Part shown: positions 1 through 64,000 of the stretch, piece by piece
How positions within the stretch are numbered: position 1 is the stretch's first letter
Layout: the number at the start of each line of letters is the position of its first letter
Source: an uncultured bacterium
Lineage (GTDB): Bacteria; Omnitrophota; Gorgyraeia; Duberdicusellales; CBEUCJ01
DNA: 64,000 nucleotides
Assembly: GCA_965541615.1 (NCBI GenBank)
Contig: CBEUCJ010000004.1
Span: 21,167-85,166, forward strand
Direction of reading: 5' to 3'
Position numbers and translations under genes: made by a program
Notes under the pieces: model-generated
What the model saw: the letters and a program-made list of their open reading frames with translations, nothing else
Databases searched by the model: none
What the model was told of the DNA's origin: nothing

Positions 1-709
1 ACCTATTGCTCAAAAATGTGCAGAAGTATTTATGAAGAGGCATCCTGAAGCAAACATTTCAGTGCGTGGTGGAGGTTCAGGGGTAGGCATTGCTGCTTTA
101 ATTGATGGGATATGTGACATTGCTGATTCTTCCCGTCCTATGAAAGATAAGGAAATTAAGAAAGCTTTAGAAAAAGGAGTTAATCCTGTTGCTCACGTCA
201 TAGCTATGGATGGGATTGCAGTAATTGTTCATCCTTCAAATCCAGTTAATGAACTTACACTCACTCAACTTAAAGATATCTATACTGGCAAAATATCTAA
301 CTGGGCTGAATTAGGAGGAAAAAACCAAAAAATAGTTGTTATATCGCGTGATGTTGCTTCAGGAACATTTGAATGTTTTAAAAAGTTAGTTTTAAAAAAA
401 GAACGTGTGCGTCCAGATGCTCTGCTTCAGGCTTCAAATGCAGCAGTCCTTTCAGTTGTTAAACGAACAGAAGGAGCTATTGGTTATGTGGGATTGGGGT
501 ATTTGAATTCAGAAGTTAAAGCTTTAAAGATTGAGGGGGTTTTTCCTTCAGAAGATACTGTATTAAAAGGCACCTATCCTATCTCAAGACCCTTATTTAT
601 GTATACCAACGGCAAACCAAAAGGATTAGCAAAAGATTTTATTGATTTTGTTTTAAGTAAAGAAGGACAAAAAATAGTTAAAGAACAGGGTTTTATTCCT
701 TTAAAGTAA
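1..709 (+). CDS. pstS: Phosphate ABC transporter substrate-binding protein PstS (5' end cut by window edge)
   Basis: PstS/PBP family sequence (…GGGSGVGI…RPM…); followed by pstC/pstA/pstB/phoU in canonical order. Confidence 0.85.
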   Translation, partial: PIAQKCAEVFMKRHPEANISVRGGGSGVGIAALIDGICDIADSSRPMKDKEIKKALEKGVNPVAHVIAMDGIAVIVHPSNPVNELTLTQLKDIYTGKISNWAELGGKNQKIVVISRDVASGTFECFKKLVLKKERVRPDALLQASNAAVLSVVKRTEGAIGYVGLGYLNSEVKALKIEGVFPSEDTVLKGTYPISRPLFMYTNGKPKGLAKDFIDFVLSKEGQKIVKEQGFIPLK

Positions 710-711
710 GT

Positions 712-1587
712 ATGAGGAAAGTAAAAGAAAATTTAATTAAAGGATTTTTTTGTCTGTTTGCTTCTCTTTCCATTTTCTTTCTTTTAGGGATCGTTATAGT
801 TTTATTTAAAGAAGGGTTGCCAATTTTTAAAGTTACTTCTCTTAAAAAATTTCTATTTGGTAAATTCTGGTATCCTACTTCTGAGCCTCCTGAATTTGGG
901 ATATTACCTCTTATTTTAGGCTCTTTCTTAGTCACATTTGGAGCATTAGTTATTTCTGTGCCTTTAGGGGTAGCTTCTGCTATCTACATCTCAGAAATAG
1001 CTTCTCCTAAAATTAAGGAATTTATAAAACCTGTAATTGAACTTCTTGCAGGTATTCCTTCTGTAGTCTATGGATTTTTTGGAATGGTAGTTGTAGCACC
1101 TCAGATAGCAAAAATCTTTAATTTAGCTGTAGGATTAAACGCTTTTACAGCTTCTTTGATTTTGGGTATTATGGCAATCCCTACTATTACAAGTATCTCT
1201 GAAGATGCAATTTCAGCAGTCCCCAAAAGATTTAAAGAAGCTTCTTACGCTTTAGGAGCAAATAAATGGGAGACTGTTATAAAAGTAACTCTTCCTGCTG
1301 CAGGAGGAGGAATAACTACAGCTATTATTCTGGGTATAGCAAGAGTTATTGGTGAGACAATGACAGTGTTAATGGTTGCAGGAGGAGCTCCTGTTATTCC
1401 ACACTCTTTTTTTGAACCTGTGAGAACCATGACAGCTACTATTGCTGCTGAGATGGGAGAGACAGTTGTAGGAAGTGCGCATTTCTGTGCCCTTTTTGCT
1501 ATTGCTATAGTTCTTTTTTTAATTACTTTAAGTTTTAATATCCTTGCTGATGTTTTATCTCAAAGATTTAGAAAAAGATTGGGATGA
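712..1587 (+). CDS. pstC: Phosphate ABC transporter permease PstC
   Basis: 6-TM permease; EAS-Y-ALGA motif region; operon context. Confidence 0.85.
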   Translation: MRKVKENLIKGFFCLFASLSIFFLLGIVIVLFKEGLPIFKVTSLKKFLFGKFWYPTSEPPEFGILPLILGSFLVTFGALVISVPLGVASAIYISEIASPKIKEFIKPVIELLAGIPSVVYGFFGMVVVAPQIAKIFNLAVGLNAFTASLILGIMAIPTITSISEDAISAVPKRFKEASYALGANKWETVIKVTLPAAGGGITTAIILGIARVIGETMTVLMVAGGAPVIPHSFFEPVRTMTATIAAEMGETVVGSAHFCALFAIAIVLFLITLSFNILADVLSQRFRKRLG

Positions 1588-2435
1588 ATTTAAGAAAGAT
1601 TAAAGAATTTATTGGCTTTACGATTTTAAGATTAGCTACTTTTACTATTCTTTTTTCTCTTTTTACTATTTTTTACTTTATAAGCATCAGGGGAATAAAA
1701 GTAATAAACTGGCAGTTTTTAACTCAAGTGCCTTCTCAAGGAATGACTTCTGGAGGAATTTTTCCTGCAATTTTGGGAACATTTTATTTAACTCTTTGTG
1801 CGGTTTGTTTTTCTTTACCTTTAGGAGTTGCAGCAGCTATATATTTAGCTGAATACGCAAAAGAAGGAAAGTTGGTAAGAATAATTCGCATTGGAATAAA
1901 TAATCTTGCTGGTGTTCCTTCTATAGTATTTGGGCTTTTTGGATTAGCAGTCTTTGTTAAATATCTTGGTTTTGGTGTATCAATTTTATCTGGTGGACTT
2001 ACTTTGGGGATATTGATTTTGCCTGTGATTATTCGTGCTTCTGAAGAAGCAATATTGGCTGTTCCAAAGTTTTTAAGAGAAGCCTCATTAGCTTTAGGAG
2101 CAACTAAATGGCAGACTATTTACAGAGTCGTTTTACCAAATGCTCTTCCAGGAATTTTGACTGGTGCAATATTAGGAATTGGAAGAGCTGCAGGTGAGAC
2201 TGCTCCTATACTTTTTACTGCAGTTACATTTTATTCAGCAAAGCTTCCTACTTCAATCTTTAGTGAAGTTCAGGCGCTTCCATATCACATTTATGCTTTA
2301 ATGACTGAAGGCACACACCCTGAGCTTCAGGTCCCTATTGCTTATGGAACAGCTTTAGTTTTACTCTTTTTAGTTTTGGGTATAGATTTGGTTGCTATTG
2401 TTATACGTAAAAGAGCGAGAAAAAGAAAATGGTAG
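1584..2435 (+). CDS. pstA: Phosphate ABC transporter permease PstA
   Basis: Paralogous permease with EAxxALGAT motif; overlaps pstC stop (translational coupling). Confidence 0.85.
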
Positions 2436-3205
2436 AAAAAATCACCAGTAAAAAAGATGTTAAAATCTCTATTCGTAATTTAAATATCTGGTATCAAGAT
2501 ACACATGTAATAAAGAATGTAAATCTTGATATTGAGAAGAATAAAGTTACAGCAATTATTGGTCCTTCAGGTTGTGGTAAATCCACACTTATAAAATCAA
2601 TAAATAGAATGCTGGATATAATACCTGAGGCAAAAGTAAAGGGTACAATTTTATTAGATGGTCAAAATATTTATGATATTGATGAGACAATTTTAAGAAA
2701 AAGAATAGGGATGGTATTTCAGATGCCTAATCCTTTTCCTAAATCTATATTTGAGAATGTTGCTTATGGATTAAAGATTCATAAGATGTTTAAAGATAAA
2801 CAAGATCTTTATTTTAAAGTTGAAAAGGCATTGAAACAAGCTGCTTTATGGGATGAGGTTAAAGATAATCTTGATAAATTTGCTTTAGATTTATCTGGAG
2901 GCCAACAGCAGAGATTATGTATTGCTCGGTGTATTGCTCTTGAACCAGAAGTTATATTATTTGATGAACCATGTTCTGCTTTGGATCCGGTTGCTACTGC
3001 AAAGATTGAGGAGTTGATTGAAAATTTAAAGAGAAATTATACAATAGTAATCGTTACTCACAATATGCAACAGGCAGCCAGGATTTCAGATTACACTGCT
3101 TTTTTATACTTGGGGAATTTGGTTGAATTTGGTCCTACACAAAAAATATTTACTACTCCTCAAAATAAATTGACTGAGAGGTATTTAACAGGTAGATTTG
3201 GATAA
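2429..3205 (+). CDS. pstB: Phosphate ABC transporter ATP-binding protein PstB
   Basis: Walker [18 protein letters not shown] signature; context. Confidence 0.9.
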
Positions 3206-3217
3206 AAAGGAGAGGTT

Positions 3218-3868
3218 ATGTTAGAAGAAAAATTAAACGAATTAAAGAAAAAATTAATTGAGGAAGCAAACTTAGCTCAAGATATGGTTAAAAAATCAAT
3301 TGAGGGGCTTATTAAAAAAAGAAAAGAAATTTTAGAAAAGGTAACTAAAGAATATGAACCTAAAATGAATGAGTTAGAAATAGAATTAGATGAATTATGC
3401 ACAAATTTAATTGCTCTTTATCAGCCAGAAGCAGGAGATTTAAGGACCATTCTTATGATTTTAAAGATGAATAATGATTTAGAAAGGATTGGAGATTTAG
3501 CAGTAAATATATCTGAAAGTGCTTTATATTTAATAGAAAAACCACCCGTTAAACCTTTAATTGACATTCCCAGAATGGCAGAAGAATCTATAGATATGTT
3601 AAAAAATGCAATTAACTCTTTTATAAATAAAGATGCAAATTTAGCAAAATCTGTATGTGAGAAAGATAGTGTTGTTGACAATTTAAGAGACCAGATTTTA
3701 AGAGAATTGATCACTTACATGAGTTCTGATCCTTCTACCATTGAGCGCTCAATCCACCTAATAAGAATCTCACGCTGTTTAGAACGCATAGCTGATTTAT
3801 CCACAAATATCTGTGAAGATGTAATATTTATGGTAGAAGGAAAAATTATAAAGCACCATAAAGAATAA
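3218..3868 (+). CDS. phoU: Phosphate uptake regulator PhoU
   Basis: Two PhoU repeats; follows pstB; RBS GGAGAGG upstream. Confidence 0.85.
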   Translation: MLEEKLNELKKKLIEEANLAQDMVKKSIEGLIKKRKEILEKVTKEYEPKMNELEIELDELCTNLIALYQPEAGDLRTILMILKMNNDLERIGDLAVNISESALYLIEKPPVKPLIDIPRMAEESIDMLKNAINSFINKDANLAKSVCEKDSVVDNLRDQILRELITYMSSDPSTIERSIHLIRISRCLERIADLSTNICEDVIFMVEGKIIKHHKE

Positions 3869-4030
3869 AGGATAAAAAAAGACTTTTGAATTTTGGTTTT
3901 GCTCTGTTTGTTATATAATAAGTTATGAAGTCGGTATTGATGAAGGAGCAGATGATAGCATTGAACATACATATCTAACTTTTGTGCTTGATACTCTATT
4001 CAAATTCAGTCTAAAGGTTAAAGTTTAAAT

Positions 4031-4051
4031 ATGCTTAGATTAGTTAAGCAT
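4031..4051. repeat. Perfect 7-bp inverted repeat ATGCTTA-N7-TAAGCAT between phoU and the methyltransferase gene
   Basis: Seen directly in sequence; no clear U-tract, so either weak terminator or operator. Confidence 0.3.
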
Positions 4052-4054
4052 TAG

Positions 4055-4939
4055 TTGAAGATAGTTTTTATGAGTGAGACAAACAGAAAAATAAAAGTGG
4101 AGGCGAATCTAACTAATACAGAATTACTGCAAATAAAAAAGGGAAGTGTATTCTTTGAAGCAAAAGAAGGAAAGATTAAGATAATTCATGACGATTTTTT
4201 AATGACAAACTTGATTAAAGAAAATTCAATCGATTTAATAGTAACTTCTCCTCCATATAATGTGGATATTCATTATAATTCATTTCAAGATGATATTCCT
4301 TATGAGAGATACCTTGAATTTACAGAAAAATGGTTAAAAAAGGCATTTACTTTAACAAAACCAGATGGAAGGATGTGTCTAAATATACCTTTAGATAAAA
4401 GCAAAGGTAGAAAAGGAGCAGGGTTTCAGACAGTTTATGCTGATATAGTAAATATTGCTAAAAAAGTAGGTTGGAAGTATTTTTCAACAATAATATGGAA
4501 TGAAGGGAATATATCCAGAAGAACTGCTTGGGGATCTTGGTTAAGTGCCAGAGCTCCTTATGTTATTGCTCCTGTGGAAGTAATTATAATTTTTTATAAA
4601 GAAAGATGGCAAAGGATAAAAAATGGGGAATCAGATATAAAAAGAGAGGAGTTTGTGGAATGGACTAATGGATTATGGACATTTCCAGGAGAAAGTAAGA
4701 AAAAAGTCGGACATCCTGCACCTTTTCCCGTCGAATTACCCAAAAGATGTATTAAACTCTTCAGTTTTGTAGGTGATACTGTATTAGATCCATTCTTAGG
4801 AAGCGGAAGTACTTTAATTGCATGTGCTTTATTAGACAGAAAGGGGATTGGAGTGGAGATAGATAAAAATTATTGCAAATTAGCTAAAAATAGATTGATA
4901 AAGGAATGTAAGATAAACCAGAAAAAGTTATGGGAATAA
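4055..4939 (+). CDS. DNA methyltransferase, beta-class amino-MTase (SPPY motif IV before FxGSG motif I), probably N4-cytosine
   Basis: Motifs SPPY (cat.) and DPFLGSGST (SAM binding) in beta-class order; ORF opens with TTG at 4055, first ATG at 4070. Confidence 0.75.
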   Translation: MKIVFMSETNRKIKVEANLTNTELLQIKKGSVFFEAKEGKIKIIHDDFLMTNLIKENSIDLIVTSPPYNVDIHYNSFQDDIPYERYLEFTEKWLKKAFTLTKPDGRMCLNIPLDKSKGRKGAGFQTVYADIVNIAKKVGWKYFSTIIWNEGNISRRTAWGSWLSARAPYVIAPVEVIIIFYKERWQRIKNGESDIKREEFVEWTNGLWTFPGESKKKVGHPAPFPVELPKRCIKLFSFVGDTVLDPFLGSGSTLIACALLDRKGIGVEIDKNYCKLAKNRLIKECKINQKKLWE

Positions 4940-5210
4940 TCAAATAAGAAAAGGATTTAAATGTAAAAAAGAAATATTAGAAAAATTAAAAGAGTGTTAC
5001 AATAGTATAGTAAGAAATAAATTCAGAGGAAGTTTCTTAGATGCGCTAAAAAATTTTGATTCTTTAGCTGAAAAGGAACTTCGTAAAATACTTATAAATT
5101 ATTATTCGAACCAGCGTAGTCAGGATCAAGCATGGAAAACATGTAAAGGTTCACTATACGAATATGCAGTTTTTAAATATATACAAAATGTTGTAGAAAA
5201 AGATAAAAAA

Positions 5211-5687
5211 TTGAAAAACAAGATTATAGCTATAATGGGAGAAGAGGCTTTAAATGCATATAAAGATCAGATAGTTATTAAAAACTGGTGCGATATTTTC
5301 CCTGATGTAGACATTCTTGTAATCGAAAAACAGACCAATTCAGTAATAGCTATTTTATCATGTAAAACCAGCTTAAGAGAAAGATTGACAGAGACAGCTT
5401 TTTGGAGAAGAGAACTTGAAAAGAAAAGGAGTACGAAAAAAATAAAGTTAGTTTTTATAACTACAGACAAGGATAATGAATTAAAGACAGAAACAAATCG
5501 TTATGTCCTCTTACATGTAGTTGACCATACTTTTATAACAGATCCAAAGAAATATAATGAATTGATAGAAGCATATAAAAAGAAATATGGTAATCGAGAT
5601 GATTTCTATAAACTTCTTATAAAAATTGAATTTATAGATAAAATAAAGGGCTTTATAGAGCTTCTTCTAAATAGGCAAAATAATTGA
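5211..5687 (+). CDS. Putative restriction endonuclease partner of the MTase (start unresolved; the same frame is open from 4917 with no start codon)
   Basis: Adjacent and co-oriented with MTase; D…(D/E)xK-like segment (DVDILVIEKQ); about 98 stop-free upstream codons in an AT-rich genome. Confidence 0.35.
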   Translation: MKNKIIAIMGEEALNAYKDQIVIKNWCDIFPDVDILVIEKQTNSVIAILSCKTSLRERLTETAFWRRELEKKRSTKKIKLVFITTDKDNELKTETNRYVLLHVVDHTFITDPKKYNELIEAYKKKYGNRDDFYKLLIKIEFIDKIKGFIELLLNRQNN

Positions 5688-5768
5688 ATATAATGCGACT
5701 GCTTTAGCCTGTGTTTTATTAACACTTACTTTTCTCACAAGATAGTTTAGAATAAAAAGTAAATCTTA

Positions 5769-8700
5769 TTACTCTGAGAATATTTCTTTAAATATCTTTT
5801 TCTTCCATTTTTTGTATATCTTTTCCCACAGTTGCATCCATACTCCATGGACAGAGATTTGTTTGGTAACTTCATTGTTAGTTTCATTTACTTCACCTAT
5901 TTGGTTTTCAGGGTCTACTATTACTTTAAAGATCAGAGGTCCTGGTGTTTGTGGAGTATAAGAGAATGAGAAAGAAGATGAAGAGTTAGCTTTAAGTCTT
6001 GGTAAAATTTTGGTATGAATAGGAGTATTGTTTGCTTTGACCAGAACTTTAACATTGTTTAAGTCTATTTTCCCTGCGTTATGTACAGTTATAAATAAAT
6101 TAACAGGTTCTCTCACATTTACTTTCAGAGAAGGCTTTAAGATAAAATCTTGAGGATAAATGCTTAAATCTGCTCCTTTTTCTTGGAAATAGTAAGGAGG
6201 ATACTCTCCTCCTTTTACATAAAAATAACTCTCCTTTGTTATTTCTCTTACTATCTTACCAAAATATACTTGAGCAGTAGCGCGAATCTTAAATTTCCCT
6301 GGATATACTGCTTTATAAGGAAAAGTAACTTGGAACTCTCCTTTATTTACAACAGATGGCCAAACTTTTACATAACTTGCATATCCAAATTTAGGATCTC
6401 TTTCTTTTTCAACATTGATGATCTCTATTTTTACCACAATATTTCTTAAACTCCTTCCAGAGATGTTTTTAAATTGCGCACCTATACTTTTAGTTTCTCC
6501 TACTTTTATAGGAGTATCAGTTCCCCAAAATTTTGTAACCATAAGAGGAATTCTTTTCTGTATTTCTTTTTCTTTCTGCTTTCTTTTATATGCTTGTTGG
6601 ACTGCTTTTTCAAAATTTCCATAAGTATAAGTTACTTCATTGTTATCTTCATTTACTTCTCTTACTCTATTATAGGGATCAACACTGATCACCATTTTAA
6701 AAGGAGGCTTTTGTGAGTAATTTATAGAAAAATCACGATACTTTTTTGCAGGTATTATTCTTGCAAAACTTGCCAAAACTTTAGATTTTACTTCATTTTC
6801 TTCTATATAAAAAACTTTAAATTTAACCAAAGCAGTTGCAGATTTGGTACCTCTATTAAACACTCTAACTTTACAGCTCTTTCTATCAAGCTTGACATCT
6901 TCTTTTCTTAATACAAAATCGACTCCTTTAACAGGTAGAAATTCTGGAACAGATATTTTTTTGGAGATAACATTATCTTTTTCATTTAGATCTTTGTATC
7001 CTTTTGTTTTAAGAATAGCTTTTATTATGTGAGTTCCACTCTCAGCTTTCCATACAATTAAGTCATTTTCTGGTTTACCATCACCAATTATTATCTTTTC
7101 TCCTGCAGGAATCTTTGTAGAGATATGTTTTATTAATGCAGAATCTACATAAACAAAAATATCTACAGGAGCTTTTGCCTTTCCTTTATTACTAACATTG
7201 ATAAGAAATTTAACTTCATCTTTAGCTTGAAAAGATTCAGGATTAAATTCTAATGAATCTATAGATAAATCATACTCAGGTAAACCAACCTCAACAGTAA
7301 AATAAATACTATTGTTTGATTCATTAAGTTCAGATATTGAATTGTGGGGGTCTACTGTAACTTTAAATGTATATTTGCGAGCTTTATCGAAAGTATATTG
7401 AATACTCGCTATTCTATAAGAGTTTCTTTTAATATAAGGAATGAAAACAGAAGTTATAGGTTTACCATCCTTTTCAAATAAAACATGCACATTTTTTGCA
7501 GGTCTATTTCCAAAGTTATAAACTTTCACCCATATTCTGGTTGGAACTCCTATTTGAGGAGCACCTCCTTTTTCAGATTCTACTCCAAAACCAGGTTCTG
7601 CCAATTTTCCAGAGATTTCTTCAGTTTGTAATAAAAGGTCAGGTTCTGGTGCTATATATACAGACTCATAAGCAGAATTGTTATTTTCCTTAAGTTCATC
7701 GATCTTATTTTCAGAGTCGACTATAGCAACAAATTTGTGTTTACCTGTTCTTTTTATATTGTATGCAGTTTCAATAGCTATAGATTCCTCTTTTTTTAAT
7801 TCTTTTATTATCTGCTTAAAGATAATTTTCCCTCCACATTTGATAACAAAAGGAATTTCTGAAGCATCTATTGCTCCTTTATTTTCAATCACAGCTTTAA
7901 TATTTATTGATTCATCTAATTTAGGTTTTGAAGGAGTAATATCTATAGATTTTACAGTTAAATCAGGACGATTAGGGCCTACTCCTATAGGATAAGGAAG
8001 TCCTTCAGGTATCTCAATACTCACCTCTTTTATTCCTATCCCCCACTTACGTAGCTTTGGAACACTTTCACCTGAGAAACAACTTTTATGTTTATAAAAA
8101 TTTATACAAGCTCCTGCTTCGTTTACGGCTGCTCCTGCTGCAACTACAAGAGAATCAAGTGACACATAAACTCTATAAGTTTTTCCTGCCTCCACAGGTA
8201 CATTTTTAAATTCATACGTTATTTCTTTTGAAATTACTTCATCTGCATCTAAAGCATCTACAGTGTAATCTACAACATCTAATATAGTTCCTATACCTAC
8301 TACTCCTGTTGCTTCTTCTATAGCTTCACTTGCAACTGTTTGAGCGACTTCTTCAGCCCAATCTACCCATTCTTTTTTATTCGTTTTAGCCCAAATAACT
8401 TTTTCTACTATTGGTGAGTTTAAAGGACCTGTAGCTCCTTCATGGACTCCTACACTTATCTTTGCTTTATAAAAATTCTGACCACCAGCAAAAGAACTGG
8501 CATTAATTACTCCAAAAAGAGAGACTTTAAATCTAATATTTACTTTGAATTTTGTTCCAGGTTTTATATTAACGAAACCAAAGGTTTTATAATGATATGT
8601 TCTTAGAGAAGCACGGGCTCCACCTATCCAGGCAGTTGCTGAGCACCAGGATTTTATTCCTGGACTTCTTTGTTTCCATGCAAATTCAGCTGTAGCTTGA

Positions 8701-8843
8701 GCCCCAGATGGATCTTTTTTCTTTGATTCTTTATCTATGTAAACTCCTCCTCCATAAATTTCTGCTTTTTGAATAGGTTCTTTGGCATATATAAAAGGGA
8801 TGAAGATGATTATTAAGAATAAAATTACAGCTTTTTTCTTCAT
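5769..8843 (-). CDS. Large secreted surface protein with N-terminal signal peptide and at least 4-5 CARDB-like repeats
   Basis: Signal peptide MKKKAVILFLIIIFIPFIYA; repeated DP.N.I.E.NE.NN motifs typical of CARDB domains; only minus-strand gene in window. Confidence 0.7.
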   Translation of the reverse strand: MKKKAVILFLIIIFIPFIYAKEPIQKAEIYGGGVYIDKESKKKDPSGAQATAEFAWKQRSPGIKSWCSATAWIGGARASLRTYHYKTFGFVNIKPGTKFKVNIRFKVSLFGVINASSFAGGQNFYKAKISVGVHEGATGPLNSPIVEKVIWAKTNKKEWVDWAEEVAQTVASEAIEEATGVVGIGTILDVVDYTVDALDADEVISKEITYEFKNVPVEAGKTYRVYVSLDSLVVAAGAAVNEAGACINFYKHKSCFSGESVPKLRKWGIGIKEVSIEIPEGLPYPIGVGPNRPDLTVKSIDITPSKPKLDESINIKAVIENKGAIDASEIPFVIKCGGKIIFKQIIKELKKEESIAIETAYNIKRTGKHKFVAIVDSENKIDELKENNNSAYESVYIAPEPDLLLQTEEISGKLAEPGFGVESEKGGAPQIGVPTRIWVKVYNFGNRPAKNVHVLFEKDGKPITSVFIPYIKRNSYRIASIQYTFDKARKYTFKVTVDPHNSISELNESNNSIYFTVEVGLPEYDLSIDSLEFNPESFQAKDEVKFLINVSNKGKAKAPVDIFVYVDSALIKHISTKIPAGEKIIIGDGKPENDLIVWKAESGTHIIKAILKTKGYKDLNEKDNVISKKISVPEFLPVKGVDFVLRKEDVKLDRKSCKVRVFNRGTKSATALVKFKVFYIEENEVKSKVLASFARIIPAKKYRDFSINYSQKPPFKMVISVDPYNRVREVNEDNNEVTYTYGNFEKAVQQAYKRKQKEKEIQKRIPLMVTKFWGTDTPIKVGETKSIGAQFKNISGRSLRNIVVKIEIINVEKERDPKFGYASYVKVWPSVVNKGEFQVTFPYKAVYPGKFKIRATAQVYFGKIVREITKESYFYVKGGEYPPYYFQEKGADLSIYPQDFILKPSLKVNVREPVNLFITVHNAGKIDLNNVKVLVKANNTPIHTKILPRLKANSSSSFSFSYTPQTPGPLIFKVIVDPENQIGEVNETNNEVTKQISVHGVWMQLWEKIYKKWKKKIFKEIFSE

Positions 8844-8889
8844 TTTTGAATATTATTTTAACATAATTTTTTGTATAATTAAAATTACC

Positions 8890-9624
8890 ATGATGGAGAG
8901 AGAAGTGCATATTACTGCACGAGATTTGCTTAATTTTTTGCAATTTAAAGATGGTGATTTTGGAGAAATAGCTATCGTTAGTGGACAACCTCAAAGAGCT
9001 AAGATGATTTTAGAAAAATTAGAAAGACCTAAAAAGAATTTTACTTTTCTGACTTACACTTTTTGGACAGGTTTTTATAAAGAAAAAAGAGTTACAGTGG
9101 GAAACGCAGGATTTTATGCTCCAGATTCAGCGTTCTTAACTGAGATGCTATGTGAAGGAGGAGTAGAGGTTCTTATTAGGGTAGGGTCTTGTGGAGCTTT
9201 AAAAAGAGAGATAAAAATAGGTGATTTTATAATTGTAGATAAAGTATTAAGAGGAGATGGAGTAACTAAATATTATGTAGATGAAGATTTTTCTCCTATC
9301 TTAGATAAAGAGTTAATGCAGAATCTAAAATTAATCTTTGAAAGAGTAGGAAATGTGTATGTAGGTGGTGTATGGACTACAGATGCTTTACTTAGAGAGA
9401 AAAAAGAGATTGTAAATTTTTATATAGAAAAAGGAGCTATTAGTGTAGATATGGTAAGTAGCCCTTTTGTTGTAGTTTCTAATCTTTATAAAAAGAGAGT
9501 AGGAGTGGTTTTAATCGTTTCTGATAATCTTATTACTGGTGAGTTTGGTTTTAGAGATAATAGATTTTTTGAAGCTCAAAAAAAAGCAGCTGAAAACATT
9601 TTGAGAATAGTAGAACTCATATAA
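8890..9624 (+). CDS. Nucleoside phosphorylase family I protein (PNP/MTA phosphorylase-like)
   Basis: PNP_UDP_1-type sequence (…VSGQPQRAKM…GSCGAL…IGDFIIVD…); start taken at ATGATG 8890, not the upstream ATG at 8782. Confidence 0.7.
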   Translation: MMEREVHITARDLLNFLQFKDGDFGEIAIVSGQPQRAKMILEKLERPKKNFTFLTYTFWTGFYKEKRVTVGNAGFYAPDSAFLTEMLCEGGVEVLIRVGSCGALKREIKIGDFIIVDKVLRGDGVTKYYVDEDFSPILDKELMQNLKLIFERVGNVYVGGVWTTDALLREKKEIVNFYIEKGAISVDMVSSPFVVVSNLYKKRVGVVLIVSDNLITGEFGFRDNRFFEAQKKAAENILRIVELI

Positions 9625-9630
9625 ATAAAG

Positions 9631-10626
9631 ATGCAAAAGGATAAAATAAAAAAAGAGATAATCTATTGGGCAAAGCTCTTAAATCAAAAAAATTTAGTAA
9701 GTGCAAGGAGTGGAAATATTTCTTATAAACTTTCTGAAGACAAAATTCTAATCACTTCTCATGATTGTTATTTAGGAGATTTGAAAGAAGAAGATATTCT
9801 TTTAATCAGCAAGGAGGGAGAGATTTTAGAAGGAGAAAAAGAGATTACCAGTGAAAAAAAATTACATTTAGATATCTATAAAGAGATTGAAGATGCAAAG
9901 GTAATCTTACACGCACACCCTCCTTATACAGTAGCTTTCTTTCACTATTTTGACAAGTTAGATATATTTTCATTTGAAGCAAGATTCTATTTGGGAAATG
10001 TTAAAGTAATTTTACAGGAGACTCCAACAGTAATAGATACCAAACCTGTAATAGAAGCTTTGAAAGCAGTAAATATCGTCGTTTTGAAAGAACATGGAGT
10101 AGTAAGCATAGGTAGAGATTTTAGAGAAGCTTTAAGTTTAATAGAGCTTCTTGAAGAGCAGAGCAAGATAAATCTTTTAATAAGATCAGGTTTTTTAAAA
10201 GAAGAAAAAGAGTTTTTTAAAGATGAAGATAACCAAAAAGAGGTTAAGACTAAGTATAAGTTACTTTCATCAGAACATATCAAAAGATTAGTTGAGTTAG
10301 TAAATAATGACAGACAGACTCAAGAATTGGGAGAAAAATACGACTTAACTTGCACTTTAGCTATAAAAAATCAGGATTCTAAAAGAACAATCTGCTTTTA
10401 TTACAAAAAAGGAAAGATTACAAAAGTAGACAACAATGAATATGCTGAAATTTTGATTACTGGAAAAGAGGAGATTTTAAAAAAGATCTTTAATCAGGAT
10501 TTAGATCCTTTTGTAGCTGCAACTCACAGAAAGATAGAAATAAAAGGAAATTTCTCTAAGATAAGTATGTGGTATCAGGTTTTAGCAAGGATATTTACAA
10601 TATGGAAAAGAGCACCAGTAGAATAA
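9631..10626 (+). CDS. Class II aldolase/adducin-domain protein (MtnB/FucA-like) fused to a C-terminal SCP2 sterol-carrier-like domain
   Basis: N-terminal ARSGNIS…HAHPPYTVAF (class II aldolase metal-binding His); C-terminal …DPFVAATHRKIEIKGNFSKISMW… matches the SCP2 pattern. Confidence 0.6.
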   Translation: MQKDKIKKEIIYWAKLLNQKNLVSARSGNISYKLSEDKILITSHDCYLGDLKEEDILLISKEGEILEGEKEITSEKKLHLDIYKEIEDAKVILHAHPPYTVAFFHYFDKLDIFSFEARFYLGNVKVILQETPTVIDTKPVIEALKAVNIVVLKEHGVVSIGRDFREALSLIELLEEQSKINLLIRSGFLKEEKEFFKDEDNQKEVKTKYKLLSSEHIKRLVELVNNDRQTQELGEKYDLTCTLAIKNQDSKRTICFYYKKGKITKVDNNEYAEILITGKEEILKKIFNQDLDPFVAATHRKIEIKGNFSKISMWYQVLARIFTIWKRAPVE

Positions 10627-10678
10627 AAATTAAAAGTAAAGCTTATCTTCAATTTAGAACTTAAATAAGCTAACCATT

Positions 10679-10707
10679 CTTGACAAAGAGGTTAAAGGTG
10701 TTAATAT
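10679..10707 (+). promoter_or_regulatory. Sigma70-like promoter TTGACA-17-TAATAT upstream of the lpt genes
   Basis: Near-consensus hexamers with 17-bp spacer, 14 nt upstream of ATG 10721. Confidence 0.35.
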
Positions 10708-10720
10708 AGATTAGTTTTTG

Positions 10721-11476
10721 ATGAAAAAATTTTTAGAATTATTTATCTTACTTTTAATTTTAGGAGCTTCACCTCAGAGAGTCATAAAAGATTTTCATCT
10801 TTTAGGTTTTGATAAAAATGGGAATAGAAATTATGAGCTTTGGGCACAAAGAGCAGAGATTTTTGAGAAGAAAGTAAAGATGCACAAGATCACAGCAAAT
10901 CTCTATGGAGAGAAAACTGTTCTCATAAAAGCAGAAAAAGCTTTCTTAGATGAAGATGCACAAAATTTAAAATTAGAGAAAAATGTAAATATAACTTCAG
11001 AAGATAAACTTTTGCTCACTCAAAGTCTGGATTGGGATATAAAAGAGAATAAAGCAAAAACCTCTTCACAAGTAGAGATTGAAGAACCTGAGTTCACAAT
11101 TAAAGCTACAGGTTTAGAAGCAGATTTAAATAATAAAAAAACTATTTTAAAAAATAAAGTTAGTCTCTCTTTTAAAAAAAGAGTGTTTACATCTGTTAGT
11201 TGCCAAGGTCCTATGGAGATAGATTACAAAAATAATATAGCTATTCTTTATAATAAAGTCAAAGTAGATGATACAGAAGGTCAAATTTTTTCAGATAAAA
11301 TGGAAGTTTATTTTGATCCTGAAAGCAAAAAGATAAAAAAAATTAGAGCTTTAGGCAATGTAAAGATAGTAAGAACAGATTCAGTAACTTATGCCAAAGA
11401 AGCTGAGTTCGATGTTAATTCAAAAAAACTAACTTTAAAAGGGAACCCTAGATTATTAATAATCTCTGAGAGATGA
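10721..11476 (+). CDS. LptC/LptA-family (OstA-like) LPS transport protein, N-terminally anchored
   Basis: Signal/anchor helix; OstA-like beta-jellyroll sequence; immediately upstream of lptB. Confidence 0.6.
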   Translation: MKKFLELFILLLILGASPQRVIKDFHLLGFDKNGNRNYELWAQRAEIFEKKVKMHKITANLYGEKTVLIKAEKAFLDEDAQNLKLEKNVNITSEDKLLLTQSLDWDIKENKAKTSSQVEIEEPEFTIKATGLEADLNNKKTILKNKVSLSFKKRVFTSVSCQGPMEIDYKNNIAILYNKVKVDDTEGQIFSDKMEVYFDPESKKIKKIRALGNVKIVRTDSVTYAKEAEFDVNSKKLTLKGNPRLLIISER

Positions 11477-12195
11477 AGCTTTTAGAGGTCAAAGATTTAA
11501 GAAAAAGTTTTGATTCAAAACCTGTAGTAGATGGAGTGAGTTTATATGTAAGGAGGGGAGAGATTGTAGGTTTGTTAGGACCTAATGGAGCTGGAAAGAC
11601 TACTTGCTTTTATATGATAATGGGTATAATAAATCCTGATGGAGGGAAAGTTCTGTTTGATAATCAAGATATAACTTATTTACCTATCCATGAGAGGTGC
11701 AGATTAGGGATAGGTTATTTATCTCAGGAACCTTCTATTTTCAGAAAGTTAACTGTAGAAGAGAACATTATGGCGATTTTGGAAACTTTACCTCTGAGTA
11801 GGTCTCAAAGAAAAGAGAGATTAGAAGAGTTATTAAGAGAGTTAAATATTGAACATTTAAGAAAGAAAAAAGCCTATCTTTTGTCAGGTGGAGAAAAAAG
11901 GAGATTAGAGATTACAAGAAGTCTGGTTACTAATCCTTCCTTTTTACTTTTGGATGAACCTTTTTCAGGAGTAGATCCAATAGTAGTAAATGAGATTCAA
12001 GATATAGTAAGATCACTTACAAAGAAAGGGATAGGTATTCTTCTTACAGATCACAATGTGAGAGAGACTTTAGAGATTACAGATAGAGCTTATCTAATAT
12101 ATGAAGGGAAGATATTAATGAGTGGATGTTCAGAAGATTTAATAAATTCACCAGAAGCCAAAAGAATATACTTAGGTGAAGATTTCAGAATGTAG
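11473..12195 (+). CDS. lptB: LPS export ABC transporter ATPase LptB
   Basis: Walker A GPNGAGKTT, LSGGEKRRLEI, about 240 aa, follows OstA-like gene. Confidence 0.8.
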   Translation: MKLLEVKDLRKSFDSKPVVDGVSLYVRRGEIVGLLGPNGAGKTTCFYMIMGIINPDGGKVLFDNQDITYLPIHERCRLGIGYLSQEPSIFRKLTVEENIMAILETLPLSRSQRKERLEELLRELNIEHLRKKKAYLLSGGEKRRLEITRSLVTNPSFLLLDEPFSGVDPIVVNEIQDIVRSLTKKGIGILLTDHNVRETLEITDRAYLIYEGKILMSGCSEDLINSPEAKRIYLGEDFRM

Positions 12196-12198
12196 AAA

Positions 12199-13098
12199 AT
12201 GAGAGCAGAGATAAAAAAAATAGATGCTACTAAAAGAGAGATATTAATAGAATTAGAGAAAGATTCTTTAGAAAAAGAATGGGATAGAGTTTACAAGGAA
12301 ATTTCTCAGGAAGTAAAAATACCAGGTTTTAGACCTGGAAAAGCTCCTCGTGAGATTTTAGAAAAGAATTACAAAGATTTGGCAAAAAAGAAATTAGCTG
12401 AATCACTAATCCCCAAATTATATGAAGAAGTTATAAAAAAAGAGAATCTAAAACCTTTGAGTTTACCTGAATTTAAAGATCTAAAGATAGAAGATGATTA
12501 TCTTAAATTTTCAGCTTTTGTGGAGGTAAAACCCCAGATTTCAATAAAAGATTATTATGGAATCTCTTTAAAATTTGAAGATATAGAAGTAAAGGATTCT
12601 GAAATAGAAGCAGCTTTAAAAAATTTGAGAGAATATTTTAAAAAAGAGCAGACTTTAGAGCTACCTCAAGATGCAGAAGAGAGAGCTTTATGCAAAAATT
12701 TTTATTGTAAAAACATAGAAGAATTAAAAGAGTGGATAAAAGCTCAAATTTATTTGCAAAAATATGAATCTAGGAAGAGAAGGATCCAATCCCAAATAGA
12801 AGAAAAGTTATTAAAAGAAAATAAAGTAGAGGTTCCTAAAAAAGCATTAGAAGCTCACCATCAGAGATTAGTAGAAGAAGCAATTTCAAATTTAAGATTT
12901 CAAGGAGTGCCTGAAGAAGAGATAGAAAAAAGAAAAAAGGATATAAAAGAAAAATTAAAACCTGTAGCTGAAAAACAACTCAAAATTTATTTCCTTTTAG
13001 AAACGATAGCTGAAAAAGAAGGAATTAAAATAGATGAGTCTGAAGATTTGATAGAGAAAGTTCTTTCATTTTTAGTGAGCAAGAGTAAATCAGAGTAA
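12199..13098 (+). CDS. tig: Trigger factor-like chaperone lacking the PPIase domain (N-terminal ribosome-binding and C-terminal arm only)
   Basis: TF signature GFRPGKAP at about residue 43; only 299 aa; located immediately upstream of clpP as in canonical tig-clpP. Confidence 0.65.
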   Translation: MRAEIKKIDATKREILIELEKDSLEKEWDRVYKEISQEVKIPGFRPGKAPREILEKNYKDLAKKKLAESLIPKLYEEVIKKENLKPLSLPEFKDLKIEDDYLKFSAFVEVKPQISIKDYYGISLKFEDIEVKDSEIEAALKNLREYFKKEQTLELPQDAEERALCKNFYCKNIEELKEWIKAQIYLQKYESRKRRIQSQIEEKLLKENKVEVPKKALEAHHQRLVEEAISNLRFQGVPEEEIEKRKKDIKEKLKPVAEKQLKIYFLLETIAEKEGIKIDESEDLIEKVLSFLVSKSKSE

Positions 13099-13126
13099 AA
13101 TTTTATTAAAATGAGGAGGTAATTTT

Positions 13127-13729
13127 ATGAAGATGCAAACTTTAATCCCTATAGTTATTGAACAGACAGGAAGAGCAGAACGTGCTTATGATATATACTC
13201 AAGATTATTAAAGGATAGAATAATTTTTATTGGCACCCCTATAGATGATCATGTAGCAAATTTGGTAATAGCTCAACTTTTATTCTTACAGATGGAAGAT
13301 GCTACAAAAGATATTCATGTTTATATTAACTCTCCTGGAGGGTCGGTAACTGCAGGATTAGCTATTTATGATACGATTCAGTTTGTTAAATGTGATGTAG
13401 CTACCTATTGTGTAGGACAAGCTTCGAGTATGGGAGCAGTGCTTTTAGCTGCAGGAAAAAAAGGAAAAAGATACGCTCTCCCTAATTCCAGAATTTTAAT
13501 TCATCAACCTTGGGGAGGAGTGCAAGGACAAGCTGAAGACATCTCTCGTCAAGCAAAGGAAATTTTAAGATTAAGAGATAAAATCATAGAGATATTAGCT
13601 TATCATACCAATCAACCTGTAGAAAAGATAAGAGCAGATACTGACCGTGACTTTTTTATGTCTGCTTATGAGGCAAAAGAGTACGGTATAATAGATGAGG
13701 TTATAGAACCTTTAAAAGAAAAAAAATGA
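13127..13729 (+). CDS. clpP: ATP-dependent Clp protease proteolytic subunit
   Basis: Catalytic motifs GQASSMGA (Ser), IHQP (His); RBS GGAGG. Confidence 0.95.
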
Positions 13730-14844
13730 GACATATTCTTCTCACTCCAGGACCTACTCCTTTACCTCCAGAAATTTTAGAGATCTTATCTAAACCTATA
13801 ATCCATCACAGAACTTCAGAGTTTAAAAAGATTTTAAATAGAGTTAGAGAAAAGATAAAGAAAGTATTTTTTACAGACTCAGAAGTCTTAATATTTGCAT
13901 CTTCAGGAACAGGAGCAATGGAAGCTGCTGTTGCTAATTTTTTTAAAGAAGGAGATAAAGTTTTGGTAATAGAGGGAGGAAAATTTGGTCAAAGATGGTC
14001 AGAGATTTGTAAAAGTTTTAGATTACAGGTTTTAAAAGAAGAAGTTGAATGGGGAAAATCTCTTTCTAAAGAAAGATTATCTGAGATTTTAGATTCTAAT
14101 CCAGATATTAAGGGAGTGTTTTCTACTCTATGTGAGACATCTACAGGAACAGTCTTTGATATAAAAGGATATGGAGAGTTATTAAAGGATAAAGAGTGTT
14201 TGTTAATAGTAGATGCTATCAGTGGTTTGGCTTCAGAGGTATTTTACCAAGATGAATGGGGAGCAGATGTTGTAGTATCTGCTTCACAAAAAGGATTGAT
14301 GCTGCCACCTGGTTTAGGTTTTTTAAGTTTTAGTAAGAAAGCTGAAAAATTTTTAGAAAGTTCAGATTTGCCAAAATATTATTTTGATGTGAAAAAATAC
14401 TATAAAAGTATCTTATCAGATGATACTCCTTTTACACCAGCTATTAATCTGGTAATAGCTTTAGATAAAGCTTTAGATATTCTTTTAGAAGAAGGTATGG
14501 AAAATGTTTTTAAAAAATTTGAGAAGATGAGCCAAGCTGTGAGAAAAGCAATTTCAGCTTTAGGGCTTAAGTTATTTTCAGAATCTCCTTCTCAGAGTGT
14601 AACAGCTGTAATTTCACCTGTAGATTCTGTAAAGTTAGTAAATCTTTTAAGGACTAAATATAAAGTGAGTATAGCTGGAGGTCAAGCTCATTTAAAAGGA
14701 AAGATTTTTAGGATAGCTCACATGGGATACATAAGTTATCAAGATTTGTTTTTAGGATTTTTGTATTTAGAAAAAGCATTAAAAGAATTAGGATTTGAGT
14801 TAAAAGAACTCTCCTCTCTCAATAAATTAAAAGAATATATGTAA
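13726..14844 (+). CDS. Class V aminotransferase (AGXT/SGAT family; probable phosphoserine aminotransferase given serA neighbour)
   Basis: N-terminal [10 protein letters not shown]; PLP-fold sequence; adjacent serA. Confidence 0.7.
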
Positions 14845-14846
14845 TT

Positions 14847-16430
14847 ATGAAGATTTTAGTATGTGATAAATTAGCCCCTCCAGGTATAGAAGTTTTAAAA
14901 AAAGCAGGTCTCCAAGTAATTGAAAAAACAAAACTTAGCTTAGAGGAATTAAAAAAAGAGATAGCAGATGTCGAAGCTGTGATTGTGAGGAGTCAAACCA
15001 AACTCACAAAAGAGGTCTTAGAATGTGCAAAAAATTTGAAAGTAATAGGAAGAGCAGGAGTAGGTTTAGATAATATAGATGTAGAGACTGCCACAAGATT
15101 AGGAATAATAGTAATGAATGCTCCAGGAGCTAATACGATTTCAACAGCTGAACATACTTTTGGATTGATATTAAGTATGATGAGAAATATCCCCCAAAGT
15201 TTTAATTCTCTTTTACAAGGAAAATGGGAAAGATCCAAATTTTTAGGAGAGGAATTATATGGAAAGACATTAGGAATAATAGGATTAGGAAGAATAGGTT
15301 CAGAAGTAGCTAAGCGCGCTTTAAGTTTTAAAATGAGAGTTTTAGCTTATGATCCTTTTATTTCTGAAGAAGTAGTAAAGAAGATAGAAGTACAACTGAC
15401 AGATTTTGAGACCCTTTTGAGAGAATCAGATATCATTACAATTCATGTTCCTTTAACCCCTGAAACCAAAAATATGATATCAGAAAAAGAATTTTCTCTA
15501 ATGAAAGATGGTGTAAAAATAGTTAACTGTGCAAGAGGAGGCATAGTAAATGAAGAGGCTTTGATTAAAGCTTTAGAATCTGGTAAAGTAAAGAAATGTG
15601 CTTTAGATGTTTTTGAAACTGAACCTTTACCTGCTTCTCACCCTATACTTAAATTTTCTGACAGAGTAGTTTTGACTCCTCACTTAGGAGCTTCTACCCA
15701 AGAAGCCCAAGTAAATGTAGCAATAGAAATAGCTAAAAATGTTGTAGATGCTTTAATGGGAAGACAGATAAGAAATGCTATAAATATTGTATCTTTGGAT
15801 TTTAAGACTTATAAAGTATTAGAGCCTTATATAAAGTTAGCTGAAAAGATGGGGATTATGAGTTCACAGTTAGTTCCTTTCAGAGTTAACAAAATAAGGA
15901 TTACATTTTCTGGTCTTCTTACAGAATACAAACTAGATCCTTTAAGTTCTGCTTTTCTAAAAGGATTTTTAACTCCCATTATAGAAGAAAATGTTAATTA
16001 CATAAATGCTAAAGAGATCTGTAAAGAGAGAGGAATAGAAACAGAGATCGTTACTTCCTCTAAGAAAAGTGAGTTTCTCAATACTATTCAAGCAGAGTTA
16101 ATTTCAGATAAAGAAGAAAAAAAGATCACAGGTACAGTTTTTGGTAAAGAGAGTTTAAGGATAGTAAGAATAGATGAATTTTATGTGGAAATAATTCCTC
16201 AAGGATATTTGTTATTCATCCTTAATATGGATAAACCTGGTGTAATAGGAAATATAGGCACTATATTAGGAAAAAAGAATATAAACATAGGTGGTATGAG
16301 TTTAGGGAGAGAATCTCCAGGTGGCAAAGCTCTTACTGTGCTTAATATAGATCAAAAAGTTTCTAAAGAAGTTTTAGAAGAGTTAAAGAGTTTAGATAAT
16401 GTTTTAGATGTAAGGTTTCTTGAATTATAG
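14847..16430 (+). CDS. serA: D-3-phosphoglycerate dehydrogenase with C-terminal ACT domain
   Basis: 2-hydroxyacid DH NAD motif GIIGLGRIGSEVA, catalytic R/E/H, 527 aa with ASB/ACT tail. Confidence 0.9.
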   Translation: MKILVCDKLAPPGIEVLKKAGLQVIEKTKLSLEELKKEIADVEAVIVRSQTKLTKEVLECAKNLKVIGRAGVGLDNIDVETATRLGIIVMNAPGANTISTAEHTFGLILSMMRNIPQSFNSLLQGKWERSKFLGEELYGKTLGIIGLGRIGSEVAKRALSFKMRVLAYDPFISEEVVKKIEVQLTDFETLLRESDIITIHVPLTPETKNMISEKEFSLMKDGVKIVNCARGGIVNEEALIKALESGKVKKCALDVFETEPLPASHPILKFSDRVVLTPHLGASTQEAQVNVAIEIAKNVVDALMGRQIRNAINIVSLDFKTYKVLEPYIKLAEKMGIMSSQLVPFRVNKIRITFSGLLTEYKLDPLSSAFLKGFLTPIIEENVNYINAKEICKERGIETEIVTSSKKSEFLNTIQAELISDKEEKKITGTVFGKESLRIVRIDEFYVEIIPQGYLLFILNMDKPGVIGNIGTILGKKNINIGGMSLGRESPGGKALTVLNIDQKVSKEVLEELKSLDNVLDVRFLEL

Positions 16431-17507
16431 ATGAAGAAGATCTTTATAGCTGCTACTCAACAGAATGATGGAAAGACTACAATAGCTTTAGGGTTAATTT
16501 TGAATTTAAAAGAAAAGGTTAAAAGAGTTGGTTACTTTAAGCCTATAGGTCAAAGGTTTTTAGAAGAAGAAGGGAGTTCTGTTAGTAAAGATACAGTTTT
16601 AATAGAGAAAGTATGCAAATTAAGGACAAAAAGCACAGATACGAATCCAATCGTAGTAAAAAGAGGCTTTACAGAAAAATACATACAAAATCCTAAAAAA
16701 GAAGAGATAACTCACAGAATATTAAAATCTTTTAAAAAAATATCTAAAAACAGAAAAATAATGATAATTGAAGGTACTGGACACGCAGGAGTAGGAGCGG
16801 TCTTTGATCATTCAAATGCAGAAGTTGCCAAAATTTTAGGAGCACAAGTAATAATAGTTTCTTCTGGAGGTATAGGTAAACCCATAGATGAGATATTTTT
16901 AAACCATAATCTCTTTAAATCTGTAGGAGTGAAAGTTTTAGGAGTAATAATTAATAAAGTCTTATTTGATAAACTTGAAAAAGTCAGTCATTATGTAAAA
17001 AAAGGATTAGAAAGAAAGAATATAAAAGTTTTAGGAGTTTTACCTTTTTATGAAGAGTTAAATACTCCTACCTTAGAACAGATATTAGAAGAGACCAATT
17101 ACGAGTTAATAAGTGGAAACAGATTTCTGAATAATAAAGTAACTAACATTATAGTAGGAGCTATGCCCACTTCAGATGCATTGAATCTCTTGAAAGCTGG
17201 GAGTTTAATTATTACTCCAGGAGATAGAGATGATATAATTCTGGCTGTGATAAGTTCAGTCTTATCAGGGATTAAAATTTCAGGGTTGATTTTAACTCAA
17301 GGGATTCTGCCTCATTTCAGAATCTTAGGTTTTCTTAAAAGAGCAGATTTTCCAGTAATCTTAGCTAAAGAAGATATATTTACTGTAGCTACAAAGATAA
17401 AGGATATAACGGTAAAAATAAGACCCAAAGATAAAGATAAGATTTTTTTAATTAAAGAGATGGTTAAAAAATACATAAATATTAAAGAGATAATAGAAAG
17501 CAATTAG
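16431..17507 (+). CDS. Phosphotransacetylase N-terminal regulatory domain (P-loop/DRTGG) encoded as a separate gene
   Basis: CobQ/MinD-like P-loop plus DRTGG region as in the N-terminal ~350 aa of long Pta; directly precedes pta catalytic gene. Confidence 0.65.
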   Translation: MKKIFIAATQQNDGKTTIALGLILNLKEKVKRVGYFKPIGQRFLEEEGSSVSKDTVLIEKVCKLRTKSTDTNPIVVKRGFTEKYIQNPKKEEITHRILKSFKKISKNRKIMIIEGTGHAGVGAVFDHSNAEVAKILGAQVIIVSSGGIGKPIDEIFLNHNLFKSVGVKVLGVIINKVLFDKLEKVSHYVKKGLERKNIKVLGVLPFYEELNTPTLEQILEETNYELISGNRFLNNKVTNIIVGAMPTSDALNLLKAGSLIITPGDRDDIILAVISSVLSGIKISGLILTQGILPHFRILGFLKRADFPVILAKEDIFTVATKIKDITVKIRPKDKDKIFLIKEMVKKYINIKEIIESN

Positions 17508-17518
17508 GAGGTTTGAAA

Positions 17519-18454
17519 ATGCATCCAGTAATAGAGATGATTAGAAAACAAGCCCAGAGAAATCCAAAGAGGATTATTCTTCCTGAAGCAGATGATGACA
17601 GGGTAAAAAAAGCAGCTGATATTATCTTAAAAGAAAAAATCGCAGATTTAATTCTTTTAGACAGAAAAAGTTTAGATCCCAAAAAACAGAAAGAATTCGC
17701 TTTAAAACTCTACGAGTTAAGAAAACAAAAAGGCTTAGATTTAGATACTGCTACTGAGTTTTTAAAAAATCCAGTATTTTATGCAGCTATGATGGTGAGA
17801 GAAAATCAAGCAGATGGTTTTGTAGCAGGAGCAGTTAATACTACATCTTTGGTAGCAAGGAGTGCTATATGGTGCTTAGAACCTCAGATCAAAGGAGGGG
17901 TGATTTCATCTGCTTTTATAATGATAGTTCCTAATTGTGAATATGGAGAAAAAGGTGTATTTATTTATGCTGATTGTGGAATCGTACCACAACCTACTCC
18001 TCAACAGTTAGCTCAAATAGCTGTTTACTCTGCAGAATTAGGAGAGAAAGTTTTGAATCTTTCTCCAAAGATAGCTTTTTTGAGTTATTCTACTAAAATG
18101 AGTGCAGAAGGTGTTTCTGTGAGTAAAGTAAGAGAGGCAGTAAAGATAGTAAAAGAAATTGCTCCTCATTTAAATGTGGATGGAGAACTGCAAGCTGATG
18201 CTGCTATAGTTCCAGAAGTGGCAAAGATTAAATGTCCTGATTCTAATGTAGCAGGAAAAGCTAATATTTTAATCTTTCCAAATTTAGATGCAGGTAATAT
18301 CTGTTATAAGTTAACCGAACGCTTAGCAAAAGCAAAAGCCATAGGACCTTTGTTTATGGGATTGAAAAACCCCTGTTCAGACCTATCAAGAGGTTGTAGT
18401 GTAGAAGATATCGTAGATTGTGTGGCAGTAACAGTAATAAGAGCTCAAAAATGA
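17519..18454 (+). CDS. pta: Phosphate acetyltransferase (catalytic PTA domain)
   Basis: PTA_PTB family sequence; RBS AGGAGG 17505-17510; followed by ackA. Confidence 0.85.
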   Translation: MHPVIEMIRKQAQRNPKRIILPEADDDRVKKAADIILKEKIADLILLDRKSLDPKKQKEFALKLYELRKQKGLDLDTATEFLKNPVFYAAMMVRENQADGFVAGAVNTTSLVARSAIWCLEPQIKGGVISSAFIMIVPNCEYGEKGVFIYADCGIVPQPTPQQLAQIAVYSAELGEKVLNLSPKIAFLSYSTKMSAEGVSVSKVREAVKIVKEIAPHLNVDGELQADAAIVPEVAKIKCPDSNVAGKANILIFPNLDAGNICYKLTERLAKAKAIGPLFMGLKNPCSDLSRGCSVEDIVDCVAVTVIRAQK

Positions 18455-19554
18455 AGATATTAACAGTTAATGCAGGTAGTTCTTCTGTAAAGTATAAGTT
18501 ATTTGAGATGCCAAAAGGCACCCTTATTAGCAGAGGCATAATTGAAAGGATAGGTGAACCACAATCTAAAGTGAAAGATCATGCACAAGCTATTAAGTTG
18601 ATGTTTGATGAATTAAAGAGTATTTTGAAAGATTTAAAAGAGATTGGAGGTATAGGACACAGAGTTGTGCATGGAGGAGAGGATTACAAGAATCCTGTAA
18701 TAATAGACAAAAAAGTTTTAAAAGTTATAGAGAAAAATATAGAGTTAGCTCCACTCCACAATCCTGCAAATTTAGCAGGTATTAAAGCTTGTCTTAAATA
18801 TTTGCCTCAAGTAAAGCAAGTTGCAGTCTTTGATACAGCTTTTCATCAAACTTTACCAGAGTATGCTTTTATATATGCAATTCCTTATCAATACTATGAG
18901 AAATATAAATTAAGAAAGTATGGTTTTCATGGGACTTCTCATCAATATGTAGCAATGCAAGCTTCTAAGATTTTGAAGAAGCCATTAAGTAAATTAAAAT
19001 TGATTACTTGCCATTTGGGAAATGGAGCAAGTATTACAGCTATTAAGAATGGAAGATCAGTTGACACCAGTATGGGTTTTACTCCTTTAGAAGGGTTAGT
19101 TATGGGCACAAGATGTGGAGATATAGATCCTGCTATAATCTTTTATTTAATGGAAAAAGAAAACCTTTCTCCACAACAAGTTTATGAGTTATTGAATAAA
19201 AAATCAGGCTTATTAGGAGTTAGCAAAATAAGTAACGATGTTAGGGTGTTAAAATCTGAAAGAAAAAAACAGAGGTTAGCTGACCTTTCTTTAAAAATCT
19301 TTCTTTATAGAATTAAAAAATATATAGGTGCATATATAAGTGTGTTAGGAGGAGTTGATGCTATAATATTTACCGCAGGCATTGGAGAGAATAATCCTGA
19401 TTTAGTAAAAGAGGTAACAAAAGATCTGGGTAAATTTTTAAAGAAAAAACCAAAAATTTTAATTATTCCCACAGATGAAGAAAAAATGATAGCTTATTTG
19501 ACTTATAAACTCTTGTTAAGCAAAGGAAAAAGAAAAAAGGAGGTTAAGAAATGA
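18451..19554 (+). CDS. ackA: Acetate kinase
   Basis: N-terminal MKILTVNAGSSSVKYKLF, acetate/propionate kinase signatures; start at ATG 18451. Confidence 0.9.
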   Translation: MKILTVNAGSSSVKYKLFEMPKGTLISRGIIERIGEPQSKVKDHAQAIKLMFDELKSILKDLKEIGGIGHRVVHGGEDYKNPVIIDKKVLKVIEKNIELAPLHNPANLAGIKACLKYLPQVKQVAVFDTAFHQTLPEYAFIYAIPYQYYEKYKLRKYGFHGTSHQYVAMQASKILKKPLSKLKLITCHLGNGASITAIKNGRSVDTSMGFTPLEGLVMGTRCGDIDPAIIFYLMEKENLSPQQVYELLNKKSGLLGVSKISNDVRVLKSERKKQRLADLSLKIFLYRIKKYIGAYISVLGGVDAIIFTAGIGENNPDLVKEVTKDLGKFLKKKPKILIIPTDEEKMIAYLTYKLLLSKGKRKKEVKK

Positions 19555-20120
19555 AGAAGATATTATTATGGAGTTTGTTTTTGAGTTTAATGTCTTTACA
19601 AGTTTTAGCACAACAAAAGTCAATAGCTATGATTATTGCTTTTGATAATTTTAGAGACGAAGAATTATTTACACCAAAAAAAATCTTTGAGAATGCAGGA
19701 TATAAAGTAGAGATTTTTTCATGGGAAACAGGCACAGCTAAAGGTATGTTAGGAGGAAAAGTTAAAGTTAAATATCTTCTAAAGGATTTGAATGTAGATG
19801 ATTTTGAAGCTATAGTATTTGTGGGAGGGATTGGAGCTCAAAAATATTGGTATGATGAGAAAGCTTTAGAGATCGCTAAAAAAGCTGTTGAAAGAGGAAA
19901 AGTTGTAGGTGCTATTTGTATTGCCCCTGTAATATTAGCAAATGCTCAAGTTTTAGAAGGTAAGAAAGCTACCAGTTGGTTTTCAGTTAGGAGTATGTTA
20001 ATGAGTAAAGGTGCTCAGTACACAAATAAAGGTGTGGAGACAGATGGCAAAATAATTACTGCACAAGGTCCTCAGTATGCTGAAAGATTTGCTTTAAAAA
20101 TATTAGAGGCATTAAAATGA
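19551..20120 (+). CDS. DJ-1/PfpI family protein with N-terminal signal peptide
   Basis: Signal peptide; nucleophile elbow AICIAP. Confidence 0.7.
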   Translation: MKKILLWSLFLSLMSLQVLAQQKSIAMIIAFDNFRDEELFTPKKIFENAGYKVEIFSWETGTAKGMLGGKVKVKYLLKDLNVDDFEAIVFVGGIGAQKYWYDEKALEIAKKAVERGKVVGAICIAPVILANAQVLEGKKATSWFSVRSMLMSKGAQYTNKGVETDGKIITAQGPQYAERFALKILEALK

Positions 20121-20479
20121 TGAGGATAATTTTAGCTTCAAAAATAAGTATAGCTACAGTAACTAGTAAAGAGTTATTTTACGAAGGAAGCATTACAATA
20201 GATAAAGAGATTATAGAGAAAGCAGATTTAAAACCAGGAGAAAAAGTAGAAGTTTTAAATTTAAATAATGGTGCAAGGATTCAGACCTATGTAATAGAAG
20301 GAGAAAGAAATTCAGGCATAATCTGTTTAAATGGACCTGCTGCCAGATTCTTTGAGGTGGGAGATAAGGTAATAATTCTGTGTTATAGATTAGTAGATGA
20401 GTCTGAAGTTCAAAATCACAAAGTTAGGTTTGTAAAGTTAGATGAAAAAAATAGAGTTATCTCTACAACTTTACGGTAG
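20117..20479 (+). CDS. panD: Aspartate 1-decarboxylase
   Basis: Canonical PanD sequence (…ASKISIATVT…GSITID…). Confidence 0.9.
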   Translation: MMRIILASKISIATVTSKELFYEGSITIDKEIIEKADLKPGEKVEVLNLNNGARIQTYVIEGERNSGIICLNGPAARFFEVGDKVIILCYRLVDESEVQNHKVRFVKLDEKNRVISTTLR

Positions 20480-20975
20480 TTCTGTTTTAAGGAAGAAAGC
20501 TAAAGAAGTAGATATAATAGATTCTGAAATAGAAAGTTATTTGGATGAGATGCTTAAGATTATGTACAAATATAATGGAATAGGTTTAGCTGCAAATCAG
20601 GCAGGTTTATTAAAAAAATTGGTAGTAATAGATTTGGGAAGATCACCTTTAAAATTAATTAACCCTAGGATAGTTAAAAGAAGTGGAAAAGTTGAATTTG
20701 AAGAAGGATGTCTAAGTCTACCAGGTTTAAGGGTAAAAGTGAGAAGATCAGCTGAAGTAACAGTAGAAGCTTTAGATACAAAAGGACATCCTTTGAAGAT
20801 TTCAGCTCAAGGATTATTAGCTATATGCCTTCAGCATGAGATAGACCATTTAGAAGGAAGGTTGATTTTGGATTATTTGCCTTTCATTAAAAGAGCAAGA
20901 GAAAAAAGGAAATTGATGGAGGTGGTAAAGAATGTCAAATTGTCCCAACAGGGAGAAAAATTTGAAAAGATGTAA
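20442..20975 (+). CDS. def: Peptide deformylase
   Basis: Motifs [24 protein letters not shown]; exact start uncertain (overlaps panD). Confidence 0.85.
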
Positions 20976-21144
20976 TTGTTCTTATGAACCTTGTGATAAA
21001 AAAGGTATCTGTTGTGAGTGTTTAAGATATCATTTAAAAAGAGGAGAGTTACCTGCCTGTTTTTTTCCTCCAGAGGTAGAAAAGACATACGATAGAAGTA
21101 TTCAAAGATTTTTATCTATTCATAAAGAAAATTTTTCTTCTTAA
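20932..21144 (+). CDS. Small cysteine-rich protein (CxC/CC cluster), unknown function
   Basis: Strong RBS GGAGGTGG 8 nt upstream; 9 Cys in first 45 aa. Confidence 0.45.
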
Positions 21145-21151
21145 AAACAAG

Positions 21152-22048
21152 ATGCCAGAATTAATAATTATAGGAGCAGGAGTAGCAGGTATTAGCTGTG
21201 CTATATACGCAAAAAGAGCTAATTTAGATTTTTTAATATTTGAAAAAGGACTTGTAGGTGGTCAACTAAATTTAATCCCCAAAATAGATAATTTCCCGGG
21301 TTTTAAAGAGATTTCTGGACATCAATTAATAGAAAGATTGAAAGAACATTTAAAAGCTTTAGATATTAAGATCAATACTGAAGAAGTTAAATCTTTAAAA
21401 AAAGAGAATGAATTTTTTAGAGTAGAGACAGATAAAAAAACATATTTTTCAAAGAGTGTGGTGGTAGCTACGGGTTCTGTAGAAAGAAAATTAGGTATAG
21501 AAGGAGAAGAAGAGTTTTTGGGTAAAGGAGTCTCTTATTGTGCTATTTGTGATGGATACTTTTTTAAAGATAAATATGTGTGTGTTATAGGTGGAGGGAA
21601 TACAGCTTTGGAAAGTGCTTTGTATCTTTCTAATTTAGCTAAAAAAGTTTACATAATCCATCGCCGAGATAGATTCAGAGGGTTTGAGAGTTTAGCCAGA
21701 CAAATTGCTGAAAAAAATAATATTGAAGTAATCTTTAACCATATTCTATTGAAAATAAAAGGAACTCAAGTTGTAGAGAGTGTTTTTATAAAAGATACTC
21801 AAACCCAAAGTGTTAAGGAATTACCTGTAGATGGAGTGTTTGTATGTGTGGGAAGGAAAGGTGTTACTGAATTTATCAACAAAAGTTTAATAGAAACAGA
21901 CCCTTTAGGTTTTATAAAGGAAGCTAAAACATCAGGTTTTTTCTTTTGCGGAGATGTTATTTCAAAGCCTCATAGACAGATAGGTTTAAGTCTTGGTGAA
22001 GGCATACAAGCTTTTTTTAAAGCCTATGAATTTTTGAGAGGTTTTTAA
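21152..22048 (+). CDS. Thioredoxin reductase-like FAD/NAD(P)-dependent disulfide oxidoreductase
   Basis: GAGVAG FAD motif, redox CAICDG, GGGNTA NAD motif. Confidence 0.75.
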   Translation: MPELIIIGAGVAGISCAIYAKRANLDFLIFEKGLVGGQLNLIPKIDNFPGFKEISGHQLIERLKEHLKALDIKINTEEVKSLKKENEFFRVETDKKTYFSKSVVVATGSVERKLGIEGEEEFLGKGVSYCAICDGYFFKDKYVCVIGGGNTALESALYLSNLAKKVYIIHRRDRFRGFESLARQIAEKNNIEVIFNHILLKIKGTQVVESVFIKDTQTQSVKELPVDGVFVCVGRKGVTEFINKSLIETDPLGFIKEAKTSGFFFCGDVISKPHRQIGLSLGEGIQAFFKAYEFLRGF

Positions 22049-22071
22049 AAAGATTAGGTTTTCTTAAAAAA

Positions 22072-23049
22072 GTGTCTTCTTTCTTGAAAAATAAAAAAAA
22101 TTTAATTTTTCTTCTAAGAATAGGTGTAAGTATAAGTGTAATTTTGTTTTTATTTAAAAAAATACATTTTGCGCAGATTTTAGAAATTTTAAAAAAAAGC
22201 AATCTTTTTTTAATTTTGGTCGCCTTTTTATTCTGTATTCTGCTTCATTTTTTAGGAGTACTGAGATGGAAGGTATTAATAAGTTGCAATATGAAAACGA
22301 GTTTTTTTCATTTGGCTTTTCCTTTTTTTAGCGGGTTGTTCTTTAATCTATTTTTTCCTAGTGTTTTAGCAGGAGATCTTTTTAGAGGAGCGATTCTGTT
22401 TAATGAAAAAAGATCTGCTCCTTTTATTCTGACATCTGTTCTTTTAGATAGGATCATTGGTTTTTTAGCATTAGCGAGTGTATGTTTGATATCTTTTTTG
22501 CTTAATCCTAAATTGATGAGAGAAAAAGATGTTTTGGGAATAGTTTTAATATTCTTTTTTGGATTAATATTTACTTTATTGGTTATTTTTTCAAAAAAAG
22601 TTTTAAATATTTTTTCAAAGATATGTAAAAAATTATCTTTTAACTTTGAAAATTGGAAAAAAAGCTTAATTTTTTTTAGAGAAAATCCTAAAGTTATATT
22701 AAAAGCTTTGGGTATTTCTTATTTAATTCAAATAGGAAGCATTTTAAGCATATGGCTTGTTTTTTTATCATTTGGAAAGAGTTTAAATATCTTAGATGTA
22801 TTTACTTTAGGTACTATTTCTACATTTATAAGTCTGTTACCTGTTAGTATAGCAGGTTTGGGGATAAGAGACTTAAGTTTTATATTCTTTTTTTCAAAAG
22901 TAGGTGTTGAGAGTTCAGTTTCTTTTTCAGCATCTCTTTTAATATTCACTTACAATGTAATTATGAGTTTAACAGGAGGTGTTATCTTTGCTTTATTATA
23001 TAATAGATGGTTACAACTTAATAAACAGTTTACCTCTCTTAAAGAATAA
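22072..23049 (+). CDS. Polytopic membrane protein, lysylphosphatidylglycerol-synthase-TM-region-like (UPF0104) family
   Basis: About 8 TM helices, family-like topology; function unknown. Confidence 0.5.
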   Translation: MSSFLKNKKNLIFLLRIGVSISVILFLFKKIHFAQILEILKKSNLFLILVAFLFCILLHFLGVLRWKVLISCNMKTSFFHLAFPFFSGLFFNLFFPSVLAGDLFRGAILFNEKRSAPFILTSVLLDRIIGFLALASVCLISFLLNPKLMREKDVLGIVLIFFFGLIFTLLVIFSKKVLNIFSKICKKLSFNFENWKKSLIFFRENPKVILKALGISYLIQIGSILSIWLVFLSFGKSLNILDVFTLGTISTFISLLPVSIAGLGIRDLSFIFFFSKVGVESSVSFSASLLIFTYNVIMSLTGGVIFALLYNRWLQLNKQFTSLKE

Positions 23050-23467
23050 ATCTTCATTAGAAGAAAAAAGACGCAGTCTCATAAATTTGATATCTAAATA
23101 TAAGCTGACAGGGAGCCCTCATAATAAAGTAATGATAGTCTTTGATGGAAAAGATGAATTTACAAGATTTCAGAAAGTATTTGATTTTGAAGTAGTCTTT
23201 ACAAATAATAAAGAAAAGGCAGATGATTTTATTATAAAAAAAGTAGAGGAATCAAAAAATCCACGCATAATAATTGTAGTTTCAGATGATAGAGAGTTAT
23301 GTTTTAAAGTAAAAAGACGCAGAGCTTTAACTCTTTCTGTAAAAGATTTTTTTGCTCCTTTATTTAGAAAGAATGAAAAAAGAGTTCCTGATAAATTTAT
23401 GTTGAGTCCTAAACAAATAAAGATGATAAATCAGGAATTAAAAAGATTATGGCTCAGAGAAGATTAA
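22979..23467 (+). CDS. NYN-domain (YacP-like) putative RNase
   Basis: N-terminal LYYIIDGYNLIN and …VMIVFDG… acidic residues of NYN fold. Confidence 0.6.
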   Translation: MLSLLYYIIDGYNLINSLPLLKNKSSLEEKRRSLINLISKYKLTGSPHNKVMIVFDGKDEFTRFQKVFDFEVVFTNNKEKADDFIIKKVEESKNPRIIIVVSDDRELCFKVKRRRALTLSVKDFFAPLFRKNEKRVPDKFMLSPKQIKMINQELKRLWLRED

Positions 23468-23480
23468 AATATCCTTTTCT

Positions 23481-23933
23481 ATGATTGAAAAAGTATTTGT
23501 GAGTTCATGTTTGGTAGGGATTAAGACCAGATACAATAAAAAATCTGCTTATAATGAGAAGGTATTAGATTTTTTAAAGGATAAGATAGCAATAATAGGA
23601 TGCCCAGAAGTTTTAGCAGGTTTAAAGATACCTCGCCTTCCTTTAGAGATCAAAGGTAAAGTCCAAGATTTATTGAGAGGAGAAGCCAAAATAATAAACA
23701 AAAGAGGAAAGGACCTTACTCCAAAAATATTTACAGCGTGTTTAGAAATAGTTTTCATTTTGAAAAAATTGAAAGTAAAAACAGCTATCTTAAAGTCTTT
23801 AAGCCCTGTATGTGGGAGTGGTAAAATTTATGATGGGAGTTTTAAAGGTAGAATTATTAAAGGAGATGGATTATTAGCTTACTTATTAAAGAAAAACAAA
23901 ATAAGAGTTATAACAGATGCAGAATTTAGATAG
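23481..23933 (+). CDS. DUF523 family protein (TudS-like Fe-S thiouracil desulfidase family)
   Basis: Conserved Cys pattern SSCLVG…GCPE…C typical of DUF523. Confidence 0.55.
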   Translation: MIEKVFVSSCLVGIKTRYNKKSAYNEKVLDFLKDKIAIIGCPEVLAGLKIPRLPLEIKGKVQDLLRGEAKIINKRGKDLTPKIFTACLEIVFILKKLKVKTAILKSLSPVCGSGKIYDGSFKGRIIKGDGLLAYLLKKNKIRVITDAEFR

Positions 23934-24987
23934 AGCTTTAAAAGTTTTAGGTAGTCTTTCTTATTTTGAATCTACAGGTTACCATCTAAAAAACAGTGAT
24001 TTTTTAGATTTTATTTACCCTGCTAAAGCAGGTTCAAAAATTTTTAGATTATTTAAAATTTTACAGACTAATTTTTGCGAAGGAGATTGTAAGTATTGTA
24101 TTAACAGAAAGTATAGGAACACACAAAGGTATTATCTTTCTCCTAAAAGATTAGCCTCAGTATTTATGGAGTATTATAAAAAAAGAAAAGTAGATGGTCT
24201 ATTTTTATCTTCTGGAGTATTTAAATCTCCAAATTTTATGCAAGAAAAAATGTTAGAGACGATTTTGATATTAAGAAAGAAATTTTTCTATAAAGGCTTT
24301 ATTCATCTTAAAATATTACCAGGAGCAGATTTAGAACTGATAAAGAAATTTATAGGTTTGGTAGATAGAGTTTCTATAAATATAGAAGCTCCTACTCAAA
24401 ATCTGTTTAATACATTGACCTCTACCAAAAATTTTAAAGAAGATATTTTAAAAAGGCTTAAATTCTTATCAGAGTTAAATAAGAAAAAAGTATTCAAAAA
24501 AGGAGTGACTACTCAAATGATAGTTGGAATCTCAAATGAAAAAGACATTAATGTCTTAAAATCAGCTTATTTTCTTTACAAAAATTTCAATTTAAGTAGA
24601 GTCTATTACAGTGGCTTTATTCCTGTAAAAAATACGCCTTTAGAGAATCTTCCTATGTGTTCTTTAAAGAGAGAGTTGAGAATTTATCAAGCAGATATTT
24701 TATTAAGAAAGTATGGTTTTTCTGTTGAGGATTTAGTCTTTGATAAAGAAGGAAATCTTCCTTTACATACAGATCCTAAAACTTTATATGCTTTAAATCA
24801 TCCAGAATTATTTCCTATTAATATTAATAAAGCTAGTTTTAAAGAACTGTTGAAAATCCCTGGAGTAGGACCTATTAGTGCAAAAAGGATTTTATTTTTG
24901 AGAAAAGAAAAAAAGATATCTAAATTGACTGAATTAGAAAAAATAGGAGTAAACCTTAAAAGAGCCAAAGACTATGTTAAGTTCTAA
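23917..24987 (+). CDS. Radical SAM protein with C-terminal helix-hairpin-helix (putative DNA modification/repair radical SAM family)
   Basis: CEGDCKYC (CxxxCxxC) motif; C-terminal IPGVGPISAKRI HhH. Confidence 0.65.
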   Translation: MQNLDRALKVLGSLSYFESTGYHLKNSDFLDFIYPAKAGSKIFRLFKILQTNFCEGDCKYCINRKYRNTQRYYLSPKRLASVFMEYYKKRKVDGLFLSSGVFKSPNFMQEKMLETILILRKKFFYKGFIHLKILPGADLELIKKFIGLVDRVSINIEAPTQNLFNTLTSTKNFKEDILKRLKFLSELNKKKVFKKGVTTQMIVGISNEKDINVLKSAYFLYKNFNLSRVYYSGFIPVKNTPLENLPMCSLKRELRIYQADILLRKYGFSVEDLVFDKEGNLPLHTDPKTLYALNHPELFPININKASFKELLKIPGVGPISAKRILFLRKEKKISKLTELEKIGVNLKRAKDYVKF

Positions 24988-25759
24988 AGACTGGATAAAG
25001 TTTTTAGGGACAGCTGGTGCTAGATTTGTGATGATAAAACAATTAAGATTTTCAGGTGGTATTTGGTTACATCTAAAAGGAAAAAATATTATCTTAGATC
25101 CAGGACCTGGAAGTCTTTTAAGATGTGCAAAATCAAAACCTCCTTTAGATGCCACAAAATTAGATGCTATAATTTTAACTCATAAACATTTAGATCACTC
25201 TTGTGATGTAAACGTAATGATTGAAGCTATGACTGAAGGAGGTTTTAAAAAGAGAGGAGTTCTTTTTTGTCCAAGAGATTGCTTAGATACAGATCCAGTA
25301 GTTTTAAATTATTTGAGACCTCATTTAGAAAAGATAGAGATTTTAGAAGAGAATAAGAGTTTCAGACTTAAAGATTTAGAGTTTTTTTGTCCATTTAGAA
25401 ATATCCACCCTGTAGAGACCTATGGAATAGTATTCAAATTAAATAATATTAAAATTTCTTTTGTTTCAGATACTGCTTTTTGTCCTGAGATCATAGAGAA
25501 ATATAAAGCTGAGGTTATGGTATTAAATGTAGTTTTTTTTAAAAAGAGACCTGAATTTCAGCATTTAAGTTGCGAGGATGCAGAAGAGATTATAAAAAGA
25601 GCAAAACCTAAACTTACAATCTTAACTCACTTTGGTATGACTATGCTAAGAAATAACCCTGAAAAAATAGCCAGAACTTTGTCTCAAGCTACAAATCTGA
25701 AAGTTATAAGTGCTTGGGATGGGATGAGTATAGATTTGGAAAATATAGAAAATATTTAA
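24974..25759 (+). CDS. MBL-fold metallo-hydrolase
   Basis: THKHLDHSCD metal-binding motif. Confidence 0.7.
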   Translation: MLSSKDWIKFLGTAGARFVMIKQLRFSGGIWLHLKGKNIILDPGPGSLLRCAKSKPPLDATKLDAIILTHKHLDHSCDVNVMIEAMTEGGFKKRGVLFCPRDCLDTDPVVLNYLRPHLEKIEILEENKSFRLKDLEFFCPFRNIHPVETYGIVFKLNNIKISFVSDTAFCPEIIEKYKAEVMVLNVVFFKKRPEFQHLSCEDAEEIIKRAKPKLTILTHFGMTMLRNNPEKIARTLSQATNLKVISAWDGMSIDLENIENI

Positions 25760-26130
25760 AAATTATGTGTGCAGATTACAAATTTCAGGAAAAAAGAAGA
25801 TGTGGTAGATGGAAGATAGGAGGTTTAGTTTTTATTAAGAAAGGGGATGAAGAAATAAGAGGATTTTGTGAAGATGTAAGTTTTAAAGGAATTAGAATCA
25901 TTGTGTTTAGAGATTTAGATTTATCAGAAATTTTTGAATTAACATTGACTTTTCCTGAAAGAAGACCTATAAAGACTATATGTAAAGTAATATGGAAAAA
26001 AGAGATTTCAAATAATAAATTGCGAGCAGGTTTATCATTTTTAAAGATCTCAGATGCAGATAAAGAAGAGATATTTGATTATGTGTTAAAGACAGATCCT
26101 CTTCAACTTTCAAATTCCTGGTGGAGGTAA
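25714..26130 (+). CDS. PilZ-domain protein (c-di-GMP receptor-like)
   Basis: RRCGR…(RxxxR) and DVSFKGI (D/NxSxxG) PilZ motifs. Confidence 0.55.
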   Translation: MGWDEYRFGKYRKYLKIMCADYKFQEKRRCGRWKIGGLVFIKKGDEEIRGFCEDVSFKGIRIIVFRDLDLSEIFELTLTFPERRPIKTICKVIWKKEISNNKLRAGLSFLKISDADKEEIFDYVLKTDPLQLSNSWWR

Positions 26131-26136
26131 ATCTTT

Positions 26137-26487
26137 ATGGAAGAAAATTTTTCTGAGATTTGTTTAAAATGTATGAAATGCTGCAAAGGAGAAGGCTTTG
26201 TGTTTTTGAAAGAATCTGAGATTAAACAGATTTCAGATTTTTTAGGTATAAAGCCTGAAGTTTTTTTAGAAAAATTTTGTGAAAATAAAATGGGCAGAGT
26301 AGTTTTAAAATCAAAACCCAATTCAGAATGTATTTTTTTAACCAAGTCAGGATGTAAGATTTATCCTGTAAGACCTGAACAATGCAAAACTTTTCCTTTT
26401 AAATGGAAATATCCAGGAGCAGAATCTGAATGCCTTTTGTTAAGATTGAAATTAGTTTCTCCAGTTGATTCAAACTCAGATTCTTAA
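26137..26487 (+). CDS. YkgJ-family (UPF0153) Cys-cluster zinc/iron-binding protein
   Basis: CLKCMKCCKGEG … C…C pattern of the family. Confidence 0.55.
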   Translation: MEENFSEICLKCMKCCKGEGFVFLKESEIKQISDFLGIKPEVFLEKFCENKMGRVVLKSKPNSECIFLTKSGCKIYPVRPEQCKTFPFKWKYPGAESECLLLRLKLVSPVDSNSDS

Positions 26488-27316
26488 AAAAATAGTTCAG
26501 GTTCCAAAGGATATAATAATCTTAGGAGAAACAGATACTGGCAAAAGCTATTTAGCTTTTGAAATCTTAAAAGTTTTAAAAGAAAGAAATTTAAATTTTG
26601 GATATTTGAATTCAGATGTAGGACAATCTCAAATTGGGGTGCCATCTGTTTTGAGTTCGGTCTACTTTAAAAAGAAGATATTTAAAAAAATTAATCCTGA
26701 GTTAAAAATATTTTTTGGGGATATCACACCTTCTTCTAATATTGAATGGTTTTTATTGTGTTTTTTAAAACTTTACAAAGAATCAAAAAAATTTATGCAA
26801 AATTTAATTATTGACACAACAGGTTTCATAAAGCAACCTGCAGCACATCTTCTAAAATTATTAAAAGTAAATATCCTTGAAGACTGCTACATTATATGCA
26901 TAGGAGAATCAAAGAAATTTGAATTTCTGAATGGAGTTAAAAAAGAAAAGATTTTTTTAAAGCCACATTTTAGAGTTAAGAAAAAAAGTGCCAAAAAAAG
27001 AGAGATATACAGACAATTCAGATTTAAAAATTATTTTAAAAATTTTAAAAAAATTTCTTTAAGATTTAAAACTAAAAAGAAAATAATAGAAAATCAACTT
27101 ATAGGTTTCCAAAATTCAGATGGATTTTTAGAATATTTAGGAGTAGTAGATAAGATTAAGAAAGGTCATTTGGAGATTTTAGTTCCTCATTATTTTGATT
27201 TCAAAAGAATTAACAGTATTATTTTAGGAAATTTAATTTTAGATGTTAAAAAAGGAACTCATCAAAGAATATCTTCTCATTTTATGCCTACAAAGTTACT
27301 TTGTATGATAAAATAA
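26465..27316 (+). CDS. Clp1/Grc3-like P-loop polynucleotide kinase with Lys-rich C-terminal tail
   Basis: GETDTGKSYL Walker A in Clp1-like context, followed by …NSDVGQ…. Confidence 0.5.
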   Translation: MIQTQILKKIVQVPKDIIILGETDTGKSYLAFEILKVLKERNLNFGYLNSDVGQSQIGVPSVLSSVYFKKKIFKKINPELKIFFGDITPSSNIEWFLLCFLKLYKESKKFMQNLIIDTTGFIKQPAAHLLKLLKVNILEDCYIICIGESKKFEFLNGVKKEKIFLKPHFRVKKKSAKKREIYRQFRFKNYFKNFKKISLRFKTKKKIIENQLIGFQNSDGFLEYLGVVDKIKKGHLEILVPHYFDFKRINSIILGNLILDVKKGTHQRISSHFMPTKLLCMIK

Positions 27317-27352
27317 AAAAATGAGATTGATTTGTGAGGTAAAAATTGTGAA

Positions 27353-28198
27353 ATGAATTGTAAAAAAGAATTAGAAACCTTAAAAAAGTATTTCCAAAAA
27401 GAAAATGAAGTAATATTAGCTTTCCTTTTTGGTTCTCATGCAGAGGAGAGAGCGAGAAGCTTTTCTGATTGGGATATAGGAGTTTATTTTAAGCCAAAAG
27501 AATATTTAGAATTAGTTTCATCTTGTAGATACCCAAAAGAAGAAAAAATCTGGTCTGATTTGGTAGAGATATTAAAAACAGATAATATTGATTTTGTAGT
27601 ATTAAACAGAGCCTCTCCTGATTTAGTTTATAAAGTGTTAAAAGATGGGATCCCTTTAACAATTAAAGATGAAAAATTGTATTATGATCTTTTATGTAAA
27701 GCAAGTTATGAATCAATAGATTGGTGGCAATTTGTAGATGAATACTGGAGAATAAGAGAAAATGCAAAGTCTTTGAGTCCTCAGGCAAAAGCGCAGGTTC
27801 AGAAAAGGCTTATTTTTTTAGAAGAACAATTTCAGGATTTTGAATATTTTAAAAAATTAACTTTTTCTGTTTATTCTACAGATAGAAAGGAACGCAGAAA
27901 TGTAGAAAGATGGATAGAGAATTTGGTAATTTCAGCTATAGATATTGCTCAGATTTTTTTAGCTTCAGATAAAAAAGAGATTCCTCAAACTTACAAAGAG
28001 ATTTTAAAAGTATTCACCACTATTTACCTTAACTTTCCTCCTGAATCTGCTGAGAAATTTTCTGATTTTGTAAAATTGAGAAATATAATTACCCATGAAT
28101 ATTTAGATATTAGATGGCAAAAGATAAAAGATTTTATTGACCAAGGCTATTTTTTATATTCCCAGTTTATAGAAAAAGTAAAAGCTAAATTATTGTAA
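27353..28198 (+). CDS. Fused MntA-like nucleotidyltransferase / HepT-like (DUF86) HEPN protein
   Basis: N-terminal LFGSHAEERARSFSDWDIG (NTase GS…D.D); C-terminal RNIITHEY (Rx4HxY HEPN motif). Confidence 0.65.
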   Translation: MNCKKELETLKKYFQKENEVILAFLFGSHAEERARSFSDWDIGVYFKPKEYLELVSSCRYPKEEKIWSDLVEILKTDNIDFVVLNRASPDLVYKVLKDGIPLTIKDEKLYYDLLCKASYESIDWWQFVDEYWRIRENAKSLSPQAKAQVQKRLIFLEEQFQDFEYFKKLTFSVYSTDRKERRNVERWIENLVISAIDIAQIFLASDKKEIPQTYKEILKVFTTIYLNFPPESAEKFSDFVKLRNIITHEYLDIRWQKIKDFIDQGYFLYSQFIEKVKAKLL

Positions 28199-28248
28199 TA
28201 ACCTGTAATTATATAGCACTCTCTTCAGCGAAGCACAGAAAAGTAATT

Positions 28249-28638
28249 TTGAGAAAGTATGGTATAATAGGAAATGTGAAAGAAGAGCAATTGAAAACAA
28301 AAATCATAGAAATTTTTGACAAATATTTAGGAGAAGAATATATATTATTTCTTTTTGGCTCTTCTTCTAAAAAAACTTCTGATATTACTTCAGATATAGA
28401 TTTGGCAGTTTATTGTGATTATACTATTTCTCCTCTTTTAGTTCTTAAAATAAAAGAAGAACTTGAGCATAAACTACATACTCTAAAGGATATAGATTTG
28501 ATAAACCTCACTGATACCACTATAAATAAAAATTTGTTAGAAAGCATCCTAAGGGAGAGCATTTTATGGAAGAAAGGCAAAAATTATCAAGAACTTTTGA
28601 AAAGTTTGAGAGAGCGTTTAGAAAATTTGAAGAGGTAG
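28249..28638 (+). CDS. Minimal nucleotidyltransferase (MNT) antitoxin-like
   Basis: LFGSSS…SDIDLAV NTase motif. Confidence 0.7.
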   Translation: MRKYGIIGNVKEEQLKTKIIEIFDKYLGEEYILFLFGSSSKKTSDITSDIDLAVYCDYTISPLLVLKIKEELEHKLHTLKDIDLINLTDTTINKNLLESILRESILWKKGKNYQELLKSLRERLENLKR

Positions 28639-28994
28639 TAAGATCACCCTATCTTTTTGAGTTTTTAAATGAAGAATTAATAATTGAAATATCTACTAAG
28701 AGATTTGAATATACTTTTGAAAGCCTATGGAAGACATTGAAAGAATTTTTGAGAGTAGAAGGAGTAATTTGTTCTACACCTTTGCAGTGCTTTAAAGAAG
28801 CTTTTAAAAGAGGACTTATAAAAGAAGAAGATGAGAGTATATTTGCTCAAATGATAGAAAAAAGAAATAGGATAGTTCATATATGTGGACTCGAAGAAGC
28901 AAAAGAGATTTATGAATTTATAAAGAAAGAAGAAGTGTATTCTGCTCTCCAGAATATTTATGAGAAACTAAAGGACACAATAAAATCTTCTTAA
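28566..28994 (+). CDS. HEPN-domain protein (HI0074-like NTase substrate-binding), toxin-like partner of preceding MNT
   Basis: RNRIVH (Rx4H) motif; overlaps MNT gene. Confidence 0.7.
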   Translation: MEERQKLSRTFEKFERAFRKFEEVVRSPYLFEFLNEELIIEISTKRFEYTFESLWKTLKEFLRVEGVICSTPLQCFKEAFKRGLIKEEDESIFAQMIEKRNRIVHICGLEEAKEIYEFIKKEEVYSALQNIYEKLKDTIKSS

Positions 28995-29040
28995 TCTAAG
29001 AATTTTGAATATTAAAAAATAGATCAACATTTAGTATTAG

Positions 29041-29060
29041 AAACAATAGCCTATTGTTTT
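29041..29060 (+). terminator. Hairpin AAACAATAG-C-CTATTGTTTT downstream of the HEPN gene (candidate intrinsic terminator)
   Basis: 9-bp inverted repeat ending in T-run, seen directly. Confidence 0.4.
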
Positions 29061-29211
29061 AGCTATATTCTGATAAGTAAGATTCTTTTGAGCAGATAAT
29101 TTTGGTATATAGGCTTTTTAACTTTTTAAATATACTATGTGCCTTTACTTTTCTTGACAATAAAAATAAAAGATTAACAAAAAGATGAAGTAATGTATAA
29201 TAATTTAAATA

Positions 29212-30447
29212 ATGAAAAGAAAATTTGTAATTACAGGAATTGGAGTGGTAAGTTCAGTTGGAATTGGAAAAGAAGAATTTTGGAATGCATTAAAAGAAGG
29301 CAGACAAGGAGTAAAAGAAATAGAATATCCTGAGTTAAAAGAATTAAAAGTAAGAAAAGCTTACCAAGTTTCAGATTTAGAACCTGCTAAGTTTTTAGGT
29401 CATAAAGGATTAAGGAATTTAGATAAGCCAACTAAATTACTGCTAATTTCTGCAAAGTTAGCTTTAGAGGATGCAAATTTAGAAATTACAGAAAAAAATA
29501 CAGATTGTGTAGGAGTAGTTACAGGCACAACTTTAGGGAGTATTCCTTCTATAACTGAGTTTAATAAAGAAGTTCTTTTGGAGGGAATAGAATTTTCAAA
29601 CCCTGCACTTTTTCCTAACACAGTAATAAATGCTCCCTCTTCTCAAATTTCTATAAGATTTGGTATTCAAGGGTTTAATACTACCATTTCTACAGGTTTT
29701 ACTTCAAGTTTAGATGCGTTAAAATACGCTTTAGATTTTCTGGAATTAGAAAAAGCTCAACAGATTTTAGTAGGAGCTGTAGAGAGTTTAGATTTTTCTA
29801 TTTACTTTGGATTTTATAAATTGGGGTATTTAGCAGGAATAAGAGGACCTGAGATTATGTGTCCTTTTGATAGAAGAAGAAATGGAGTAATTTTAGGAGA
29901 AGGAGCAGTGAGTTTAATTTTAGAGACAGAATCTGAAGCAAAAAAAAGAAAGGCGAAGATTTATGCTGAGGTCAAAAGTTGTGTCCAATTTTTTGATGGA
30001 TTTAGGTTAGGCAAAATTCATCCTCAAGGAGAAGGTTTAGAAAGAGCTATAAAGAAAGCTGTGGAGATATCAGGATTAGATTTAAAAGATTTTGATTATG
30101 TAAACTGTTCTGCAAACTCCACAAAAGATTTAGATAAGATTGAACTTAATGTTTTAGAAAAAACTTTTGGGAAAAGATTATTAAAAAAAATTCCAATAAC
30201 TTCTATAAAATCTATGATCGGTGAGACTTATTCAGCTTCTGGAGCTTTTCAGATAGCAAGTTGCGTAGGAAGTTTTGTAAAGGGATTTATTCCAAGAACT
30301 TTAAATTATAAAGAAAAAGATCCTCAGCTTCCAGAGGTTAACATAGTAACTGATGATATGATAAAAAGTAAAATAAATAATATTTTAATTTCATGTTTTG
30401 GTCCGGGAGGATACAACTCAGCTTGCGTAATAAGTAGATATTCTTAA
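29212..30447 (+). CDS. Beta-ketoacyl synthase-like protein with all three catalytic residues substituted (CLF/KS-beta-like, Cys>Phe, His>Asn, His>Glu)
   Basis: Thiolase-fold KS sequence, but TGFTSSLDAL where TACSSSL is expected, CSANST where HGTGT is expected, IGETYSASGA where IGHxxGAAG is expected. Confidence 0.75.
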   Translation: MKRKFVITGIGVVSSVGIGKEEFWNALKEGRQGVKEIEYPELKELKVRKAYQVSDLEPAKFLGHKGLRNLDKPTKLLLISAKLALEDANLEITEKNTDCVGVVTGTTLGSIPSITEFNKEVLLEGIEFSNPALFPNTVINAPSSQISIRFGIQGFNTTISTGFTSSLDALKYALDFLELEKAQQILVGAVESLDFSIYFGFYKLGYLAGIRGPEIMCPFDRRRNGVILGEGAVSLILETESEAKKRKAKIYAEVKSCVQFFDGFRLGKIHPQGEGLERAIKKAVEISGLDLKDFDYVNCSANSTKDLDKIELNVLEKTFGKRLLKKIPITSIKSMIGETYSASGAFQIASCVGSFVKGFIPRTLNYKEKDPQLPEVNIVTDDMIKSKINNILISCFGPGGYNSACVISRYS

Positions 30448-30454
30448 AATTCTT

Positions 30455-31189
30455 ATGCAGGAATTTAAAAATAAGGTAGTAATTATTACTGGTGGAACAA
30501 GAGGAATAGGAAAAGAATTAGTAATAAAATTTTCACAACAAGGAGCAGATGTAATTTTTACTTATTTAAAAAATAAGAGTTTGGCAAATAAGATGAAAAA
30601 AGAATTTAAAAATGTTCTACCTATCCAAGCAGATGTAAAAAAATATGAAGATTGCAAAAAAGTAGTTGAGAAGGTTTTAAAAAAGTTTAAAAAAATAGAT
30701 ATTCTTGTAAATAATGCAGGAATAAGAAGAGATAAATCATTATTAATGATGGATTTAGAGGATTGGAGAGAAGTTTTAGATACAAATTTAAATGGTGTTT
30801 TTAATATGTGTAAAGCAAGCATAGTCTGGTTTATGAAGCAGAAGTTTGGTTGTATAATAAATATAAGTTCAGTAAGTGGAATAATGGGGTTAGTAGGACA
30901 AACAAATTACTCAGCTTCTAAAGCTGGAATTATTGGTTTTTCTAAAGCTTTAGCAAAAGAATTAGCCTCTTACAACATAAGAGTAAATGTAGTAGCTCCT
31001 GGGTTTATAGAAACAGATATGACCAAAGATTTAAGAGAAGAGTTTAAGAAAGAAATGGTTAAATTAATTCCTATGAAAAGATTTGGAACTCCTTCTGAAG
31101 TAGCTGAGCTATGTTTATTTTTAGCAAGTAATAAAGCAAGTTATATTACAGGAGAAATTATAAAAGTAGATGGAGGTTTGTGTATATAA
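30455..31189 (+). CDS. fabG: 3-oxoacyl-ACP reductase (SDR)
   Basis: TGGTRGIG, NNAG, YxxxK (YSASKAG) motifs. Confidence 0.85.
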   Translation: MQEFKNKVVIITGGTRGIGKELVIKFSQQGADVIFTYLKNKSLANKMKKEFKNVLPIQADVKKYEDCKKVVEKVLKKFKKIDILVNNAGIRRDKSLLMMDLEDWREVLDTNLNGVFNMCKASIVWFMKQKFGCIINISSVSGIMGLVGQTNYSASKAGIIGFSKALAKELASYNIRVNVVAPGFIETDMTKDLREEFKKEMVKLIPMKRFGTPSEVAELCLFLASNKASYITGEIIKVDGGLCI

Positions 31190-31204
31190 AAAAGGAGAAA
31201 AGTC

Positions 31205-31462
31205 GTGGGTAAAAGAAAAGAAGTAGGAGATATTAAAAAAGAGATAAAAAAAGTTGTTTCAGAGATTGTAGAGGTTCCAGAATCAGAATTAAAAGAAGAT
31301 GCAGATTTCCAGGATTTGGGTGTTGATTCTATGATGGCTTTGGAGATTGTAGCTACTATTGAGAAAAAATTTAAGATAGTCATTCCTGAAGAGGAAATTC
31401 CAAAGGCTACTAACTTAAAAAAGATTTACGAGTTAGTAGAAAGACTTAAAAAGAAAAAATAA
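31205..31462 (+). CDS. Acyl carrier protein
   Basis: LGVDSM phosphopantetheine site; GTG start with AAAGGAG RBS. Confidence 0.8.
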   Translation: MGKRKEVGDIKKEIKKVVSEIVEVPESELKEDADFQDLGVDSMMALEIVATIEKKFKIVIPEEEIPKATNLKKIYELVERLKKKK

Positions 31463-31912
31463 GTGCAAGATATTAAAATAAAAAAAATTCTTCCTCACAG
31501 GTATCCTTTCATTTTTATAGACAAAGTAGAAGAGGTAGATTTAAAGAATAAAAAAATAATTTGCAAAAAGAAATTCAGCATCAGCGAGTATTTTTTCAAG
31601 GGTCATTTTCCACAGAATCCTGTCGCCCCAGGAGTTTTATTGATAGAAAGTATGGCTCAAAGTGCAATAATTTTATATGCAAGTATTTATCCTGAAATAG
31701 CTAAATTAAAACCAGATTATTATTTAGGAAAAGTATCTGCAAAGTTTTTGAATCCAGTTAAGATAGGAGATGTGCTAAAAATAGAAGTAAAAATGATCAA
31801 GTCTTTAAAAAATGCAGGTATTGTAGAAGCTGAATGTTTTGTTGAAGACAAAAAAGTATGTGAAGGTGTGTTAAGTTTTGGAGTAAAAGTAAATTCAACA
31901 TCAACTACTTAG
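31463..31912 (+). CDS. 3-hydroxyacyl-ACP dehydratase, FabZ-like hotdog
   Basis: LPHRYPFIFIDKV and HFP…PVAPGVL catalytic His motif; abuts ACP stop. Confidence 0.8.
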   Translation: MQDIKIKKILPHRYPFIFIDKVEEVDLKNKKIICKKKFSISEYFFKGHFPQNPVAPGVLLIESMAQSAIILYASIYPEIAKLKPDYYLGKVSAKFLNPVKIGDVLKIEVKMIKSLKNAGIVEAECFVEDKKVCEGVLSFGVKVNSTSTT

Positions 31913-31930
31913 CTAATTCTAATTTTTATT

Positions 31931-33151
31931 ATGAAAAGAAGGGTAGTAATTACAGGGTTAGGAGTAGTGAGTCCTATAGGGATTGGCAAAGAGGAATTCT
32001 GGAAAAATTTAATAAAAGGTAAAAGTGGAGTAAGAAAAATAACTCTGTTTGATACTTCTAAATTTAAAAGACATTATGCAGCAGAAGTTAAAAATTTTAA
32101 CCCTTCTCAATTCATAGATAAAAGAAAACTTAAATTTTTAGGGCGTTCATCTCAACTTTCAATCGTAGCTACAATTTTAGCTTTAAAAGATGCTAATATA
32201 AATTTCAAAGATGTAAATGGAGTATTAATAGGAACTACAATGGCTGAACATCAACAAGTAGAAGTGCTTTTGAAAGAGTGGTTTAAAGGAGATAAAAAAA
32301 TAGAGAAAAATAGAGTAGTTTTATCTCCTGCAAGTAATTTGAGTGCGAATACAGCTCAAAGTTTAAAAATAAAAGGTTTAAATATGCTTATTCCCACAGC
32401 TTGCTCAGCTGGAAATTATACTATTAGTTATGGATTTGATTTAATTAAAAAAGGTGATGCTGATTGCATAATAGTAGGAGGAGCTGATGCTTTGTCATTC
32501 ATTGCTTTTTCAGGATTTCAAAGATTATACGCAATGGCTCCTAAAGTCTGTCAGCCTTTTGATAAGAATAGAAAAGGTATGATATTAGGAGAAGGAGCAG
32601 GAGTTTTGGTTTTAGAATCTTTAGAGAAAGCTTTAAAAAGGAAAGCAAAAATTTATGCAGAAATTTTAGGGTATGGGTTATCTTGTGATGCTTATCATAT
32701 GACGATCCCTCATTATAAAGGAATAGAAAAAGCAATAAAAAAAGCTTTAGATTCAGCAAATGTTAGTCCTGAGGACATAGATTACATATGTGCCCATGGA
32801 ACAGGAACTATTCAAAATGATAAAGCTGAATGCAAAGCTATAAAAAATGTGTTTGGCAGAAGATATAAAAAGATTCCTGTGAGTTCTATAAAATCTATGA
32901 TTGGACATTGTATGGGAGCAGCATCTAGTATAGAAGCAGTAGCTTGTTGTTTGGCAATTGAAAATGGAGTTATCCCCCCTACCATCAATTTCCAAACACC
33001 TGATCCTGAATGTGATATAGATTGCGTTCCTAACAAATCAAGAAAAGCAAATTTAAGAATAGTCCTAAACAATGGATTTGCTTTTGGTGGAAATAATTGT
33101 TGTGTGGTTTTAGGAAAAGTCAATGATCAAACTTATAAATTGCATCATTAA
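31931..33151 (+). CDS. Beta-ketoacyl-ACP synthase (active KS; Cys-His-His intact)
   Basis: IPTACSAG (Cys), CAHGTGT (His), KSMIGHCMGAAS (His). Confidence 0.85.
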   Translation: MKRRVVITGLGVVSPIGIGKEEFWKNLIKGKSGVRKITLFDTSKFKRHYAAEVKNFNPSQFIDKRKLKFLGRSSQLSIVATILALKDANINFKDVNGVLIGTTMAEHQQVEVLLKEWFKGDKKIEKNRVVLSPASNLSANTAQSLKIKGLNMLIPTACSAGNYTISYGFDLIKKGDADCIIVGGADALSFIAFSGFQRLYAMAPKVCQPFDKNRKGMILGEGAGVLVLESLEKALKRKAKIYAEILGYGLSCDAYHMTIPHYKGIEKAIKKALDSANVSPEDIDYICAHGTGTIQNDKAECKAIKNVFGRRYKKIPVSSIKSMIGHCMGAASSIEAVACCLAIENGVIPPTINFQTPDPECDIDCVPNKSRKANLRIVLNNGFAFGGNNCCVVLGKVNDQTYKLHH

Positions 33152-33235
33152 GAAAAATAAAAAATAAGTAGTTCCTCGCATTTTTTAAAAATTTTTACTT
33201 TTAAATTTCTTTAAAAAACTTTTTAAATGAATACA

Positions 33236-33258
33236 GAAATCAGAGCTGTGATATAATA
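33236..33258 (+). promoter_or_regulatory. Candidate extended -10 promoter (TGaTATAAT) upstream of reductase gene
   Basis: TGnTATAAT seen about 10 nt upstream of ATG 33268; weak -35. Confidence 0.25.
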
Positions 33259-33267
33259 ATATAAAAA

Positions 33268-34380
33268 ATGGAAGAAAATAAAGTAGCCCTCCTTACAGGT
33301 TCTACAGGATTTTTAGGAAGTTTTTTAGCAAAAGAATTACTTGATAAAAATTATTTTCTTTATCTATTGGCTCGCCCTAAGAAAAATAAATCTGCATTTG
33401 AAAGAGTGATAGAAAGTTTGAAATTTGTTTATGAAGATGAATGGACTGATAAATTGTTATCTCGAATAAAAGTAATTTCAGGTGATATTACACAAGATAA
33501 TCTTGGGATTCATTCTAAAAAAGAAATAGAGGAACTCATTAAAGAGGTAGAGATTATATTTCATTCTGCTGCTTTAGCTGAGTTAAGGGTTCCTTTAGAG
33601 AAAATTAGAAAAATAAATGTGGAGGGAACAAGAAATATATTAAAGTTCGCTTTAAAATGTAAAGAAAAAGGGAGATTAAAAAAGGTAAATCATATAAGTA
33701 CAGCTTATGTAGTAGGTAAAAAAATAACTAATTTTAGTGAAGATATGTTAGATTTGGGTCAAGAATTTAATAATACATATGAGCAATCCAAATTTGAAGC
33801 AGAGCTTTTAATAAATGAATTTAGAGAAAAAGGTTTAAAGATTTCTATTTTTAGACCAAGTATGATAATGGGAGATTCCAAAACTGGAAAGACAAATAAA
33901 TTTAAAATATTTTATCAACTATTACATGCTTTTTCTTTAGAAATCTATAAAAAATTTCCAGCAAATTTAAAATCTACACAGAATCTAATAAATATAGATA
34001 CTGTAGCAAAAGCTGTAAGTATTTTAGGCGAAATAGAAGAAAATTCCACTTATCATATTGTGAGTCCAGAAGATACTTCTGTTGAATTTTTTATGAAATT
34101 AGTTTCAGATTATTTTGGATTTAAATTGCCAGAATTTATTCCTGTGGAAGAATTTAATTTTGACGAATGGAGTCCTGTTCAAAAAGCGTTGGCTGAGCCT
34201 TACATTCCTTATTTTAATTTTAAAACAAAATTTTTATCACAGAAAACTCAGCAGGCTCTTAAAAAATATAATTTTATTTATCCTAAGATTGATAAGAATA
34301 ATTTTTTTAATATTTTTGAATACTGGCATAAAAAAAGTTTCGTCAGGAAAAGCTTACATGGACCTCTTGCAATTAATTAG
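33268..34380 (+). CDS. Stand-alone thioester reductase-domain protein (fatty acyl-ACP/CoA reductase-like SDR)
   Basis: TGSTGFLGSFL (TGxTGFLG R-domain motif), YEQSK catalytic YxxxK. Confidence 0.7.
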   Translation: MEENKVALLTGSTGFLGSFLAKELLDKNYFLYLLARPKKNKSAFERVIESLKFVYEDEWTDKLLSRIKVISGDITQDNLGIHSKKEIEELIKEVEIIFHSAALAELRVPLEKIRKINVEGTRNILKFALKCKEKGRLKKVNHISTAYVVGKKITNFSEDMLDLGQEFNNTYEQSKFEAELLINEFREKGLKISIFRPSMIMGDSKTGKTNKFKIFYQLLHAFSLEIYKKFPANLKSTQNLINIDTVAKAVSILGEIEENSTYHIVSPEDTSVEFFMKLVSDYFGFKLPEFIPVEEFNFDEWSPVQKALAEPYIPYFNFKTKFLSQKTQQALKKYNFIYPKIDKNNFFNIFEYWHKKSFVRKSLHGPLAIN

Positions 34381-34941
34381 GTATCGTAGAACCATAAGAA
34401 AATATAAAGATAAATCACTTTCAAAAAAAATAATAAAAAGGATTATTATAGCTGGAAAATGGGCTCCTTCTCCTCATAATTCTCAACCATGGTTATTTGT
34501 GATAATAAGGAATGATAAGCTTAAGGAGGAACTTTTAAATTTGTTAAATAGATCTTCAAAAGAATTTTTGGTAGGCGTTAGAGTATTATTCAAGAATACT
34601 ATACAAATAATAAAAGAAGCTCCACTTATAATTTTAGTATACAATACAAAATCTCTCTCTCAAAAAGTTAAAAAATTAGGGAACCTTATTTTTCTAATGC
34701 TTATATTTCAGAAATACAAGGAATATCTTCTGCCATACAAAATATGTATTTGATGGCTACTTCTTTAGGCATAGGTATGGCTTGGTTGATGTTCCCATTG
34801 TTGGTTAAGGGAAAGATCAATAGATTACTTAAGATAAAAAAATATGAATTAGTTGCAATTTTAACATTAGGTTATCCTGCTGAAAGAGGAAAACGTTTAA
34901 AAAGGAAATCTTTATCTGAAATAGTAAAATTTATAGAATGA
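34358..34941 (+). pseudogene. Nitroreductase-family gene interrupted by a -1 frameshift in an A6 run near 34670-34676
   Basis: N-terminal part (RRTIRKY…PSPHNSQPW) and C-terminal part (AIQNMYLMATSLGIGMAW) are in different frames; one extra A restores …VKKIREPYFSNAY…. Confidence 0.6.
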
Positions 34942-34955
34942 GAAAAATAGAACTC

Positions 34956-35150
34956 TATGCAAGAAAGCACGATGCAATAATAAATAATAAATTGAAATGA
35001 AGATTAGAAGTTTAGTTGATGAATGTTATTTAGCAGAGACAGAATTGAAGGGTTCTTGATTGTTGAAAGAATGATAAGCTAGGAGGATAGTGGCACTTCT
35101 TTTGAAAGAGATGGATGTAAGGTTTATTGTAGAAGATTTATTAATCGTGT
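34956..35150 (+). pseudogene. Decayed ~190-nt duplicate of the 5' end (including ATG) of the CrtI-like gene at 36613
   Basis: By-eye alignment to 36612-36775 about 75-85% identical; frame contains stops (MQESTMQ*). Confidence 0.6.
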
Positions 35151-35170
35151 AAGACAAAAATAATTTGCTT

Positions 35171-36460
35171 ATGGAATTTGATTATATTATTGTAGGAGCT
35201 GGTTTAAGCGGATTAAATTTAGCAAAAGAGTTAGTAAATAGAAAAAAGAAGGTTCTAATATTAGAGAAGGGACAATTCTTAAATAGAGTAGGTAGAATTT
35301 TTTACGCAGCAGCTTTTTATGATAAATGTGCTCTGGCAAAAAGTAAAGAAGGAGTTCTTATTTATAGAGTCTTTGGTGTAGGAGGAACTAGTATAGTAAG
35401 TTGTGCCAATGCTGTAGAGCCCTCTCAGGATATAAAAGAAAAGTTTAAAAAGTTTGGTATAGAGTTTGAAAAAGAGATAAAGGAAGTGAAGAGAGAATAC
35501 CAAGTAAGTGTTAAAAATTTACCGGTAGGAAAAGTTTCTTTAAAGATCATGGAGATTGCTAACAAATTAGGATATGAAACGAAAATTATGCCTAAATTCG
35601 GTGCTTCAGGAGAGTGCAGATTATGTGGGAGATGTGTTTTGGGATGTAGATGGGGGGTAAAGTGGACAGCGTTAAAATTTTTAGAGGATATAGATGAGAA
35701 GAATTTTAAAATAGTTACTAATTTCAATGTTAAAAAGATAATTATCTCCAATGGGAAAGCAAAGGGGGTGGAAGGAAGCTATTTAAAGATAAGAAAAAAG
35801 AAGTTTTATGCTGATAGAATAATTCTAGCTGCAGGAGGAATAGGAACACCTGTTATATTGCAAAATTCAGGAATTGAGGCAGGTAATAACTTATTTGTGG
35901 ATTACTTTAATGTAACTTATGGAATTCATCCTTCGCTTACTCAGAAAAAGGAGCCATGTATGTCTGTGATATGTGATAAGTTCCATCAAAATGAAGGATT
36001 TATATTATCTCCTTTTGTGGATAATTTTGTAGGTTTTCTTTCGTCTGTAAAAAAGAAATATTTTTTTAGAGTTTTTAAACTGAATCAAATTTTAGGAATT
36101 ATGACTAAGATTAAGGATGAAGAAAATGGTAAAGTTTTTAAAAATGGAGTAATAAAAAAGGAGCCTACTCAAAGAGATTTAGAAAAGTTGGAAAAGGGCA
36201 GTAAAATTGCTAAAGAAATTTTGATTAAATGTGGAGTAATTCCTCATAGTATAATTGTAACCAAACCCCGTGGTGCTCATCCTGGAGGAACTGCAAGAAT
36301 AGGTGAAGTAGTTAACAATAAATTGGAGACACAAATAAAAAATTTATTTGTATGTGACGCAAGTGTTTTGCCAACATCTTTAGGGATTCCCCCAATGCTA
36401 ACATTAATTGCTTTAGGAAAATGGTTTGTGAAAAATGTTTTAATAGAGGGAGTTAAATGA
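35171..36460 (+). CDS. GMC-family FAD-dependent oxidoreductase (short form)
   Basis: DYIIVGAGLSG N-terminal FAD motif; C-terminal GAHPGGTARIG…CDASVLP GMC signature. Confidence 0.65.
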   Translation: MEFDYIIVGAGLSGLNLAKELVNRKKKVLILEKGQFLNRVGRIFYAAAFYDKCALAKSKEGVLIYRVFGVGGTSIVSCANAVEPSQDIKEKFKKFGIEFEKEIKEVKREYQVSVKNLPVGKVSLKIMEIANKLGYETKIMPKFGASGECRLCGRCVLGCRWGVKWTALKFLEDIDEKNFKIVTNFNVKKIIISNGKAKGVEGSYLKIRKKKFYADRIILAAGGIGTPVILQNSGIEAGNNLFVDYFNVTYGIHPSLTQKKEPCMSVICDKFHQNEGFILSPFVDNFVGFLSSVKKKYFFRVFKLNQILGIMTKIKDEENGKVFKNGVIKKEPTQRDLEKLEKGSKIAKEILIKCGVIPHSIIVTKPRGAHPGGTARIGEVVNNKLETQIKNLFVCDASVLPTSLGIPPMLTLIALGKWFVKNVLIEGVK

Positions 36461-36612
36461 GTTTTCTAAAAACACTAATATTTAATGTGGAAGACTTTAA
36501 GAAAGTATAAAATAGACAAGTTTCAAAATTAGATATTTTGCGAAAAAGAATGTTAGAAAAGTAAAATAATAAAAAAAGTGGTGAGGTAAAATTTGTATAT
36601 TATAAAAAACAC

Positions 36613-38052
36613 ATGCAAAAGAAATACGATGTAGTAATAATTGGAGCAGGAATTGGAGGTTTGGTTTGTGGATGCTATTTGGCAAAGGCAGGATTGAAGG
36701 TTTTGATTGTTGAGAAAAATGATAAGCCAGGAGGATATTGTACTTCTTTTGAAAGAGATGGGTATAGATTTGATGTGGGAGTGCATTATTTGGGAGGTAT
36801 AAAGAGAGGAACGTTAGGAAGAATTTTAGAAGAATTAGAAGTAAAGGATAATATAAAGTTTCGCCAGTTTGATCCTACAGATAAGATAGTTATGCCTGAG
36901 AATATAACTTATATAAGAGCGAACCCTTATGATACTATCAAAGAATTTAAAAAAAGTTTTCCTAATGAGAGAAAGAATATTGAAAGATTTTTTAAATTTG
37001 TGATGCAGAGGAATTTTTTAGAGATTTATAAAAAAATAAGAAAATTAACTTTTAAACAGATTTTAGATGCATTTTTCAACGATTATAAACTGAAAGGAGC
37101 ATTGAATGTATTATTAGGAAACATTGGAGTTCATGCAAGTATAGCTCCAGCTTTAAGTGGAGTGATTTTGTATAGAGAGTTTATTCTTGATCCAGGCTAT
37201 TATCCTGAAGGAGGGATGCAAAGTTTTTCTGATGCACTGGCTAAGAAATTTAAAGAGTACGGAGGAGAAATAATGTTTTCTGAAGAAGTGAAAAGGATTT
37301 TAGTGAAAAAGAAAAAAGTAGATAAAATTCTATTAAAGGGAAATAAGGAGATCTGTGGTAAAATAGTAATTTCTAATAATGATCCAAGACAAACCTTCTG
37401 TAGATTAATAAATATAAAGACTAAAGAATCTTATATTGTAAAGAAATTGCAATTAAGCCCTTCTATTTTTGGAATATATTTAGGAATAAATTTCAACCGA
37501 AAGAATGAGGTAAAAACATATCCCTGTGTGTGGATTTCTAGGATTTATGATTTAAATACCTCCTTTGTTCCTTCTATAGAAAGAATTGTAAAAGGTAAGT
37601 TTCTTTTATCAATGTTTACATTTTTCCCTATTTTACAAACCAAAGTTTCTATTGAAATATTTACATTAGTTCCTTTTGTTTCACATAGTTTTTGGAAGAA
37701 TCCACCAATGAGATTAGTAGAAGAGTTGATAAAAGCTGCCCAAAGAGAATTCGGTTTTAAAAAAAACAACTTAGAGATAAAGGAAATAGCTACTCCTGTA
37801 ACTTTTGAAAAATTCACTTCAAATACTCAAGGAGTAGCTTTTGGTTGGAAATCTACATTAAACCAAATAAAACTTTCTACATTTCCTTTAGAGACTTCTA
37901 TTAGAGGACTTTTTATAGCAAGTCAATGGGGGACTGTGGGGAGTGGACAAGGAGGGATTCCTAAAGTAGCTTTTTGTGGAAGAAAAACAGCTTATTTGGT
38001 ACTAAGTAAGTTAAAGAAAGAATGGCCATATTCTACACATTTGATAATGTAA
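36613..38052 (+). CDS. FAD-dependent oxidoreductase of the phytoene-desaturase (CrtI/CrtD-like) family
   Basis: YDVVIIGAGIGGL…VLIVEKNDKPGGY amine-oxidase/CrtI-type N-terminus. Confidence 0.65.
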   Translation: MQKKYDVVIIGAGIGGLVCGCYLAKAGLKVLIVEKNDKPGGYCTSFERDGYRFDVGVHYLGGIKRGTLGRILEELEVKDNIKFRQFDPTDKIVMPENITYIRANPYDTIKEFKKSFPNERKNIERFFKFVMQRNFLEIYKKIRKLTFKQILDAFFNDYKLKGALNVLLGNIGVHASIAPALSGVILYREFILDPGYYPEGGMQSFSDALAKKFKEYGGEIMFSEEVKRILVKKKKVDKILLKGNKEICGKIVISNNDPRQTFCRLINIKTKESYIVKKLQLSPSIFGIYLGINFNRKNEVKTYPCVWISRIYDLNTSFVPSIERIVKGKFLLSMFTFFPILQTKVSIEIFTLVPFVSHSFWKNPPMRLVEELIKAAQREFGFKKNNLEIKEIATPVTFEKFTSNTQGVAFGWKSTLNQIKLSTFPLETSIRGLFIASQWGTVGSGQGGIPKVAFCGRKTAYLVLSKLKKEWPYSTHLIM

Positions 38053-40206
38053 ATGATGAGTCTAAATTTATTTAGTATTTCTTCTTTTCTAATTTTCATT
38101 TTTAGTATTTCTTTGGGTATTTTTACTTTTTTAAAGAATAGAGAAAGAATAGGAAAAATATGGATTTCTTTTTGTTTTCTTGCTTCTATTTGGGGGTTTG
38201 GGGGATACAAGTTCTCTACGGTTTCTAACTACGACGATGCTTTTTTTTGGTGGCAGGTTGCATATATATGTGTAATTCTCTCTCCTGTGGTGTACACTCA
38301 TTTTGTATTTGTTTTTCTTGAAATAAAGAAGAAGTTTTTTTTGTGTTGTTTTTATATCTTAGCAGGAATATTTTTAGGACTTAATTTTTTTGCTCCTAAA
38401 CTTTTCTTAGGAGATTTAAGGTTCATATTTAATCAATTTTGGTGGCATGATTGGGTTAAGAGAAAAAATGTAGTATGGTTAATTTTTTATTTTTGTTTTT
38501 ACTGGTATCTTTTGGTATATTGCTTTTTTCTATTGATAAAATATTATAAGAGAACTTCTGGTGTAAAAAAGTTTCAGTTAAAATATTTTATATTAGCTTC
38601 AGTTTTTGGGTGGATAGGTCCAATTGTAGATTATCTTCCCGTTTTTCGGATCGATATTTATCCTTATGCTAATTTTTTAACAATTCTTTATCCCTTTCTT
38701 ATTACGTATGCCGTTGTCAAGTATCGTCTTATGGACATTCGCATTACGATTACTCAAACAGGCATTTTTGGTTTAGTTTATGCTTTGATATTGGCTATCC
38801 CTTTTGCAATAACTTTCTGGGGAAGAGGACATTTATATCCTTATTTTGGAGAATTCTGGTGGGTGCCTTCATTTATACTTTTAGCAGTTTTAGCTTCTAC
38901 AGGTCCTTTTATTTATATGTATTTACAAAAGAAAGCAACAGATTTTTTATTAAGAGAAGAGAGGAAGTATCAAGAGGCGCTTTTGGCTTTGGCAAAAGAA
39001 ATGGTGAATGAGAAAGATTTAGATAGATTATTGAGGATTATAGTTTTAAGAGTTTACAGATTAATGAAGTTAAAATTTACAGGAGTCTATTTATGTGAAA
39101 AAGAAGATAGTTTTGCTGTTTTGAAATATAAATGGCCTAAAAAAGAAAATCCATTGCCCCAAAGACTTCACTTACACACATCTTCTCTAATAAAAGCTAT
39201 TAAGGAAAAGAAATCTCCTTTTGGTTTAGATGAAGCAGAAGTCGATAAAGAATCAGAAGGTTTACCTGATTACGGAGCAATAATTCCTTCTTTTATGGAT
39301 GATACCTTAATTGGTTTTTTATTTTTAGGTCCTAAAAAGAAAGGAGATTTTTCGCCAAGAGACTATGAAGTATTTGAGACTTTAAGTTTACAAGCAGCTT
39401 TAGCTATTGAGAATGCTTTATATTTAGAAGAGTACAAAAAGACTCAAGAAGCTTTGTTTCAAGCTGAAAAATTAGCAAATATAGGTGTGATGGCTTCAGG
39501 GATGAGTCATCAGATGAATAACAGATTGCAGGTCATAAGTCTAATAGCAGGAGATATAAAAGATGAGATAAATTTCTTAAAGGAAACCGACCCTGAAACT
39601 CTAAAAACTTTCATTGCTCATGTAAAAGAAAATATGGAAAGATTAGAAGAAGAGATAAAGCATGGAAGAGAAGTGATAAGAGGTCTTTTAGATTATTCAA
39701 AGAAAAGACAGATAAGGTTTATGCTTGTAAATTTTGAAAAGGACATCTTGCAAGATGCTTTAAAACTTTTGTATACCAAGCAAAAAATAGAAGATGCAGA
39801 ACTCAACTTTGAGATTCAAAAAGATTTACCTTCTATTTGGGCAGAACCTACTCAGATGGCAGAAGTCGTGTTTAACTTATTAGACAACGCTTACGAAGCT
39901 GTAATTATGAAAAAGAATCATCTAAATGATTCAAATTTTAAAGGGAGAATAACATTGAAAGCCTACAGTATAAATGAATTTTTTAGAATAGATGTAGAGG
40001 ACAATGGAATAGGAATTAAAGAAGAAGATAAAAAGAAAATTTTTATCCCCTTTTTCACAACAAAATCTTCTACAAAATCAGGTTTTGGATTAGGTATGTA
40101 TGTAGTAAAGAGGATAATAGAATCTCATAAAGGTAAAATCTGGTTTGAATCTAAATATTTAGAAGGAACCAAATTCCATATAGAACTCCCCTTACCTCAA
40201 TTTTAA
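38053..40206 (+). CDS. Sensor histidine kinase with large multi-TM N-terminal sensor, no adjacent response regulator
   Basis: About 10 TM helices, then HisKA (SHQMNNRL) and HATPase_c (DNGIGI…GFGLGM) motifs. Confidence 0.75.
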   Translation: MMSLNLFSISSFLIFIFSISLGIFTFLKNRERIGKIWISFCFLASIWGFGGYKFSTVSNYDDAFFWWQVAYICVILSPVVYTHFVFVFLEIKKKFFLCCFYILAGIFLGLNFFAPKLFLGDLRFIFNQFWWHDWVKRKNVVWLIFYFCFYWYLLVYCFFLLIKYYKRTSGVKKFQLKYFILASVFGWIGPIVDYLPVFRIDIYPYANFLTILYPFLITYAVVKYRLMDIRITITQTGIFGLVYALILAIPFAITFWGRGHLYPYFGEFWWVPSFILLAVLASTGPFIYMYLQKKATDFLLREERKYQEALLALAKEMVNEKDLDRLLRIIVLRVYRLMKLKFTGVYLCEKEDSFAVLKYKWPKKENPLPQRLHLHTSSLIKAIKEKKSPFGLDEAEVDKESEGLPDYGAIIPSFMDDTLIGFLFLGPKKKGDFSPRDYEVFETLSLQAALAIENALYLEEYKKTQEALFQAEKLANIGVMASGMSHQMNNRLQVISLIAGDIKDEINFLKETDPETLKTFIAHVKENMERLEEEIKHGREVIRGLLDYSKKRQIRFMLVNFEKDILQDALKLLYTKQKIEDAELNFEIQKDLPSIWAEPTQMAEVVFNLLDNAYEAVIMKKNHLNDSNFKGRITLKAYSINEFFRIDVEDNGIGIKEEDKKKIFIPFFTTKSSTKSGFGLGMYVVKRIIESHKGKIWFESKYLEGTKFHIELPLPQF

Positions 40207-40470
40207 ATAAATTAGCTTTCTTAAAATAAACTTTTTAATACATGTAACACCTAATGCCATTTATTCAGCACTAAACTTTGGGGTTAGAAGATAATGTAAT
40301 AATTTTTTAGATATTAAAAATGGGGCATTTTATAAGGACTCTTTTTGTTTCAATACTTTTGTTAGAAAATAAAGAATATTTGCTTTTTGTATAATGATAT
40401 GTGATAATTTATTGATTTTAGAAAAAAGAAAAAAAATATTTTGAGAGTTATTTAAAATTTGCAAGATTAA

Positions 40471-40737
40471 TTAAGAAAAAAAGCCAATCACATTTTTGGA
40501 GAGGTTAAAGTATTAGTTTTTGGCTCAGTTGTAAAAGGAGACTATCTTTCAAATAGGGATATAGACATTTTAATCATAACTGAAAATTTGCCTCAAGAAT
40601 TTTTTGAGCAAGTTAAATTAAAACAAAAATTATTAGAAGGTTTAGAAGAGAATCCTTTCCAGATACATCTTGCTGCTCCTCAAATGTATCAAAGATGGTA
40701 TAAGAATTTTATAAAAGATAATTATTTAGAAGTTTAA
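40471..40737 (+). pseudogene. N-terminally truncated nucleotidyltransferase (MNT) paralogue of the gene at 41139; no start codon in frame
   Basis: …VLVFGSVVKGDY…DIDILIITENLP…FQIHLAAP…, about 55% aa identity to 41139 product; frame opens right after a TAA. Confidence 0.5.
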
Positions 40738-40747
40738 GAGGTGTCAA

Positions 40748-41142
40748 ATGGACATTGGATTCTTGAAAGAGAGAGCAAATGAATTTTTTGAAGAAGCGCA
40801 AGAATTATTAAAGAAAAAGAAGTATAATCTTTCAGTTTTCAATTTAGAGCAAGCAATTCAATTATGGATAAAATACTTGATTGGCAAGAAAATAGGAGAT
40901 TGGCCTAAGACGCATTTTTTTCAGAATTAATTCCTCAATTAGCTCAGGTTTATGAGGAAGAAAAGATTTTAGAATTTTATAAAGAAAATGAACTATTTTT
41001 TGATAGTTTAGAAGATGCTCATTTTACTTCTCGGTATTTTCCAAAAAAATTCACTGAAAATGTTATATTAAAACTTTTTGAATATTCTAAAAAATTTTTT
41101 AAATTGATTAAAGAGACTATTAATGAAGATTTTTCCCTATGA
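40748..41142 (+). pseudogene. HEPN-domain gene with -1 frameshift in a T7 run (about 40912-40918)
   Basis: Two consecutive ORF pieces; T8 would give …KTHFFSELIPQLAQV… continuing to HFTSRYFP HEPN motif. Confidence 0.55.
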
Positions 41143-41495
41143 AGAAAAGTCTGGTCGATATAATTTTACCTATACATAAAAAAAAGGAGATGTACTTTAG
41201 GAATTATAAGTCTTATTGTCAAGAAATTAAAAGAATAGCAAAATGTTCTTTGAAAGAAGTAAGAGTGTTAGTGTTTGGTTCAGTGGTAAAAGATAAACAT
41301 ACTCCAAGTAGTGATATCGATGTTTTAATAATTTCTAATAACCTTCCTGAAGAATTTGAAGAGAGAGAAAAGATCAAGACAAATATTAAGTCAAAAATAG
41401 ACCCCTTTTCTCCATTTCAGCTCCATTTAGCCACACCTAAGGAATTTAAAGAATGGTATGAAAACTTTTTGAAAGGTAATTATCTAGAAATATAA
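41139..41495 (+). CDS. Minimal nucleotidyltransferase (MNT)
   Basis: VLVFGSVVKDKHTPSSDIDVLII NTase motif. Confidence 0.7.
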   Translation: MKKSLVDIILPIHKKKEMYFRNYKSYCQEIKRIAKCSLKEVRVLVFGSVVKDKHTPSSDIDVLIISNNLPEEFEEREKIKTNIKSKIDPFSPFQLHLATPKEFKEWYENFLKGNYLEI

Positions 41496-41546
41496 TTTTT
41501 TTAAAAAAATTTCAACTTGACAAAATACAGATTATAGTATATATTT

Positions 41547-41565
41547 GAAAATGAAAATCATTATC
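41547..41565 (+). promoter_or_regulatory. Fur box upstream of fur (17/19 match to GATAATGATAATCATTATC)
   Basis: GAAAATGAAAATCATTATC, 16 nt upstream of fur ATG; overlaps likely -10 region. Confidence 0.6.
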
Positions 41566-41580
41566 AATAAGGAGTGATCA

Positions 41581-42069
41581 ATGCCACACAGAAGGCATAG
41601 AAAAGGAATGATGTGGTGGCATATGAGGTTTATAGATGCAGGTTTTAGAATGACTTTGCCAAGACAAGCAATTATGGAGGTTTTAAGTAACACTACAGAG
41701 CATTTGAGTGCTGAAGAAATATACCTTAAAGTGCGCAAAAGATATCCTGGAATAGGACTTACAACTGTGTACAGAACTTTAGATATTCTAGTTAACATGG
41801 GACTCATATCTAAATTTGATTTTGGAGATGGCAGAGCACGTTATGAATTATCAGAGACTTCAAAGGGTGCAAAACCTCATCATCATCATTTGGTATGTAG
41901 AGAGTGTGGGAAAATAATAGATTATACAGAGTTTATAGATGATGAAGTAGAATTAATTAACAACATTCAGAAAAAACTTTCAGAAAAATATAACTTTAAG
42001 ATAACAAATCACATTATTCAATTTTATGGATTGTGTGATAAATGTCAGCAGAAGAATAAAGTAACGTAA
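41581..42069 (+). CDS. fur: Ferric uptake regulator family transcriptional regulator (Fur/Zur/PerR)
   Basis: Winged-helix N-terminus; HHHHLVCRECG and CDKC metal sites. Confidence 0.8.
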   Translation: MPHRRHRKGMMWWHMRFIDAGFRMTLPRQAIMEVLSNTTEHLSAEEIYLKVRKRYPGIGLTTVYRTLDILVNMGLISKFDFGDGRARYELSETSKGAKPHHHHLVCRECGKIIDYTEFIDDEVELINNIQKKLSEKYNFKITNHIIQFYGLCDKCQQKNKVT

Positions 42070-42088
42070 ATTTTTTTCTTTGGTAAAT

Positions 42089-42107
42089 GAAAATGATTAT
42101 CATTATT
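42089..42107 (+). promoter_or_regulatory. Second Fur-box-like site (16/19) immediately upstream of the aromatic small-protein operon
   Basis: GAAAATGATTATCATTATT, 21 nt upstream of ATG 42128. Confidence 0.5.
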
Positions 42108-42127
42108 AATAAAAGGGGGTGAGAAAA

Positions 42128-42355
42128 ATGAGAGGAAGAAATTTTTGGGGACCAGGATTTTGGAAATTTGGGTATTTAGGATATCCTTATTATCCAAGCT
42201 ATTTTGGATTTCCTTTTTTCTGGGGTAGAGGAAGAGGGAATCCATTTCCTTTTTGTAGATGGTTTCCATTTTTACCTCGTGGATGGTGGGCGATGCCATT
42301 CTTTTTAAGTATGTGGCAAAATATTTATCCATATCAAGGAGGAACTACAAAATGA
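42128..42355 (+). CDS. Small W/F/Y/P/G-rich protein 1 (75 aa; no coiled-coil tail)
   Basis: RBS GGGGGTG; about 45% aromatic+Pro+Gly; ORF-track start 42119 (GTG) replaced by ATG 42128. Confidence 0.55.
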   Translation: MRGRNFWGPGFWKFGYLGYPYYPSYFGFPFFWGRGRGNPFPFCRWFPFLPRGWWAMPFFLSMWQNIYPYQGGTTK

Positions 42356-42519
42356 TTTTTAGAGAAAGCTTTTTAAAATTTATTGATTCTAAATCTTTGC
42401 ATAATGATTCTGCTTACTTTGCTATACATTGGCCCTATTTTTGGAATAGGACTCTTATAGGAAAGAATGTTCAAAAAAAGAAAGAAGGAATAAAAGAAAA
42501 AGTTAAAAAAAGGAGGTGA
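42352..42519 (+). CDS. Small ORF (55 aa) with strong RBS, aromatic/basic
   Basis: GGAGG 8 nt upstream of ATG 42352; fills gap between neighbours. Confidence 0.35.
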   Translation: MIFRESFLKFIDSKSLHNDSAYFAIHWPYFWNRTLIGKNVQKKKEGIKEKVKKRR

Positions 42520-42755
42520 TAGTTATGCCTTTCGGAATGGGACCAGCTGGTTGGTTTTTAGCACCATACATTTATCCTCAGATTTTAAATTTTTATCAAA
42601 ATTTTCTAAGAATGTGGGGTTATCCATTTTATGGATTCTCAATGCCCTTTTATGGAGGTGATGAATTAAGTTACTTAAAACAATTAAAGCAGAATTTAGA
42701 ACTTCAGTTACAAGACATTGAAAGAAGGATTAAAGAATTAGAATCTACTACTTAA
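42516..42755 (+). CDS. Small W/F/Y/P/G-rich protein 2 with C-terminal coiled-coil (…LELQLQDIERRIKELEST)
   Basis: RBS GGAGGTGA; MPFGMGPAGWF… N-terminus; heptad-like C-terminus. Confidence 0.65.
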   Translation: MIVMPFGMGPAGWFLAPYIYPQILNFYQNFLRMWGYPFYGFSMPFYGGDELSYLKQLKQNLELQLQDIERRIKELESTT

Positions 42756-42777
42756 TAAAATAAGGAGGTGAGGGGAT

Positions 42778-43080
42778 ATGAGAGGTTATAGACATAGAAA
42801 TATGTATTATTTAACAGGATTACCTGGTTGGATGAGATTTGGATTTAGTCCTGGGTGGGGAGGTTTACCTCCTGGAGCTCAATATATGTTTACAGGAAAT
42901 TGGCCTACTCTGCAGGCAAATTCTTTATGGTCAAATATTTCTCAAAATGCAACATTTGATCCTTATAAAGTCTCTCAGATTAGTAAAGAGCAAGAGTTGC
43001 AGCTTTTAAAGCAACAGGCAGAAGCTTTAAAAGCTCAGCTTGAAAGAATAGAAAAAAGAGTTCAAGAGTTAGAGTCTTAA
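42778..43080 (+). CDS. Small W/F/Y/P/G-rich protein 3 with C-terminal coiled-coil (…LKAQLERIEKRVQELES)
   Basis: RBS GGAGGTGA; paralogue of the preceding two genes. Confidence 0.65.
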   Translation: MRGYRHRNMYYLTGLPGWMRFGFSPGWGGLPPGAQYMFTGNWPTLQANSLWSNISQNATFDPYKVSQISKEQELQLLKQQAEALKAQLERIEKRVQELES

Positions 43081-43115
43081 AAAGTTGTAAGTTTGTTTAA
43101 TAAAGGAGGGAGTTT

Positions 43116-43634
43116 ATGAAAATTTGCGTAACAGCTCAAGGAAATACTTTAGAATCTTTGGTAGATCCCAGATTTGGAAGAGCTCAATATTTTATAATTT
43201 ATGATACTGAGACTGATTCTTTTGAAAGTATCTTAAATCCAAATTTAAATCTATTTTCAGGAGCAGGAATTCAAAGTGCACAACTTATAGTACAAAAAGG
43301 AGTTCAAGTTTTAATTACAGGAAACGTGGGACCCAATGCTTTTAATGTATTAACAGCTGCTGGAATAAATATAATAACAGGTATAATGGGAGTATCAGTA
43401 AAGGAAGCTATAGAAAGATTTAAGAGAGGAGAGTTGAATTTTACTTTTTCTCCAACAGTCTCTAAACACTTTGGAGCTCAAATGTATCCACCAAACTTTG
43501 GGACGATGCCATATCAATTTCAAACTTCTAAAGCACAAGAACTTAATATGTTAAAACAACAACTTCAATTTTTAAAACAGCAGATCGAGATGATAAACCA
43601 GAGAATAAAGGAGTTAGAAAAAAATGAGCAATAA
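43116..43634 (+). CDS. NifB/NifX-fold protein ('dinitrogenase FeMo-cofactor-binding' domain) with a C-terminal aromatic+coiled-coil extension homologous to the preceding small proteins
   Basis: …DPRFGRAQYFIIYD…ITGNVGPNAF…; tail GAQMYPPNFGTMPYQF…LKQQLQFLKQQIEMINQRIKELE. Confidence 0.65.
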   Translation: MKICVTAQGNTLESLVDPRFGRAQYFIIYDTETDSFESILNPNLNLFSGAGIQSAQLIVQKGVQVLITGNVGPNAFNVLTAAGINIITGIMGVSVKEAIERFKRGELNFTFSPTVSKHFGAQMYPPNFGTMPYQFQTSKAQELNMLKQQLQFLKQQIEMINQRIKELEKNEQ

Positions 43635-43914
43635 AGCTACAGTCCTTAAAGAAATTTGTAGAGGATGTGGACTTTGTGCTTTTAGTTGTCCTCAGAATGC
43701 TATAACTATCATCTTTGGAAAAGCTGAAGTAGATAAATCTAAGTGTATAGGATGCAGAAGATGCATCCAAGTATGTCCTGTAAAAGCTATTGTAATCACT
43801 CCTTCTGTAAATAAAGAAGAAGTAGAGATTTTTAAAAAACAGGTTAGAAGATTAAAGGAGAGAATAACGACTGTTAACAGAAAGATAAAAGATTTATTAG
43901 AAAAAAGGAGGTGA
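43624..43914 (+). CDS. 2x[4Fe-4S] ferredoxin with C-terminal basic coiled-coil tail
   Basis: CRGCGLCAFSCP and CIGCRRCIQVCP; tail …RRLKERITTVNRKIKDLLEKRR. Confidence 0.75.
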   Translation: MSNKATVLKEICRGCGLCAFSCPQNAITIIFGKAEVDKSKCIGCRRCIQVCPVKAIVITPSVNKEEVEIFKKQVRRLKERITTVNRKIKDLLEKRR

Positions 43915-43917
43915 TTT

Positions 43918-44625
43918 TTGAAAGTAGCTATAGCTGTAGATAAAGGTAAAGTTTCAGCTCATTTTGGAAGATGTGAAGAGTTTGTCTTATTAGAAATAGA
44001 AGATTCAAAAGTAATCAGTAAAAAAATGATTAAAAATCCAGGACATAAACCTGGATTTCTACCTCAATTTTTAAAGGAGCTAAAAGTAGATGTAATAATC
44101 ACAGGAGGGATGGGTAAAAAAGCTTTAGAATTGTTTGAGAAAGCGCAAATAAAAGTTATTTTGGGGATCACAGGAGAAGTTGAAGACGTAATAAATGAGT
44201 TTTTGAAAGGTAATTTAAAAAGTAAGGAAAGTTTATGTACACGAGATACATTTAAAGAAACTGAAGTTAAGTATTATAAAGAAAAAGGTAGTAAGATTTG
44301 TATTACTTCTAAAGGAGATAGTTTAGATTCAGAGTTAGATCCTAATTTTGGAAGGTGCAACTATTTTATCATTTTTGATTTAGAGAGTTCAGATTACGAA
44401 GCTATAGAAAACCCTTATAAAGATTTACCTCAAGGAGCAGGGATAAGGAGCGCTCAATTTGTTATAGAAAAAAATGTAGATACTCTTTTAACAGGAGAAG
44501 TAGGTCCTCATGCTCAGGAAGTTTTACAGAAAGGCGGGGTTAATTTAATAAAAAGAATTTCAGGAAGAGTAAGAGAAGTAATTGAAGCGTTTAAAAAAGG
44601 AGGACCTAATTATGTGGGGCAATAG
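43918..44625 (+). CDS. Tandem NifB/NifX-fold domain protein (two 'FeMo-cofactor-binding'-like domains)
   Basis: Two repeats of …FGR(C)..F…D…ITGG/TGEVGP… pattern; TTG start with RBS GGAGGTGA. Confidence 0.6.
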   Translation: MKVAIAVDKGKVSAHFGRCEEFVLLEIEDSKVISKKMIKNPGHKPGFLPQFLKELKVDVIITGGMGKKALELFEKAQIKVILGITGEVEDVINEFLKGNLKSKESLCTRDTFKETEVKYYKEKGSKICITSKGDSLDSELDPNFGRCNYFIIFDLESSDYEAIENPYKDLPQGAGIRSAQFVIEKNVDTLLTGEVGPHAQEVLQKGGVNLIKRISGRVREVIEAFKKGGPNYVGQ

Positions 44626-44800
44626 AGAAGAAGATATCAATAGAATTCAGAGAGGACAAGGAAGGATGGGTAGAAGAGGTTTAGGTCCTGGAGGATTTTG
44701 TAAATGCTTAAGATGTGGCACAAGAATTCCTCATCAAAGAGGAACCCCTTGTTATACTTTAACTTGTCCTAACTGTGGGGCAAGGATGGTTAGAGAATAA
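44612..44800 (+). CDS. Small Gly/Arg-rich zinc-ribbon protein (CxC…CG…CPNCG)
   Basis: GRMGRRGLGPGGFCKCLRCG…CPNCG; ORF-track start 44582 would overlap upstream gene, ATG 44612 preferred. Confidence 0.5.
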   Translation: MWGNREEDINRIQRGQGRMGRRGLGPGGFCKCLRCGTRIPHQRGTPCYTLTCPNCGARMVRE

Positions 44801-44821
44801 TTTTGAAGTTTTTTGAAAAAA

Positions 44822-45673
44822 ATGAAAATATCTGTTGCCAGTGGAAAAGGAGGAGTAGGCAAAACCACAGTAGCTGTAGCTTTAGCAGATGTTTTGGTTT
44901 CATCAAAAAATGTGAATGTTTTGTTCTTAGATTGTGATGTAGAAGAACCAAATTCTTATTTTTTTATAAAACCTCAAATAACCCAAAAAATTCCAATCTA
45001 TACTCAGATTCCTCAGGTAGATAAAAATAAGTGTAATTTTTGTGCAAAATGTAGTAAAATTTGTGCTTATAATGCTATAGCAGTGGTGAAAACAGAGGTC
45101 TTAATATTTGATAATCTTTGTCATGGATGTGGAGCTTGTAGTTTTTTTTGTCCTCAAAAAGCAATAAAAGAAGTGAACAAAGAAATAGGATTTATTGAAA
45201 TAGGAGAAAAAGAAAATTTAAAATTTATTCATGGCAAATTGAAAATAGGACAAGCAATACCTACACCTTTAATTAAAGCTGTAAAAAGCTATATAAATGG
45301 TTTTGATTTTACTATAATAGATGCTCCTCCAGGAGCAAACTGTAGTGTAGTAGAATCTGTTAAGAACACAGATTTTTGTATTGTAGTTACAGAGCCTACC
45401 CCTTTTGGTTTAAGTGATATGATTCAGTTGACGCAGCTTTTAAAAAGGCTTGGTATTAAATTTGGAGTGATTATAAATAAAGAGAATTTAGGAGATGAAA
45501 GAGTTGAAAAGTTTTGCAAAGAAAATGATATTCCTATTCTACTAAAGATTCCTTTTCTGAGAGAAGTGAGTTTTCAAAGTGCAAAAGGTCAAATTTTAAC
45601 AAAAATCCTACCTGAGTATAAAAGAGAGTTTGACAAAGTTATAGAAAGAATTAAAGTTCTAAACTCAAATTAG
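44822..45673 (+). CDS. MinD/ParA-superfamily P-loop ATPase with inserted 2x[4Fe-4S] ferredoxin domain
   Basis: SGKGGVGKTT; CNFCAKCSKIC and CHGCGACSFFCP. Confidence 0.8.
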   Translation: MKISVASGKGGVGKTTVAVALADVLVSSKNVNVLFLDCDVEEPNSYFFIKPQITQKIPIYTQIPQVDKNKCNFCAKCSKICAYNAIAVVKTEVLIFDNLCHGCGACSFFCPQKAIKEVNKEIGFIEIGEKENLKFIHGKLKIGQAIPTPLIKAVKSYINGFDFTIIDAPPGANCSVVESVKNTDFCIVVTEPTPFGLSDMIQLTQLLKRLGIKFGVIINKENLGDERVEKFCKENDIPILLKIPFLREVSFQSAKGQILTKILPEYKREFDKVIERIKVLNSN

Positions 45674-45687
45674 GAGGGGGGTAGAGT

Positions 45688-47034
45688 ATGTTTATTAATA
45701 CTGATATTCTAATAATTGGCGCAGGTCCTGCTGGAATAGTAACAGCAACTACTGCACGTAAATACTATCCTGAGAAGAAAATTTTGATAGTAAAAAATGT
45801 AGAAAGAGGAGTAATCCCTTGTGGAATTCCTTACATGTTTTATAGTTTAAAGAATCCTGAGGAAAATGAGTTAAAGATTACTCCTTTAGAAAAGAAAAAT
45901 ATTCAGGTAATTATAGATGAAGTAGTAAACATAGATAGAATTCAGAAGATAGCCTATACAAAGAATGGAGATATGATAAATTATGAGAAATTAATAATGG
46001 CAACAGGCTCTCTTCCTCAAAGTTTGCCTATTCCTGGAATAGAGAAAGAAGGAGTTTATTTGATTTATAAAGATATGGAATATCTCAGAAAAGTGGTAGA
46101 AAAAGTAAAGAATTCAAAGAATGTCTTAATAATAGGAGGAGGGTTCATTGGATGTGAAGTGGCAGATGAGATTTCCAAAATAGAAGGAGTAAATGTGTAT
46201 TTAGTAGAAGTTTTACCTAATTTGTTAGCAAATTCTTTTGATCCTGAATTTTCTAAAATCGTAGAAGAAAAGTTAGTTTCAGAAGGTGTCAAGGTCTTAA
46301 CTAATACTAAAGTAGTAGAGATTATAGGTAAAGAAAAGGTCGAAGAAGTCCTGTTATCTGATGGAAGAAAAATAAAAGTAGATGTGGTGATTTTAGGGAT
46401 AGGTTCTGTTCCTAATACAGAGTTAGCTCAAAAAATAGGTTTAGAGATAGGTAAAAGAAAGGGGATAAGAGTAGATGAATACATGAGGACTTCAGATCCA
46501 AACATATTTGCAGTCGGAGACTGTGCAGAAAAAAGAGATTTTTTTACACGTAAACCTGTTCAAGTAATGTTAGCTTCTACTGCTACAGCTGAAAGCAGAA
46601 TCTGTGGAGCAAATATTTATAAATTAAAAGTAATCCGTGAAAATAAAGGTACAATCGCTATCTATTCAACATTTATAAATGGAGTAGTTTTAGGTTCTGC
46701 AGGTTTAACTGAAAAAACTGCAAATTTAGAAGGATTTGAGATTATAACAGGCATTGCAGAAGCTCCAGACAAACACCCTAAAACTTTACCTTCAGCAAAC
46801 AAAATAAAAGTAAAGCTTATTTTCTCAAAACATTCAGGGATTATTTTAGGAGGACAGGTTGCAGGAGGCATGAGTTGTGGAGAGTTAATAAATTTAATAG
46901 GTGTAGCTATTCAAAAAAGAATGTCTTTTACAGAATTAGAGACTTTACAGATGGCTACACACCCTTATTTAACACCAGCACCTACAATGTATCCTGTAGT
47001 TTTAGCTGCTCAAGATGCAGCGAATAAGATTTAG
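45688..47034 (+). CDS. Pyridine nucleotide-disulfide oxidoreductase of the CoA-disulfide reductase / NADH oxidase (single-Cys) family
   Basis: IIGAGPAG FAD motif, redox PCGIPY Cys, IIGGGFIGCE NAD motif. Confidence 0.75.
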   Translation: MFINTDILIIGAGPAGIVTATTARKYYPEKKILIVKNVERGVIPCGIPYMFYSLKNPEENELKITPLEKKNIQVIIDEVVNIDRIQKIAYTKNGDMINYEKLIMATGSLPQSLPIPGIEKEGVYLIYKDMEYLRKVVEKVKNSKNVLIIGGGFIGCEVADEISKIEGVNVYLVEVLPNLLANSFDPEFSKIVEEKLVSEGVKVLTNTKVVEIIGKEKVEEVLLSDGRKIKVDVVILGIGSVPNTELAQKIGLEIGKRKGIRVDEYMRTSDPNIFAVGDCAEKRDFFTRKPVQVMLASTATAESRICGANIYKLKVIRENKGTIAIYSTFINGVVLGSAGLTEKTANLEGFEIITGIAEAPDKHPKTLPSANKIKVKLIFSKHSGIILGGQVAGGMSCGELINLIGVAIQKRMSFTELETLQMATHPYLTPAPTMYPVVLAAQDAANKI

Positions 47035-47040
47035 AGAGAG

Positions 47041-47916
47041 ATGAATCCAAAAGAGTTAGTTATAATTAGTGGAAAAGGTGGCACAGGTAAAACTACTCTT
47101 GCTTTGGGTTTAGTTTCCATTTTTAAAAATATAGTAATTGCAGATTGTGATGTAGATACTCCTGATTTACATTTGGTATTAAAGCCTTATAAGACAGAAG
47201 AAAAAGGAATATTCAAAGAGAGGTTTACAGCTTTCATAAATAAAGACAGATGTATAGAATGCGGAAAGTGTAGACAAGTTTGTAGATTTGAAGCTATAAG
47301 CAAAGATTTAGTGGTGAACTCTTTAGAATGTCAGGGTTGTAGATTTTGTGAATTAGTGTGTCCTCAAAAAGCAATAGAGATGAGAGAAGAGATTACAGGA
47401 AACTGGCAGATTTCTCAAACAAGATTTGGTCCTTTTGTTTGGGCTCAACTTACTAATTTAGGTGAGAATTCAGGAAAATTGGTAAGTTTAATAAGAGAGA
47501 AGGCAAGAAATCTTGCTAAAAAAATAGGTTCAGAATTAGTCATCATAGATGGTTCACCAGGTATTGGATGTCCAGTAATAGCTTCTATAACTGGTGCAAA
47601 TTTTTGCGTAGTAGTCACAGAGCCTAGCTTATCAGCTTTACATGATGCTGAGAGAGTTATAAGACTTACTGAACATTTTAGAATAAAAGCGGGTTTAGTG
47701 ATAAATAAATACGATTTAAATCCAGAGTTAACTCAAAAGATCCAAGATTGGGCTCAAAAAGAAGAGGTTGCTATTTTAGGAAAAATAAAGTTTAAAGAGT
47801 CAGTAATAAAAGCTATGTTGGAGTTAAAAACCGTAATAGAATTTCCAGATCAAGAAATAAAATCTACTTTTTACGAGATTGCATCTAAAATAAAAGAAAG
47901 ATTAGAAGCTAGTTAA
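47041..47916 (+). CDS. Second MinD-type ATPase with inserted 2x[4Fe-4S] ferredoxin domain
   Basis: SGKGGTGKTT; CIECGKCRQVC and CQGCRFCELVCP. Confidence 0.8.
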   Translation: MNPKELVIISGKGGTGKTTLALGLVSIFKNIVIADCDVDTPDLHLVLKPYKTEEKGIFKERFTAFINKDRCIECGKCRQVCRFEAISKDLVVNSLECQGCRFCELVCPQKAIEMREEITGNWQISQTRFGPFVWAQLTNLGENSGKLVSLIREKARNLAKKIGSELVIIDGSPGIGCPVIASITGANFCVVVTEPSLSALHDAERVIRLTEHFRIKAGLVINKYDLNPELTQKIQDWAQKEEVAILGKIKFKESVIKAMLELKTVIEFPDQEIKSTFYEIASKIKERLEAS

Positions 47917-47930
47917 TTGGAATAATTATT

Positions 47931-48755
47931 ATGCAAGGAGTAGATAATTTTTCCCAAATAAAAATGCAGATAAAAGAAAATCTTTCTCAAGTAAAATATA
48001 AATTACTTATTATCAGTGGAAAAGGAGGGGTAGGCAAAACCACAGTAGCTGTAAATTTAGGATATAGTTTAGCTGTTAAAAAATATAAAGTTGGAATATT
48101 AGATGTAGATATTCATGGTCCAAATGTGCCTAAAATGTTAGGGATAGAAAATCAAAGACTTACAGCCTCTGAAAGTGGAAGAATAGAACCCGTTCAGGTT
48201 TTACCTAACTTAAAAGTAGTGAGTTTAGCTTTAGTAGGTGAGGATCCTGAAAAACCAGTCATATGGCGAGGACCTTTAAAAACAGCAGTAATTAGACAGT
48301 TTTTAGCTGAAAGTAATTGGCAAGATTTAGATTTCTTAATTGTAGACTCTCCTCCTGGAACAGGAGATGAACCTTTAAGTGTTTGTCAATTGATCTGTGA
48401 GTTAGATGGAGCAATAGTAGTAGCTACTCCTCAAGAAGTAGCTCTTTTAGATGTTAAAAAGAGTATTTTATTTGCTAAAGAGTTAGGTGTCCCAATAATT
48501 GGAATAGTTGAGAATATGAGTTTCTTTATATGTCCTCATTGCCAAAAAAAGATAGATTTACTCACAACACAAAAAATTGAAGAAATTATTCAAAAGACTG
48601 GTATTCAGATTTTAGGAAGACTTCCTTTTGATATTGATGTGTTAAGATTTCAAGATAGAGGAAGACCTTTTGTTTATTTTAATAAAGATTCAGAAGCAGC
48701 CAAAATTATGGATAGAATTACAGATAAAATTGTAGATTTTTTAGTAAAAAAATGA
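47931..48755 (+). CDS. Mrp/ApbC/NBP35-family Fe-S cluster carrier ATPase
   Basis: SGKGGVGKTT plus C-terminal CPHC motif. Confidence 0.8.
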   Translation: MQGVDNFSQIKMQIKENLSQVKYKLLIISGKGGVGKTTVAVNLGYSLAVKKYKVGILDVDIHGPNVPKMLGIENQRLTASESGRIEPVQVLPNLKVVSLALVGEDPEKPVIWRGPLKTAVIRQFLAESNWQDLDFLIVDSPPGTGDEPLSVCQLICELDGAIVVATPQEVALLDVKKSILFAKELGVPIIGIVENMSFFICPHCQKKIDLLTTQKIEEIIQKTGIQILGRLPFDIDVLRFQDRGRPFVYFNKDSEAAKIMDRITDKIVDFLVKK

Positions 48756-49651
48756 GAACGTATTTAGATTGTATTCCTTGTTTTTTTAAGCAAGCATTAG
48801 AAGCTTCAAGGATTTCTGGAGCGAGCAGAATAACACAAAAAAAAGTGTTAGATGAATTAGCAAAAATTTTGCCTAAGTTTTCTTTAAACACACCTCCTCC
48901 TTTGATGGGTAGAGTTATTTATAAATTGGTTAGTAAACTTACTAAAAATTTAGATCCTTATCGTGAGATAAAAATAAAAAGTAATGAATTAGCTTTAAAT
49001 ATTTATCCAAAGTTAAAGAGAAAAGTAGCACTTTCAAAAGATAGATTAAAAAAAGCTATAGAGTTAGCTATTGCAGCAAATTCTATAGATTATGGAGTAA
49101 GAAACTCTTTGAATATAGAAGAAGAATTAAAAAGAATTTTAAGAGAAGAAGAAAAGACTATTAAAGTGGAAAATAAAAGATTTTTTGAGTATGAGGAATT
49201 TAAAAAAGCTTTAAATAAAGCAAAGACTATTCTTTATTTAGGTGATAATGCAGGAGAGGTGGTTTTTGATAGAGTTTTGATTGAAGAGATTAAAAAAATA
49301 GATAAGAATAAAAAAATAATTTATGCAGTAAAATCTAAACCTATTATAAATGATGCTTTAGTTGAAGATGCTTTACAAGCAGGCATTCATAAAGTAGCTG
49401 AGATAATCCTTTCAGGAGTAGATGCTCCAGGCACTATTCTTTCTTTATGTTCAAAAGAATTTTTAAAAGTTTATAAAAATGCAGATCTAATAATCAGTAA
49501 AGGACAAGGAAACTTTGAAGCTTTATCAGACAAAAAGCATCCAATATTCTATTTGTTTATGGCAAAGTGTAAAACTGTGGCCAACCACTTAGGATGTAAA
49601 CTTAGAGATATAATTCTGTTTCATAATTTAAATAATAAAGTGTTAAAATAA
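48752..49651 (+). CDS. DUF89 (ARMT1-like damage-control phosphatase) family protein
   Basis: N-terminal DCIPCFF motif and overall DUF89-like sequence. Confidence 0.55.
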   Translation: MRTYLDCIPCFFKQALEASRISGASRITQKKVLDELAKILPKFSLNTPPPLMGRVIYKLVSKLTKNLDPYREIKIKSNELALNIYPKLKRKVALSKDRLKKAIELAIAANSIDYGVRNSLNIEEELKRILREEEKTIKVENKRFFEYEEFKKALNKAKTILYLGDNAGEVVFDRVLIEEIKKIDKNKKIIYAVKSKPIINDALVEDALQAGIHKVAEIILSGVDAPGTILSLCSKEFLKVYKNADLIISKGQGNFEALSDKKHPIFYLFMAKCKTVANHLGCKLRDIILFHNLNNKVLK

Positions 49652-49666
49652 AAAGGAGGTAGAACT

Positions 49667-49927
49667 ATGCCTACATATGAATATGAATGCCAAAATTGTA
49701 AGTTTAAATTTGAAAAATTTCAAAATATGACAGATACTCCTTTAGAAACTTGTCCTAAGTGTGGAGGAAGATTAAAAAGGGTAATAAGTGGAGGGGCAGG
49801 GGTTATTTTTAAAGGACCAGGTTTTTATGCAACAGATTACAAAAATACTTCTGTTAGAACTTGCTGTGGTAGAACAGAACCTTGTGAAAAACCTCCTTGT
49901 GCAGATGATGGAGTTTGCAAACGTTAA
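49667..49927 (+). CDS. FmdB-family zinc-ribbon protein
   Basis: MPTYEYECQNC…CPKCGG; RBS AAGGAGG. Confidence 0.65.
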   Translation: MPTYEYECQNCKFKFEKFQNMTDTPLETCPKCGGRLKRVISGGAGVIFKGPGFYATDYKNTSVRTCCGRTEPCEKPPCADDGVCKR

Positions 49928-49936
49928 TTTAGAGAA

Positions 49937-50971
49937 ATGATAGGAGAAGTAATACTTCACAATTTTAAACATGCAGGAATGATAACAGTCTTTGTCTTCA
50001 TAATGATGATATTTACAGATTATCTTAATGTTTTAACAAAAGGCAGAATGAGTAAGATGATAAAAGGAGGTTTATTTAGACAATATCTTATAACTTCATT
50101 TTTAGGAGCAACACCTGGGTGTTTAGGGTCTTTTATGAATGTGTCTTTTTATGTACATGGATTAATCTCTTTTGGAGCAATAGTAGGGGGAATGATTGCT
50201 ACTTGTGGAGACGAAGCTTTTGTAATGCTAGCAGTTATTCCTAAACAAGCTTTGATATTATTTGGTATCCTTTTTGTTTTAGGAGTAATCTCTGCATACA
50301 TTGTAGATAAAATAGTTCCTCTTTTAAAGATTAAGCCTTGTAAAGTGTGTGAACTTTCAAATTTACATCTGCAACCTGAATGTAGATGTCTTGAATTTAA
50401 AGAAATAATCGAGCACATAAAAAAGATGTCTTTACAAAGATTTTTACTTTTGTTCCTTTTGTTTATATTTCTTTATGGATTTGTTGGAGGGATAATTGGT
50501 CCTTCTGAATGGAATTGGAAGAGGATTACTTTTGTTTCTCTATTGAGTTTAGCTATTTTTATAGTAATTACAGTTCCTGACCATTATTTAGAAGAACATA
50601 TTTATTCTCATATTTTTAAAACGCATATTTGGAAAGTATTCTTGTGGAGTTTTGGGGCATTAGTTTTGACAGATTTAGGTTTACATTTCTGGGATTTAAA
50701 GGCATTTATAAGTCAGCATATGATATGGGTGCTTTTAATTGCAACTTTTGTAGGAATAATTCCAGAATCTGGACCAAATTTAGTTTTTGTTATGATGTTC
50801 TCAAAAGGATTAATACCTTTTTCTGTGCTTTTGGCAAATTCAATAGTTCAGGATGGTCACGGTATGTTACCTTTGTTATCTTATACAATAAAAGATTCAA
50901 TGTTGGTAAAATTGTTTAATTTAATTATTGGTTTAGGAGTAGGAACTTTTTTATACTTTCTGGGATTTTAA
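49937..50971 (+). CDS. Polytopic membrane protein with internal two-fold repeat (putative permease)
   Basis: About 10 TM helices; halves share G(L/I)(I/P)xFxxxxAxxIxxxG pattern. Confidence 0.45.
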   Translation: MIGEVILHNFKHAGMITVFVFIMMIFTDYLNVLTKGRMSKMIKGGLFRQYLITSFLGATPGCLGSFMNVSFYVHGLISFGAIVGGMIATCGDEAFVMLAVIPKQALILFGILFVLGVISAYIVDKIVPLLKIKPCKVCELSNLHLQPECRCLEFKEIIEHIKKMSLQRFLLLFLLFIFLYGFVGGIIGPSEWNWKRITFVSLLSLAIFIVITVPDHYLEEHIYSHIFKTHIWKVFLWSFGALVLTDLGLHFWDLKAFISQHMIWVLLIATFVGIIPESGPNLVFVMMFSKGLIPFSVLLANSIVQDGHGMLPLLSYTIKDSMLVKLFNLIIGLGVGTFLYFLGF

Positions 50972-50997
50972 TTTTTAATTAAAAAGGAGGTGTAGCT

Positions 50998-51639
50998 TTG
51001 AAGATAACCATAATTTCTGATAATACTACAGCTTTTAGAGATTTAAAATCTGAATGGGGGTTTTCTGCTTTAATTGAAGTAGAAAACACTCCTTTAATAC
51101 TCTTTGATACAGGAGCTGATAGTCAAATTCTTTTACATAATATGGAGAAGTTAAAGATTTCACCTACAAGTATTCAATGCGTTTTTATCTCTCATTCACA
51201 TTGGGATCATACAGGAGGTTTAAGAGACTTTTTAAAGTTGAATCCAGAAGTAAAATTATATGTACCTGAGGATTTTTCTGATGATGTTAGAGCAAAAGAA
51301 GTAATAAAAGTTAAAGATTCTACAAAAATATATGAAAATGTATTCTCAACAGGAACTCTCAAAGGAATAGAGCAGTCTCTGGTAATAAAAAAAGGAGAAG
51401 AGGTAGTAATAATTGTAGGATGTTCTCACAGTGGAGTAGGAGAGATTTTAAAAGAGAGTAAAAAATTTGGAAGACCCAAAGCTTTGATAGGAGGTTTACA
51501 TGGATTTTCTGAGTTTTCTTTAATTAAAGATTTAGATTTAATATGCGCTACCCATTGCACTCAATATAAAGATAAAATAAGAGAGTTGTATCCAGAAAAA
51601 TTTATAGAAGGAGGAGCAGGCAGAGTTATAGAGATATAA
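50998..51639 (+). CDS. MBL-fold metallo-hydrolase
   Basis: SHSHWDHTGG motif; TTG start with RBS AGGAGGTG. Confidence 0.65.
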   Translation: MKITIISDNTTAFRDLKSEWGFSALIEVENTPLILFDTGADSQILLHNMEKLKISPTSIQCVFISHSHWDHTGGLRDFLKLNPEVKLYVPEDFSDDVRAKEVIKVKDSTKIYENVFSTGTLKGIEQSLVIKKGEEVVIIVGCSHSGVGEILKESKKFGRPKALIGGLHGFSEFSLIKDLDLICATHCTQYKDKIRELYPEKFIEGGAGRVIEI

Positions 51640-51658
51640 AGAGGAGGTGTTAAAATCT

Positions 51659-51976
51659 ATGAGTATTAATCTTACAGATTCTAATTTTGAGTCTGAAGTC
51701 TTAAAATCTGAACTCCCAGTTTTGGTAGATTTTTGGGCTGAGTGGTGTATGCCCTGTCAAATTTTAGCACCTGTTATTGAAGAAATAGCTACAGAGTATC
51801 AAGGGAAGTTGAAAGTGTGTAAATTAAATGTAGATCAAGCTCCACAAATAGCTGCTAAATACCAAATTATGGGTATACCTACTTTAATTCTTTTTAAAGA
51901 TGGTCAAATTAAAGAAAAAATTGTAGGAGTAGTTCCAAAAGAAATAATTAAAGAAAAAATTTCACCTTATATTTAA
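51659..51976 (+). CDS. Thioredoxin with non-canonical WCMPC active site
   Basis: VLVDFWAEWCMPCQ in place of WCGPCK; thioredoxin fold sequence otherwise canonical. Confidence 0.75.
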   Translation: MSINLTDSNFESEVLKSELPVLVDFWAEWCMPCQILAPVIEEIATEYQGKLKVCKLNVDQAPQIAAKYQIMGIPTLILFKDGQIKEKIVGVVPKEIIKEKISPYI

Positions 51977-51992
51977 AAAGGGGGGATAGATT

Positions 51993-52208
51993 ATGCCAAT
52001 CTATACTTTTGTCTGTAAAGATTGCAAAGAAAAATTTGATTTATTGATAGGAGTAACTATGGATAAACCTGAACTTAAATGTAAAAAGTGCGGTAGTAAA
52101 AATATTGAAAGAATAATAAGTAGTTTTAATGTAGGTGAATCTTCTAAAAATACTCAGACATCTTCTGGTTCAGGGTGTCCAGGAGGAGTGTGTCCAACTT
52201 GCTTTTAA
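51993..52208 (+). CDS. FmdB-family zinc-ribbon protein (paralogue 2)
   Basis: MPIYTFVCKDC…CKKCG…C-rich tail. Confidence 0.6.
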   Translation: MPIYTFVCKDCKEKFDLLIGVTMDKPELKCKKCGSKNIERIISSFNVGESSKNTQTSSGSGCPGGVCPTCF

Positions 52209-52217
52209 AAATTAATT

Positions 52218-52535
52218 GTGTTTGAGTTTGAACAAATAGATAAAGCTAGAAGAATCTTAAAGTTAGAAGAATGTGCAACTTTAGAGGAGATAAAAAAAGC
52301 TTACAAAGAATTAGCTAAAAAATACCATCCAGATACCTGCAAAGCTTCTAACAAAGCAAAATGTGAAGAAAAGTTTAAAGAAATAAACTGGGCATATCAA
52401 CTCCTTTTAAAATATTGTCAAAATTATAAATATTCTTTTAAAAAAGAAGATGTAGAAAAACAAAAAATCTCTCCCCAATATTATCAACATTTAAAAAGAT
52501 TCTATGATGGCTGGTGGGCTGATTTAGAAATTTAA
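52218..52535 (+). CDS. J-domain (DnaJ-like) protein
   Basis: KKAYKELAKKYHPD HPD motif; GTG start. Confidence 0.6.
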   Translation: MFEFEQIDKARRILKLEECATLEEIKKAYKELAKKYHPDTCKASNKAKCEEKFKEINWAYQLLLKYCQNYKYSFKKEDVEKQKISPQYYQHLKRFYDGWWADLEI

Positions 52536-52552
52536 TTATTTACTTTTAAAAA

Positions 52553-53182
52553 ATGGGGACGAATAATATATTTGATTTGTATTATGATGAATATGATAGA
52601 TGGTATGAAAAAAATGAGTTTGCTTATCTATCAGAATTGGAAGCACTTAAAAAAGTTTTACCTAAAAAAGGAAGAGGATTAGAGATTGGAGCAGGTACTG
52701 CCAGATTTACTAAGCCTTTAAATATTTGGGTAGGAATCGATCTTTCAAAGAATATGGCAAAGATCGCTAAAGAAAGAGGAGTAAGAATTATTGTGAGTAG
52801 AGCAGAAGAACTACCTTTTAAAGATTCAATTTTTGACTATGTAGCTATTATATTTGCCTTGTGTTTTGTTGATGAGCCTTTGAAGATGTTAAGAGAAGCT
52901 AAAAGAGTTTTGAAAAGAAGAGGTAAAATCATTATAGGTATAATCGATAAAGAAAGTTTTTTAGGAAAAGCTTATCAAATAAAGAAAAGTATTTTTTATA
53001 GCAGAGCAAAATTTTTTAGTGTAAAAGAAGTAACAGATATTTTGCAGACTATGGGTTTTGACAGATTTTCATATTATCAGACTATCTTCAATTTTCCTCA
53101 AGAAATTAAGAACATCCAAAAACCTCAAAAAGGATTTGGTAAAGGAGCTTTTGTTGCAATTTCAGCAGAGCTCATAATATAA
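52553..53182 (+). CDS. Class I SAM-dependent methyltransferase
   Basis: LEIGAGTARF motif I. Confidence 0.65.
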   Translation: MGTNNIFDLYYDEYDRWYEKNEFAYLSELEALKKVLPKKGRGLEIGAGTARFTKPLNIWVGIDLSKNMAKIAKERGVRIIVSRAEELPFKDSIFDYVAIIFALCFVDEPLKMLREAKRVLKRRGKIIIGIIDKESFLGKAYQIKKSIFYSRAKFFSVKEVTDILQTMGFDRFSYYQTIFNFPQEIKNIQKPQKGFGKGAFVAISAELII

Positions 53183-53260
53183 AAATTTTTTTAAGGATTT
53201 AAAAGAAGAAAAAGTTGGATAAAATAAATAATAGAATAATAGTTACTGAAAAATTTAGAG

Positions 53261-53842
53261 ATGTTTACAGGGATTATTCAAGAAGTAGGTACAATAAAAA
53301 ACATTGAAAAGAAAGCTTCTTTTTGGAGGTTAGGAATCTTATCTACAAAAGTTTATAAAGATATTAATTTATCTCAAAGTGTTTGTGTGAATGGGGTATG
53401 CCTTACATTAACAAAAAAAGAAAATAACGTTCTTTTTTTTGAAGTAATTAAACCCACTTTAGAGAATACCAATTTAAAAAGATTAAGACCATTGTGTAAA
53501 GTTAATTTAGAATTGCCTTTAAAACCTGATGATAGATTAGGAGGTCATTTTGTTTTAGGGCATATAGATTGTGAAACTCAAATAAAAAGTATTATAAAAA
53601 AGAACGGATTTTATAGTTTTGAAATAAAAACACCACTTCAATTTAAAAAATTTTTAATAGAAAAAGGCTGCATAGCTATAGAAGGAATAAGTTTAACTGT
53701 GCAAAAAGTCTTAAGTAAAAGTTTTATAGTCAATATAATCCCTTTTACTTTTAATCATACAAATTTAAACACAAAAAGACCAGGTAGTTGGGTAAATTTG
53801 GAATTTGATTATCTTCTTAAAGCAGTTTTGAAAAACACTTAA
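53261..53842 (+). CDS. ribE: Riboflavin synthase alpha subunit
   Basis: MFTGIIQEVG and second lumazine-binding repeat. Confidence 0.85.
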   Translation: MFTGIIQEVGTIKNIEKKASFWRLGILSTKVYKDINLSQSVCVNGVCLTLTKKENNVLFFEVIKPTLENTNLKRLRPLCKVNLELPLKPDDRLGGHFVLGHIDCETQIKSIIKKNGFYSFEIKTPLQFKKFLIEKGCIAIEGISLTVQKVLSKSFIVNIIPFTFNHTNLNTKRPGSWVNLEFDYLLKAVLKNT

Positions 53843-53857
53843 AGAAGAAAAATTTTT

Positions 53858-53933
53858 CGGGGCGTAGCTCAGCCAGGTTTAGAGCACTTGGTTCGGGACC
53901 AAGAGGTCGCAGGTTCAAATCCTGTCGCCCCGA
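53858..53933 (+). tRNA. tRNA-Pro (anticodon CGG), CCA not encoded
   Basis: Hand-folded cloverleaf: 7-bp acceptor CGGGGCG/CGCCCCG, D-arm GCTC…GAGC, anticodon stem CTTGG/CCAAG with loop TTCGGGA, T-loop TTCAAAT; closely resembles E. coli tRNA-Pro(CGG). Confidence 0.85.
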
Positions 53934-53955
53934 GATTACTTGACATACTAAATTA

Positions 53956-54254
53956 TTGATGTTAAAAAAAACTGTTATGGAAAATATTATTCAAGTTCAC
54001 TGTTATTTTTCAGGAATAGTTCAAGGAGTAGGGTTTAGGTTTACTTCAAGATATTTAGCACGCAAACATAATCTAAAAGGATGGGTAAGAAATCTTTATG
54101 ATGGTAGAGTAGAGTTAGTAGCTCAAGGAGAAAAGCAAAATATAATGAATTTTTTAGAAGATTTGAAATCTGAATTTTCAGGATACATAAAAAATATAGA
54201 TTTAGAGTGGCAGACCCCTCAAGAAGAATTTGAAGATTTTGAGATAAGATTTTA

Positions 54255-54255
<1 letters not shown>
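53956..54255 (+). CDS. Acylphosphatase
   Basis: GIVQGVGFR and GWVRN motifs. Confidence 0.8.
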
Positions 54256-57464
<3,209 letters not shown>

Positions 57465-57468
<4 letters not shown>

Positions 57469-58064
57469 ATTTGGAGATAAAAAGATATGTATTAGGAGAT
57501 TTTGAGACTAACACTTATATTTTAAATTTCAAAGAACAGAACAAAGCCATAATAATAGATCCAGCAGATCTCCTCCCTAAAGAAATTAGAGATCTCAATA
57601 TAATTTTTATACTTTTAACTCATGGACATATAGATCACATCAAAGGATTAAAGTATTTAAAAGGAATAAAAGTTTTTTGTTTTAAAGAAGAAGCTGACAT
57701 TATAAAGAATCCTTTTTATAATCTCTCTCATTTTTTAGGAGAAGAGTTTAGTTTTGAATCTGAATTGAATTTTTTAAATGAAGGAGTAAATTCTGTAGAA
57801 GGGATAGACTTTAGAGTACTACACACTCCAGGTCACACTCCTGGGAGCTGTTGTTTTTTATTTAATAATTTCCTTTTTTCAGGAGATACTCTTTTTTATA
57901 GAAGTATAGGAAGGACTGACATCCCTCTTGCAGATACTACTAAGTTAATAAATTCTATAAAGGAGAAGTTATTTAAATTACCTCCAGAGACCAAAGTTTA
58001 TCCAGGTCATGGTCAGTTTACAAGTATAAAAGAAGAGATAGAAGAGAACCCTTTTTTATTATAA
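57465..58064 (+). CDS. MBL-fold hydrolase (glyoxalase II-like)
   Basis: THGHIDH motif. Confidence 0.7.
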
Positions 58065-58065
58065 A

Positions 58066-58956
58066 TTGATGGAGAAATACATAGATTACTTTTTGAATTT
58101 TTTAGAATTAGAGAGAGGTTTATCTAAGAACACGATTATTTCCTATATGAGGGATCTTAAGAAAAAGTATTTACCTTTCTTAGAAAAGAAAGGAATAAAG
58201 AGCTGGTCTCAAGTAACTAAAAGAGATATTCAGGATTTTTTGTTTTATTTGTACAAAAAAGCAGAGCCTGCTTCTGTAATGAGGTATTTAGCAGCTATAA
58301 AGATGTTTCACAGATTTATGGTAAGAGAAGGATTTTTAAAATCTGACCCTTCAAACTTAATAGAGTTTCCTAAATTATGGAGAAAGATCCCGCAGGTTTT
58401 AACTCAAACTGAAGTAAAAAGATTAATGGAAGCGTGTAATCAAAAAAATAAAATAGCTAAAAGAGACAGAGCAATTTTAGAATTGTTATATGCTACAGGA
58501 ATGAGAGTTTCAGAATTAGTAAATTTAAAAATTGAAGATTTATATTTAGATATAGGATTTATAAGGTGCAAAGGAAAAGGCAAAAAAGAAAGGCTACTCC
58601 CTTTAAGTGAACTTTCCAAAAAATTATTAGAAGAATATTTAGAGATCTATAGACCTAAAATTTTAAAGAACAGAAATTCTGAATATGTATTTGTAAATAA
58701 TAGAGCAAAACCTTTAAGTAGACAGAGTATCTGGAAGATGATAAAACACTATGCAAGAAAAGCTGGTATTAACAAAAAAATTACTCCACATACTTTAAGA
58801 CATTCAATAGCTACTCATCTTTTAGAGAGAGGTGCAAACTTGAGGTTCGTTCAAGAGATACTAGGTCACAGAAATCTGAGTACTACTCAAATTTATACTC
58901 ATATAAATAGAATGAGATTGAAAGAAATCCATGAAAAGTTTCATCCACGTGCTTAA
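58066..58956 (+). CDS. xerD: Tyrosine recombinase XerC/XerD family
   Basis: R…HxxR…Y catalytic set (LRHSIATHLL…TQIYTHI). Confidence 0.85.
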   Translation: MMEKYIDYFLNFLELERGLSKNTIISYMRDLKKKYLPFLEKKGIKSWSQVTKRDIQDFLFYLYKKAEPASVMRYLAAIKMFHRFMVREGFLKSDPSNLIEFPKLWRKIPQVLTQTEVKRLMEACNQKNKIAKRDRAILELLYATGMRVSELVNLKIEDLYLDIGFIRCKGKGKKERLLPLSELSKKLLEEYLEIYRPKILKNRNSEYVFVNNRAKPLSRQSIWKMIKHYARKAGINKKITPHTLRHSIATHLLERGANLRFVQEILGHRNLSTTQIYTHINRMRLKEIHEKFHPRA

Positions 58957-58966
58957 AGAAAAACCA

Positions 58967-60235
58967 ATGAATTTTAAAGACGAAATATTAAGTTTAAATA
59001 AAAAAACACTCAATTTAATAAATCTTTTGAGAGAGATTTCTAAAAAGTTGAATATAAAAATTTATTTAGTAGGAGGTAGTGTAAGAGATTTAATTTTAAA
59101 GAAGAGAAATTTTGATTTAGATTTTGTAACAGAAGGTTCAGCCATAAAGGTATGTGAACAGCTTTCAAAAATATTAAATTGTGAATGTATTTATAATTCT
59201 CAATTTTTGACTGCTAAATTGAATTTTGAAGATAAGACTTTAGATTTTGCCACTGCAAGGAGAGAAAAATATCTGTTCCCTGGAGCTTTACCTAAGGTAT
59301 CTATGTCAAATTTGAGAGAGGATCTATTCAGAAGAGATTTTACAATAAATGCTATGGCAATCTCTTTGAATGAATCTGATTTTGGAACACTTTATGATTT
59401 TTACAATGGTTATCAAGATTTAAAAGAGAAGATAATAAGAGTTTTACATCCAAAAAGTTTTTTAGATGACCCTACCAGAATATTTAGAGGAATAAGGTTT
59501 AAAGAGAGATTAAACTTCAATTTTGATAGACTTACTTTTTCACTAATGTTAGATGCAGTTAAAAAAAATGCTCTTTTTACTATAGATGAGCATAGGATAA
59601 AAGATGAGATCTTCTTAATATTGAGAGAAGAAGGAGTAGCAAAGTATTTAAAGAGCATACAAAAAATATGTAGTTTTAGATTTATTAACAAAAAAATAAA
59701 ATTGGATAAAAAAGATTTAGATTTTATAGATAGATTGGAAAAAAACTTAACGAGTTTCTCAAAAAGATTTAAATTAAATTTAGATAAGGCTTCTATAATA
59801 TTAGGAGTAATGTTTTCTAAGCTTAATAAAGAAGAGATTGCAGAGATTTATAAAAGATTTGGATATAAAAAAACTGAACAGAAAATATTTTTAGATATAA
59901 AAAAAATAAACATTTTAAAAAATTACTTGAAAAAAGTCAGTAGCTCTTCTAAACTATATTTTCTTTTAAAATCTCTGAGTAACGAAGCTCTGTATGTTCT
60001 TTATCAAAAGAGTAAAAAGTTTTTGAGAAAAAAGATAGAATTTTATCTTGAGGAACTTAGATTTGTAAAGATTCAAACTACAGGTGATTTTTTAAAAAAA
60101 TTAGGAGTAAAAGAAGGTCCTATTTACTCAGAGATTTTTAAAAAAGTTCTTTTGAAAAAATTGGAAGCCAAAATTAAAGATAGAGCTGAAGAGGAAGCTT
60201 ATATAAAAAAGTTGTTAAAGACTCAAGTTAAATGA
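58967..60235 (+). CDS. CCA-adding enzyme / poly(A) polymerase family nucleotidyltransferase
   Basis: GGSVRDLIL…DLDF head-domain motifs; start at ATG 58967. Confidence 0.75.
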   Translation: MNFKDEILSLNKKTLNLINLLREISKKLNIKIYLVGGSVRDLILKKRNFDLDFVTEGSAIKVCEQLSKILNCECIYNSQFLTAKLNFEDKTLDFATARREKYLFPGALPKVSMSNLREDLFRRDFTINAMAISLNESDFGTLYDFYNGYQDLKEKIIRVLHPKSFLDDPTRIFRGIRFKERLNFNFDRLTFSLMLDAVKKNALFTIDEHRIKDEIFLILREEGVAKYLKSIQKICSFRFINKKIKLDKKDLDFIDRLEKNLTSFSKRFKLNLDKASIILGVMFSKLNKEEIAEIYKRFGYKKTEQKIFLDIKKINILKNYLKKVSSSSKLYFLLKSLSNEALYVLYQKSKKFLRKKIEFYLEELRFVKIQTTGDFLKKLGVKEGPIYSEIFKKVLLKKLEAKIKDRAEEEAYIKKLLKTQVK

Positions 60236-60510
60236 AGATAGGTTTAATGAGATTTCAATTATATATTCCTTATTCTCATTCTTTGAAAAATAAAAGACAG
60301 ATAGTTAACAGATTGAAAGATAAAATAAGGAATAAATTCAATGTTTCTGTTTGTGAAAAACCTTCAAACAATTCCAAATTTTCAGAGATAAATATAGTTT
60401 GTATTAATTATTCTATAGAGGTGATAGAAAATACCTTTAATTGTATTAAAAAATTTGTATTTCAAAACAGAGAATACGAAGTTTTAGATTTTTGTAAAGA
60501 ATTTTTATGA
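60232..60510 (+). CDS. DUF503 (YlxP-like) protein
   Basis: Sequence and position just upstream of rbfA. Confidence 0.6.
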   Translation: MKIGLMRFQLYIPYSHSLKNKRQIVNRLKDKIRNKFNVSVCEKPSNNSKFSEINIVCINYSIEVIENTFNCIKKFVFQNREYEVLDFCKEFL

Positions 60511-60875
60511 GTATAAGGACAGATAAAGTTTCTCAACTTTTGAAAAGAGAGATAGGAAAAATCTTAGAACATAATATATGTGATCCAGATTTAGGATTTG
60601 TAAGTATAGTAGATGTAAAGGTAACTCCTGATTTGAGGTTAGCAAAAGTATACTTTTCTGTCTTAGGAGATAGGATAAGTAAAGAAAAGACAAAGAAAGT
60701 GTTAGAAAAAGCCAAAGGTTATATTAAAAAATTGCTATCTGAGAGGATAAGATTAAAATTTATGCCTGATATTCAATTTTGTTTAGATGAGTCTATAGAA
60801 TATAGTCTTAGAATAGAAAAAATCCTGGAGGAGTTGAATGCTCAAAAAAATAAGCAGGATAATAAAAGAGAATAG
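60507..60875 (+). CDS. rbfA: Ribosome-binding factor A
   Basis: RbfA KH-like sequence. Confidence 0.85.
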   Translation: MSIRTDKVSQLLKREIGKILEHNICDPDLGFVSIVDVKVTPDLRLAKVYFSVLGDRISKEKTKKVLEKAKGYIKKLLSERIRLKFMPDIQFCLDESIEYSLRIEKILEELNAQKNKQDNKRE

Positions 60876-61803
60876 AATTTTTTTAATAGTAACTCACAAA
60901 AATATGGAGGCAGATGCTTTAGGTTCGCAATTAGCTTTAGGAAGACTTTTGAAAAAATTAAAGAAAAAAGTAATTTTAATAAATGCAGATAAAGTCCCTT
61001 CTATTTACCATTTTCTACCTGGAGCTCAAGAGGTTAAAAACACTATTCCTAATAAAAAAATAGATGTGTGTTTTGTTTTGGATTGTTCAGATTTAGAAAG
61101 GACAGGCAGATTAGCACAAAAGATTAAAAATTATTTTATTGTTAATATAGATCACCACATAAGTAACACTAGATTTGGAAATGTGAACTGGATAGATTCT
61201 CATTCTACATCTACTTGTGAGATGATCTATAGACTCTACAAATTTTTAAAAATAAATTTAGATAAAAAATCTGCCTTGTGTATATATGCAGGAATACTTT
61301 CTGATACAGGTTCTTTTTCTTTTATGAATACTACCCCTCAAGCTCACAAGATCTCTTATGAGCTTTTAAAGTTTGGGATAAAGCCTTGGTATGTACATCA
61401 GCAAATTTATAATAATTTTTCTTTAAAAGAGATTAAATTTTGTTCAGAGATTTTGAGAAATATTAAATCTTGTTATAGAGGAAAGATAGTATATTGCCAA
61501 ACAAATAAGTGGAGAGAAAATTTAAAAGGAAGTTCAGAGCTGACTGAATTCATTCTTTCTTTGATGAGAAGTGTTAAGAGCTCAGAAGTAGCAATTTTAT
61601 TTAAATATATGAGAGATAAAGTTAGAATTAATTTAAGATCAAAAGGCAAAGTAGATGTAAATAAAATAGCCTCTTTTTTTGGTGGAGGAGGTCACACTTG
61701 TGCTTCAGCAGTTACTGTGAAAGGAAGTTTAAGAGATGTAAAAAATAAGGTATTAAGTAAAATTGTAAAAGAACTTGCAAAATGGGAGAAAAAAAAGATA
61801 TAG
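60838..61803 (+). CDS. nrnA: DHH-family phosphoesterase (NrnA-like oligoribonuclease/pAp phosphatase)
   Basis: DHH motif NIDHHISN, DHHA1 GGGH. Confidence 0.8.
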   Translation: MLKKISRIIKENRIFLIVTHKNMEADALGSQLALGRLLKKLKKKVILINADKVPSIYHFLPGAQEVKNTIPNKKIDVCFVLDCSDLERTGRLAQKIKNYFIVNIDHHISNTRFGNVNWIDSHSTSTCEMIYRLYKFLKINLDKKSALCIYAGILSDTGSFSFMNTTPQAHKISYELLKFGIKPWYVHQQIYNNFSLKEIKFCSEILRNIKSCYRGKIVYCQTNKWRENLKGSSELTEFILSLMRSVKSSEVAILFKYMRDKVRINLRSKGKVDVNKIASFFGGGGHTCASAVTVKGSLRDVKNKVLSKIVKELAKWEKKKI

Positions 61804-62456
61804 AAGGGATTATAATAGTAAATAAACCTCAAGGGCTTACTTCTTGTAGAGTAGTAGAGATTTTAAGAAAAAAGTTAAAGATAAAAAAGATGGGACATGC
61901 AGGCACTTTAGATCCTATGGCGACAGGTGTTCTTGTAATATTAGTAGGTAAAGCTACAAAGAGATTCCAAGAATTTATAGAATATCCAAAGGAATATTCA
62001 GCTACTTTAAAACTTGGAGAGTCAACCGACACAGGAGACGCTCAAGGCAAAATCATTTCTAAAGGAGATTACAGTAAAGTTTCTTTAGAGATGTTTAAAC
62101 AAGCATTAGAATGTTTTAAGGGAGAAATAGAACAAGTTCCTCCAATGGTGAGTGCTTTAAGATACAAAGGTCAAAGATTATATAAATTAGCGAGAAAAGG
62201 AATAACTGTAGAAAGAAAACCTCGCAAGGTTAAAGTATATGATATAAGGTTAGAGAAATTTTATTTACCATTTGTGGATCTCTACATAAAATGCTCAAAA
62301 GGCACATATATAAGAAAGATAGCTGAAGACTTAGGAAATCTATTAGGTTGTGGAGCTCATATAGTTAAAATTACAAGACTTTCTCAAGGACCATACAGAT
62401 TAGAAGAAGCAAAGTCCTTAGAAGAAATAGATGAAAGTTCTATCATCTCTATCTGA
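61782..62456 (+). CDS. truB: tRNA pseudouridine(55) synthase
   Basis: HAGTLDPMATGVL catalytic Asp motif. Confidence 0.9.
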   Translation: MGEKKDIEGIIIVNKPQGLTSCRVVEILRKKLKIKKMGHAGTLDPMATGVLVILVGKATKRFQEFIEYPKEYSATLKLGESTDTGDAQGKIISKGDYSKVSLEMFKQALECFKGEIEQVPPMVSALRYKGQRLYKLARKGITVERKPRKVKVYDIRLEKFYLPFVDLYIKCSKGTYIRKIAEDLGNLLGCGAHIVKITRLSQGPYRLEEAKSLEEIDESSIISI

Positions 62457-63360
62457 AGTTCCTTTAAAGCCTTTATTTTTTACATTAGGTATTTTTGACT
62501 CTTTTCACTTAGGGCACCAAAAGATATTTAAAAGATTGAATTATTTCAAAGAAAAATATAAGTGCAAAAGTTGTGTTATAACTTTTTATCCCCATCCAGA
62601 AAAAATCTTAAAAAAAAGTTTTTTAGGATACGTATTACCTCTTAAAAAAAGATTAAATTTTTTTAAAAAACAAAATGTAGATTATTGTGTAATTATGAAT
62701 TTTAATAAAAGATTAGCTAAAATCTGTGCTGAAGATTTTTTAAAGAGATTGATAAAAAAAAGTTGTATAAAAGGGATAATAGTAGGAGAAGAATTTAAGT
62801 TAGGTAGAGATCAAAGGTATTTAAGAGAGTTTAAAAATTTTTTTGAGAGAAGAGGAATAATTGCAGAATTTGTTAAAGTTTATAAAAAGAAAAAGAAAAA
62901 AATATCGACTAAATTTATAAAAGCTCTAATAAGAAAGGCAGATTTTAAAAATTTAAAACTTTTGTTAGGAAGAGAGTATAGTATTTGTTCTAAAGTTATA
63001 AAAGGAAAAGGTAGAGGTAAAATTTTAGGCTTTCCTACAGCAAATTTGGATACAAAAGATTTAGTTTTACCTAAAGAGGGAGTTTATATTTCTAAAACTC
63101 TAGTTAATAAGAATATTTACTTTTCTTTATTGAGTGTTGGAAGGAGACCTACTTTTGAGAAAAAAGGAAAGTTATGTTGTGAAGTTTACATTTTGAATTT
63201 TAAAGGTAATTTATATGGAAAAGAGTTAGAAGTGTTTCCTTTAAAGTTCTTGAGAAGACAGGAGAAATTTAAAAATCTGTATTTGTTAAAGAAAAGGATA
63301 AATGAAGATGTAAAAATACTTGAAAAGTTTATGAAAAATTATTATATTAAAAAGTTATGA
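62431..63360 (+). CDS. ribF: Bifunctional riboflavin kinase / FAD synthetase
   Basis: GIFDSFHLGH N-terminal motif, C-terminal GFPTANL kinase motif. Confidence 0.85.
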   Translation: MKVLSSLSEVPLKPLFFTLGIFDSFHLGHQKIFKRLNYFKEKYKCKSCVITFYPHPEKILKKSFLGYVLPLKKRLNFFKKQNVDYCVIMNFNKRLAKICAEDFLKRLIKKSCIKGIIVGEEFKLGRDQRYLREFKNFFERRGIIAEFVKVYKKKKKKISTKFIKALIRKADFKNLKLLLGREYSICSKVIKGKGRGKILGFPTANLDTKDLVLPKEGVYISKTLVNKNIYFSLLSVGRRPTFEKKGKLCCEVYILNFKGNLYGKELEVFPLKFLRRQEKFKNLYLLKKRINEDVKILEKFMKNYYIKKL

Positions 63361-64000
63361 GAGTCTTTTTAATAATAATTTGCATTTGTGTTTATTCTAT
63401 AGCATTTTCTGCATCTGTAGAAGATTATCTTTTAGAATTAGGCAAAACTTATTGGAAAAGGGGTGATTTTAAAAATGCAGAGATAGAATTTAAAAAAGTT
63501 TTGCTAATAAACCCTAACAATCTGGAGGCAAAAGAATACTTAAAAAAAATCTATCAAGCAAAAAAAGGTTCTCTTGGAGAAACTAAATTTGAGAGTATAA
63601 AAAAAGAGGAAAAAAGAAAAAAGAAAAGTAAATTTAAATTAAGAGGAGAGTATCAATTAAGTTTTGGAATAAAAGATAAAGAATTCATTTGGAAAAGAGC
63701 TAATTACGATCTTAATGAAAAAAATTGGAGGTTACTCAGTGAAGATGTTTACAATTACAGAGAAAACACTTATGACCCTCAAATACTTTCTTATTTAAGA
63801 TTTAATTTAGATTGCCTTTCACAAGATGGTTTGAGTTTTTATTCAAGTTTTGATATCAGTCCATACAGTTTTATTGGAAAGACAGATGAAATAACTATTA
63901 GAGGTGTAGGAGGAGATTCAGCAAAGATTCAGTTAAAATACTGGGCAAATACTGGTTATACGATTAATGAGACAGTTTACACTTTAGAGAATGGAGATTC
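63357..64000 (+). CDS. Secreted protein with N-terminal signal peptide and TPR-like repeat (3' end cut by window)
   Basis: Frame open from ATG 63357 to window end; hydrophobic N-terminus. Confidence 0.5.
   Translation, partial: MRVFLIIICICVYSIAFSASVEDYLLELGKTYWKRGDFKNAEIEFKKVLLINPNNLEAKEYLKKIYQAKKGSLGETKFESIKKEEKRKKKSKFKLRGEYQLSFGIKDKEFIWKRANYDLNEKNWRLLSEDVYNYRENTYDPQILSYLRFNLDCLSQDGLSFYSSFDISPYSFIGKTDEITIRGVGGDSAKIQLKYWANTGYTINETVYTLENGD

Follow-up and report, generated by a model that had tools for sequence, protein, structure and literature searches.

Introduction

IssA (PF2025; UniProt Q8TZG9) is the iron-sulfur storage protein of Pyrococcus furiosus; its tail of 70 aa contains 16% Pro, 10% cationic residues, 20% aromatic residues, 21% Gly and one Cys and has a pI of 10.7, the protein is induced only at sufficient iron, and it forms particles up to 300 nm (PMC5524996). 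According to the IssA authors, wrapping of the polymer by the tail requires no exact positioning. Vaccaro et al. delimited the IssA clade by a Gly content of 20% or more over the final 40 residues of the NifX-domain protein. The ORP complex of Desulfovibrio, together with Fe-S transfer, is treated in PMC6345978; five members have been described. McdB (PMC10554743) is a small protein with a basic disordered N-terminus and a coiled coil, and its gene lies beside that of a ParA/MinD-family ATPase. DUF5320 (PF17253, IPR035205) is an uncharacterised family of small proteins in anaerobic bacteria and archaea, common in anaerobes beside ORP/IssA-type genes; in the literature searched for DUF5320, PF17253 and IPR035205 no discussion was found beyond mentions in lists.

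The locus described here lies in a window of 64,000 nucleotides (the whole stretch of DNA that was analysed) and, judged by its gene content, is an ORP-like Fe-S cluster system. It presents the parts of the DUF5320 family as separate genes, namely a zipper helix that recurs in the NifX protein, three invariant disordered acid-free motifs and an invariant Cys; it ties DUF5320-type genes to Fur and gives a testable idea for ORP- or IssA-like assembly. The small proteins may be modular "tails", i.e., accessory subunits of a Fur-controlled ORP-like Fe-S system (probability about 0.4). Should the tail model prove wrong, the locus would still provide the annotation of four small genes, a family of motifs not described before and, in Omnitrophota, a probable member of the Fur regulon.

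Results and Discussion

Small-gene array

Positions 42128–43080 had been described in the original prediction as three paralogous genes of 75, 79 and 100 aa. Four small genes were found there:

g1: 42128..42355, + strand; 75 aa, acid-free, 36% aromatic, helix-less, core GRGNPFPFCRWFPFLPRGWW
g1b: 42352..42519, + strand; 55 aa, between g1 and g2, own AGGAGG site
g2: 42525..42755, + strand; 76 aa, MPFGMGPAGW N-terminus, aromatic/Pro spacer, leucine-zipper helix (residues ~46–76)
g3: 42778..43080, + strand; 100 aa, DUF5320, invariant YYLTGLPGWMRFGFSPGW motif, C-terminal zipper helix (residues 70–99)

The lengths of g1 and g3 are as predicted; g2 has 76 aa, a length of 79 aa being reached only with a GTG start at 42516, and g1b had been overlooked. 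The start of g2 was placed at ATG 42525 because the invariant MPFGMGPAGW forms the start of 13 of 13 orthologues and the ribosome-binding site AGGAGGTGA overlaps GTG 42516. Paralogy holds for g2 and g3 in so far as they share the C-terminal helix (30–40 residues) but nothing else, and not for the helix-less g1, which is tied to g2 and g3 solely via relatives in which the motifs occur together. The earlier description also lacked the probable Fur control, the invariance of the Cys and the presence of this helix on the NifX protein.

Coding status: The small genes are real and conserved. Their ORFs are syntenic in 85 metagenome loci; orthologues occur in many contigs, and for g1 and g3 they extend to both bacteria and archaea. 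Against a relative of ~85% identity, dN/dS was 0.16 (g1), 0.06 (g2) and 0.09 (g3); the range for the four small genes, 0.06–0.32, is on par with that of the flanking Fur and NifX genes and indicates purifying selection. GC3 of the small genes (0.21–0.22) is similar to that of neighbouring genes, and each ORF has a Shine-Dalgarno site, which confirms the strong RBSs claimed before. Spurious ORFs in a compositionally odd non-coding spacer are incompatible with these dN/dS values, the gene-like GC3, one Shine-Dalgarno site per ORF and orthologues in many contigs; this reading is ruled out by conservation and substitution pattern, and its likelihood is negligible. No RNA family of Rfam fell in this part of the window, nor in the 160 nt that are here assigned to g1b.

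g1b: The ATG overlaps the g1 stop (ATGA). The product has a conserved ESFLK..DS..NDS.YFAIHW.YFW segment followed by a Lys-rich tail, and no Pfam match was obtained. Gene callers found it on their own in four related contigs; calls of 55 or 52 aa were made in L004, L005 and L086–L089, and identity to the L086 copy is 67% (dN/dS 0.32). It is absent from L001–3.

The Cys/Trp-core family of g1

No match to g1 was found in Pfam (E ≤ 1, PF17253 included), in NCBIfam or with the helix HMM. The g1 family is defined by GNPxPFCRxFPWLPRxWW with invariant Cys; in the core of g1 Cys43, Trp53 and Trp54 are invariant, the single Cys is the most conserved residue of the family, and Trp makes up 9% of g1 vs 0.7% of the background. 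Only 41 clusters out of 1.84 billion representatives belong to this rare family, which is a motif family without earlier description, outside Pfam and NCBIfam coverage. Two long matches to the g1 profile (769 and 1116 aa) were rejected as repeat-driven false positives.

A DUF5320-type helix was detected by the helix HMM in 20 of 42 family members, and hhalign of the g1-family against the g3-family profile gave 99.1% probability, a link that holds at family level only. Relatives join the g1 core and the helix in one chain, together with the g3 motif in P0008, P0132, P0134, P0138, P0159, P0161 and P0167 and with the g2 N-terminus in P0143 and P0149; at six loci ferredoxin and g1 core form a single ORF. 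A g1 core fused to NifX was found nowhere among the 1.84 billion representatives. The AF2 monomer of g1 has a mean pLDDT of 49.9 and no confident structure; solved structures matched the g1 and g3 profiles as generic coiled coils only (E > 0.01).

The original prediction held that aromatic residues replace Gly/Arg. This stands in part, namely for the spacer before the core, which within the g1 family spans from GRG-repeat-rich to aromatic-rich (r = −0.56), the g1 of the window being the aromatic extreme. Low genomic G+C does not by itself explain the aromatic richness: the two correlate only weakly (rho = −0.48), and the ferredoxin fusions confound the relation. Aromatic-rich members are known also at 57–62% G+C, and G+C at second codon positions of g1 is 0.55 vs ~0.30 in neighbouring genes.

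The g1 core (CRWFPFLPRGWW) presumably resembles the Trp/Pro/Arg antimicrobial peptides, e.g., tritrpticin and indolicidin. A membrane-interface anchor or a secreted or modified Trp/Arg/Pro-rich peptide would suit such a Trp-, Arg- and Pro-rich core, the radical SAM gene of one Chloroflexi locus and the permease gene downstream in the window; it is nevertheless very improbable, since the motif is found in one chain with cytoplasmic ferredoxin domains or with the DUF5320 helix and its gene surroundings are closely tied to Fe-S functions in bacteria and archaea alike. Maturase, peptidase and exporter genes are absent from the operon of the window and from most related loci. As had been predicted, the small proteins have no signal peptide detectable by sequence and no TM segment (maximum 19-residue Kyte-Doolittle score 0.77). 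A modified-peptide precursor, a secreted peptide, a lipoprotein and a Tat signal were each rejected from gene context and sequence.

g2, g3 and DUF5320

Resemblance to DUF5320 had been proposed before and holds: g3 shows full-length homology to annotated DUF5320 proteins and g2 matches by its helix; two of the three predicted genes end in the C-terminal helix, as stated before.

g3: PF17253 scored 26.7 bits (cut-off 27), and P0009, 99% identical to g3, as well as many homologues carry a precomputed PF17253.8 assignment. In all, 339 homologues were obtained (~50% identity, 95–100% coverage), many of them annotated as DUF5320; the product name "DUF5320 domain-containing protein" occurs in Caldiserica, Chloroflexi, Halobacteriota and Syntropharchaeia. 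Of the positions of g3, 12 are invariant across 119 bacterial and archaeal sequences. AF2 gave pLDDT 76–90 for the helix (residues 70–99) and < 50 for the motif region (residues 8–28). By homology, g3 is classed as an ordinary DUF5320 protein.

g2: PF17253 scored 16.9 bits, in the helix only (model positions 48–99); the helix HMM matched with E = 3e-8. Alignment of the g2 and g3 families (hhalign) gave 97.4% probability, E = 9e-12, over 40 columns, again helix only; nothing was aligned before residue 34, i.e., the N-terminal region of DUF5320 is lacking. The N-terminal half of g2 is lineage-restricted (12 clusters with Omnitrophica names). On these alignments, g2 shares with DUF5320 the C-terminal leucine-zipper helix only.

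The window has the usual neighbours of the DUF5320 family, viz., NifX-domain proteins, MinD-ferredoxin ATPases and Mrp. The statement that such proteins occur near NifB-domain and MinD genes was borne out by NifX/NifB-domain and MinD-type neighbours here and in contigs of Omnitrophota, KSB1, Chloroflexi and ANME-1. In contrast to DUF5320, g1 has neither a match to the Pfam model nor the helix and is defined by its separate Cys/Trp core.

Composition and motif conservation

The bias of the N-termini towards W, F, Y, P and G exceeds the earlier figure of 40–50%: in the first 45 residues these amount to 73% (g1), 62% (g2) and 53% (g3), vs a background mean of 20% and maximum of 46.7% (14,021 45-residue windows of the other proteins of the window). 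Asp and Glu are absent from 180 of 180 residues (g1 and the pre-helix parts of g2 and g3; background D+E 11.6%, P ~2e-10). Cys is rare, as noted before: g1, one; g2 and g3, none.

A composition-driven condensate or scaffold, held by pi-pi and cation-pi contacts of the N-termini with the coiled coils giving valency, would account for the extreme aromatic/Arg/Gly/Pro composition free of acidic residues and for the failure of AF2 to fold the N-terminal parts; IssA, with a similar tail, forms particles of ≤300 nm (PMC5524996). Conservation is position-specific and not compositional, with the 12 invariant positions of g3, C..FPWLPR.WW in g1 and MPFGxGPAGW in g2; the variable spacers are either Gly/Arg-rich or aromatic, so that aromaticity as such is not conserved, which also counts against a condensate. 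This explanation is accordingly held to be decidedly unlikely. The conservation pattern of g1 and g3 points to specific binding motifs and, in its position specificity, is no less compatible with docking on a protein surface than with polymer wrapping. For a scaffold role of the small proteins, the likeness to the IssA tail (PMC5524996) is the one argument left.

Zipper helix and the NifX-cc protein

The gene following g3 encodes a NifX-domain protein that carries the same helix:

NifX-cc: 43116..43634, + strand; ORP/MTH1175/IssA-type NifX domain, aromatic/Pro linker, DUF5320 helix

NifX-cc matched PF02579 (87 bits), PF17253 (27.5 bits, above cut-off) and the helix HMM (1e-12); the best PDB match was 2WFB, ORP (1.4e-23), and 1EO1, MTH1175, was also matched. 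Across all ORFs of the window the helix HMM matched g3, NifX-cc and g2 only; the d positions, read from the sequences, are L/L/I/L in all three.

In related loci the helix follows an acid-free linker in 29 of 43 neighbouring NifX proteins. The linkers are Gly/Arg-, Pro- or aromatic-rich, those of NifX proteins beside g1-type genes being acid-free GMGRG-repeat or Pro/Tyr stretches, and some helix-less NifX relatives end in GMGRG repeats. A NifX domain is encoded ≤2 kb downstream in 28 of 36 loci and ≤3 kb in 39 of 49; the NifX neighbour was found also in ANME-1, Chloroflexi and KSB1.

Operon layout and probable Fur control

The operon order is fur, small proteins, NifX, ferredoxin, two MinD-ferredoxin ATPases, Mrp. 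The features besides the small genes and NifX-cc are as follows:

Promoter-like site TTGACA-17-TATATT: 41517–41545, + strand; upstream of fur
Fur-box-like AATGAAAATCATT: 41550–41562, + strand; after the promoter-like site, upstream of fur
fur-family metalloregulator gene: 41581..42069, + strand; 162 aa, PF01475 (123 bits)
Fur-box core AATGAT-T-ATCATT: 42092..42104, + strand; perfect 6-1-6, between fur and g1
2x[4Fe-4S] ferredoxin: 43624..43914, + strand; basic helical tail
Double NifX-domain protein: 43918..44625, + strand; related to the MrpORP C-terminal domain
Zinc-ribbon protein: 44612..44800, + strand; 62 aa, GRG-rich, four Cys
MinD/ParA-type ATPase: 44813..45673, + strand; inserted 2x[4Fe-4S] motifs, Orp3/Orp4-like, CbiA/ParA and Fer4 domains
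Pyridine-nucleotide disulfide oxidoreductase: 45688..47034, + strand; NADH oxidase/CoA-disulfide/CoA-persulfide reductase group
Second MinD/ParA-type ATPase: 47041..47916, + strand; 2x[4Fe-4S] motifs, CbiA/ParA and Fer4 domains
Mrp/NBP35 ATPase: 47931..48755, + strand; PF10609 (305 bits), P-loop part of MrpORP
ARMT1-like (DUF89) protein: 48752..49651, + strand; frequent member of related clusters

The closest NCBIfam models of the metalloregulator are Fur (140 bits), PerR (101) and Zur (44), all scores lying under the equivalog cut-offs. The gene stands directly upstream of g1 in 16 related loci. The entire 64 kb contain just two matches, of which the AATGAT-T-ATCATT box between fur and g1 is one; this box recurs at the same place in L004/5, L012, L016, L086 and L088. 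The Fur-box-like site before fur recurs ~30 bp upstream of that gene in L001-3, L007, L010, L012, L016, L022, L086 and L088. By these sites the operon is a probable member of the Fur regulon in Omnitrophota. The Fur boxes overlap promoters, and the classical model therefore predicts induction of the operon under iron shortage; this predicted response is opposite to that of IssA, so that a role in cluster trafficking or salvage would be favoured over storage.

The likeness to ORP consists of the two MinD-like ATPases with 2x[4Fe-4S] motifs (Orp3/Orp4; 44813–45673 and 47041–47916), the ORP-type NifX-domain protein (Orp8), which corresponds to NifX-cc (2WFB, E = 1.4e-23), and the Mrp/NBP35 protein matching MrpORP, all in one cluster. 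There are differences: MrpORP is split here, the P-loop gene (47931–48755) scoring 341 bits against NF041136 MrpORP over model positions 1–250 of 365 (cut-off 450) and the Di-Nase part matching 43918–44625; a Fur-family gene and Fur boxes take the place of sigma-54/OrpR-dependent expression, the sigma-54-type pattern TGGCAC-N5-TTGCW (≤2 mismatches) having no match upstream of fur or g1; and the DUF5320-type proteins, the zinc-ribbon protein, the oxidoreductase and the ARMT1-like protein fall outside the five described members.

Three ParA/MinD-family ATPases with deviant Walker A motifs (GKGGVGKT, GKGGTGKT) in one operon suggest a further explanation, in which the small proteins would be adaptors or activators of the McdB/ParB/MinE kind: the basic disordered N-terminus would stimulate the MinD/ParA ATPase, the coiled coil would oligomerise, and the ORP-like ATPases would be linked to a cargo (NifX, ferredoxin or a particle). 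The conserved basic extreme N-termini, M(P)RGRNF.G.GFW and MRGYRHRN, are consistent with this, as is the match in architecture to McdB, which also forms condensates (PMC10554743): both combine a small protein, a basic disordered N-terminus and a coiled coil with genes beside ParA/MinD-family ATPases. MrpORP is moreover polar in Desulfovibrio, and the ORP complex is linked to cell division (PMC6345978). Yet no sequence relationship to McdB exists and no positioning cargo is known; the helix is fused here to a NifX domain and not to ATPases, and NifX is the more constant neighbour (28/36 loci vs 22/36 for an ATPase). The N-terminus of g2 has one basic residue only, and at KSB1 locus L092 no ATPase is encoded within 5 kb of a set made up of DUF5320, a g1-core protein, NifX-cc, ferredoxin and Fur. 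On this evidence an adaptor function is rather unlikely.

Comparison with IssA

With 13% Pro, 11% R+K, 36% aromatic residues, 16% Gly, a single Cys that is invariant, a pI of 10.3 and neither Asp nor Glu, g1 has the properties used to recognise an IssA-like tail (pI ≥ 9, cationic, aromatic/Gly-rich, few Cys), the comparison being one of composition only. Common to both systems are further a NifX/IPR003731 domain of the MTH1175/ORP group with an unstructured cationic aromatic/Gly/Pro tail that has a single Cys, and a link to iron status. The arrangement differs: the tail-like segments are here separate polypeptides or joined by the zipper, whereas no zipper helix is reported for IssA; g1–g3 are devoid of a NifX domain, which is encoded by the next gene (43116–43634). 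There is no sequence-level match, and no NifX-fused g1 core was found. NifX-cc itself falls outside the IssA clade by Gly content, its last 40 residues being the end of the helix with 0 Gly.

Proposed role

In the tentatively preferred reading of the small proteins as accessory tails, the zipper helices of g2, g3 and NifX-cc would associate mutually and thereby surround the NifX domain with the acid-free Arg/aromatic/Gly/Pro segments, which are disordered alone. Along with the Cys motif of g1, the gathered segments may bind and stabilise anionic iron-sulfide species on the NifX domain, on the model of the action proposed for the cis tail of IssA; a cluster, its precursor or a thioferrate-like polymer might be the species in question. 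Loading or unloading of clusters would be performed by the two MinD-ferredoxin ATPases and Mrp, and iron availability, through Fur, would set the expression of the operon. If the motifs do hold iron-sulfide species, ferritin-free storage and trafficking of iron and sulfide in anaerobes would be explained.

A wider proposal can be formulated, doubtful as it is: DUF5320 and g1-core proteins would supply in trans the tails of a particle, widespread in anaerobic bacteria and archaea, that stores or buffers iron-sulfide, zipping onto ORP/IssA-type NifX, templating or capping a thioferrate-like polymer and coupled to MinD/Mrp ATPases for loading or positioning; ORP, IssA and DUF5320 would then be one Fur-controlled system.

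Minor observations: a terminator-like hairpin within g1 is at chance level; the tail of the ferredoxin of the window gave no match to the helix HMM; an ArsP_2 permease gene lies downstream of the operon; the zinc-ribbon protein is conserved in 29 of 85 loci, one ANME-1 archaeon included.

Coordinates, starts and coding character of the small genes

The three ORFs of the original prediction are present at 42128–43080 on the + strand, which carries nearly all genes of the window (G+C 30%). As to their number, g1, g2 and g3 exist, but a fourth gene, g1b, sits between g1 and g2. The cluster reads:

41581–42069, fur
42128–43080 (+), g1, g1b, g2, g3
42352–42519 (+), g1b, 55 aa, occupying the 160-nt "gap" that separates g1 from g2
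43116–43634, NifX-cc, a NifX-domain protein
then a 2×[4Fe-4S] ferredoxin with basic helical tail
43918–44625, double NifX protein
44612–44800 (+), GRG-rich four-Cys zinc-ribbon protein, 62 aa
then a MinD-ferredoxin ATPase
45688–47034 (+), CoA-disulfide/persulfide-reductase-like flavoprotein
then a second MinD-ferredoxin ATPase
47931–48755, Mrp
then an ARMT1-like protein
further downstream, an ArsP_2 permease

The start codon of g1b overlaps the stop codon of g1 (ATGA), and AGGAGG precedes it at 8 nt; in four related contigs g1b was also found independently by gene callers (55 or 52 aa). It occurs in L004/5 and L086–L089, is missing from L001–3, and combines a conserved segment, ESFLK..DS..NDS.YFAIHW.YFW, with a Lys-rich tail. 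A g2 start at GTG 42516, which the predicted 79 aa would need, was not borne out: the ribosome-binding site AGGAGGTGA overlaps this GTG and 13/13 g2 orthologues begin with MPFGMGPAGW, so that g2 starts at ATG 42525 and encodes 76 aa.

dN/dS was taken against L086 (NCBI GCA_053996315.1), a ~85%-identical relative: g1 – 0.16; g1b – 0.32; g2 – 0.06; g3 – 0.09; fur – 0.14; NifX gene – 0.18. Spurious ORFs are excluded by this pattern; GC3 of the small genes (0.21–0.22) equals that of the neighbouring genes. With dN/dS of 0.06–0.32 the small ORFs are real genes, as had been claimed, and because of these values none of the outcomes named there as refutation applies. The same arrangement is found in contig L088, 99.1% identical across 12.3 kb; close homologues with names come from Candidatus Omnitrophota/Omnitrophica.

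Composition

The predicted aromatic/Pro/Gly bias was confirmed: W+F+Y+P+G in residues 1–45 amounts to 73% (g1), 62% (g2) and 53% (g3), versus a background mean of 20% and maximum of 46.7% (14,021 equal-length windows from 56 other proteins of the window). Acidic residues are absent from g1 and from the stretches of g2 and g3 that precede the helix, 180 residues in all (P ~ 2e-10, given a background D+E of 11.6%). No 19-residue stretch of the small proteins was hydrophobic enough for a membrane helix, in agreement with the prediction; a role as membrane-active or modified peptides is without support from the gene context. "Almost no Cys" holds in that g1 has a single Cys; it is not incidental, being invariant across the g1 family. 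The contrast of Gly-rich and aromatic variants was recovered in part, for the g1-family spacer preceding the Cys/Trp core, which forms a continuum from Gly/Arg-rich to aromatic-rich (r = −0.56) with g1 of the window at the aromatic end; low genomic G+C accounts for this richness only in part.

Family membership

g3: The DUF5320 lead proved right; g3 is a standard DUF5320 protein, a further member of a known, uncharacterised family. It scored 26.7 bits with PF17253, just under the cut-off of 27 in the Pfam copy used; a 99%-identical relative bears a precomputed PF17253 assignment. Homologues (n = 339, ~50% identity), several named "DUF5320 domain-containing protein", come from Caldiserica, KSB1, Chloroflexi, Deltaproteobacteria, Thermoplasmatales, Methanophagales, Halobacteriota and Syntropharchaeia; invariant residues (n = 119): T13, G14, P16, G17, W18, R20, F21, G22, S24, P25, P32 and L77.

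g2: The family comprised 12 clusters in 5.8 billion sequences, every named one Omnitrophica; g2 and g3 have only the C-terminal helix in common (hhalign 97.4%, 40 columns). g2 is a lineage-restricted relative.

g1: Word-indexed search yielded 8 clusters of relatives; scanning all 1.84 billion representatives with an HMM gave 41, two of them repeat artefacts; signature GNP(Y/F)PFCRxFPWLPRxWW, with C43, W53 and W54 invariant. Both g2 and, above all, g1 represent new variants. No match to g1 and no significant family for the zinc-ribbon protein was found in Pfam or NCBIfam, and no match to g1b in Pfam; the copies searched cover neither the g1 Cys/Trp core family nor the GRG zinc-ribbon protein, and the Pfam copy does not cover g1b. 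A composition-driven condensate, the candidate mechanism originally suggested, fits poorly with the invariance of the motifs in the g1, g2 and g3 families.

Common helix and mosaic of motifs

An HMM of the helix, built from the g3 family, was run on all six-frame ORFs of the window and matched exactly three: g3 (2e-15), NifX-cc (1e-12) and g2 (3e-8), which bears out the C-terminal helix predicted for two of the three small proteins. Within the last ~30 residues of these proteins the d positions of four heptads are L/L/I/L and the a positions mostly hydrophobic, a d-position pattern resembling that of a leucine zipper. NifX-cc, at 27.5 bits, scored above the cut-off of the Pfam DUF5320 model. 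AF2 gave a confident helix for g3 residues 70–99; the invariant N-terminal motif of g3 and the whole of g1 remained below pLDDT 50–60. A motif that is invariant but unfolded by itself bears the signature of folding on a partner. The DUF5320 helix forms the C-terminus of 29 among 43 distinct NifX proteins adjoining g1-type genes, preceded by an essentially acid-free linker (35–80 residues, GMGRG or Pro/Tyr repeats).

The helix is present in 20/42 g1-family members. One chain joins the g1 core and the helix to the g3 motif YYxTGxPGW in the relatives P0008, P0132, P0134, P0138, P0159, P0161 and P0167, and to the g2 N-terminus MPFGMGPxG in P0143 and P0149; some relatives carry a GRG-repeat N-terminus and the core, with or without helix. 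The three genes are consequently not the simple paralogues supposed, and from this recombination it is concluded that g1, g2 and g3 constitute a single modular family divided among separate polypeptides. In six loci a 2×[4Fe-4S] ferredoxin ORF runs uninterrupted into the g1 core:

L030, 1532–1894
L035, 1163–1579
L037, 481–849
L043, 1224–1625
L051, 1127–1522
L081, 3644–4027

Since a perfect Shine–Dalgarno and start, AAGGAGGTGA-N5-ATG, is embedded in the junction (KGGD.MRGR; seen in L043 at 1415–1433), such ORFs may yield both the fusion and a free peptide.

Gene neighbourhood

The predicted context of NifB-domain and MinD genes was correct: NifX, MinD-ferredoxin and Mrp genes are present. Neighbours were counted in those of 80 g1-core metagenome loci with enough sequence; downstream of the core: NifX domain – 28/36 (within 2 kb), 39/49 (within 3 kb); MinD/Mrp ATPase – 22/36 (within 8 kb); zinc-ribbon protein – 21/36 (within 8 kb). 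An ANME-1 archaeon has, in a row, Mrp, NifX-cc, a g1-core protein, the zinc-ribbon protein and g3; one Chloroflexi and one KSB1 contig combine DUF5320, NifX-DUF5320 and ferredoxin with the ATPases, or with Fur and ArsP_2. Basic disordered N-termini, a coiled coil and three ParA/MinD-family ATPases in the operon would fit small proteins acting as ATPase adaptors of the McdB/ParB type (PMC10554743), but NifX neighbours them more constantly than the ATPases do, and it is also the partner found fused.

Zinc-ribbon protein: 62–63 aa (L090 1544–1732; L001 9936–10127), N-terminus GRG-rich, four-Cys ribbon C.C..CG...PH..G.PC....CP.CG..M.R, conserved from Omnitrophota to the ANME-1 archaeon within the same clusters. 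Its longest ORF starts at TTG 44582 (72 aa) and overlaps the previous gene; orthologues favour ATG 44612.

Flavoprotein: The product of 45688–47034, between the two MinD-ferredoxin genes, belongs to the NADH oxidase/CoA-disulfide/CoA-persulfide reductase group, is found in L086 and L088 too, and might supply sulfide or keep the thiols of the system reduced.

KSB1 contig L092 (2645–10330): A PAS/sigma-54 activator, OrpR-like in architecture, adjoins a g3-type DUF5320 gene; two Band_7 genes, a g1-core-plus-helix protein, NifX-DUF5320, ferredoxin, Fur and ArsP_2 accompany them, with no MinD/Mrp ATPase within 5 kb.

Regulation

The classical Fur-box core is AATGAT-N-ATCATT. Two matches occur in 64 kb, either side of fur: a perfect one between fur and g1 (42092–42104) and a one-mismatch one 19 nt before fur (41550–41562), which directly follows the region's best promoter-like site, TTGACA-17-TATATT (41517–41545). 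In related contigs both positions have been kept; among loci with fur upstream of g1, 18/19 Fur-box matches lie at one of the two. Because the putative boxes recur at the same positions and no sigma-54-type promoter match was found upstream of fur or g1, iron-responsive control is likely. Across the whole window, 26 sigma-54 promoter-like matches were observed vs 13.9 expected (TGGCAC-N5-TTGCW, up to 2 mismatches); the best of them, 35091–35106 (+), has one mismatch and precedes the gene starting at 35165 by 59 nt.

Comparison with the ORP system and IssA

The nearest solved structure to NifX-cc was Desulfovibrio "orange protein" 2WFB (1.4e-23), then TM1290 and MTH1175; of MrpORP, the P-loop part was matched by Mrp (341 bits), the C-terminal domain by the double NifX protein. 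By these matches the cluster is an ORP-like Fe-S system (PMC6345978) with an apparently split MrpORP: the P-loop part (47931–48755) and the NifX (Di-Nase) part (43918–44625) match one and the same NCBIfam model, NF041136, but are separate genes ~3.3 kb apart.

Among functional precedents the closest is IssA of Pyrococcus furiosus (PMC5524996). Its NifX domain is followed by a tail of 70 residues that is unstructured and contains 16% Pro, 10% cationic, 20% aromatic and 21% Gly residues and one Cys (pI 10.7); this tail has been proposed to wrap around anionic thioferrate, the particles reaching 300 nm. The corresponding values of g1 are 13% Pro, 11% cationic, 36% aromatic and 16% Gly, a likeness of composition only; its one Cys is invariant, its pI is 10.3 and acidic residues are absent. 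The linkers of NifX proteins adjoining g1-type genes share this character.

From this IssA-like composition of g1 and the NifX linkers, a mechanism is proposed as the most likely one, in which the small proteins would serve the NifX domain as a tail in trans. The common helix, fusions, synteny, composition and Fur boxes are direct observations; we infer the hetero-association of the helices and the iron-sulfide ligand. In this proposal g2, g3 and NifX-cc would associate through their zipper helices, the acid-free Arg/aromatic/Gly/Pro motifs and the g1 Cys motif would surround iron-sulfide species held by the NifX domain, and the ATPases would load or unload these. Against it, the IssA parallel is one of composition, strict positional conservation would equally suit protein docking, and repression by Fur in the classical manner would mean induction when iron is low, while IssA requires iron to be sufficient; trafficking or salvage is therefore favoured over storage. 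The unifying reading as a trans-tail iron-sulfide particle is given a probability of roughly 0.15. What the finding chiefly offers is a testable model that connects DUF5320 with ORP-type clusters and with IssA-type tails, all under the control of Fur.

Genes upstream of fur

In L088 (2054–3770) fur is preceded by two HEPN/nucleotidyltransferase pairs, toxin–antitoxin-like; in the corresponding part of the window (40211–41495) ~430 bp are missing (40211–40414) and the HEPN ORF 40748–40930 encodes 60 aa vs 131 aa in L088, which could reflect decay or an assembly difference. A 7TM-receptor histidine kinase lies upstream of the fur operon both in the window (38053–40206, +) and in L086 (6653–8797), the L086 orthologue having HisKA_7TM, GAF and HATPase domains.

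Follow-up and report, generated by a model that had tools for sequence, protein, structure and literature searches.

Four consecutive genes of an uncultured bacterium of the Omnitrophota encode proteins that end in what looks like the same amphipathic helix, and the question raised by this locus is what such a tail might do on proteins that otherwise differ. We have analyzed the window in which they lie (the whole stretch of 64,000 nucleotides) and compared it with 80 related loci. These loci were chosen through one tail-bearing gene, and all the co-occurrence figures given below are conditional on it. The genes and sites of the region are listed in Table 1. For the first tail-bearing gene the most likely start is the ATG at 42525 and not the GTG at 42516, with AGGAGG as ribosome binding site and homologues that begin with MPFGMGPAGW; the C-terminus of its product is ...ELESTT. 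An ORF of 55 amino acids at 42352-42519 was found conserved in the nearest relative only.

Table 1. Genes and regulatory sites of the tail-bearing cluster, with positions in the window.
Feature	Position	Strand	Evidence or remarks
Promoter-like site, immediately before the Fur box upstream of fur	41517-41545
Fur box TGAAAATCATTATCA, upstream of the fur gene	41552..41566	+	1 mismatch with respect to the 7-1-7 consensus TGATAATNATTATCA
Fur-family regulator with short N-terminal extension	41581..42069	+	Pfam FUR 7.7e-36
Two overlapping Fur boxes, immediately 5' of the first small gene of the cluster	42088..42108	+	TGAAAATGATTATCA (1 mismatch) and TGATTATCATTATTA (2 mismatches)
D119, small cationic aromatic protein without tail	42128..42355	+	motif NPFPFCRWFPFLPRGWW
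Tail-bearing small protein 1, N-module of the MPFGMGPAGW type	42525..42755	+	tail helix coded at 42657-42746
Tail-bearing small protein 2 (D778 type)	42778..43080	+	tail at 42988-43077; N-motif YYxTGLPGWMRFGxSPGW
ORP-like NifX-domain protein (domain, linker and tail helix)	43116..43634	+	tail coded at 43533-43622
2x[4Fe-4S] ferredoxin (residues 1-60) with basic heptad tail	43624..43914	+	tail coded at 43813-43902; Pfam Fer4 families 1e-16
Double NifX-domain protein	43918..44625	+	Pfam Nitro_FeMo-Co 1e-48, two stretches
Small Arg/Gly-rich, Cys-rich protein (six Cys)	44612..44800	+
MinD/CbiA-type P-loop ATPase with inserted 2x[4Fe-4S] motif (Orp3/Orp4-like)	44813..45673	+	Pfam CbiA/ParA and Fer4
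Pyridine nucleotide-disulfide oxidoreductase, between the two MinD-Fer4 genes	45688..47034	+	Pfam Pyr_redox_2 1e-69
Second MinD/CbiA-type ATPase with 2x[4Fe-4S] motif	47041..47916	+	Pfam CbiA and Fer4
Mrp/NBP35 (NUBPL-type) Fe-S carrier ATPase	47931..48755	+	Pfam ParA (NUBPL iron-transfer P-loop NTPase) 3e-91
ARMT1-like (DUF89) protein, recurrent accessory gene of the cluster	48752..49651	+	Pfam ARMT1-like_dom 2.5e-69

The original prediction was that all four products share a terminal heptad motif. The tails of the 42525, 42778, 43116 and 43624 products can be aligned without gaps and in register as one helix of ca. 30 residues, made of four heptads with hydrophobic a and d positions. The a residues are L,K,L,I, then L,A,L,V, L,L,I,I and V,V,I,I in gene order, and the d residues L,L,I,L in three of the proteins and F,L,V,L in the ferredoxin. 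At g we found E,L,Q,R in the first protein, E,Q,Q,R in the 42778 and 43116 products and E,Q,R,K in the ferredoxin, which keeps E2 and Q9 and has R16 and K23 instead of the consensus. In order to control for the K/E/L/Q bias of such helices, pairwise local scores were compared with those of composition-preserving shuffles. The similarity exceeded the shuffles in all cases, with z values between 6.4 and 9.8 for the first three tails (0 of 2000 shuffles scored as high) and between 3.0 and 7.9 for that of the ferredoxin (22, 0 and 0 of 2000). A tail HMM built from 178 relatives, with the close relatives of the window left out, was run against all the 765 six-frame ORF pieces of the window. The four proteins took the first four places (E 4e-13, 2e-12 for 42778, 1.3e-4 for 42525 and 0.37 for the ferredoxin), and among these pieces there were no further copies of the tail. 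The shared motif is solid for three of the products, while the ferredoxin tail taken alone is marginal against the family profile and may be an independently evolved coiled coil.

When 1.84 billion proteins were searched with a profile of 33 positions made from the four tails, only 93 reached E <= 1e-3. In nearly all of these the match lies at the very C-terminal end of a short protein rich in Gly, Pro and aromatic residues, so that the motif does not reflect a generic K/E/L/Q bias. That the resemblance is just a by-product of low-complexity helices we regard as extremely improbable. The tails are certainly rich in these four residues, and the ferredoxin one fits this explanation best, but for the other three it is refuted by the shuffles, the ranking within the window and the rarity of the profile matches, and it does not account for polar residues conserved at fixed heptad positions. 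At the nucleotide level the tails of the window are 44-59% identical, which rules out a recent duplication or gene conversion.

The profile matches identify the tail common to the four proteins as the C-terminal module of the Pfam family DUF5320 (PF17253). All four proteins match this C-terminal half, approximately at profile positions 47-99. For a gathering score of 27, the 43116 product reached 27.5 bits (E 7e-6, residues 116-167 on positions 47-99), the 42778 product 26.7 bits (1.3e-5), the ferredoxin 20.7 bits and the 42525 product 16.5 bits (E 0.02, positions 48-99). Precomputed annotations agree, PF17253 being assigned to a protein 99% identical to the 42778 one (P0121) and, together with PF02579, to most of the full-length 43116 homologues. 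From 181 relatives (113 stand-alone and 68 NifX fusions) we derived the tail consensus EQEL..LK.QA..LK.QL..I.KRI.ELE. Its a and d positions are I/L/V/M/F in 96-100% of the relatives, one a position being mostly Ala, and conservation is also seen at the polar Q9, Q16 and E26; at R23 the R/K was imposed by the regular expression that anchored the tails and is no independent evidence of conservation. Such heptads are the canonical ones of a coiled coil, and a parallel zipper would be consistent with E2-K7 and R23-E28 as g to e' pairs. The 42778 protein has 339 homologues, with the N-motif of Table 1 invariant in the alignment, and the D778 type or DUF5320 is found at no fewer than 516 places in collections with one genome per species. 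DUF5320 is annotated only as of "unknown function". In its Pfam model several different N-terminal modules are lumped together with the tail, and neither the ferredoxin fusion nor the tail as a shared module is captured. The literature searched contained no mention of DUF5320 in an ORP or iron-sulfur cluster context (the full-text mentions were all in unrelated contexts) and nothing relevant on "IssX", Dde_3197 or orange protein plus coiled coil.

Ahead of the tail the four proteins are indeed as unrelated as had been proposed. Their N-modules, two Gly/Pro/aromatic-rich peptides, an ORP/NifX domain and a 2x[4Fe-4S] ferredoxin, have no detectable mutual similarity. An aromatic stretch said to match between the NifX-domain protein and the 42778 one (GAQMYPPNFGTMPYQF against GAQYMFTGNWPTLQ, GAQ...) turned out to be alike in composition only (z 0.38, equalled by 1724 of 5000 shuffles), and the argument that the whole tail module, aromatic stretch included, had been shuffled onto a folded domain rested on this chance match. 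Homology among the regions preceding the helix in the three tail proteins and the 42128 protein was discarded too, as they show no similarity beyond composition. A helical tail is also predicted by AlphaFold2 monomer models, in which both tail proteins modelled have a single long helix after a disordered linker. In the 43116 protein the domain (residues 1-112) has pLDDT values of 96-98, the linker (about 113-138) less than 50 and the helix (139-171) between 76 and 84; the helix of the 42778 protein (70-99) has values of 71-85. Among solved structures there was none for the small tail protein, only chance coiled-coil matches. The picture suggested by these models is a DUF5320 coiled-coil module of four heptads and some 30 residues that would be joined to each N-module by a disordered Gly/Pro/aromatic linker.

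The folded domain of the 43116 product (Pfam Nitro_FeMo-Co, 8e-25) is very close to the orange protein (ORP) of known structure, PDB 2wfb, with a phmmer E value of 1.4e-23 (2wfb_A) and, by Foldseek, a TM score of 0.93, an rmsd of 0.8 A and 43% identity. MTH1175 (1eo1), which served as a model of the IssA clade (PMC5524996), matches it at 5.5e-18. The prediction included a search for the tail on NifX-like proteins of other genomes, and the fusion proved to be widespread, being present in 53 of the 80 loci. The linker varies in length among the homologues, many of which have GMGRGMG linkers.

The tail-bearing genes are found in a conserved setting. Between two and four tail-bearing ORFs, in the fixed order small protein, D778 type and NifX, appear in 65 of the 80 loci, belonging to more than 15 phyla. 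The gene order seen here (Fur, Gly/Arg/aromatic small proteins, NifX with tail, ferredoxin with tail, NifX-NifX, Cys-rich small protein, two MinD-4Fe4S and Mrp) recurs in Omnitrophota, Aerophobetes, Aminicenantes, Chloroflexota, Thermotogae, ANME-1 and others. A member of the class of small protein 1 precedes the D778-type gene in many loci. Homologues of D119 were detected in 19/80, and in three of them (L025, L063 and L003) this module does bear the tail. The Cys-rich protein has a homologue in 55/80 loci, starting with MPRGDGTGP...GRG in L003-L005. MinD-Fer4 ATPases (52/80, usually paired) and Mrp (48/80) are further companions, and less frequent are the ARMT1-like gene (14/80) and the oxidoreductase (7/80, mostly Omnitrophota-like). 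The ferredoxin gene overlaps the preceding NifX-tail gene by 11 nt, and a word-based search of 5.8 billion proteins gave only two close relatives of its product. The cluster ferredoxins of other phyla end in heptad helices or Arg/Gly-rich tails (the one of L046 scored 17 bits). These are mostly too diverged for the profile, and we have discarded the idea of the ferredoxin with a DUF5320-type tail as a widespread architecture.

Taking all this together, we consider it reasonably probable that the tail is the coiled-coil assembly module of a metal-sulfide handling system similar to ORP and IssA, and that the proteins bearing it co-assemble. The tail helices would zip in parallel, forming homo- and probably hetero-oligomers, and the zipped tails would hold the ORP-like carrier, the ferredoxin and the Gly/Arg/aromatic-rich peptides in one assembly, which might work with the co-encoded Mrp and MinD-[4Fe-4S] ATPases on iron-sulfur or metal-sulfide clusters. 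The binding of tail to tail, its stoichiometry and the chemical function of the assembly we infer from the heptads, the neighbouring genes and the likeness to known systems. Leucine-zipper heteromerisation modules have the same heptad a/d core, e/g charge pairs and option of acidic-basic pairing. Actually, the ferredoxin tail is basic (pI 10.7, net charge +6.5) and the two small-protein tails are acidic (pI 4.8-5.2), which would favour pairing between different tails over self-pairing. A single conserved zipper on a putative cluster carrier, an electron-transfer protein and disordered cationic/aromatic peptides would give a handle on the composition of the assembly.

The same helices could drive self-association only, each protein forming its own dimers or trimers, with the similarity of the tails reflecting common descent of an oligomerisation module and no co-assembly. 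Coiled-coil modules are often re-employed in homo-oligomerisation, the L-K that replaces Q-A at the g and a positions of heptad 2 in the 42525 class could encode self-specificity, and the low DNA identity between the tails speaks of an ancient origin and independent evolution. We see this as possible but clearly the less probable alternative. The identity between tails of different classes (0.447) is practically that found among orthologous tails within a class (0.458-0.524), as fits a common binding constraint, the charge of the ferredoxin tail disfavours its self-pairing, and the genes are kept adjacent and translationally coupled across phyla. Besides, tails of the same locus are slightly more alike than those of different loci (0.472 against 0.447; 0 of 5000 permutations), a small excess of 2.5 points that could reflect genome composition.

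A C-terminal helix common to unrelated proteins and placed behind a flexible linker is also reminiscent of the peptides that target cargo to encapsulins or bacterial microcompartments, and the recruitment of these proteins had originally been compared to such systems. The likeness, a terminal helix after a poorly conserved flexible linker on different proteins of one locus, is of form only. Encapsulin cargo peptides are short motifs and microcompartment encapsulation peptides have ca. 18 residues, whereas the helix found here is a zipper of 30 residues, heptad-regular and conserved in sequence along its four heptads. No shell gene of the encapsulin/Linocin_M18, BMC-H/BMC-P or BMC/EutN families was detected by Pfam among the scanned ORFs of the 29-62 kb part of the window nor in five related loci (L001-L005). 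The most likely partner of the tail is another helix of its kind and not the surface of a shell, and we give very little credit to a targeting role of this kind; the analogy was dropped.

The ATPases encoded downstream offer another potential partner. McdB, which couples cargo to a ParA-like ATPase, consists of a disordered region and a coiled coil, and the small proteins of this cluster have that form and are likewise encoded beside ParA/MinD ATPases. The tail, alone or with the disordered region, could be an adaptor docking to the MinD-[4Fe-4S] pair or to Mrp and not to other tails. Two MinD-Fer4 genes and Mrp accompany the tail genes in about 50 of the 80 loci and, in Desulfovibrio, MrpORP is polar and the ORP complex has been linked to cell division (PMC6345978). 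However, the likeness to the known ParA partners is one of form, and the ATPases of this cluster, in contrast to those of McdB systems, carry Fe-S motifs. In about 30 of the loci there was no MinD-Fer4 within the fetched flank, many of these contigs being short, and zippers between helices are where one would rather expect a regular a/d stripe and conserved e/g charges. We consider this adaptor role improbable.

The closest known relative of the cluster is the orp cluster of Desulfovibrio (Orp3, Orp4, Orp5, Orp8 or ORP, and Orp9 or MrpORP), whose ORP, Orp3/4 and MrpORP co-purify as a physical complex (PMC6345978). This complex and the Mo/Cu-sulfide cluster on ORP are known from Desulfovibrio only (PMC6345978). 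The two clusters share a NifX-fold ORP homologue, a pair of MinD-like ATPases carrying 2x[4Fe-4S] motifs, additional NifX domains, an ATPase of the Mrp/NBP35 type and a small protein rich in Cys (the one found here is a possible counterpart of Orp5), and both are found in anaerobes only. The differences are also clear. Here the ORP homologue and the ferredoxin have a coiled-coil tail, two to three extra small proteins of the DUF5320 type come first, and an oxidoreductase is inserted. Mrp and NifX-NifX are separate genes instead of an MrpORP fusion: against the NCBIfam model NF041136 (MrpORP, cut-off 450 bits) the 43116, 43918 and 44813 products scored 31, 140 and 59 bits, none of them passing, with the match of the second (139.6 bits) falling on the C-terminal part of MrpORP, and the Mrp protein matches in Pfam only ATPase families of the NUBPL/ParA type and no NifX domain. 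The genes are co-directional and have a Fur protein and Fur boxes, while in Desulfovibrio the sigma-54 activator OrpR lies between divergent operons; no activator of this family was found among the ORFs of the 29-54 kb part of the window. The D. gigas ORP (2wfb, a chain of 120 residues) is tail-less and the D. vulgaris ORP complex does assemble, and so the zipper is not needed for the formation of ORP complexes in general.

The other system that deserves comparison is IssA of Pyrococcus furiosus, a protein for iron-sulfur storage in the form of thioferrate (PMC5524996). There too a NifX/IPR003731 domain precedes a flexible stretch of Gly, aromatic and cationic residues. The authors who described IssA also name an "IssX" clade, non-thermophilic and uncharacterised, whose tails are rich in Gly (PMC5524996). 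The tail of IssA is described as unstructured and without a terminal coiled coil; the 43116 protein has a linker of only 26 residues, barely basic (one basic residue, pI 8.9), followed by a structured helix, and lacks a long cationic Gly/aromatic tail on the same chain. Here the cationic and aromatic material is mostly encoded in trans, its likeness to IssA being drawn from sequence. The best example is D119, with 36% F/W/Y, 29% G/P, eight K/R and no D/E, a cationic, aromatic and Gly-rich composition resembling that of the thioferrate-binding tail of IssA (pI 10.3 and 10.7, respectively; PMC5524996). A bolder and rather doubtful reading is that the DUF5320 zipper recruits the parts of a scaffolded metal-sulfide particle or condensate (thioferrate-like Fe-S or Mo/Cu-S). 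ORP-like NifX carriers, ferredoxin and Gly/Arg/aromatic "mineral-binding" peptides would be tied by the coiled coil; the Mrp and MinD-[4Fe-4S] ATPases would build or mobilise the particle and a dedicated Fur paralogue would switch it, a system widespread in anaerobes and previously unrecognised. If this is true, more than 15 phyla of bacteria and archaea would possess an equivalent of IssA that is modular and encoded in trans. The locus ties the unstudied DUF5320 both to the role of the ORP complex, which is specific to anaerobes, and to the storage or traffic of iron and sulfide in these organisms.

The whole system appears to be under a dedicated Fur-family regulator. In some 30 of the 80 loci there is a Fur gene upstream, in the same orientation and ca. 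0.8-1.3 kb away, and the top NCBIfam match of the protein encoded here is the Bacillus-type Fur, below the cut-off. With the Bacillus-type 7-1-7 consensus, only two sites with one mismatch or less were found in the 64 kb window, one at each of the two intergenic positions, before the fur gene and before the first small gene. No such boxes appeared with this consensus near the DUF5320 genes of the distant loci L003-L005. A box related to that upstream of fur is kept at the equivalent place in L001, and one identical to the site before the small genes at the equivalent place in L001 and L002. Classical Fur repression would imply expression under iron shortage, and a role in trafficking or salvage would then fit better than storage. 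The dedicated regulator suggests iron availability as the condition under which to look at this system.

All four ORFs predicted to give consecutive products with a common C-terminal helix were found on the forward strand. Their C-termini were as originally quoted except for one extra final T in the first product, whose start is most likely the ATG at 42525, since homologues begin with MPFGMGPAGW and an AGGAGG is found 7 nt before this codon. The last ~30 residues of the four products could be aligned without gaps. In the common register, three proteins have L,L,I,L at the d positions, against F,L,V,L for the ferredoxin, and the a positions read L,K,L,I / L,A,L,V / L,L,I,I / V,V,I,I. At the g positions the 42525 protein has E,L,Q,R, the 42778 and 43116 proteins both have E,Q,Q,R, and the ferredoxin has E,Q,R,K. 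The similarity withstood a shuffled-sequence control (2000 composition-preserving shuffles, local alignment), with z values of 6.4-9.8 among the first three tails and 3.0-7.9 for pairs with the ferredoxin tail. Besides, a tail HMM built from 178 relatives, leaving out near-identical homologues of the window proteins, was run against the 765 stop-to-stop pieces of the six frames of the window, and the four proteins themselves took the first four places (E = 4e-13, 2e-12, 1.3e-4 and 0.37). Judged by these E values, three tails are secure at the sequence level, and the ferredoxin tail, marginal against the family profile, is suggestive. At E <= 1e-3, a profile of the four tails retrieved no more than 93 of 1.84 billion representative proteins, nearly all of them matching at the extreme C-terminus of short Gly/Pro/aromatic-rich proteins or fragments. 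Generic K/E/L/Q coiled coils are therefore no explanation, and a likeness due to chance or low complexity is excluded for three of the four tails. DNA identity between the tails was 44-59%, which rules out a recent duplication and points to old paralogous modules. The aromatic stretch that had been thought to match between the NifX-fold and 42778 proteins did not hold up, GAQMYPPNFGTMPYQF and GAQYMFTGNWPTLQ being no closer than shuffles (z 0.38), and no pre-helix similarity was found between the two small proteins (42525 and 42778).

The tails of all four proteins align to the C-terminal half of the Pfam family PF17253 (DUF5320), at profile positions ~47-99, and the NifX fusion (43116) reaches the gathering score of the family. 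The consensus, drawn from 113 stand-alone and 68 NifX-fused relatives, was EQEL-x-(M/F/L)-LK-x-QA-x-x-LK-x-QL-x-x-I-x-KRI-x-ELEK. In these relatives the a and d positions were I/L/V/M/F in 96-100% of the cases, one a position being mostly Ala, and Q9, Q16 and E26 were conserved; the apparent invariance of R23 is not independent evidence, since the regular expression that anchored the tails already required R/K there. The AlphaFold2 model of the 43116 protein has a NifX domain at pLDDT 96-98, a linker (residues 121-136) below 50 and a single helix (residues 139-171) at 76-84. In the 42778 protein the N-terminal part was poorly defined and the helix covered residues 70-99 (pLDDT 71-85). As modelled, this helix behind a flexible tether, together with the four-heptad 3-4 repeat, agrees with the helical, coiled-coil-like tail of the original prediction. 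One representative protein of 149 aa (P0317) carries two tandem tail copies, each behind an aromatic/Gly-rich stretch, and looks as though two small DUF5320-type proteins had been fused in nature.

Features of the tail gene cluster and its surroundings (window positions)
Feature	Coordinates	Strand	Remarks
Large minus-strand ORF	5769-8843	-	only one in the window
Degenerate HEPN / minimal nucleotidyltransferase pairs	40588-41495	+	between histidine kinase and Fur
Predicted Fur box	41552-41566		before fur
Fur-family gene	41581-42069	+	upstream of tail genes
Predicted Fur box	42088-42102		before first small gene
Small cationic aromatic protein	42128-42355	+	between Fur and tail genes
55-aa ORF	42352-42519	+	ATG overlaps stop of 42128 gene (ATGA)
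Small protein 1 + tail	from 42525	+	MPFGMGPAGW-type aromatic peptide
Small protein 2 + tail	from 42778	+	sharply conserved YYxTGLPGWMRFGxSPGW motif
NifX domain + tail	from 43116	+	nearest solved relative Desulfovibrio gigas ORP
Ferredoxin + tail	from 43624	+	2x[4Fe-4S]
Double NifX protein			first gene downstream of tail genes
Small Arg/Gly- and Cys-rich protein	44612-44800	+	after double NifX protein
MinD-type ATPase			two [4Fe-4S] motifs; after Cys-rich protein
Pyridine nucleotide-disulfide oxidoreductase	45688-47034	+	inserted between the two MinD-[4Fe-4S] genes
Second MinD-[4Fe-4S] ATPase			after oxidoreductase
Mrp/NBP35 ATPase			after second MinD-[4Fe-4S] ATPase
ARMT1-like protein			after Mrp/NBP35
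ArsP_2 permease			after ARMT1-like protein

The NifX domain of the 43116 protein matches the orange protein (ORP) of D. gigas best among solved structures (phmmer 1.4e-23; Foldseek TM 0.93, rmsd 0.8 A, 43% identity). In Desulfovibrio, ORP, Orp3/4 and MrpORP co-purify, and MrpORP hands Fe-S clusters to them (PMC6345978). An ORP-type cluster is the best description of the locus: the ORP fold and the double MinD-[4Fe-4S] genes are present, Mrp and NifX domains are separate genes in place of an MrpORP fusion, no sigma-54 activator of the OrpR kind was found among the ORFs of 29-54 kb, and a set of DUF5320 proteins, the tail fusions and a Fur regulator are added. The 44612 protein, which has an N-terminus rich in Arg/Gly and a ribbon-like spacing of its six Cys, may be the counterpart of Orp5. 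Since its homologue in distant loci (L003, 11921-12139) opens with MPRGDGTGP...GRG, a motif with which many DUF5320 proteins also start, this motif appears to be a second module shuffled within the cluster. Another NifX-domain protein, IssA of Pyrococcus furiosus, stores iron and sulfide as thioferrate, aided by a cationic, aromatic, Gly-rich tail (PMC5524996). The separate 42128 protein matches the composition of that tail, and only by analogy could the locus be said to work like IssA. DUF5320 and the NifX+DUF5320 architecture are already in databases; our literature search turned up two incidental mentions of DUF5320 and no account of the ferredoxin fusion, of the tail as a module common to several proteins, of the link to Fur or of the conservation of the gene order.

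As had been suggested, we looked in other genomes for the tail on NifX-like proteins, and the fusion proved common in metagenomes, usually with a longer linker of the GMGRGMG type. Two fully annotated relatives with the same arrangement had 77% and 48% identity to the 43116 protein, and in the latter the cluster adjoins rubrerythrin and desulfoferrodoxin genes. In a distant relative (L003-L005), an oxidative-stress block (rubrerythrins, desulfoferrodoxin, flavoprotein, NifU-like protein and ferritin-like protein) and a Fur-family gene immediately precede the DUF5320/NifX/Mrp cluster, a neighbourhood that hints at a redox or iron-stress context. Scanning one genome per species, the 42778-type family was found at 516 places. 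The best 80 came from Omnitrophota (the nearest relatives, hence the probable phylum of the window), Aerophobetes, Aminicenantes, Chloroflexota, Cloacimonadota, Bipolaricaulota, Thermotogae, Caldisericota, ANME-1, Methanosarcinales and others. Among these best 80 of 516, and conditional on the 42778-type gene, simple ORF calls and phmmer matches to the window proteins gave at least two tail-bearing ORFs in 65 loci, a NifX-domain gene in 76, the Cys-rich small protein in 55, MinD-Fer4 in 52, Mrp in 48 and Fur in 39; NifX + tail fusions made up 53 of the 173 tail-bearing ORFs. The oxidoreductase insertion appeared in only 7 of the 80, mostly Omnitrophota-like. The recurring order was Fur - (42128-type) - small(t) - 42778-type(t) - NifX(t) - (NifX) - (ferredoxin) - Mrp - Cys - MinDFer4 - MinDFer4, where (t) marks a tail-bearing gene. 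A ferredoxin with a recognisable tail was also found in an Aerophobetes locus (L046, 17 bits), and most cluster ferredoxins had a more diverged heptad helix or a long Arg/Gly-rich basic tail. In nine loci from several phyla (L027, L028, L036, L045, L049, L058, L076, L077 and L081), the ferredoxin carried a C-terminal extension of 90-105 residues with an Arg/Gly-rich basic end (e.g. ...GRRHRRRGG) and no heptad helix.

By its sequence, the tail has every feature expected of a parallel coiled coil, with an unbroken 3-4 hydrophobic repeat through four heptads and with E2-K7 and R23-E28 as complementary g to e' pairs, besides the predicted helix and its flexible tether. Identity between tails of different classes (0.447) was on a par with that of orthologues within a class (0.458-0.524). 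Tails of the same locus were slightly but significantly more alike than those of different loci (0.472 vs 0.447; 0/5000 permutations). Charge would favour mixed pairing over self-pairing in the window, where both small-protein tails are acidic and that of the ferredoxin is strongly basic (+6.5). Self-association alone is a less likely possibility, for which the 42525 class would speak: its heptad 2 has a class-specific L-K where the other classes have Q-A. Taking together the coiled-coil features, the similarity between classes and the charge, we infer that the tail helices zip together. Such an assembly would keep an ORP-like carrier, a ferredoxin and Gly/Arg/aromatic peptides in one place, in a biochemical setting taken from homology with the ORP and IssA proteins. 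Docking of the tails to the ParA/MinD-type ATPases is possible in form, since small proteins with a disordered region and a coiled coil adjoin such ATPases here. Recruitment as encapsulin or microcompartment cargo, drawn on as an analogy in the original prediction, fared worse: no shell family was found among the ORFs scanned at 29-62 kb (a few of those with at least 90 aa excepted), so the tail as a shell-targeting signal is disfavoured.

Just two sites in the window come within one mismatch of the 7-1-7 Fur box. The nearest relative (L001) keeps the one ahead of the first small gene and has a site related to the one before fur. In the 80 loci, about 30 Fur genes are found ~1 kb upstream in the same orientation, with an MPGxxxWxHRF-like extension common to their N-termini. 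The cluster-linked Fur proteins (window; L006-L084) form a recognisable subgroup by this extension, which reads MPHRRHRKGMMWWHMRF in the window and MPGxxxWxHRF elsewhere, and bears a loose resemblance to the RHRNMYY...WMRF with which the 42778 protein starts. The 42128 protein is part of the system: it has a pI of 10.3, 36% aromatic residues (F/W/Y), 29% Gly/Pro, no acidic residue, one Cys and the motif NPFPFCRWFPFLPRGWW, and its N-module, without a tail in the window, is tail-fused in other phyla (L025, L063 and L003). In the 55-aa ORF that follows, the first 35 residues share ~70% identity with a called 52-aa gene of two related loci (L001/L002), and the ORF had no match in the other related loci; it could be non-coding or encode a small protein specific to the lineage. 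Further upstream, the degenerate HEPN/nucleotidyltransferase region consists of a 49-aa MNT-like fragment, a 60-aa truncated HEPN and a 118-aa nucleotidyltransferase, and the matching region of L001 has no called genes. Over the whole window (~30% G+C), nearly all long ORFs are on the forward strand and GC skew was positive in 31 of the 32 two-kilobase windows, the sole negative one coinciding with the large minus-strand ORF.
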